Made by a program: the position numbers and the translations under genes. Positions 1-24,874 of a DNA stretch of 24,874 nucleotides are shown one piece after another. The notes beneath the pieces are model-generated. The model did no database searches, was not told the DNA's origin, and saw only the letters and a program-made list of their open reading frames with translations. This stretch comes from a virus (lineage: Duplodnaviria > Caudoviricetes), in the IMG/VR virus record IMGVR_UViG_3300020045_008320, positions 1-24,874 of that record. The stretch is one strand, 5' to 3'. Numbering within the stretch: position 1 is the first letter of the stretch; the number at the start of each line of letters is the position of its first letter.

Positions 1-2
1 AT

Positions 3-539
3 CGTTCGCCTGTTTTTTCGAAACATTTTATTGCTGTTCAAGTTATCCCAAAAGCAATGCATGGGATAACCCCGCGCTCTATCATGGGCGCTAATTGGTG
101 GCGCACACAAGCGAATATCGCCAAGGCAAAAAATAACAATTGCTGTTGGGCTTGCGGTGTAAATGTTAATGACGCGCTTTTTCATAAGCGTTTAGAAGGG
201 GCGCCAGTTTATGAAATAGATTATGAAAGAAAAGAAATGAAATTTTTAGAAGTGGCGGCGCTCTGCTATTGCTGCAACGCTTCTTTAAATATTGAAACAA
301 CGGAATCAATATTTTTAAAAGGGAATATGCATTTTTCTGTATTCCATAAAATTATTGAACACAGAAACAAAATGTGTTTTCTGTCTCCTTATCGAGAATT
401 AAAAAATATAGATTCAGGTTTTAATGAATGGGTTTATATAATTCAAAACACAAAATATTTTTCAAAGTTTTATAGTTTGGAAGATTGGCAAAATATTTAT
501 TCAACACAACAAAACGAGGTTATAAAAGATGGGAATTAA
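3..539 (+). CDS. HNH-like zinc-binding protein, probably catalytically degenerate; frame open to the window edge
   Basis: Frame is open from nt 3 (RSPVFSKHFIAVQVIPKAMHGITPRSIMG...). The pattern IPKxMHGxxPRxxxGxxWW...CWACG...LEGAPVYEID...ALCYCCN resembles phage HNH-family proteins (CxxCG...LEAHE...LCxxCH), but the His residues are replaced. Confidence 0.55.
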   Translation, partial: RSPVFSKHFIAVQVIPKAMHGITPRSIMGANWWRTQANIAKAKNNNCCWACGVNVNDALFHKRLEGAPVYEIDYERKEMKFLEVAALCYCCNASLNIETTESIFLKGNMHFSVFHKIIEHRNKMCFLSPYRELKNIDSGFNEWVYIIQNTKYFSKFYSLEDWQNIYSTQQNEVIKDGN

Positions 540-1776
540 AATCATTGATATAGACGAGGCGATTAACGACAACGGCCTAAAGATTTTGGTCTATTCGTTC
601 GCTGGCGCTGGTAAAACAGTTTTAACATCAACCACGGGGCAATCAACAATTATTTTGAGCGCTGAAGGTGGTTTGTTATCGCTCAAAAAAGTTATGCGTT
701 TGAATCCAGATTTGAAGAAAACGCACAAAGTTATTGTTATTCGTAACTATCAGGATTTACTTGAAGCTTATGAAATGTTTGCTGATTCCGATGAACGCTT
801 ATGCAACTGGATTGGCTTAGATTCTATTTCTGAAATTGCCGAGCAAGTTTTGACAGTTGCGAAAGAAGAAAACAAAGATGGGCGCGCCGCTTATGGTGAT
901 TTAACCGAAAAAGTTTTAGATTTGCTTCGCAAATTCCGCGACTTGCCTTTGTATAATGTTTACATGTCGGCAAAAATGGTTAACAAAGAAATTGACGGCA
1001 AGAATACTTTTGTACCTCTATTTCCAGGTCAAGGCATATCAAATAACATTCCATATTTGTTTGATGAAGTGTTTGCGCTTCGCGTTTTTGAAGAAACAAA
1101 AGGTGAAGAAACTATTCACAAACGTTATTTGCAAACCGTGAATGATTCTAAATATATTTGCAAAGATCGAAGCGGCGAGTTAGACGAATTTGAAAAAGCA
1201 AACCTTGCGCACATCTTCAAAAAAATTCGCGGATTTGATGAAGTCAATTTTGAATTAGACGAAGAGTCTAAAGAAAAATATTCACAAATTAAAACCGTTT
1301 CTGAAATCTATCATGATGACGATAACGAAGAAGAAAGCGGTTGCACCTATTGGCTTCATGAGCCAAGCGGCAAAACTATTGTTGCTCAACCAGATGATGA
1401 CACTAGCGAAATGTTAGCCGATGATGACGTGCGTGAATTGTCGTTTGAAGAGTGGCAAGAAATTACTGGTGTCGCTTCTAGCCAAGATGATGAATTGATT
1501 TCCAAAGTCACTGAAGAAGAAATTCAGGAAGGCGAAGAGGTTGAAGAGTTGTTAGCCGATGAGGTGCGTTATTGGCATCACACCGAACTTGATCAATACA
1601 TGCAAACCGAAATTGGAGACAATATTATTGATTTGTTGAATAATGAATTAATAGCTGAAGTCACTGAAAGTGTTTATTTAGAAAACACCGAGCCGAAAAA
1701 ATCGCAGCCTGTTGTTGAAACAAAACTTCAGAAAGCAAAGCGCGAAATGGAGGAAAAGCGCAACGCGGGAAAGTAA
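529..1776 (+). CDS. Sak4-like AAA ATPase/recombinase (AAA_24) with a long acidic C-terminal extension
   Basis: Walker A-like YSFAGAGKT, SAEGG, Walker B IGLDSISE, DGRAAYG, YLFDEVF and CKDRSG motifs. Followed by SSB and nuclease genes, as in the usual Sak4 module. SD GAGG upstream. Confidence 0.85.
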   Translation: MGIKIIDIDEAINDNGLKILVYSFAGAGKTVLTSTTGQSTIILSAEGGLLSLKKVMRLNPDLKKTHKVIVIRNYQDLLEAYEMFADSDERLCNWIGLDSISEIAEQVLTVAKEENKDGRAAYGDLTEKVLDLLRKFRDLPLYNVYMSAKMVNKEIDGKNTFVPLFPGQGISNNIPYLFDEVFALRVFEETKGEETIHKRYLQTVNDSKYICKDRSGELDEFEKANLAHIFKKIRGFDEVNFELDEESKEKYSQIKTVSEIYHDDDNEEESGCTYWLHEPSGKTIVAQPDDDTSEMLADDDVRELSFEEWQEITGVASSQDDELISKVTEEEIQEGEEVEELLADEVRYWHHTELDQYMQTEIGDNIIDLLNNELIAEVTESVYLENTEPKKSQPVVETKLQKAKREMEEKRNAGK

Positions 1777-1874
1777 AAAACGAGTTGCGCAAAGTTTTAA
1801 ATAAAGAGTTTTCTTTTATGCGCAATATTCACAAAATTTAATTTTATTCAATCAATCAAAAGAGAGTTTTAATC

Positions 1875-2375
1875 ATGGCAAAATTACCAGTAAGTTTCAA
1901 AGCTAAAGATGTTGTAGGTCGTATGGGTTTTGAAAATATCCCGAATGACGATTACACCGCGATTCTGGAAAAATCAGAAGCAAAAGTAACTAAAGAAACT
2001 GCGAGCCTTCCAAAATCGCAGCAAGTCACTTATTTAAATTTTCAGTGGAAGATTACTGAAGGCCAGTACAAAGGCCGCACTCTGTTTAATATTTTAAATA
2101 TTAACCACGAGAAAGATAACGTGCGCGAAATTGCAATGAAAGAGCTTGCAACTATCTGTGACGCTTGTGAAAAGGTTTCTATCAGCGACACAGAAGAGCT
2201 GCACGGAATAGAGATAACGATTGTCGTTGGCACTGATAAAGGCAGCGCTCAATACCCACCTAAAAATGTTATTCGCGGTTACAAACCTTTAAAGGGTGCT
2301 AAAAAACCAACGCTAGGAAAAGATGACGAAGAAGAAGCACCAAAGAAAAAAACTAACAAAGTTACATTTGGTTAA
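1875..2375 (+). CDS. single-stranded DNA-binding protein, DUF669-like
   Basis: FENIPNDDY...YLNFQWKITEGQYKGRTLFNILNI...ELATICDA...ELHG...KNVIRGY pattern; lies directly after the Sak4-like ATPase. Confidence 0.8.
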   Translation: MAKLPVSFKAKDVVGRMGFENIPNDDYTAILEKSEAKVTKETASLPKSQQVTYLNFQWKITEGQYKGRTLFNILNINHEKDNVREIAMKELATICDACEKVSISDTEELHGIEITIVVGTDKGSAQYPPKNVIRGYKPLKGAKKPTLGKDDEEEAPKKKTNKVTFG

Positions 2376-2386
2376 TTAAAATCAAT

Positions 2387-2414
2387 AAGCAAGGATGCTT
2401 TTTAATTTTTGGAA
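2387..2414 (+). promoter_or_regulatory. CsrA/RsmA-type binding hairpin (AAGC-AAGGAT-GCTT) plus a second GGA at the SD
   Basis: GCAAGGATGC matches the CAnGGAyG hairpin-loop consensus; a second GGA lies at 2411-2413, just before the ATG at 2422. Confidence 0.5.
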
Positions 2415-2421
2415 TTAAAAA

Positions 2422-3315
2422 ATGGTCGCTCTAACTTTACACAACACAACAAAAAAACTTTTAGATAATCGCCGCATAGCTAAAAAATATGGCCGTGGTT
2501 ATTTGGGAATGTCTTCCCTCGGTGATGAGTGTAACCGCAAATTGTGGTATGGTTTTCATTTTGTGTCGAAGCAATTTATTTCTGCGCGCACACAAAGAAT
2601 TTTTGATTTAGGTCATAAGTTTGAATCTATTATTATTGCAGAATTAAAAGAAGTTGGAATTCAAATTTATGCGATTAAAGATGGCCAAAAAATTGAGTTG
2701 ACTGGCATAGATGATGACCAAGAAACTTTATTAGGTTGTTTCGGCCATGAGTCTGGTCACACAGACGGGCGCGGGATTGGCTTCCCAGAGTTTCCAAAGC
2801 TTGAATGTTTAGTTGAATTTAAATCAATGAATGCGGCGAGTTTTGCCAGTGTCAAAAAATACGGTTATCAAGAATCGCACCCTGTTTATTATGCGCAAAC
2901 ACAGCGCTACATGAGAGAAAAGAAATTAACAAAAGTTTCTTTTATTTGCATTAATAAAAACAATTCTGAATATCACATTGAATTCGCTGATTATGACAAA
3001 TCTGTAGCCGATGATTTAGCGCGTAAAGGCCGAACAATTATCATGAGTGATGCGCCCCCGCCTAAAGCTTATCCAGAAGGTTATTTTAAATGTTTTAATT
3101 GTGATCATAATAAAGTTTGTCATCTTGGTTTTGATCCAGAGAAAAATTGTAGAACGTGCGACTTCGTAGATATTGCGGACAATGGCGAATGGCATTGTGG
3201 GAATAATGCCGCCAAAGATATGTTGAGTCTTGGCAAATGCGAAGATGAATATAATTTATCTTTAGATGAACAAAAAGCGGGCTGTGTTTTTTATAAAAAG
3301 GGGTGGAGTTTATGA
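2422..3315 (+). CDS. Cas4-like PD-(D/E)XK exonuclease with predicted Fe-S cluster (non-CRISPR)
   Basis: YLGMSSLGDECNRKLWY, GHTDG, VEFKS, YYAQTQRYM and C-terminal CFNCDHNKVC, plus an extra CRTC...C...C cluster. Confidence 0.85.
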   Translation: MVALTLHNTTKKLLDNRRIAKKYGRGYLGMSSLGDECNRKLWYGFHFVSKQFISARTQRIFDLGHKFESIIIAELKEVGIQIYAIKDGQKIELTGIDDDQETLLGCFGHESGHTDGRGIGFPEFPKLECLVEFKSMNAASFASVKKYGYQESHPVYYAQTQRYMREKKLTKVSFICINKNNSEYHIEFADYDKSVADDLARKGRTIIMSDAPPPKAYPEGYFKCFNCDHNKVCHLGFDPEKNCRTCDFVDIADNGEWHCGNNAAKDMLSLGKCEDEYNLSLDEQKAGCVFYKKGWSL

Positions 3316-3485
3316 GGCCAGATAGAATAAAAATGATTTTTGAATTAAAGAAAGAAAAATTATCAGATTATCAAAAAACTTTTCTAAGTCACTTAGTCGA
3401 TTTAATTAATAGCGGCTTAGATTTTAACACTGAGCAATCAGAAACACTCAACGCCATGTATGATGGCCTAATTTTAGGAAAATAA
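3312..3485 (+). CDS. small hypothetical protein (57 aa)
   Basis: ATGA overlap with the Cas4-like stop (3312-3315) and GGAG SD upstream; the next gene starts 2 nt after its stop. Confidence 0.7.
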   Translation: MRPDRIKMIFELKKEKLSDYQKTFLSHLVDLINSGLDFNTEQSETLNAMYDGLILGK

Positions 3486-3487
3486 AA

Positions 3488-4219
3488 ATGTTAAAAGACT
3501 TTCAAATGATCGCAATGGTTCAACTCCAAGATAAAATAAATTCTTTAATTAATAAAGATTGGGTTGTTGCGCAAAATAAATGGATGCTCGCGGGTGCTAT
3601 GGAGTTAGCAGAAGGAATAGACCACCACGGGTGGAAATGGTGGAAAAATCAAACGATCAATTTAAAACTTTTACAAAATGAACTTATTGATTATTGGCAT
3701 TTTGTTTTAAGTCAATCTATGGTTTATTCAGAAGGTGATTTAAACAAAGCATTTTATTTTTTAATGCCAAACAGTGCGAATTCTGAAGAAAGCCGCGAAC
3801 GAATTTTGTTTGATGGGTCTGGTTATATCATTGCCGAAATGAGCACCGTGGATAAGATGTTTTTATTGATTGGTTTAGCCGCATCTAAACGTTTTGAATA
3901 TTTCTTGTTCGAATCAGTAATGCAAGATTTGGAATTATCTTGGTCAGAATTATATGTTCAATATGTCGGCAAAAATGTTTTGAATATTTTTCGCCAAGAC
4001 CACGGATATAAAACAAACGAATATAAAAAAGAATGGTTTGGGCGCGAAGATAATTGTTTTATGATTGAATCTTTGGAGCTTTTTAGTGATCAAGTAAATG
4101 AGCCAGATTTTCAAGATGTTTTGTACAAATATTTTGAAAATATGTATTCTAGCTGGTTGGCTGAAGTAAATCATTCTGAAGAATTAGCAAACGATAAATT
4201 CAAAGGTGATCCAGCATAG
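3488..4219 (+). CDS. dut: dimeric all-alpha dUTPase (dUTPase_2 family)
   Basis: ELAEGIDHHGWKWWK, NELIDYWHF, YVGKNVLNIFRQDHGYK and GREDN motifs, typical of Campylobacter/trypanosome-type dUTPases. Confidence 0.9.
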   Translation: MLKDFQMIAMVQLQDKINSLINKDWVVAQNKWMLAGAMELAEGIDHHGWKWWKNQTINLKLLQNELIDYWHFVLSQSMVYSEGDLNKAFYFLMPNSANSEESRERILFDGSGYIIAEMSTVDKMFLLIGLAASKRFEYFLFESVMQDLELSWSELYVQYVGKNVLNIFRQDHGYKTNEYKKEWFGREDNCFMIESLELFSDQVNEPDFQDVLYKYFENMYSSWLAEVNHSEELANDKFKGDPA

Positions 4220-4223
4220 TTTT

Positions 4224-4261
4224 AAAAAGTTTGCACATTAGAAATAGTGTGCATTCTTTTT
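4224..4261 (+). terminator. hairpin: intrinsic terminator and/or operator palindrome
   Basis: AAAAAG-TT-TGCACATTA-GAAA-TAGTGTGCA-TT-CTTTTT: 9-bp stem (one G-U), GNRA loop and T-rich tail, between dut and the wHTH gene. Confidence 0.55.
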
Positions 4262-4279
4262 AATTCTGAGTTTAATAAA

Positions 4280-4513
4280 ATGATAAATGAAATTCCTATT
4301 CCACAATTAATAAGATTAAGAACAATAGAAATAATTTTAGATAATTATGGTTCGATAAACAGAAATATTATATGTCAATTATTTTCTATTGGTGTTGCGC
4401 ATGCTTCACTAGATTTAAAACTTTATCGAAAATTAAACCAAGATTCTGTTTTTTACAATAGAGTTTTAGGCAGAATAGAAAAGAGTATAGATTTTAAAAG
4501 AGTGATCCCATGA
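4280..4513 (+). CDS. stand-alone CapW/BrxR-like winged-HTH domain protein (77 aa, no WYL domain)
   Basis: QLIRLRTIEIILDNYGSINRNIICQLFSIGVAHASLDLKLYRKLNQDSVFYN...DFKRV follows the CapW N-terminal pattern as I recall it (RLxFIExxLxxxGxINRxDxxxxFGISxxQASxDLxxYxxxxPxNxxYD...F). ATG at 4280 is preferred over GTG at 4247, which lies inside the hairpin. Confidence 0.75.
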   Translation: MINEIPIPQLIRLRTIEIILDNYGSINRNIICQLFSIGVAHASLDLKLYRKLNQDSVFYNRVLGRIEKSIDFKRVIP

Positions 4514-4680
4514 TTAAAATATTCTGCCACCGATACAAAGTAAGTCACATAAAAAGAAGAAAGGTTATGAAGAGAGCCGCCAAAAATGGATTGTGCAAGA
4601 TGAAAGAAATAAATCAAGATGGTTTTCTTTACGAAATATCACAAGAAAATTTAAAATTGTTGCCGAGGTTTAAAAGATGA
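4510..4680 (+). CDS. small basic hypothetical protein (56 aa), absent from the ORF track
   Basis: Translates as MIKIFCHRYKVSHIKRRKVMKRAAKNGLCKMKEINQDGFLYEISQENLKLLPRFKR, with ATGA overlaps at both ends (4510-4513 and 4677-4680). Confidence 0.75.
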   Translation: MIKIFCHRYKVSHIKRRKVMKRAAKNGLCKMKEINQDGFLYEISQENLKLLPRFKR

Positions 4681-4901
4681 AATTAGTTAAAACAGAAAAA
4701 CCAAAAATAGAAAAAGAAGAAAATAAAAGATCAAATTATTTTTGCCGCGCTGATATAAACAAAAGGCCACATATTTGGTTTTCTTTTGGTCGCTGGCGTT
4801 ATTATTGTGCTAATGGGTGGATTGGTGGAAGAATGGCTGAAGCTTTTGTGAAGAGAAAAAACTTTGAAATTGATATGAGTATTCATAATGGGAGCAAGTG
4901 A
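4677..4901 (+). CDS. hypothetical protein (74 aa)
   Basis: GAGG SD upstream, ATGA coupling, and overlap with the helicase start. Confidence 0.7.
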   Translation: MKLVKTEKPKIEKEENKRSNYFCRADINKRPHIWFSFGRWRYYCANGWIGGRMAEAFVKRKNFEIDMSIHNGSK

Positions 4902-6504
4902 ATTCAAACCGCGTTTTTGTCAAACAGAATTTGCTGAAGTTTTATTTGATATAGTGATAAATAAAAATCCAAACCGCGATAGGCACCCAATAGGCGCGCT
5001 TCCAACTGGCGCAGGAAAAAGCCTCGCGATTTGCATGTTGATAGATTTGATCCTGACACACAATCCACGGTTTAATATTTTGGTAATGTGTGACCGTGCT
5101 ACTATTTTAAAACAAGACCACGACGACCTAGTTGATTATTTTGGCATTGATATAGGTTTATATTCTAGTGAATTAGAAAGTGCAACGATTAAAAAAATAT
5201 CAGTTGCAGGAATTCAATCAGTTTTTAGAAAAGGTCATTTATTCACGCATTTTGATTTTGTAATCATTGACGAATGCGACTCTGTTAATAAAAAAGATAA
5301 ATCAATGTATCGCAGTTTTTTGAATCAAATAGACGCCGTTTATGTTGGCACCACCGCGACCCCTTACGATTTGAAAGCTGGTTATTTGCATGAAGGCGAA
5401 AACGCACTGTTTACTGAAATAGCCGTGGATTGGACGCGAGGCGAAAAGTATCTGCAATTAGTTGAAGAGGGTGTTTTGCCCAGAATTTTATCGCGCCCAA
5501 CTTCTGTAAAGTTTGACCCCACTGGCCTTAAAAAATTAGCTGGGGATTATTCTTTAAAAGATCAATCAGAAAAATTTGACCAAGAACCGATTACAAGAGC
5601 CGCACTTATCGAAACCGCTTACTACGGCAAAAATTTTAAACGCTGGCTTTTGTTTGCAATTGATATAAAACACGCTGAAAATATTGGTAAAATTTTAGAT
5701 GAAATGGGAATCTCTAACTGTGTGATTCACTCTAAAATGGCCGCTGATAAAATGGAAATTTTAGAAGAGTCTAAAACAGGAAAATATAGAGCAATTATAA
5801 ATGTGGATGTTCTAACCATTGGCTACAATGATCCAAAAATAGATATGGTCGGTTTATATTTTTGCACTGAGTCCCCAAGAAAACACGTTCAAACTTCAGG
5901 CCGTTTAAGAGTTGATCCAGAAACGCCCTATAAGATCGTTTTAGATTTTGGTGGCAACTTTGCGCTAATGGGGGCGCTCAACAACGTTAGAATAAAAGAC
6001 CCTAACCGCAAAAAGGGCAAAAGCGAACCAATGATGAAAGTGTGCCCAGAGTGCGGTTTTTATTGTGAGATATTCGCAAAGTCTTGTGAAAACTGTGATT
6101 TTGTTTTTCCTGTTAAAAGTAAATTGAAAAAGAGCGCGGATATTGACGCCGAAATAATTAAAACAACTTTTGAAAAACCTGAAAAAATAAAAAAGGGCGC
6201 CATAGCTTGGGTTAAAGTTGACTCGATAAAATACGTGAAGTATCAAAAAACTGGCCGCCCAGATTCGTTTTTAGTGTGTTACACATGCGGCTATAGGGTC
6301 ATTAAGGACTATATAAATTTAGATCATGATGGCTACCCTAATCTATTAGCAAAAAACTGGCTGCGCTACCGCTGGGCTGGCGAAGGCAAAGCCCCAAGCA
6401 CAGTAAAAGAGCTTTTGGCTAACACGGATAAATTAAGGCCAGCGATTGAGATAAAAGTTGATACAACGGGGAAATTTGAAAAAGTAGTTGATTGCAAATT
6501 TTAA
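4888..6504 (+). CDS. SF2 DExD helicase, RadD/YejH-like, with Zn finger
   Basis: LPTGAGKS (I), IIDECD (II), GTTATP (III), VLTIGYNDP (V), QTSGRLR (VI), then CPECG...CENC. Confidence 0.9.
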   Translation: MGASEFKPRFCQTEFAEVLFDIVINKNPNRDRHPIGALPTGAGKSLAICMLIDLILTHNPRFNILVMCDRATILKQDHDDLVDYFGIDIGLYSSELESATIKKISVAGIQSVFRKGHLFTHFDFVIIDECDSVNKKDKSMYRSFLNQIDAVYVGTTATPYDLKAGYLHEGENALFTEIAVDWTRGEKYLQLVEEGVLPRILSRPTSVKFDPTGLKKLAGDYSLKDQSEKFDQEPITRAALIETAYYGKNFKRWLLFAIDIKHAENIGKILDEMGISNCVIHSKMAADKMEILEESKTGKYRAIINVDVLTIGYNDPKIDMVGLYFCTESPRKHVQTSGRLRVDPETPYKIVLDFGGNFALMGALNNVRIKDPNRKKGKSEPMMKVCPECGFYCEIFAKSCENCDFVFPVKSKLKKSADIDAEIIKTTFEKPEKIKKGAIAWVKVDSIKYVKYQKTGRPDSFLVCYTCGYRVIKDYINLDHDGYPNLLAKNWLRYRWAGEGKAPSTVKELLANTDKLRPAIEIKVDTTGKFEKVVDCKF

Positions 6505-6513
6505 CGAAAAAAC

Positions 6514-6543
6514 TTTACTTTTTGTCAAAAAAGCGTATATTCT
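6514..6543 (+). promoter_or_regulatory. putative sigma70-type promoter
   Basis: TTTACT (6514-6519), 18-nt spacer, TATTCT (6538-6543), in the intergenic gap before the 6600 gene. Confidence 0.45.
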
Positions 6544-6599
6544 GAAACTGTAGTTCAAGCTCAATAAAACAATCAATTAATCCAATTCAGGTAAAAAAT

Positions 6600-7412
6600 A
6601 TGAAAATTCTTTTTAGTGAAAAATTTAAGGCTTTGCGCACTGGCTTGTATATCGTTGCGGCTGCTGCTGTTGGTGAGTTTATCATTGACACTGATTTACC
6701 AGTTGACTCTAAAGAAATACCGACTGGTGGCATTTTGAAAAGCATTTTAGATGCCAACAAAATCGCTTTTAGTCAAAAAGCGACTAAAACCGAACTTTTA
6801 GAAGCGATTGAGGCAGGTGTTGAAAAACTTAAGCTCCCAACACAAAACGAAAAACCAGAATCAATGGTAGTTGCTGAATTTGTGAAAGAAGCTTACGAAT
6901 CAGGTGAACCAGTTGACGAAGACGAGTTGTTGATGAAAATCGTCACAGTCGGCAAAGTGAAGTTTAAAAATGCCGGTAAACTTTACAAACAAGCCATGAT
7001 TGATGGTGGTTATGCCGTTAGCAATAAAGACCGCAAACAAGCGGTTCATGAAATTTTGGTCGCTGCTGAATTTAGCCCCAACACTTGGGCTGAAGTTCGC
7101 GCCATGCTTGATCGTTTGGTTGCTGAAGTTCCCGCGACTGTTGAGAGCCAAGCCTATTCTTTGATCCGTGCGTATGCTAAAGAATTCGATATTTCTTTGC
7201 CTAAGCCAGAAAAAACATTGACCGCTGGCGGTGTTAAAGCGAAGATTCTCGACTTTATGTATAAGTCACCACTTTCTACAAAAGAAGATTTTTATTCTTT
7301 TGTTACTGAAGCGCTCGACAAAGACGAAAAAATGGCTGATAAATATTGGTCTATTTTTGAAGTCGGTCAAAAAATTGCAGCGGCTACAATCGCGCTTCAA
7401 TCTGCTGAATAA
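6600..7412 (+). CDS. hypothetical helical protein with a HeH/LEM/Rho_N-like motif
   Basis: LKSILDANKIAFSQKATKTELLEAI resembles the helix-extended-helix nucleic-acid-binding motif; flanked by a putative promoter and a terminator. Confidence 0.7.
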   Translation: MKILFSEKFKALRTGLYIVAAAAVGEFIIDTDLPVDSKEIPTGGILKSILDANKIAFSQKATKTELLEAIEAGVEKLKLPTQNEKPESMVVAEFVKEAYESGEPVDEDELLMKIVTVGKVKFKNAGKLYKQAMIDGGYAVSNKDRKQAVHEILVAAEFSPNTWAEVRAMLDRLVAEVPATVESQAYSLIRAYAKEFDISLPKPEKTLTAGGVKAKILDFMYKSPLSTKEDFYSFVTEALDKDEKMADKYWSIFEVGQKIAAATIALQSAE

Positions 7413-7435
7413 TTTTATTTATCATTAATAAAAAG

Positions 7436-7462
7436 AAAAGCCCGCTTAACGCGGGCTTTTTT
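7436..7462. terminator. bidirectional rho-independent terminator
   Basis: AAAAGCCCGC-TTAAC-GCGGGCTTTT(TT), between convergent genes. Confidence 0.9.
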
Positions 7463-7494
7463 ATATCCTTATAAAAACATCGTCCCTTTATTTA

Positions 7495-8265
7495 TTAGGC
7501 AACTTTTGTATTCGCTGCTGCTTGGGTTCCACTTGCTGCCATAGTTCCAGAGTTAAAAATAACTTGACCCTGTTTTACCGCTTGAATATCGCCCGCTAAA
7601 TTATTAAGCGCGGCCAAAATTGCTGAAGAAATTTGTAATTGTTGCTGTGCCTGCCCTTGCGCTTGACCTTGAACCTGTGTCGCGGTTGCGGTGTTCGTTA
7701 CTGACACCTCAACATCACGGATTCGAGAATTGAACTCTTGTCGAGCCAGCGCACTTTCAGCAATTGTGAGTCGGCGTTGCATATCTTGATCGTGATAAAA
7801 ATCAATTTTTGCGCGAGTTTTATCGCCATCGTCGCGGATTGCGGTAGTCGTTGCGTAATTTCCATCTTTTACAGCTGTTAGTAAAGCCGCTGTTGTTGTC
7901 AACACAGTGCGTTCAACTTCGTTAGTTGATGCTAAATTAATAGCTGCTGAAGCCTGCACAGAATCTTTAACGTTTGCAAAACCTTGTTGAGTCCCCAAAG
8001 CGAGCGCCCCTATCGAATGATTGATAGAAGCTTGCGTTTCTAATGCAGTTGTTGGAACGTCTGCTGTAAGGCCGTTAACCGCGTTTAGGATCGCAGCATC
8101 AAGGAATTTACTCGTTTCATTGACACACTCTCCACCTTCGCCACCAAGACCACCACGCCGCAATAGGGATGCGATTAGAACACCCGCTAACAAACCCCCT
8201 TCGCCACCACCGCCAAAACCAAAACCGCCGCGACCACCTACAATATCGTTAATTTCCATAGCCAT
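7495..8265 (-). CDS. Gly-rich/hydrophobic N-terminus plus coiled-coil phage protein of unknown function
   Basis: AAGGGG SD before the ATG; GGFGFGGGGEGGLLAGVLIASLLRRGG N-terminus; Ala/Gln/Thr-rich helical body with DDGDKTRAKI. Confidence 0.8.
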   Translation of the reverse strand: MAMEINDIVGGRGGFGFGGGGEGGLLAGVLIASLLRRGGLGGEGGECVNETSKFLDAAILNAVNGLTADVPTTALETQASINHSIGALALGTQQGFANVKDSVQASAAINLASTNEVERTVLTTTAALLTAVKDGNYATTTAIRDDGDKTRAKIDFYHDQDMQRRLTIAESALARQEFNSRIRDVEVSVTNTATATQVQGQAQGQAQQQLQISSAILAALNNLAGDIQAVKQGQVIFNSGTMAASGTQAAANTKVA

Positions 8266-8455
8266 GATAAAACCCCTTAAAAAATCCTTTTGGCATTATT
8301 GCCTCGGTAAATATGCGCCTATTTAGTCGATAAAAAAGTTTTATATATTATTAAAAATAGATTGATTTTGAATTTAAAATGTGAGCATAGCCATATATAT
8401 ATTGTATATACATACAACAAGCAACAAGTCAACAATGCCGCCTATAATTATTCAC

Positions 8456-8484
8456 TTGATTTTAATATATATTAAAAATATAAT
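8456..8484 (+). promoter_or_regulatory. near-consensus sigma70 promoter with a palindrome over the spacer
   Basis: TTGATT-17 nt-TATAAT; perfect 18-bp palindrome TTTTAATATATATTAAAA at 8460-8477; SD GAGGA at 8502. Confidence 0.75.
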
Positions 8485-8515
8485 AACTCGACCAAAACCA
8501 AGAGGATTTAAAAAA

Positions 8516-8734
8516 ATGTCTAAGAAAATAAATGTAGTTTGCGACAATGTTAGTGAGCCTATGAAATTCGATAGCAAAGAACGCGCCCAATGTTTTATTG
8601 ATGCAATCGAGGATAATGCTTCAAGAATTTGGTTTATTCGTGAAAAAGGTGATCTTTTCGACCAAACATTAAATTATTTAGTTTATACAACTATTTGCGG
8701 AATTGAAGTTTTTGTAACAGGGGTAAATCTATGA
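8516..8734 (+). CDS. hypothetical protein (72 aa; start revised from 8381)
   Basis: ATG at 8516 has a GAGGA SD and the promoter upstream; ATGA overlap with the exonuclease gene. Confidence 0.75.
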   Translation: MSKKINVVCDNVSEPMKFDSKERAQCFIDAIEDNASRIWFIREKGDLFDQTLNYLVYTTICGIEVFVTGVNL

Positions 8735-9279
8735 TTGTTTTCGACACTGAAACCACTGGGCTTTTAAAGCCCGACCCCTGTGCATTAAATTTGCAGCCAC
8801 ATATTTGTGAAATTTACATGGCTAAGTTTGACAATAAAGGCAAAATTATTGCTGAGTTTGAAACATTTATTAAACCGCCCGTTCCTATTCCAGAAATCAC
8901 CACAAAATTAAATGGCATAGATGACCACATGGTCAAAGATGCACCCACCTTTATAGAAATTTATGATAGTCTCGCCGAATTCGTTTTAGGCGAAAAAACT
9001 ATTTTTGCTCACAATTGCGCGTTTGATATTGGAATGCTAAAAGTTGAATTGCAAAGACACGGGATAGAATACAATTTCCCTTGGCCGCCGTATCAATGTT
9101 GTACGGTTGAGGCTAGTTTTTGCATTGAAAACAAACGCCTTAAGCTAGAACGTCTTTATCAAATCGCAACTGGCAAAACTCTTGTGACAAAACACCGTGC
9201 TAAAGATGACGTTAAACAATTATTAGAGTGTGTTTTGTGGCTCAAAAAAGAGGGCTTCATTCATGAACTCTTTAATTAA
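8731..9279 (+). CDS. dnaQ: DEDDh 3'-5' exonuclease (DnaQ/epsilon-like)
   Basis: VFDTETTG (Exo I), AHNCAFD (Exo II), HRAKDDV (Exo III). Confidence 0.93.
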   Translation: MIVFDTETTGLLKPDPCALNLQPHICEIYMAKFDNKGKIIAEFETFIKPPVPIPEITTKLNGIDDHMVKDAPTFIEIYDSLAEFVLGEKTIFAHNCAFDIGMLKVELQRHGIEYNFPWPPYQCCTVEASFCIENKRLKLERLYQIATGKTLVTKHRAKDDVKQLLECVLWLKKEGFIHELFN

Positions 9280-12136
9280 TATTGCGCTAAGAAGTGAATA
9301 TTCTTTTAAAAAGACATTCGGAAAAATTGACAGCCTCGCACAATATTCGCAAGGCATTGCGCTAGGAATCGCAGATTTTAACAACACATATGCACACCCA
9401 TACTTAGAAAAAATCGCCAAAAAACAAAATTTTAAACCGCTCTATGGTGTTCGCCTTCAGGTTATCCAAGACGATCAATTGCGCGAACGTGGAGCGCATG
9501 GCGCGATCTATATTTTTATTGCAAAAAATCAAGAGGGTCTGTGTGAAATAAATAATTTAGTGAAAGTTTCTCACGACAAATTTTATTTTAAACATCACAT
9601 TGCAATGAGTGATTTATTTGAAGTTTCGAATAATGTAGTTGTGATTGCTGAAAGCTTAGAAACTGAAAAACGTTGTGATTATTTAGCACTAACCCCTTCA
9701 ACTAATCCGCTTATTTTTCAATTTGCAAAAGAAAACAATATAAAATGTGTTTATGTTAATGATAACTATTATTCAACACCTCAAGATAAAGACGTTTATC
9801 AACTCATGGCAGGACAACATAAACGTGGTGATGAATATTATTATAATTTTGATAAAAAAACAGCACCACAACATATTTTAAATGAACATGAATTTAATCG
9901 AATCTGGAAACACCCAGAAGCAAAAACAAATCTTTTAGAAGTAATTGATCAAGTTGAAAACTTTGATTTAAAACGTGCGCCAATGGTTGCCTATAATGGC
10001 TATAGATCAATTGAGGTTTGGTGTGAAAAAGGCGCTAAAAAATTAGGCGTAGATTTAAAAGATGAAATTTATTCAGCACGATATAAAACTGAAATGGATT
10101 TGATAAAAGATAAAGGCTATGTTGATTATTTTATGATTGTTTCTGAAATGATCGAAAAAGCAAAAGATAGAATGCTGGTAGGTTGCGCCCGTGGTTCTAG
10201 TTGTGGTTCGCTGGTTTGTTATTTATTAGGAATCACAACGATTGACCCGATTAAATTTGGCCTTTTATTCGAGCGTTTCATTGATGTAAACCGTTTCGAT
10301 TTGCCAGACATTGACATTGACTTTCCAGATATTAAACGCGAATCAGTAATAAAAGATTTAGTGAAAAAATATGGCGAAGATAATGTTTGTTTAATCGCTA
10401 ACATTAATCGAATGAAGCCAAAAAGCGCGATTGGTGATTTTGCCACTGCTTTGCGTATTCCTAAATATGAATCTGATTTAATAAAAGATTCTATTGACGA
10501 TAAAGCGGTTGGTGATTCTCGCGCCGATAAAACTATCGAGGACGCTTTTAATACGATGGATATAGCACGGGATTTTGTTAAAAAATATCCTGCAATGCGT
10601 TTGGTTACACAGGTTCAAAACCACGCCTCCCACGCTGGCCTCCATGCCGCTGGCGTGATCATTGCGAATGATCCTGTGTCAACATATGGCGGCATAGACA
10701 CGCGCTCCGGTTGCATCATGCTAGATAAAAAACAATCTGAATATTTAAATCTTTTAAAAATTGACTGCTTAGGTTTGCGCACGTTAACAATTTTACAAGA
10801 GTGCGCTGATTTAGTTGGAATGAATTTTTTAGATTTTTATGATTTGCCTTTAGATGATAAAAAAACATTTAAAGTTTTTCATGATATGCGCCTTTATGGG
10901 ATTTTCCAATTCGATGGCCAATCAATGCGCGCAACATGTCGCGATATGGGTGTGAAAAATTTCGAGGATATTTACGCAATTACAGCGATTGCAAGGCCGG
11001 GGGTTATGGCTTCAGGCGGCACAACGCGCTTTGTTCAAAAGCGTATTGGCGCTGCTGAAATTGATTATGTTTCAGATCATCCCGCATACATTGAAGCCAC
11101 AAAAGAAACCTATGGAGAATTAGTTTATCAAGAGCAGATCATGATGATTTGTAAAAATTTAGCTGGCATGAGCTGGGGCGAAGTTTCAGAGATTAGAAAA
11201 TTAATTTCTAAATCTGCGGGCGAAGAATCTTTTGGAGAATACAAAAACAATTTTATTTTAGGCTGTGAAAAAGAAGGCGTAGAAAAAATGAAAGCCGAAA
11301 CAATTTGGTTAAATATGATTGTGTTCGGTGGCTATGCAATGAATAAATCACACTCGGTTGCCTATGGTCATATTAGCTATTGGTGTGCCTATATGAAATC
11401 ACACTTCCCCCTAGAATTCACGGCTGCAAATTTAAAATATGCAAAAGATAAACATTCGGCTATTCGTATTTTGCGTGATGCCGTGGAGAATGAGGGCATA
11501 GAATATTCACCAATTGACCCAGACCTCTCAGAAATAGATTGGTGCGTAAAGGAAGGCCGTTTGTTAGGTGGTTTAAAAAATATCAAAGGTATTGCAGACG
11601 CGAAAGCAAAAGAGATTTTGCGCGCTAGAGCTGGGGAGAAAAAATATACCCCATCACAAATTAAAGTGTTGTTAAACCCCGTGACTGATTTTGATACGAT
11701 CTATCCTTGCCGTGATTATTATTATAATTTTTATATGAATCCGCAAAAGATTGGATTAAGTTCCCCAGTTGAATATATAAAAAATGTCGTTTGTGATGTT
11801 GAATGTGAATTTATTATTCTTGGAAAAGTTATTAAAAAAGAATTGCGCGATCTTAACGAATATTCAGAAATATTAAAGCGTCATGGAAAAGTGTTAGACC
11901 AACACAACAAGTTTTTAAAGCTTATCGTGGAAGACGACACGGATCAAATCTCTTGCCGGATTAATCGTTTCAAGTTTGACAGATTAGATGGTGCTAGATG
12001 GGCTGAAGAGTTAAAAGAAGATGAAACCTTTGTTTTATTGAAAGGTGTTGTGAAAGAAGGCATTAGAATTTTTCACATAAATTCTATTTTTAATTTAACT
12101 GAAAATTTTGATAATGGCGAAGGTGAAGACGAATGA
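9263..12136 (+). CDS. dnaE: DNA polymerase III alpha subunit (family C, DnaE-like)
   Basis: LRSEYSF PHP start, RGSSCGSLVCYLLGIT, LLFERF, DLPDIDIDF catalytic motif, HAAGV, LLKIDCLGL, YQEQIM, YAMNKSHS and a C-terminal OB fold. ATG at 9263 (GAGGG SD) is preferred over GTG at 9230. Confidence 0.95.
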   Translation: MNSLINIALRSEYSFKKTFGKIDSLAQYSQGIALGIADFNNTYAHPYLEKIAKKQNFKPLYGVRLQVIQDDQLRERGAHGAIYIFIAKNQEGLCEINNLVKVSHDKFYFKHHIAMSDLFEVSNNVVVIAESLETEKRCDYLALTPSTNPLIFQFAKENNIKCVYVNDNYYSTPQDKDVYQLMAGQHKRGDEYYYNFDKKTAPQHILNEHEFNRIWKHPEAKTNLLEVIDQVENFDLKRAPMVAYNGYRSIEVWCEKGAKKLGVDLKDEIYSARYKTEMDLIKDKGYVDYFMIVSEMIEKAKDRMLVGCARGSSCGSLVCYLLGITTIDPIKFGLLFERFIDVNRFDLPDIDIDFPDIKRESVIKDLVKKYGEDNVCLIANINRMKPKSAIGDFATALRIPKYESDLIKDSIDDKAVGDSRADKTIEDAFNTMDIARDFVKKYPAMRLVTQVQNHASHAGLHAAGVIIANDPVSTYGGIDTRSGCIMLDKKQSEYLNLLKIDCLGLRTLTILQECADLVGMNFLDFYDLPLDDKKTFKVFHDMRLYGIFQFDGQSMRATCRDMGVKNFEDIYAITAIARPGVMASGGTTRFVQKRIGAAEIDYVSDHPAYIEATKETYGELVYQEQIMMICKNLAGMSWGEVSEIRKLISKSAGEESFGEYKNNFILGCEKEGVEKMKAETIWLNMIVFGGYAMNKSHSVAYGHISYWCAYMKSHFPLEFTAANLKYAKDKHSAIRILRDAVENEGIEYSPIDPDLSEIDWCVKEGRLLGGLKNIKGIADAKAKEILRARAGEKKYTPSQIKVLLNPVTDFDTIYPCRDYYYNFYMNPQKIGLSSPVEYIKNVVCDVECEFIILGKVIKKELRDLNEYSEILKRHGKVLDQHNKFLKLIVEDDTDQISCRINRFKFDRLDGARWAEELKEDETFVLLKGVVKEGIRIFHINSIFNLTENFDNGEGEDE

Positions 12137-12420
12137 AATATATAATGATAGAGCAACCCTTTGCCGCTGGCATGGTTCGACAAATTCCAATAATTTTTCC
12201 TAAAACTTTAGTCCATGATGAGGTTTTTGATTCTATTAAAGCTTTATGCGGTGAAAATTGTAAGCCTGTTTCTGCTGGTGAGATTAGTTTATTCGGCGGT
12301 CAAGTTAGATGCGGCGGCAATAGCGAAACATTAAAAATTAGTAGTCGTGGTGCGGTTGACGAAGAGATAATAAAACTTTACGACTATCAACACGGTTTAA
12401 TTGAATTGGAAGGGGTATGA
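12133..12420 (+). CDS. phage hypothetical protein
   Basis: ATGA-coupled; MKYIM...PIIFP..LVH...PVSAG...SETL..SR pattern that I recall recurring in phage hypotheticals. Confidence 0.8.
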   Translation: MKYIMIEQPFAAGMVRQIPIIFPKTLVHDEVFDSIKALCGENCKPVSAGEISLFGGQVRCGGNSETLKISSRGAVDEEIIKLYDYQHGLIELEGV

Positions 12421-12965
12421 AGATGAGTAAACGATTTGGGAGAAATCAGAAAAGAAAATTATTAGAAAATATTGATTTTTTAAATACTATTAGCGAAAAC
12501 CAAAGCAAAACTATAATTGAGCAAGGCCGCACAGTTTTAAATTTTGGAAAAGATGTTGAGTTGTTGAGAAAACAAATGTACGAAAATGAATATATCGTAC
12601 AAGAAACAAAAAGAATTTTTGGGCAATATTTTATTGCTCTAAAACCTGAAACCGTAAATCTAAACACTAAAGATTTGCCGCCTGAATTTGCTTTTCATAT
12701 TCAACAAGATTTTGAATGTATGGATTTTAGAGCATCAGGCAACGATTCAAGCGCGAATCTAATGCGCACTTATAAATATTTACAAACAACAAAAGGGAAA
12801 GCCTACAAAGAAGAGTTGCGCGGAATGGTTCATTTTTATTTACAATCAACCAAAGGCGAGGTTGGGTATTGCATAGATTGGCAAATGAGAAAAACAATGC
12901 CAGAGAAATATTTAATAGAGTTTATCGCTAAAGAATTGGTCAGAGAATTACAAAAGGTTAAATAA
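12417..12965 (+). CDS. hypothetical protein
   Basis: ATGA-coupled 182-aa ORF; TAATG junction to the next gene. Confidence 0.75.
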   Translation: MKMSKRFGRNQKRKLLENIDFLNTISENQSKTIIEQGRTVLNFGKDVELLRKQMYENEYIVQETKRIFGQYFIALKPETVNLNTKDLPPEFAFHIQQDFECMDFRASGNDSSANLMRTYKYLQTTKGKAYKEELRGMVHFYLQSTKGEVGYCIDWQMRKTMPEKYLIEFIAKELVRELQKVK

Positions 12966-13339
12966 TGGCAACCTCAACAACAAAGCGCAATCCAGAATGG
13001 CTAGCGAAGCAAGACGAAAACGATTTAGCTCTAAACAAGAACTATCGCAGGTCTATAAAATATTATCGAAAGCTATATATGGCATGGCCTGAATGGATAG
13101 CAGACGATAAAAGATTTAGTGAAATCTATAAGCTTCGCGAGTTGATGAATAAAGAAGCCGGTGAAAGTATTTATGCAGTTGACCATATAGTTCCAATTTG
13201 TAGCGATATAGTTTGTGGCTTGCATGTTCCTTGGAATTTAGAAATTATCACTGTAAAAACAAACAATTTAAAATCGAACAAATGGTGGCCAAATCATCCA
13301 TTTGAAAATTTAGATTTATTTAACCAGGGTATTTATTAA
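12965..13339 (+). CDS. HNH endonuclease-family protein
   Basis: VDHIVPI...VCGLHVPWNLEII...NNLKSNK motif. Confidence 0.85.
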   Translation: MATSTTKRNPEWLAKQDENDLALNKNYRRSIKYYRKLYMAWPEWIADDKRFSEIYKLRELMNKEAGESIYAVDHIVPICSDIVCGLHVPWNLEIITVKTNNLKSNKWWPNHPFENLDLFNQGIY

Positions 13340-14424
13340 TGGAAAAAGTTACTTTATATTCAAAAGATGCAAAAGATTCTATCCGTGTTTGGTCTATTCA
13401 TCACGATGATAAAAATATCTATATGTTTTCAGGTTTGTTAGGTGGTGAAGAAACGCCGTTTACAGAACCCGTTGAATTTGGTTTAGGTGGCCGCACCCGT
13501 GAAGAACAGATAGAAATGAGAATAAAAAGCCGGATCAATAAAAAATTAGATTCTGGCTATGTTTATTCTTTAGAAGATGCACGGAATAATGTTAAAACAA
13601 ATTCGCTTGGTTATTTAAAAGCGGCTAAGTGTTCGCGCTATGATGAGCAAAAAGATAAAATCCCATTCACTAAAACTTTTGTGCAACCCAAATTAAACGG
13701 CCACCATTGTTCAATTGTTAATGATAACGGCGTAAAAGTCGCGTATTCAAACGGCGGGAAATTAATAACAACTATCGACCATATTTTAAATGATTTTGAT
13801 TTACCTGTTGGCCGCTCTGTTGAAGGCGAGCTTTACCACCACGGGACAATTTTACAAACTATCTCTAGTTGGGTGCGCAAAAAGCAAGAAAACACAAAAT
13901 TACTTGAATTTGTGTGTTATGACCTCGTTTCTAAAGACTGCTACACAGAGCGATTCAAAACCCTGCAATCGTTCCATTATGGAGCCAACGCAAGGCTTAT
14001 AGAAACCGCTGTGATCAACGGTCACTTTGAAGTAATCCCAATCATTACCGAACACCTGAAAAGCGGCTTTGAGGGCACCGTATTAAGGCTCACGGGCTAC
14101 CCATACGAAGCGGGCAAGCGATCCGCTGGAATGATCAAGGTTAAAGTGATGCACATAGGCGGTGATTTCATCGTGGATGATGAGTTTTTAATCGTTGATG
14201 TTGGTTCAAGTGTTGACGGTTGCGCCGTTTTGTGGTGTGAAACTGAAGAGGGTCGAAGATTTAAAGTTTTGTGCCATGGTGATGTGGCTTTTAAAAAGCA
14301 CGTTTTGAAAAATAAACAAAAATATATTGGAAAACATACTAGAGTTGAATTTGAAGGCTATACAAAAGATAAAAAACCTTTTCAACCAGTTTCCAGAGAA
14401 TTTAGAGAGAAAGCCGATGAATAA
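13339..14424 (+). CDS. ATP-dependent DNA ligase
   Basis: QPKLNG (I), EGELY (III), FVCYDL (IIIa), FEGTVLR (IV), MIKVK (V), OB domain, and an N-terminal LYSKD...RVWSI extension. Confidence 0.9.
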   Translation: MEKVTLYSKDAKDSIRVWSIHHDDKNIYMFSGLLGGEETPFTEPVEFGLGGRTREEQIEMRIKSRINKKLDSGYVYSLEDARNNVKTNSLGYLKAAKCSRYDEQKDKIPFTKTFVQPKLNGHHCSIVNDNGVKVAYSNGGKLITTIDHILNDFDLPVGRSVEGELYHHGTILQTISSWVRKKQENTKLLEFVCYDLVSKDCYTERFKTLQSFHYGANARLIETAVINGHFEVIPIITEHLKSGFEGTVLRLTGYPYEAGKRSAGMIKVKVMHIGGDFIVDDEFLIVDVGSSVDGCAVLWCETEEGRRFKVLCHGDVAFKKHVLKNKQKYIGKHTRVEFEGYTKDKKPFQPVSREFREKADE

Positions 14425-14587
14425 GTACGCAGATATTAAAAAGTCTAAACGTGAAGAAATTGAAAATCATGTTGCTAATTTTTTAAATCATGGAAAACGA
14501 ATAAAAATAATTGCGATTGGTAAGAGCGCTAGTGAAAAAGAAACTCTGACAAATAGACAGAAAACCAGAAACGAAAAATCCCGCTAA
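14417..14587 (+). CDS. SutA RNA-polymerase-binding-domain-like mini-protein (56 aa)
   Basis: KKSKREEIENHVANFLNHGKRIKIIAIGKSA parallels the SutA core as I recall it (KxKERxxLxxxMEEFLxxGGKVxxI). ATG at 14417 overlaps the ligase end. Confidence 0.65.
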   Translation: MNKYADIKKSKREEIENHVANFLNHGKRIKIIAIGKSASEKETLTNRQKTRNEKSR

Positions 14588-14600
14588 TCGCGGGATTTTT
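14574..14600. terminator. bidirectional terminator between the replication and tail/lysis modules
   Basis: AAAAATCCCGC-TAATC-GCGGGATTTTT, perfect 11-bp stem. Confidence 0.9.
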
Positions 14601-14616
14601 ACTTTCATCATATGTT

Positions 14617-14889
14617 TTAGCTGAGACAATGCGATAAATCAAGCGAACGGCGCAAGCCGATAAAACCGTGACACGCTGAGAAGCCGTTGTTCTTGGGTTT
14701 TGAACTGAAAGAATAATCGGTTTTAACGCTTTTTGCAGCAACACAGATTTTTTCAACTGCCTTTAAAACTGGCTCGCAGAATTTTGAAGCAGAGAAAACC
14801 AAAGCTTCTACGCAAAAGCTCGCGAATGATTGACAAGCTAGAACAACACCTAGCGCCAATCGGTGAAGCACATTCTTAAAATTTACCAT
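14617..14889 (-). CDS. small Cys-rich protein with hydrophobic N-terminus (possible exported protein/lipoprotein)
   Basis: Strong SD AAAGGAGAGGG; N-terminus MVNFKNVLHRLALGVVLAC; own promoter upstream. Confidence 0.7.
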   Translation of the reverse strand: MVNFKNVLHRLALGVVLACQSFASFCVEALVFSASKFCEPVLKAVEKICVAAKSVKTDYSFSSKPKNNGFSACHGFIGLRRSLDLSHCLS

Positions 14890-14948
14890 TTTTAAGCCCT
14901 CTCCTTTCGTTGATAGAACGGTTTAATTAAACCCTTTCGGGAATCTAC

Positions 14949-14976
14949 ATATTAAACAATATATAGTGTTTGTCAA
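14949..14976 (-). promoter_or_regulatory. sigma70-type promoter
   Basis: Minus strand TTGACA-16 nt-TAATAT, starting immediately after the endolysin stop codon. Confidence 0.6.
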
Positions 14977-15396
14977 CTACCACCTAGCCGCACCTGTTGA
15001 CCGTGCGTCTATGTGGTTAAAGCTGTTATAAGTGCCAATCCCAAAATGCGGATAATTAACATTAAAGAATTCCGCAACTTCTTTAGTTTTCAATTGTTTT
15101 CCACCAACAAAAACTTTTATATCAGCGGCTATCCCATATTGATGCTGGCTATTCTCAGCAGTATCAGCTCCGCTTTTTCCTTTTGTTTCTATAAATTCAA
15201 CTCGCAATTTTTCATTATGTTTTTTACAACGACAACCACAAGTAACAACAATAGAAACTTTTTCTTTAGTTGAATTTTTTAATCTATCAACATAGTGCTG
15301 TAATGCTGTTAATAATTCAAAATCAACCGTGTTAAAGCCGCACCCACATTCACACGCGAACTCTTTGCGTCTAAAGTTGTTTGTTAAATCGCCCAT
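14977..15396 (-). CDS. endolysin, peptidase M15A family
   Basis: NFRRKEFACECGCG, TCGCRCKKHN, SQHQYGIAADI and GIGTYNSFNHIDAR...ARW motifs. Confidence 0.9.
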   Translation of the reverse strand: MGDLTNNFRRKEFACECGCGFNTVDFELLTALQHYVDRLKNSTKEKVSIVVTCGCRCKKHNEKLRVEFIETKGKSGADTAENSQHQYGIAADIKVFVGGKQLKTKEVAEFFNVNYPHFGIGTYNSFNHIDARSTGAARW

Positions 15397-15786
15397 TTAA
15401 GCCTCTCTGATTTTTTCTTGCATTAAATGATTACCGCCAAAAGTGCGAATTGCTAGGTAAACATACCAACGCCTAAACGCACTCATTCCATTTTGTTTAG
15501 CGATTTTTATTAATTCCTTGTCGGCCTGTTCGCGCCACTTAACTCCAAGCATTCCGTGTGCTATGAATTGATAAAGTGCATCATGGGCAAGCGAAGCTTT
15601 CATAAAACTTTTTGTGTCTATTGCCAGTGTAGCGCCATCCCAAGCGTATCCACGATGACAAATTAATAACCCATTTTTATACAAGCTAGAAAAAGGAAGC
15701 TTTAAATCTTCACTTGGGTAAATTTCTGTTTGTATTTGTTCATCTTCGTGAAGTTGATATTTATAGCCGCCTATATATTTAGCCAT
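15397..15786 (-). CDS. DUF1353-family protein
   Basis: GYAWDGAT...ASLAHDALY...REQADKEL...GMSAFRRWYVYLAIRTFG pattern. Confidence 0.8.
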   Translation of the reverse strand: MAKYIGGYKYQLHEDEQIQTEIYPSEDLKLPFSSLYKNGLLICHRGYAWDGATLAIDTKSFMKASLAHDALYQFIAHGMLGVKWREQADKELIKIAKQNGMSAFRRWYVYLAIRTFGGNHLMQEKIREA

Positions 15787-16301
15787 TATGAAGATACCTT
15801 TGCAGTTACTTCAGGGAATGTAAAATGTAAATTTTCTGGCAATCCAGCGTTCACGGCTTCTTCTGTTATTTGCCAAAAACCACCAATCACAAAAGAACCC
15901 TCCATAGTCAAAGCGGTTCCAATATTTTGCGAAAGCGCATAGCCTTCTAAAACACCATTGCGCAATAGTGGAGTGTTCCATATTTCGTTAACTGGAAAAT
16001 TTTCTATGGTTGCGTTTGCTACAAATCTAACACCCACTGGAATGGCTAGAAAACTATTTTCCGCGTCCCAATAAACCAAATGTTGCTCTTCTGCATTTTT
16101 TGCGACAATGCTTTGAATCGTCACAACTGGTTTAGGGTTTGGTGTATAGGTTGCAATCTCTGATTCATTTTTTGAACCGTAGTATTCACCTATGACAAAC
16201 TCCCCAGATATTTCAGTATTTTTAAAAAAAGAAATATCATCAGGGTATTTTATTAATCGTGTTGTTGCTACATATTCAAGTGGAAATTTAACTAGTCTCA
16301 T
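15786..16301 (-). CDS. hypothetical protein in the tail-fibre region
   Basis: 171-aa ORF coupled to both neighbours in the tail operon. Confidence 0.7.
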   Translation of the reverse strand: MRLVKFPLEYVATTRLIKYPDDISFFKNTEISGEFVIGEYYGSKNESEIATYTPNPKPVVTIQSIVAKNAEEQHLVYWDAENSFLAIPVGVRFVANATIENFPVNEIWNTPLLRNGVLEGYALSQNIGTALTMEGSFVIGGFWQITEEAVNAGLPENLHFTFPEVTAKVSS

Positions 16302-17137
16302 GATGTGCGGCCTCCAGATTCCAAAATTGCTCGTTTAATAACTTTGTCAATATCTGATCTTAAAAAAACTGTTTGAAATTCAGACGTAGCAGCTGGGCAA
16401 ATAACGTAAGAGCCAAAAGGCCACACTAGAGCTATGGAGGGTGGGAGGCTGCATCCTCCCCCAATCACGATTCCTTCATGCGACTTTCCAGATCCATACT
16501 TATCAGACGCTTTTACAGTAATTAAATTAGATGAGCTGGACGCTGAACTAATTTGAGAAAATGTAAAATTTTCGTCTACTGAATCGCAAATGCCTTTTGT
16601 GATTCCTGTAATTGTATCAGTCACCAAAGTGCCCGCTGTAGTAAATTCAAAATACGCACCACTCCGGTTTTTTGTTATTGCTAAATTGCCGTTTAGTTTT
16701 TTCTGAAAAGAACAAGCGCTTGCCGCTGTCGAGTCATAAAAATTGTTTGCAGAAAAACCAAAAGCCGCTCCCGATGCGGGGTTTGCTGCAATTGTAACAG
16801 GTGACGTTATACCTCCAGTTGTAAAATTTAACGTTGCTATATAGTATGTTGTGCCAGCGCTATTTGAAGCCAAGACATAACAAGTATTATCATCTATTCT
16901 AGCGAGGCTCGCGACAAATCTCGCAGCCGAACCATTCACCGTTGCTACGGCAAGAGTCCATACTGTAGCCCCTGAAGTGTTTTTCCCGAAAATACTTGTG
17001 TCTGTATAACCGACCTCAACAACCGTTCCGGCAACTGGAAAAACTGGAATTGATTTTGTCGCTGTATTTGTATATTGTTTTGTCAAAACCGTAAAAACTG
17101 GATCACGATTTAACACATTAGATAATGTTTCACTCAT
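16298..17137 (-). CDS. putative tail fibre/receptor-binding protein
   Basis: Ser/Thr/Gly-rich, beta-strand-like composition; ATG at 17137 follows the upstream stop by 1 nt. Confidence 0.6.
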   Translation of the reverse strand: MSETLSNVLNRDPVFTVLTKQYTNTATKSIPVFPVAGTVVEVGYTDTSIFGKNTSGATVWTLAVATVNGSAARFVASLARIDDNTCYVLASNSAGTTYYIATLNFTTGGITSPVTIAANPASGAAFGFSANNFYDSTAASACSFQKKLNGNLAITKNRSGAYFEFTTAGTLVTDTITGITKGICDSVDENFTFSQISSASSSSNLITVKASDKYGSGKSHEGIVIGGGCSLPPSIALVWPFGSYVICPAATSEFQTVFLRSDIDKVIKRAILESGGRTS

Positions 17138-17138
17138 T

Positions 17139-17882
17139 TTATACAACCTCGTAAGTGTTTGCAGCGGTGCAAACTAGCTCAACAAAATCACCACCGTTTA
17201 AAATTAAATTACCATCGTTCACGGCGTCAATGTTCACACCGTTTCGGGTAATCGTGCATCCATTTCTAGCAATTGTTAAAATATTTAACGCGCTTCCATA
17301 CGCTTTAAATTTATAATAACCTCCAATAGTAGGCGAGGCTAAAAGCGTAGCGGTAAAGCTTGCCGCTGAAATATCACAAAGATTTTTTGAATTATGAACA
17401 ACGTTAAAATTTGCGTTTACAGGATTTTTCCAAGAGTCTGAATAAGTGTAGCCCTCAACTGACAAGCCATCACTTGTGATTCTAATTAATTGCAAAGGAG
17501 TTGCCGCACCAACACCGAGAGAGGTTATAGGAATGGACGAAGGTGTGCCACCACCTAAAAAAATTGCCTGTGCAGTCGTCCAGTTTACCGCCTCAGTTCC
17601 ACCATTCCCGCCGCTGGTGTTTCCAACATTAATTATTTTAAAGCCGCCTGCACTTAAATCAGCCGTTAGCCCTGTTTTTGCAACTCTTGCATTTATCAGT
17701 ACAATTAAAGCGGCTTCTAGGGCTTCTAAAAATTCGTGCAAATCAGGCGCGCCGTTTTGCGCGTCAATAATTTCTTGAATTAATTTATTTAGTGATCCGT
17801 CTATTGAAAACTGTAGTTTTTGAATATATTCAAAATCCCCAGTTGTCAAAAAAGGGTTCGTGCTTTTGTCTCCAGTTTCCAT
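17139..17882 (-). CDS. putative tail fibre protein
   Basis: DLSAGGFKIINV...EAVN stalk-like motif and a C-terminal DISAASFTATLLASPTIG...LTIARNG domain of a kind common in phage fibres. Confidence 0.65.
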   Translation of the reverse strand: METGDKSTNPFLTTGDFEYIQKLQFSIDGSLNKLIQEIIDAQNGAPDLHEFLEALEAALIVLINARVAKTGLTADLSAGGFKIINVGNTSGGNGGTEAVNWTTAQAIFLGGGTPSSIPITSLGVGAATPLQLIRITSDGLSVEGYTYSDSWKNPVNANFNVVHNSKNLCDISAASFTATLLASPTIGGYYKFKAYGSALNILTIARNGCTITRNGVNIDAVNDGNLILNGGDFVELVCTAANTYEVV

Positions 17883-17885
17883 ATA

Positions 17886-18728
17886 TTAAGCCTCGGATAT
17901 TTCGAAAGGTGCACTAAAATTGTTGTAAAAATCATGTACAAAATTGGGGTTATTTGTAAACTTTCCAGCGAAAGAATAATCACGTTCTTTTGCTCCACCA
18001 CTTTCAGGGAACATAGATACAAAAAAATCTTTAGCTTTTGAGGCCACCCTAAAAGATTCAAAAGCCCGAACTCTGTCGCTTTCATCTAAATTTTTAACAT
18101 CAAAATTTATTTTTCTATATTTCTCGCTAACATCGCTCCACAAACTACCGCCAGCGGTTCGCGTTTGTTTTGTGTCATCTATCCAAGAATTAGTTAATCC
18201 ATAAGATGAATTTACTTTTGTTTCAAAATATTTTCCAATATATAATCTAGCAACATCAAAAAAATCTTGCGTTTCGTCTTTTAAAATTATTCTAAAAGAT
18301 TTTGCGCTTACAGCATCAAACCAATGCACGGAATATTTGCGACCAGAGTCGTCAAAAATGCTCGCACCTAACGGGTCAATTCCCCAATCAAGTTCATTGA
18401 GAGCTTTTGAAACAATCGCTAGCTGTTCATCAGAATCGTAAACTATAGCCCCTGCTTGGTCGTCGTCATCATAAAAAATTATTTGCCAAGTCGCTTGGCT
18501 TGTTAAAGTGTTTCTCCACAAAATAACAGAATCAACAATTTTCAATGATATAAAATTTCCATTTATTATTGCTTCTTCCGTGCTGGTGAACCTTGCGACT
18601 CTGCTATTATTGTATTTTTGTATGTTTGTTATTGGCAAAGTTGCTGCCAATGTTGTTCCAGCTCCCGCCGTTATTGTCGCGGCGTCTGAGTCACTTTTTA
18701 TTAGCATTCTAAAATTTTTTGCTGTCAT
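17886..18728 (-). CDS. tail-tip/minor tail protein
   Basis: Second gene after the tape measure; beta-sandwich-like N-half and VARLYIG...SYG...D.T...RTAGG pattern; ATGA overlap at 18728-18725. Confidence 0.7.
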   Translation of the reverse strand: MTAKNFRMLIKSDSDAATITAGAGTTLAATLPITNIQKYNNSRVARFTSTEEAIINGNFISLKIVDSVILWRNTLTSQATWQIIFYDDDDQAGAIVYDSDEQLAIVSKALNELDWGIDPLGASIFDDSGRKYSVHWFDAVSAKSFRIILKDETQDFFDVARLYIGKYFETKVNSSYGLTNSWIDDTKQTRTAGGSLWSDVSEKYRKINFDVKNLDESDRVRAFESFRVASKAKDFFVSMFPESGGAKERDYSFAGKFTNNPNFVHDFYNNFSAPFEISEA

Positions 18729-20203
18729 TTCCATGCCTCGATAACAGAAGACCCGTAACCTATTTTTTCAGTGATGCCAACTATAACCAAAGATTCGCCG
18801 TCTTGCATCCCATATTTATCGTAAAAAACATCCACGGAATCGCCAATGTTTAAAGAGAAAGAAGCGGTCAATGCGTTTATCTCAAAAACTGTTCTGGCTT
18901 CTGACGCTAAACCCATTCGCCTATCTGCTTCATCGTCGCAATCTGTTTTTTCGACTAACAGTGTTTCAATTTCTGGGCTTGCAATTGCATCAGGATAATT
19001 TGTTAAAACGCTTAAATCTTCAGACAAAGAAATAGAATATTTGGCACCGTATAATAATCTATTTGATTCTGTGACTGCGCCAGCTAAACCACTTTTTTGT
19101 TCAGTCCAATTTTTTCTATAACCCAAGCGCACAGAGATTTTAGGGTCAATCACTTTTTTAACAGTAACACCAAAATTTTCTATTTCATCTCTATATAAAA
19201 AATTGTCGCCACTAGAAGGTAGAGAAATTCTCCCTATGCTGAATTCCCCAAGCCTAGTGATTAACCAAAAGGCACCAATTGATTTTAAAAGCTGATCAAT
19301 CGCTTCTAAAATTGTAAATGTGTCACTTTGAATATATAGGCCGCAATTGTAAGGCGCTAAAGTATCAAGCGCCGTGAAAGCTGTGTCGTCTATTTTAGAT
19401 TCATCAAAATTAGAATAATTAGAAATAATTAAGCGAACCAAATCAACCGCTTTCACTTTGTATCCTGTTACGATTCCGCTTGCAGGTTTTGATCCTTTCA
19501 CATCGCAAGTGATTTGCCCTGCTGCGGCGCTAGTTAATGTAAAAGTTCCAGTTGTTAAATTAGCAGTGAAAGCAACCGAAACCCCATTATCCCGAACCTG
19601 TGTTATTGCCTCAATTGCGCCATCATGAACCTGATATTTGCTTGTCGCGGAATCAATCAATAAAGGCGAAACATTAAAGCATTCGCCAAAACATAAAGGA
19701 ATATTTTTGCCATCAGCAACGCCCCCAGAAATAGCAGTGCGCGAAAATGGCGTGTTTATTATTTCACTCTCATCACGGAAAACAAGAATCAAATTATTTT
19801 GTTGAATTGATTTATTTTTCACAACCCCTGAAACAATTTTTCTAAAATCGTCTTTCTCCCAATCTGGGGAACCCATAAAAATATTCAAAGGTTGTAAATT
19901 AAACCAATTATAAATCAACCCTTGTGTGTCGTCATTCAATAAAAGTGTAACCTCTCCACGGCTAACGCTTGCGCCACCATCGAAAGAATCAGAAGCGCTA
20001 CGCCTAAAATTAATTTCACCAACAATCGAATCATCATAGGCTATATTTGCAGGCGTGTCAGAAGGAAAAGAAACAAACGCGCAATTGGCCGCATAACCAC
20101 TTTCTAAAACACCAGAATTTAAAGAAGAGTATTCGACCAAAACGCCACGCATAACGTTTTGGGTTTGTAACCAATCTAAATAATCACCATCACTAATCGA
20201 CAT
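18725..20203 (-). CDS. tail hub/baseplate-like protein
   Basis: Directly downstream of the tape measure (TAATG junction); PLCFGECFNVSP...YQVHDG...VRDNG motif seen in siphophage tail-tip proteins. Confidence 0.75.
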   Translation of the reverse strand: MSISDGDYLDWLQTQNVMRGVLVEYSSLNSGVLESGYAANCAFVSFPSDTPANIAYDDSIVGEINFRRSASDSFDGGASVSRGEVTLLLNDDTQGLIYNWFNLQPLNIFMGSPDWEKDDFRKIVSGVVKNKSIQQNNLILVFRDESEIINTPFSRTAISGGVADGKNIPLCFGECFNVSPLLIDSATSKYQVHDGAIEAITQVRDNGVSVAFTANLTTGTFTLTSAAAGQITCDVKGSKPASGIVTGYKVKAVDLVRLIISNYSNFDESKIDDTAFTALDTLAPYNCGLYIQSDTFTILEAIDQLLKSIGAFWLITRLGEFSIGRISLPSSGDNFLYRDEIENFGVTVKKVIDPKISVRLGYRKNWTEQKSGLAGAVTESNRLLYGAKYSISLSEDLSVLTNYPDAIASPEIETLLVEKTDCDDEADRRMGLASEARTVFEINALTASFSLNIGDSVDVFYDKYGMQDGESLVIVGITEKIGYGSSVIEAWK

Positions 20204-23200
20204 TAAACACTACCTCTTCTTTCGATAACTTCAGTCAATTCTAAAATTCTGCGATTTAGTGCATCAGATTTATTTGCGCTTTCTAAATTTTGAATTCTTG
20301 ATTGTTCTGTTTGTTTTCTTGCTTCTTCTATCATTGCTATTGCTGCGCTCAATTGTTCCGTTAGAGCTGCGTTTGTCTCTGTCAATTTTTCAGGAATTAA
20401 ACCCAAAGATTCAGTTTGAAGCTTTAGTTCTGCTAATAATTTTTCATTCTCTTCTTGAGTTTTTTTGCTTAATTCAATCATCGAATTTTCAAAATCATCT
20501 GAAGCTTTATTCTGTATCTCATCAAGTTTAGGCAGCAGCTCCATGAATGAGTTTTTATAATCCTCTTGCGCTTTTAATATTTTCTCATCAAAAGCACTAG
20601 AGTCAAATTCACTCACTTTTTCGGCCACTGTTTGAACTGGCATTTTGTCAAGTTCAACACTAGCCGCTTGCACAAAATTTTGAGGGTTCGCTGCTGAGTT
20701 TCTTAGCGAAGCTTGAACCGTGTCGAAAATGCTAGTGTATTCTTCACTGCTCGCATAAAAATCACGGGCTTTTTGCAAATAATCATTTGCTGCTTTTATG
20801 GCGTCTTCGCCTTTCGCATCTTCAAACGCTTTTTTGCTAATGTTTAATTTTTCAACAGCAAGCAAAGGCGACAAATCAGAAAGAAGCAACGAATCAGCCG
20901 CTTCTAGCATTTTGTTGGTGTAGTCCAACATTTGTTTTTGGTAAGCTAAATTAGCATCCGCTAATTTTTGCGCGTTTGATTTTTCAACATCAAAAACTTT
21001 TTGCTCGAAATCTATTTTTTCTTGAAAAGCTTTTTGTGCATCTTCTTTCTCTTTTTGAATTGCTTCTATTTGTGAAGCATATTGATTGTTTAAAGCATTG
21101 TTTACTTTATCAATAATTTCTATCTGCTCTTTAGAGCTTTTTCCAGTTAAAGAACCTAAAAGTTCTTGTGCTGTTTTTGGTTTTTCAAATTTTTCAATGC
21201 TCGTTTTTACGTTAGCTCTAGTTGAAGATATAGAGCTTATCAAAGAATCATAAATATTTTTTATTACACTAGCGCTTTCTTTCGCTGTCTCAGTTACTTT
21301 GTTTATTGCCGAACCAAAAACATTTGAAAACTCTTCAGTTTTTGAGATAGCATCATTATAAGAATTTATTTTTTCTTGAATTGATCTAGCTTCATCGCTA
21401 AGTAAAGATTTTAAAACGGCAACTCTTTTTTCAGACTCGCTTGCGGTTAGGTCAAAAAAAGATTTATCCAATCCCAATATTTCATCTTGAATAGCTTTTA
21501 ATTTCTCGACTCTTTCCGCTTCAGCCTCGGTCGCTTCTTCAAGAGCTTTTTTCAAATCTTGCTGTGCATAAATTTGCTCTTGTATTGGGTGCAGCGAGCT
21601 TTCCATAGAGTCTAGTTCTATTTGGCGACGAATCGCCAACGCTTCAGAAGCGAGGCCAAGCTCATCCATCAAAGCAAGTTCTAACTGCTGTTTTTTCTCA
21701 GCAAGAGCTAAAATTATTTCATTCTCTCTCGCTAAATTCTCATAATATTTATTTCTATCTTCTCCAATTGCGAAAGAAATCGCCGCCTCTTCTTCTGCTG
21801 CTTTTGCCGCTTCTTCAAGAGCCTTTTTTAAATCTTGTTGTGCATAGATTTGATTTTGTAATGGACGCAAAGACTCGTCCATAGCTTCAAGCTCTAGCGT
21901 TCTGCGAATTGCAAGAGCCTCTTCAGATTTACCCAACTCATCAAGTAAAGCAAGCTCCATACTTTGACGCTGGTTATTAATTCTTTCTTGTGCTGCCTCA
22001 TAAGCATTTATTTGTGCCGCTTCAGCGGCTAACGCTTTTTCAGCCGCATTAACTTGTGCTTCTGCGGCTTTTTCCGTTGCCTTTATATATTCGTCAAGAC
22101 TAGGCGTTAATTGCATCAAAGAAGAAAAAAGTTTTTGATCTGCTTCAGTTGTTAAATCTAAGCCTTCAACAACATCACGGAACGCTTGGCGGGTCGCTGG
22201 TAAATCTTGATTCAGAGAAGAGAAAGCTTCTTTTAATGAATCGCCTAAAGATTTTACTTTTTCTTCTTCTGTGAAAAAAGCATCAAAATATTTTCTAGTT
22301 TTTGAACTAAACTCTTCAAGGCCGCCCATCATTGAAATAATTGACTGTGATACATCTACAGACATTATTCCAGAAACATTTTTTAATGATAAGCCCATTT
22401 TATCAATAGTATCATTAAAAACAGTTTGCTCTTTTGAGACCCGTGTTAGGGTTTCAAAAGCGCCTTCTCCCATTTTTTGATATTGTGAAATTTGAGGCAC
22501 CATGAACTCAGCGATCAAATCACCTTGTGTGCTGAATATTGCCTCAAGCTCTTTCTGAATTTCTTCGCCGCTTAAATCTTTGAATGAAATTTTGCCTATA
22601 TTTAATTGAAAATCATTTATGCTTTTTGTTGTTTCTATTCCCAACAATTTAAAAGATTCATTTACAGAAGCTCCCAAATAACTAAATATTTGTGAAAATT
22701 GTGAAGATACATCTTCTTCAACACCAATAAATTCATCTTTAGACGTTACTTTTTTAGATAAACCAAAAAGTTTTTTCTTTGTTGTTTCTATTGTGTTGTA
22801 ATATGTAAGCTCTATGTTTCCAGCTAAAATATCGCCTAACTCTTGGGCTTCAAAATTAAACCCTGTATCTTTTAATTTTTTCTTAGTTGTGCCGAAAAGA
22901 GCGTCTAAAGGTTTTTGTGCAATTCCCAAAAAATCAAATTTTTCTAAAACTGTTCCACCAATGTCAAAATTTGAAGTTGTCCCAAGACCAGAAATATCCG
23001 TTCCACTGAATTTGCCACCTCTCACTAATGAAACTGCAAGTTTTTCGATCCCGCTAGACAAACCAACAATCGCACTGCGAATGCCTTGCAATTCTGAAAA
23101 AGAATCTAGCGCAATTTCTTTGTAGTCGTCTAAAGCGTTTGCGATAGATTCAGATTTAGCGCTGGCGTCACCCATCACCGAGCCAGTGCCTTGCGATTCC

Positions 23201-24750
23201 TGAATATCTTTAGGGCTTGCACCTCCGCCACCACCGCCGCCACCAGAGAAGCCAAGGCTAGCCATCACAGCAATCATTGCAGCAACGCCAGCAAAACCCG
23301 CCCAGCCAGATTGCGCAAACATCTTGGCACCGCCAGCGGCAACATTTACGCCAGCTTCAGCGGTTGCGGCGGTGGTTCTCGTGGCTGACAGCGCAAGCTC
23401 TTTTACTGTGTTTTTGATGGACATCGCCAGCTCAATTGCGGAAAGCGTTTTTTCTACAGCGTGTAGCGCTTTTCTACCTTTTGAATTTTCTTTAAACATT
23501 GAAGCAGCAGCGCCAGCAATTTCACCATAACCACCTATTTGCGCTTTTGTTTTTTCTTCAGAAAGTTTAATTTCAGCTTTTGTTAATCCTTCTATTTTCG
23601 CAGGATCGTAAGCTTCAAATTTTGCTTTTGCCAATTCTTCTTCTTTTTTGGCGATAGCTTCCATGTTTGCGGAATAATCATTTAATGAATCAGCAATCGA
23701 GCCAATAGCCTTCGCCACAACAGAGCCAGTGCGCGACCAAGCGCCGCCGAATTCGTCAACGGATTCAATTAATTTTTTATACTCTTCGTTTTGTTTTGAT
23801 AATGCTTCTCTTTGTTCTTCCTCCTGTTTAAATCTATCATCAATGTTTTCTTTAAATTGTTTATCAATGCTTTCGTTTAATGATTTTCCTAGCGCTTCGA
23901 TTTCTTCAGCGGCTTTTCTTCTCTCTTCTGCGATTTCTTCATATTTTTTCTTTTCTTTGTCTAAAGCGTCAATTTTTCTATATGAATTCAAAATTTCTTT
24001 TTGTGCATTTTCGTCTGAAACTTTAGACAACCCATTTTTTATATCATACAGAAACTCAGCGGCTTTTGACTCTTCGCCATAAAGTGCGATTTGCTTTTTT
24101 AAATCTTCGATAAGCGTTTTAGTCGAATCGTCTATTTGTGTTATTGATTCGGCGCTTTTGGCTACGCTGTTTACGATTAAAGAAAAAACTTCAGCGGTTT
24201 GTTGTTTTAAAACACCAAAGTTTGCAGGTAAAACTTTAAGCATTGGAACAAGAGTTTCAGAAATAGACTTTGAAACTTTTTCCATGTTTTCGCTAGCGAC
24301 TTTTCCAAAATCTGCTGAAGCCGCGCGTACAAGAACTAGTTGATCTTTTAATTTTTTTGATTCTTTTTCCGCTTCTTCTATTTTTGCAAAATCTGAAACA
24401 TCGAGCGAAAATTCAAAGCCGGTGAATTTTGACAATTCTGAAGCGCTATTTTTTATCCTCCATATTGCCAACTCTTGCTCCCTTAATTTTTCAACTAGTC
24501 CTTGTTCAGCCAAAGCGCGTTGCGCTGCGCCCATTTCTTTAAATTTTTCTGTGGTTCCTTCAACAGTATCCCCAAGCCTATCAGCTTGTTTTTCCGCATC
24601 GCTTGCGCGAGTTGAAAAATAAACTAAAGCGGCTGCGGCAATAATTACAACACCAACAGGCCCACCGAGGAAAGCCATTGCTCCACTAAGCGCGGTTGTT
24701 GCTGCGGTTGCGACTCTTGCAGATAAAGTCATTGCAGCTAAAGAAGCGGC
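20203..24750 (-). CDS. tail tape measure protein, 5'-truncated by an inversion junction
   Basis: More than 1500 aa, helical Ala/Glu/Lys-rich, with hydrophobic segments (FLGGPVGVVIIAAAALVYF; GWAGFAGVAAMIAVM) and internal repeats. The TTG start at 24768 is probably not the real start. Confidence 0.9.
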   Translation of the reverse strand, partial: AASLAAMTLSARVATAATTALSGAMAFLGGPVGVVIIAAAALVYFSTRASDAEKQADRLGDTVEGTTEKFKEMGAAQRALAEQGLVEKLREQELAIWRIKNSASELSKFTGFEFSLDVSDFAKIEEAEKESKKLKDQLVLVRAASADFGKVASENMEKVSKSISETLVPMLKVLPANFGVLKQQTAEVFSLIVNSVAKSAESITQIDDSTKTLIEDLKKQIALYGEESKAAEFLYDIKNGLSKVSDENAQKEILNSYRKIDALDKEKKKYEEIAEERRKAAEEIEALGKSLNESIDKQFKENIDDRFKQEEEQREALSKQNEEYKKLIESVDEFGGAWSRTGSVVAKAIGSIADSLNDYSANMEAIAKKEEELAKAKFEAYDPAKIEGLTKAEIKLSEEKTKAQIGGYGEIAGAAASMFKENSKGRKALHAVEKTLSAIELAMSIKNTVKELALSATRTTAATAEAGVNVAAGGAKMFAQSGWAGFAGVAAMIAVMASLGFSGGGGGGGGASPKDIQESQGTGSVMGDASAKSESIANALDDYKEIALDSFSELQGIRSAIVGLSSGIEKLAVSLVRGGKFSGTDISGLGTTSNFDIGGTVLEKFDFLGIAQKPLDALFGTTKKKLKDTGFNFEAQELGDILAGNIELTYYNTIETTKKKLFGLSKKVTSKDEFIGVEEDVSSQFSQIFSYLGASVNESFKLLGIETTKSINDFQLNIGKISFKDLSGEEIQKELEAIFSTQGDLIAEFMVPQISQYQKMGEGAFETLTRVSKEQTVFNDTIDKMGLSLKNVSGIMSVDVSQSIISMMGGLEEFSSKTRKYFDAFFTEEEKVKSLGDSLKEAFSSLNQDLPATRQAFRDVVEGLDLTTEADQKLFSSLMQLTPSLDEYIKATEKAAEAQVNAAEKALAAEAAQINAYEAAQERINNQRQSMELALLDELGKSEEALAIRRTLELEAMDESLRPLQNQIYAQQDLKKALEEAAKAAEEEAAISFAIGEDRNKYYENLARENEIILALAEKKQQLELALMDELGLASEALAIRRQIELDSMESSLHPIQEQIYAQQDLKKALEEATEAEAERVEKLKAIQDEILGLDKSFFDLTASESEKRVAVLKSLLSDEARSIQEKINSYNDAISKTEEFSNVFGSAINKVTETAKESASVIKNIYDSLISSISSTRANVKTSIEKFEKPKTAQELLGSLTGKSSKEQIEIIDKVNNALNNQYASQIEAIQKEKEDAQKAFQEKIDFEQKVFDVEKSNAQKLADANLAYQKQMLDYTNKMLEAADSLLLSDLSPLLAVEKLNISKKAFEDAKGEDAIKAANDYLQKARDFYASSEEYTSIFDTVQASLRNSAANPQNFVQAASVELDKMPVQTVAEKVSEFDSSAFDEKILKAQEDYKNSFMELLPKLDEIQNKASDDFENSMIELSKKTQEENEKLLAELKLQTESLGLIPEKLTETNAALTEQLSAAIAMIEEARKQTEQSRIQNLESANKSDALNRRILELTEVIERRGSV
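21533..21969 (-). repeat. about 54-aa repeat duplicated at 276-nt (92-aa) spacing in the tape measure gene
   Basis: RQSMELALLDELGKSEEALAIRRTLELEAMDESLRPLQNQIYAQQDLKKALEEA versus KQQLELALMDELGLASEALAIRRQIELDSMESSLHPIQEQIYAQQDLKKALEEA. Confidence 0.9.
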
Positions 24751-24874
24751 ATGTCTATCGGTGTTCAAGCTGAACTAGGCGGTTCATCGGTTGCGCGCAC
24801 AATGGGTGTAATAAATGAAGCCGTTGCGAAGGGTGGAAAAGATTTAGATAAATTTTCTAAAGCTTTTAATATTG
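24751..24874 (+). other. inverted fragment of a TP901-type tape measure domain
   Basis: Plus frame is open to the window end and reads (M)SIGVQAELGGSSVARTMGVINEAVAKGGKDLDKFSKAFNI, resembling the SxGxxAExGGSA...AVxxGGxxLxxFAK motif of TP901-family tape measure proteins. Confidence 0.7.

Follow-up and report, generated by a model that had tools for sequence, protein, structure and literature searches.

The principal switch known to raise CBASS, BREX and similar defences, once DNA is damaged or an infection is restricted, is the WYL repressor. The phage DNA analysed here (24,874 nucleotides, hereafter the window; a virus record of about 52% of the genome) encodes a protein of 77 amino acids that looks like the DNA-binding head of such a repressor standing alone. 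The locus raises the question of what a phage does with this head. A sequence-only reading had offered two answers, a mimic that keeps host defence operons off or a repurposed phage regulator. Features of the window are collected in Table 1.

Table 1. Features of the window, with positions counted from its first nucleotide
Feature	Position	Strand	Details
Inverted repeat TTGCGCA ... TGCGCAA	about 1789–1829		Sak4–SSB intergenic region
Dimeric dUTPase gene	3488–4219	+	Upstream; last of the Sak4–SSB–Cas4–dUTPase run
Terminator-like hairpin	4222–4263	+	Between dUTPase and 77-aa gene; 9-bp stem 4232–4253, GAAA loop, U-tract
TGAG, weak Shine–Dalgarno-like	4267–4270	+	9 nt before the ATG; from sequence
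Stand-alone CapW/BrxR-type winged-helix gene, 77 aa	4280–4513	+	Translation and fold comparison
Helices and wing of the 77-aa protein	residues 7–23, 28–35, 39–52 (recognition helix); wing 57–68		Predicted model
56-aa ORF	4510–4680	+	ATGA overlap; later start at 4567 possible
Superfamily-2 DNA helicase gene	4888–6504	+	Downstream; phage replication module
Promoter-like TTTACT-16-TATATT	6514–6541		Ahead of the 270-aa ORF; repeated promoters of phage Sonora start with the same −35 hexamer
270-aa ORF	6600–7412		Weak HeH/LEM and YejK matches at most
Strong hairpins	7436–7460 and 14574–14600		Between converging transcription units; likely bidirectional terminators
PolIII alpha, separate epsilon-like exonuclease, ATP-dependent ligase	8731–12136 and 13339–14424		Phage-encoded
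Small ORF	14327–14587		phrog_15231 and a weak SutA RNA-polymerase-binding domain match (E 0.0014, below cut-off); possibly a second transcription factor

The translated gene ends in a stop codon after residue 77, its product has a pI of 9.65, and the CapW N-terminal winged-helix pattern picked out in the sequence-only reading is present in it. Local Pfam-A, PHROGs, PADLOC and NCBIfam gave no family assignment; the precomputed domain is PF26109 (WHD_BrxR). A phmmer search of the PDB at E ≤ 10 returned four sequences, of which the top three are all CapW (7TB6, 7TB5 and 9C5G), with the 7TB6 match covering residues 10–61 at E 4e-4. The AlphaFold model has a pLDDT of 93. Its top ten Foldseek rows are all CapW or BrxR (7TB6: TMq 0.90, rmsd 0.8 Å, 32% identity), so that these repressors, and not an unrelated HTH family, come first, as the sequence-only reading had expected. 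VIA-align against 48,161 chains likewise ranks BrxR and CapW first, at Z 14.8, 12.3, 11.9 and 9.9, the next chain scoring 8.6. Nothing in a viral structure library reached E ≤ 0.001; the best row there is an uncharacterised 97-aa Pantoea phage protein. The protein thus has the WHD_BrxR winged helix that characterises the CapW and BrxR WYL repressors.

The rest of such a repressor is missing: the chain carries no linker, WYL domain (RWHVR) or WCX domain. The sequence-only reading had the protein stop where the WYL domain would begin; the sensor domains are indeed absent, but the end falls earlier, ahead of a helical linker of about 50–65 residues (residues 71–136 in Rl CapW, according to an excerpt of PMC11662680). 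An HMM built from the C-terminal parts of 68 full-length proteins, which found 29 matches in a positive control, detects no linker, WYL or WCX remnant in the six frames of the window, ruling out a frameshifted or split WYL domain. These data support a true CapW/BrxR-type winged helix that is intact and sensor-less. The protein works like a CapW head but falls outside the CapW/BrxR repressor family, since WYL and WCX, the operator and the defence operon are lacking.

The gene lies in a replication module ordered Sak4-like, SSB, Cas4-like, dUTPase, 77-aa gene, two small ORFs, helicase, PolIII alpha and ligase. With the dUTPase, small ORFs and helicase as its neighbours it has no defence operon beside it, and PADLOC gave no credible match for five window proteins. 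The helicase has no relative among viral contigs, its closest cultured match being 38.6%; we infer a proteobacterial host for the phage. The GC content of the 77-aa gene is 25% (GC3 13%), against 31–38% (GC3 24–36%) in seven other window genes. Its ATGA coupling to the next gene, on which the sequence-only reading had drawn, is real as an overlap of stop and start at 4510–4513, but the 56-aa partner has no credible family in PHROGs, Pfam-A, PADLOC or NCBIfam, and its Atlas leads are all below 0.9. A GTG at 4247, inside the upstream hairpin, is a less likely alternative start. This hairpin is strong (z −5.7; 0 of 200 shuffles) and, among 51 short genes, is of a type found at this one only, with no conservation among relatives.

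Stand-alone heads occur well beyond this phage. When WYL-less homologues were surveyed, as the sequence-only reading had proposed, 55 of the 56 HMM matches in viral loci (a count in which some loci repeat one contig) were short and ended within a few residues of the same domain boundary, whereas 70 of the 79 matches in genome loci were full-length and 6 short; the two short genome-locus forms viewed in wider context both lie beside integrase or resolvase genes. A tblastn search of 50,697 phage records gave three matches, all short genes (75, 110 and 109 aa), and phmmer against 1.84 billion representatives gave 24, all of 121 aa or shorter. Searching with gp88 of phage Sonora, from which many of our short forms are seeded, added 78 short proteins, in a search length-limited by design. 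PF26109-only clusters make up 18 of 30 Atlas feature matches, and two of the top three are mostly viral. The 77-aa protein itself is a singleton at 90% identity; a scan of viral contigs for its subclade found none, and metagenomes gave two loci. As a longer or fused close parent, a weak search that scored 8000 candidates offered five matches, all of them ordinary full-length WYL repressors. Some members (L003:2989-3318, L002:2977-3309, P0094 and P0100-P0103) are variants of about 100–120 aa with a short C-terminal extension, and Arash gp136c is labelled ‘WYL domain-containing’ in GenBank with no detectable WYL. Four loci that are at an edge, possibly broken or partial (L057, L087, L097 and L119), and L166, are excluded from all counts and trees.

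The short genes are maintained as such. The C-terminal HMM detects no WYL remnant within 900 nt downstream of the 51 short genes, and dN/dS of close pairs is 0–0.48 in the 19 computable of 20 pairs, which are non-independent (about five groups) and come from relatives, the 77-aa gene itself having no close pair. In a first tree all 15 full-length proteins fall on one branch; with an unbiased full-length set, 29 of 30 do so (support 99/98) and one long branch strays, and a topology that keeps all 30 together fits better (p-AU 0.805). The 77-aa protein falls in a nine-row, all-short clade (96/88), its nearest relative being that of locus L130 at 47%, and the short forms nest in neither host helix class. 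Redundancy filtering left 117 of 213 and 71 of 249 rows for the trees, which are unrooted, span 73 columns and therefore do not tell which form gave rise to the other. L162 and L163 encode full-length WYL proteins with a short-form-like helix 1 (RLRAIE..LL) and Leu at position 19, which makes them candidates for an ancestor-like group, although their branch is long and its position unsure. Together, the fixed boundary, dN/dS below 0.5 and the split between short and full-length proteins uphold the earlier view of an intact rather than broken gene. The short forms make up a family that is enriched in phages, ends at a constant C-terminal boundary and is subject to purifying selection, and the 77-aa protein is a member of this uncharacterised phage stand-alone WHD_BrxR family: it is a single domain ending at the F-x-R-x-x boundary, lies in a phage and groups with short forms apart from full-length ones in the unrooted, 73-column trees.

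CapW dimerises through domains that are absent here, with which passages of 10.1101/2022.01.04.474952, PMC9122589 and PMC11662680 are consistent, and the sequence-only reading had raised dimerisation as a caveat. In dimer prediction, two copies of the 77-aa protein score 0.67 against 0.00 for the best of three controls, a score that 20 of 30 solved homodimers attain, as does 1 of 23 monomers. Contacts, 16–18 altogether, agree to at least 88% between runs, with a pLDDT of at least 89. The predicted interface is confined to helices 1 and 2 (residues 15, 18, 19, 22, 23, 29, 30, 33 and 34, with 19–19 and 23–23 at the two-fold); helix 3 and the wing take no part in it. The caveat is thereby eased, with support for pairing short of its demonstration: by prediction, two copies join through helices 1 and 2. 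The high score may partly reflect likeness to solved CapW dimers, and the model may simply bury a hydrophobic patch whose real partner is another protein.

Conservation distinguishes the two families at this surface. At position 19, 145 of 148 short forms have a hydrophobic residue and 62 of 62 full-length proteins Arg; at position 23, 141 of 148 short forms have an aromatic residue and 56 of 62 full-length proteins Asp or Glu. In the unbiased full-length set the contrast is weaker but persists (Arg at 19 in 23 of 27, acidic at 23 in 17 of 27). The 77-aa protein, with I19 and Y23, follows the short family in this part of helix 1. The patch on helices 1 and 2 likely packs on the linker or WYL domain in CapW, and in the short forms it would have been rebuilt for self-pairing. 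Judged from the contact list rather than from coordinates, the dimer face would lie opposite the recognition helix, so that the two DNA faces need not be side by side as they are in CapW.

The residues that contact DNA are partly kept. By structural alignment offsets, R12 takes the place of BrxR R11/R17, which contacts a phosphate and without which BrxR neither binds nor represses (excerpt of PMC9122601). Two of the four DNA-binding residues given for Sm CapW (R32, S42, Q45 and S47) are retained as R28 and S43, with G38 and H41 replacing S42 and Q45, and V39 stands at the place of R38, the base-reading residue of BrxR (excerpt of PMC9122589). None of 89 full-length proteins has Gly at position 38, against 39 of 149 short ones, and no other short form has H41. 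Within the nine-row clade the recognition helix differs in all nine rows; all six sequences of the subclade alignment share R12, R28, S43 and the wing residues Y59-N60-R61/R65-I66-E67, while positions 38–41 vary. All four CapW residues are found in 58 of 148 short relatives, a set seeded from Sonora gp88, and in 13 of 27 full-length proteins of the unbiased set; the helix uniformity among the other 62 is an artefact of a retrieval pattern that included the recognition helix. Judging from R12, R28 and S43, the protein is likely to bind dsDNA, and G38, V39 and H41 suggest that its specificity has changed. Six loci (L005, L010, L012, L017, L040 and L049) hold two short genes in tandem or close together, most pairs differing in recognition-helix type; such pairs could possibly form heterodimers.

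To compare these genes with a defined target, expectation maximisation on 43 non-redundant capW upstream regions gave a 25-bp palindrome, TAtgCGTATA-N5-TATACGcaTA, with sites in 33 of 43. The loci behind this consensus (L009 and L054-L129) encode SxPQAS-type CapW and span Proteobacteria and Acidobacteria. In leave-one-out tests 31 of 33 sites reach 15 bits or more, an independent locus scores 20.2 bits, and the consensus agrees by eye with the E. coli CapW probe shown in an excerpt of PMC11662680. The model covers one operator class, because at least 10 bits are reached by 7 of 15 independent SxxQ-type proteins and 0 of 12 of other helix types. Upstream of short genes no CapW-type operator of this class is seen (0 of 51 reach 10 bits; maximum 8.5), the 77-aa gene included, which has no palindromic operator of the CapW-type site model at its own promoter. 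Nor does the Sonora genome contain one (maximum 6.6 bits), though gp88 keeps the CapW residues. It follows from the lack of CapW-type sites beside them that the short forms do not autoregulate as CapW does; the same lack is equally compatible with a target in the host, a phage target at a distance or weak specificity.

Other candidate sites were discarded. The palindrome at 4232–4253 scores −7 to −10 bits, folds like a terminator and is unique among the 51 genes. The best operator match in the window, at 11717 (18.7 bits; 95th percentile of shuffles 16.4), is AT-rich, lies inside the polymerase gene and has no CG core. A CGTATA half-site at phage −10 boxes (window 6534 and three promoter-like sites in Sonora) is not enriched, with 32 seen and 52 expected in 36 loci, and the Sonora promoter also occurs in Pseudomonas phages that gave no gp88 match. 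No convincing palindrome is shared upstream of 43 short genes (expectation-maximisation log-likelihood 57/69, against 37–52 for shuffles and 285–298 for full-length proteins), and positions 1–15000 of the window hold no repeated intergenic motif.

Short genes sit in early or replication and accessory operons, the closest relative of the 77-aa protein in a YqaJ–SSB early operon. Among 125 neighbours in 32 loci, 39 have a PHROG match, and for 15 a function is named (DNA methyltransferases, integrases, ParB, helicase, RNA ligase, CII-like and RusA); the 39 include no virion or lysis family, and there is no fixed partner gene. A tyrosine recombinase lies within two genes of the short gene in L006, L026, L130 and L136. 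In L136 (L136:11308-15161) the short gene and integrase also adjoin a reverse transcriptase and an 800-aa ParB-HTH protein with a C-terminal H-NS DNA-binding domain. Among sampled genomes at least 45 of 401 and at least 26 of 401, roughly 6–11%, have any match. Compared with that share, two of seven genomes with a stand-alone head also carry a full-length repressor, and five show no full-length copy. The helix types agree in both of the two (G003, SxPQAS; G001, A..RD type), at about an even chance each.

We consider the best explanation, with a probability of about 0.4, to be a constitutive, self-dimerising phage DNA-binding protein that acts on phage DNA with a specificity unlike that of CapW. 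On this view the gene is an intact accessory one of the phage, and its product, a small, basic winged helix built like a CapW/BrxR head, is predicted to form dimers by means of helices 1 and 2. Because it has no ssDNA sensor, it would probably be bound to dsDNA at all times with no signal required, likely as a repressor-type regulator of the phage’s own early or middle DNA at sites other than the CapW operator. The changed DNA-reading residues are what make the phage’s own DNA a likelier target than host defence switches; both this phage-side target and the constitutive activity are our inference. Of the two options offered by the sequence-only reading, the repurposed phage regulator is thus favoured, given G38 and H41 at the places of CapW S42 and Q45 and V39 at that of BrxR R38. 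Against it, the operator searches gave no phage operator, and the position of the gene is not conserved, unlike that of most phage regulators. With the window covering about 52% of the genome, the target may be in the other half.

The other option, mimicry, would place a sensor-blind dimer on the operators of host WYL repressors, where it would keep defence off when ssDNA releases CapW or BrxR; we think this possible but unlikely for the 77-aa protein and more probable for members with the R/S/Q/S set. The 58 of 148 relatives that keep this set include gp88 of Sonora, whose host species is the source of Sm CapW. The absence of the operator from phages, upstream of the 51 short genes and in Sonora, fits a target in trans, the tandem pairs have different helices, the helix types in G003 and G001 agree (anecdotally), and an ssDNA-blind BrxR abolishes induction (excerpt of 10.1101/2025.11.13.688357). 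Induction in turn helps against prophage induction and counter-defence, according to parts of the same source and of PMC11662680. Extended to the family, phage short heads would be ssDNA-blind, self-dimerising repressors whose varied helices and tandem pairs cover different host WYL operators and clamp inducible defence shut during replication or prophage induction, the 77-aa protein being a variant for an uncharacterised host WYL repressor, a picture that we likewise hold to be unlikely, if worth keeping in view. Yet WYL repressors within one cell show no cross-talk (10.1101/2025.11.13.688357, in part), CBASS protects against lytic lambda independently of CapW induction (PMC11662680, in part), any match occurs in just the small share of genomes given above, and five of seven genomes with a stand-alone head have no full-length copy. 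The helix agreement is n = 2, the short forms are not nested in host helix classes, and the predicted interface would not give the side-by-side spacing of CapW. What stands of the defence-operon proposal is a WYL-less family carried by phages; G38 (0 of 89 full-length), V39 and H41 lean away from an operator-matched mimic here, and mimicry would apply mainly to the 58 relatives.

Ranking behind mimicry, and doubtful, is an architectural role, in which a dimer with its DNA faces apart would bridge, coat or bend phage DNA with little sequence preference, in replication, recombination or shielding or, in some temperate members, in an excisionase-like manner. An interface limited to helices 1 and 2, as predicted, would leave helix 3 and the wing free for this, the phosphate-side residues and wing are invariant while 38–41 vary, and the setting in replication and recombination modules, at four loci with a tyrosine recombinase close by, would suit it. 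The back-to-back geometry, however, comes from a contact list; many members keep the CapW helix exactly, a precision superfluous to non-specific binding; an integrase within two genes is absent from most loci; and L130 has a separate DUF4224 protein, of what we take to be an excisionase-like family. Less probable again is inhibition at the protein level, with the hydrophobic helix 1–2 patch binding a host WYL repressor or another protein. Positions 15, 18, 22 and 34 are conserved hydrophobic in full-length CapW too, and published work has the wHTH lying against linker and WYL (PMC11662680), but CapW Arg19 is replaced in essentially all short forms, self-pairing scored well, and a displaced repressor head would tend to switch defence on, which would not benefit the phage. 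That the gene is a functionless, decayed fragment of a captured host capW gene we regard as very improbable: low GC and GC3 suggest a foreign origin and the protein is a singleton, but no WYL remnant lies in the window or downstream of short genes, the stop position is fixed, relatives are under purifying selection and the nine-row clade is all short, so that decay is already contradicted at the level of the family.

For this family of tiny proteins, common in phages, a dimer face has been predicted and a host operator consensus computed, and for one member, Sonora gp88, the phage is in culture and the CapW of its host species is solved. In the literature covered, largely outside subscription journals, we found no work on WYL-less heads in phages and no phage counter-measure at the WYL switch. 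Were mimicry true, it would be transcription-level anti-defence by regulator mimicry; were it to fail, there would still be a phage lineage that uses a sensor-regulated DNA-binding domain as a stand-alone dimer.

Among known systems, two defence regulators outside the WYL class serve as analogies only: RptR, a small repressor of defence loci that is host-encoded and autoregulatory (excerpt of PMC12255303), and phage-encoded H-NS, proposed to be a phage copy of a host silencer of defence genes and of another fold (excerpt of PMC3097231). CapW, the wHTH–WYL–WCX repressor of CBASS (7TB6, 7TB5 and 9C5G), shares the winged-helix fold and two DNA-binding residues (R32 and S47, as R28 and S43) with the 77-aa protein, which differs in lacking linker, WYL and WCX, in G38 and H41 for S42 and Q45, in Ile19 and Tyr23 for the helix-1 Arg and Asp, and in being phage-encoded with no operator or defence genes adjoining. 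BrxR (E. fergusonii 7QFZ; Acinetobacter NEB394 7T8K/7T8L) gives the top VIA-align match (Z 14.8, rmsd 1.1 Å over 76 residues), and its R17/R11 corresponds to R12; its readout, SRQQ or APSVAT, is GVAHAS in the 77-aa protein, which has neither the domain-swapped scaffold nor a sensor. Closest in architecture are the stand-alone PF26109 WHD_BrxR proteins, which carry automatic names alone and no assigned function. Sonora gp88 (QYW02189) and two forms of about 110 aa, fHe-Yen9-02 gp285 and Arash gp136c, match it in their short build and in where the domain ends, and the 77-aa protein, about 36–41% identical to such proteins, stands apart in a diverged subclade with a YNRxxxRIE wing and a variable helix.

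Follow-up and report, generated by a model that had tools for sequence, protein, structure and literature searches.

A divergent stand-alone SutA-RBD protein encoded behind the replication genes of a phage

A phage gene at 14417–14587 (+) encodes a protein of 56 residues which, on the basis of profile comparisons, is a true but divergent member of the short SutA-RBD-only family, named after the RNA polymerase-binding domain of the bacterial protein SutA. As judged from the deduced sequence it is not SutA itself, because it lacks the acidic tail required for activation and has a broken Gly-Gly turn in the domain. We tentatively propose that this stand-alone domain docks on the β protrusion of the host RNA polymerase and that, by analogy with SutA deprived of its acidic tail, it would damp or redirect initiation at host promoters. 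The gene lies on a stretch of 24,874 nucleotides (positions 1 to 24,874 of IMG/VR record IMGVR_UViG_3300020045_008320), referred to as the window, and its translation confirms the 56-residue product and the peptide quoted in the original prediction.

The phage record behind the window is partial (52% complete; GC content 36.9%). Its plus-strand replication block encodes Sak4, a Cas4-like exonuclease, a helicase, a DnaE-type polymerase and an ATP-dependent ligase, as assigned with Pfam and PHROG, and converges with the minus-strand lysis and tail genes. The 56-codon gene lies downstream of the ligase gene (13339–14424 (+); PF01068, phrog_114) and no plus-strand gene follows it before the convergent lysis and tail genes, which agrees, as far as position is concerned, with its predicted place as the last gene after the replication genes. 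No match to an RNA polymerase or sigma family was obtained among the 29 ORFs of the window and the 40 ORFs of the relative described below, both records being partial. The best matches of the phage (30–45% identity) are to Vibrio, Cronobacter, Colwellia, Acinetobacter and Pseudomonas phages, and the host is, from the hosts of these matches, probably a gammaproteobacterium; no closer host assignment was obtained. A SutA-bearing host cannot be assumed, since the SutA-RBD domain was found in only four, a lower bound, of the 400 genomes scored within the class to which a Pseudomonadaceae genome belongs (one further genome was left out of the scoring), and the host of the window phage may lack SutA. 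Within the neighbourhood, the replication block is broken up by a 256-residue minus-strand ORF of no clear family (7495–8265 (−)), and the ligase gene is preceded by an endonuclease-VII-like gene (124 residues, 12965–13339 (+)) which is absent from that place in the related locus L296. Behind the endolysin gene, a 90-residue ORF (14617–14889 (−)) gives no Pfam or PHROG match, has its own sigma-70-like site (10/12, 14976–14949 (−)) and is without counterpart at that place in L296; given a codon score close to zero (−0.03), it could represent a moron or an RNA, or else have no coding function.

The 56-codon gene is real. Its ATG lies within the 3′ end of the ligase gene (8-nt overlap) downstream of a weak purine-rich site (AGAGAG), and its own frame has a codon score of 0.07, like that of the neighbouring HNH-like gene (0.08), compared with values between −0.26 and −1.05 for the remaining five frames. 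A version of 86 residues starting at TTG was rejected, as it has no ribosome site and a negative codon score, and its extension lies inside the ligase gene. A search with DnaE led to nine loci, one of which (L296 in G410) is related at 63% identity; here the ligase gene is followed by one short ORF and then by an 84-residue orthologue (L296:10604–10858), which is 48% identical to the window protein over 54 codons, with a pair score reached by 0 of 2000 shuffles. Silent sites between the orthologues are saturated (pS 0.78 overall and 0.94 over residues 2–23), the pN of residues 2–23 equals that of the ligases of the window and L296 (both 0.26), and residues 24–38 evolve faster (pN 0.52). By these substitution rates the gene is under purifying selection. 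Searching found no third orthologue beyond the window and L296 genes. A match to the Pfam SutA-RBD family (PF20661) is absent in all three cultured relatives recognised by ligase or DnaE (VA-RY-3, Ss1 and AD45-P4) and in both related IMG/VR records, and the SutA-RBD gene is therefore accessory.

The stop codon (TAA, 14585–14587) sits, as the claim of a stop within the terminator had it, in the 5-nt loop of a bidirectional terminator-like hairpin (14574–14600) with an 11-bp stem and a fold energy of −18.7 kcal/mol (z −5.6; 0 of 200 shuffles fold as well). T runs flank the hairpin on both strands, and a consensus scan lists the minus strand only. In L296, another gene follows the orthologue and its stop lies at the loop of a bidirectional terminator (L296:11138–11163); the hairpins of the two phages differ in sequence, as do the genes ending there. 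The stop-in-terminator arrangement was therefore rejected as a trait of the 56-codon gene and rather belongs to the gene, whatever it is, that stands last in this lineage. Since terminators at or just after the translated end of a gene are repressed in E. coli according to the accessible part of PMC4824070, plus-strand termination at 14574–14600 may, by analogy, be leaky.

The relationship to SutA emerged from profiles. Searches with the single sequence of the protein database and of viral, metagenome and genome contigs found no relative; those of cultured phages and of the PDB returned only a MazG chance match (E 1) and, as best hit, an unrelated protein (E 0.027), respectively, and a fold search with the predicted model in the PDB and BFVD gave nothing at E 0.001 or better. 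Matches in the ESM Atlas point to PF20661 clusters at scores below 0.9 and are taken as a lead only. Because the single sequence found nothing, relatives were gathered with motif patterns. The Gly-Gly pattern yielded 79 viral stretches in 27 clusters, of which three (five loci) were dropped as apparent chance matches in long unrelated frames and 24 kept. A phage-only profile of these 24 clusters, with the query excluded, scores the window protein at 29.7 bits, a value reached by 0 of 5000 shuffles (best 12.5 bits); the next best of 499 window frames scores 4.4 and the reversed sequence 0.7. A profile of bacterial SutA only, built from 50 acidic-tailed sequences (from 120 genome stretches, 60 of them distinct), gave 10.4 bits, compared with 8.2 for the best shuffle. 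When a 27-row profile including the query was used, solved SutA (7F0R, 7XL3, 7XL4) was the sole match below E 0.1 (E 4.9e-6). The Pfam model matches residues 12–38 with 19.5 bits (E 6e-4; gathering cut-off 29.3) and the orthologue with 26.2 bits, and the NCBIfam model small_PFL1563 (NF058628) matches the window protein with 21.2 bits (cut-off 60). The SutA model NF041490 weakly matches 59 of 114 aligned relatives and did not match the window protein at E up to 1. The predicted SutA-RBD likeness is thus above chance, as indicated by the shuffles and the matched SutA structures, and the HMM search yields a match, but one that stays below the family cut-off. Outside the search pattern, the protein also keeps the commonest family residue at K8 (14/21), R12 (7/24, tied with Ser), G35 (13/24), S37 (9/24) and A38 (7/24).

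According to the accessible sections of PMC9300723, binding of SutA to the β protrusion is impaired by changes at ten named residues: K60, R64, L67, M71, F74, L75, G78, G79, V81 and I84. With an offset of 52 these become K8, R12, I15, V19, F22, L23, G26, K27, I29 and I32 in the window protein, so that nine of the ten aligned positions are identical or conservatively replaced, the exception being Lys for G79. The polar contacts K60 and R64 are matched by K8 and R12, likewise in the orthologue, and the hydrophobic interface of L67, M71, F74, L75, V81 and I84 by I15, V19, F22, L23, I29 and I32. The orthologue reads K, R, L, T, F, L, K, G, I and I at the ten positions and conserves I29, I32, G35 and S37. 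On the polymerase side, β S59 and E73, the contacts of K60 and R64, are each kept in 18 of 23 RpoB sequences; an rpoB gene at G033:C3:485366–489419 is found in ten pieces across frames, probably due to assembly errors. An AlphaFold2 model based on 114 sequences (mean pLDDT 83) consists of a helix at residues 3–24, an extended middle and a helix at residues 44–55. The first helix (14423–14488 (+); pLDDT 83–92 over residues 1–20) corresponds to SutA 55–76, thereby matching SutA helix 57–76, and bears K8, R12, I15, V19, F22 and L23. Residues 29–38 (14501–14530 (+)) contain I29 and I32 as well as the short family's GxS(A) motif. The region of SutA strand 81–84, which likely forms a sheet with the β protrusion (PMC9300723, accessible part), is extended with no strand assigned in the monomer model. 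In the proposed complex, helix 3–24 would lie in the protrusion's hydrophobic groove, with K8 and R12 contacting β S59 and E73 and residues 29–32 extending the sheet. Such a putative binding mode appears probable from the aligned residues.

The main evidence against retained binding is the loss of a glycine of the Gly-Gly turn, since bulky changes at G78 or G79 weakened the yeast two-hybrid signal (PMC9300723, in its accessible part). The motif of the window protein is FLxxGKRI rather than the FLxxGGKV given earlier for SutA, with G26-K27 (14492–14497 (+)) in place of SutA G78-G79; the Lys at one of the two interface glycines had been overlooked in the original prediction. The two orthologues break different glycines, Gly-Lys in the window and Lys-Gly in L296. 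The turn is GG in 245 of 249 other fetched proteins, a set gathered with a GG-seeded profile and biased accordingly, GK in three, GN in one and KG in none. All four non-GG relatives pass the Pfam cut-off, the three natural GK variants with 33–43 bits. A scan with the Gly-Lys pattern returned 48 stretches, only four of which are family-like by eye (L015, L016, L042 and L018); five had a stop in the motif, and the doubtful L021 and L029 were left out. The broken turn might mean that β binding was lost and the motif redeployed, with the helix now binding another partner, e.g. a replication or recombination protein. Besides the different missing glycine in each orthologue, this reading draws on DNA-metabolism neighbours within two ORFs at 16 of 25 family loci; among 23 control loci taken from chance matches, such a neighbour is seen at 7 when the top match is counted (p 0.025) and at 9 when any match is accepted (p 0.15), an enrichment which is weak because the loci are not all independent. 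It further draws on a similar helix-FF-x-x-GGK stretch in an unrelated PemI antitoxin fragment (PDB 7EWJ chain C; family-profile E 0.14 over helix and GGK turn), a resemblance probably owed to chance or convergence. However, the conserved positions are the β-contacting ones, including the polar K60 and R64 and the exactly spaced positions 81 and 84 of the strand, and GK variants exist above the Pfam cut-off, and we therefore consider redeployment unlikely.

The window protein starts at SutA position 53, with seven residues of net charge 0 before the K60 position, and lacks the acidic N-terminal domain, where 50 of the 60 distinct bacterial matches carry at least 14 D/E. The original prediction had correctly noted this absence but assigned a basic character to the N-terminal tail; the basic tail is C-terminal (residues 39–56, 14531–14584 (+), net +3, with the predicted helix 44–55), and that of the orthologue is 28 residues longer with net +8. 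N2, Y4, D6 and I7 are identical in both orthologues, Y4 occupying wedge-loop position 56.

In SutA, according to the accessible text of PMC9300723, the acidic N-terminal domain enters the main cleft, directing the wedge loop between protrusion and lobe; its removal abolishes activation, and no inhibition by the truncated form (ΔN) is reported in that text. The available part of 10.1101/423384 describes dose-dependent inhibition of rrn transcription in vitro by ΔN SutA, seen with purified components from a strain deleted for sutA, and no effect of SutA on rrn in E. coli in vivo, for which reason host fit matters. As tail-less SutA inhibits in vitro, the likeliest role of the phage protein is that of a damper or competitor on the β protrusion, not of a stimulator. 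The earlier suggestion that it stimulates or competes for RNA polymerase thus survives in its second half, which fits tail-less SutA, while stimulation is at odds with the need for the acidic tail and with ΔN inhibition as described in the accessible parts of both sources. Mechanistically, the lobe would not be wedged open productively without an acidic guide into the main cleft; the protein would behave like ΔN SutA in that it would take up the site, keep off any SutA that the host has and reduce initiation at labile promoters, rrn among them. Provided that binding occurs, we rather expect such damping by analogy. The gene context, with the weak enrichment of DNA-metabolism neighbours at family loci, fits expression together with the replication genes; a look-up of sequencing runs listed none, a result that speaks neither for nor against expression. 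The protein would be made along with the replication genes, and its basic C-tail may touch DNA. From this co-production we propose a shift of polymerase use towards the phage in mid-infection. A role in the switch to late genes, raised earlier, may be considered from the gene position only, and the analysis yielded no evidence that the protein acts in starved or dormant hosts, as had also been suggested.

Alternatively, the protein might dock on the β protrusion but favour phage promoters, either as an activator or by tethering them, with DNA held by the basic C-tail or the wedge loop of SutA replaced by the lineage-specific N-terminal residues. In line with this are the four N-terminal residues common to both orthologues, the rarity of Tyr at position 56 in the family (2/249), the net positive C-tails of 105 of the 149 listed relatives and a weak C-terminal helix-turn-helix match in the member JBD44 gp62 (E 0.002, below cut-off). 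Yet SutA activation requires the acidic tail (PMC9300723 and 10.1101/423384, accessible parts), and the window protein gives no DNA-binding domain match and has a tail of only 18 residues, so that we regard this function as improbable. Still less probable is a plain decoy against host SutA without an effect of its own on RNA polymerase, which would be relevant only in starved hosts using SutA: the window protein does consist of the binding domain only, and some temperate phages of the SutA host P. aeruginosa carry members (JBD44, PAJU2 and YA3), but the domain was found in so few of the scored genomes (the floor given above) and ΔN SutA inhibits in a system from a sutA-deletion strain (10.1101/423384, available part). 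A chance ORF or decayed remnant, as could be suspected from the profile scores below the Pfam and NCBIfam thresholds and from a length 28 residues short of the orthologue, is hardly conceivable in view of the syntenic orthologue with saturated silent sites, the in-frame codon bias and a length within the family range.

The preferred reading as a tail-less β-protrusion ligand concerns a large family. The 27-row phage-seeded profile, query included, finds 778 clusters at 50% identity, from phages and bacteria, among 1.84 billion representatives. Among the 149 other matches listed, 123 have at most 100 residues (median 71) and one has an acidic N-tail, whereby the phage-seeded profile favours short, tail-less proteins. 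Several members were found in particular settings. Those of JBD44 (gp62, L294:4001–4339) and YA3 (L293:3968–4330) have 112–120 residues with a weak C-terminal helix-turn-helix, directly follow annealing-protein and exonuclease genes and, in YA3, are annotated as 'putative transcriptional regulator'. On an unrelated 342-kb phage contig (L082:1420–2784, the one scanned of a cluster with L083, L090 and L104), a short SutA-RBD gene lies directly behind an ATP-dependent DNA ligase gene. A Gly-Lys variant (L015:1054–3048) has rusA on one side and the gene for the terminase small subunit on the other, a position often taken by a late regulator in lambdoid phages. The motif also occurs, once as Gly-Lys, inside proteins of at least 646–931 residues (L059, L095 and L018; the ends of the loci truncate the frames). 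Of five bacterial genomes tested, four (G003, G005, G006 and G007) contain two or three SutA-RBD genes each, including short ones, and bacteria thus probably possess tail-less paralogues beside SutA.

To our knowledge, the only role described for SutA is that of a bacterial activator during slow growth. Should phage versions without the tail bind where SutA does, they would represent a new way in which phages control the host RNA polymerase, as well as a natural ligand of 30–40 residues for the β protrusion; as natural counterparts of the inhibitory ΔN SutA they would help to test how the acidic tail switches an inhibitor into an activator. The family is amenable to such tests now because cultured P. 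aeruginosa phages carry members. The own value of the window gene lies in the orthologue pair, each breaking a different 'essential' glycine with the other contacts largely kept (the orthologue has T at M71). A bolder scenario, to which we give little credence at present, is that phages widely captured the SutA dock as a minimal portable β-protrusion ligand, with the tail-less versions forming an undescribed class of host-transcription inhibitors. The window lineage would then have dropped the Gly-Gly turn and fixed an N-terminal NxYxDI at the wedge-loop position, a segment that would jam the gap between β lobe and protrusion in the absence of an acidic guide; the scaffold of an activator would thereby have become a lobe-locking inhibitor, effective in SutA-less hosts as well. 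Literature searches, with most subscription papers outside their reach, found no published study of phage SutA-RBD proteins or of the function of any short member. The word 'phage' does not occur in the accessible part of a 2026 SutA preprint, nor 'SutA' in that of an AlphaFold 3 phage-inhibitor screen, whose supplementary tables could list family members, and the main text of the paper on Vibrio phage VP1 (10.64898/2025.12.17.695035), as far as accessible, makes no mention of SutA.

Compared to SutA of P. aeruginosa (7F0R, 7XL3, 7XL4; PF20661; NF041490), the window protein shares the helix-turn-strand domain, K60, R64, the six hydrophobic positions in kept or conservatively replaced form, and G78. 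In contrast, it has no acidic N-terminal domain, carries Lys for G79 and an unrelated basic C-tail, is phage-encoded in a replication block and scores below the Pfam and NCBIfam cut-offs, its binding being predicted. The nearest functional model is the engineered SutA ΔN (residues 41–105), in the available part of 10.1101/423384 a binding domain without acidic tail that inhibits rrn in vitro; ΔN retains residues 41–52, both glycines and the C-tail of SutA, whereas the phage protein starts at position 53. The short SutA-RBD proteins (PF20661; NF058628 small_PFL1563; JBD44 gp62) have in common with it the pattern KxxxRxEIxxxVxxFLxxGGKIxxIxxGxS, the small size, the missing acidic tail and often a basic C-tail, and the window protein differs from them by its broken Gly-Gly and a lineage-specific N-terminus. 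The VP1 case (10.64898/2025.12.17.695035) is alike in that, in the accessible text, a phage protein sits on the β protrusion and inhibits initiation; this protein is, however, set apart by its description as a three-helix bundle which lies inside the main channel and connects the protrusion with sigma region 2.
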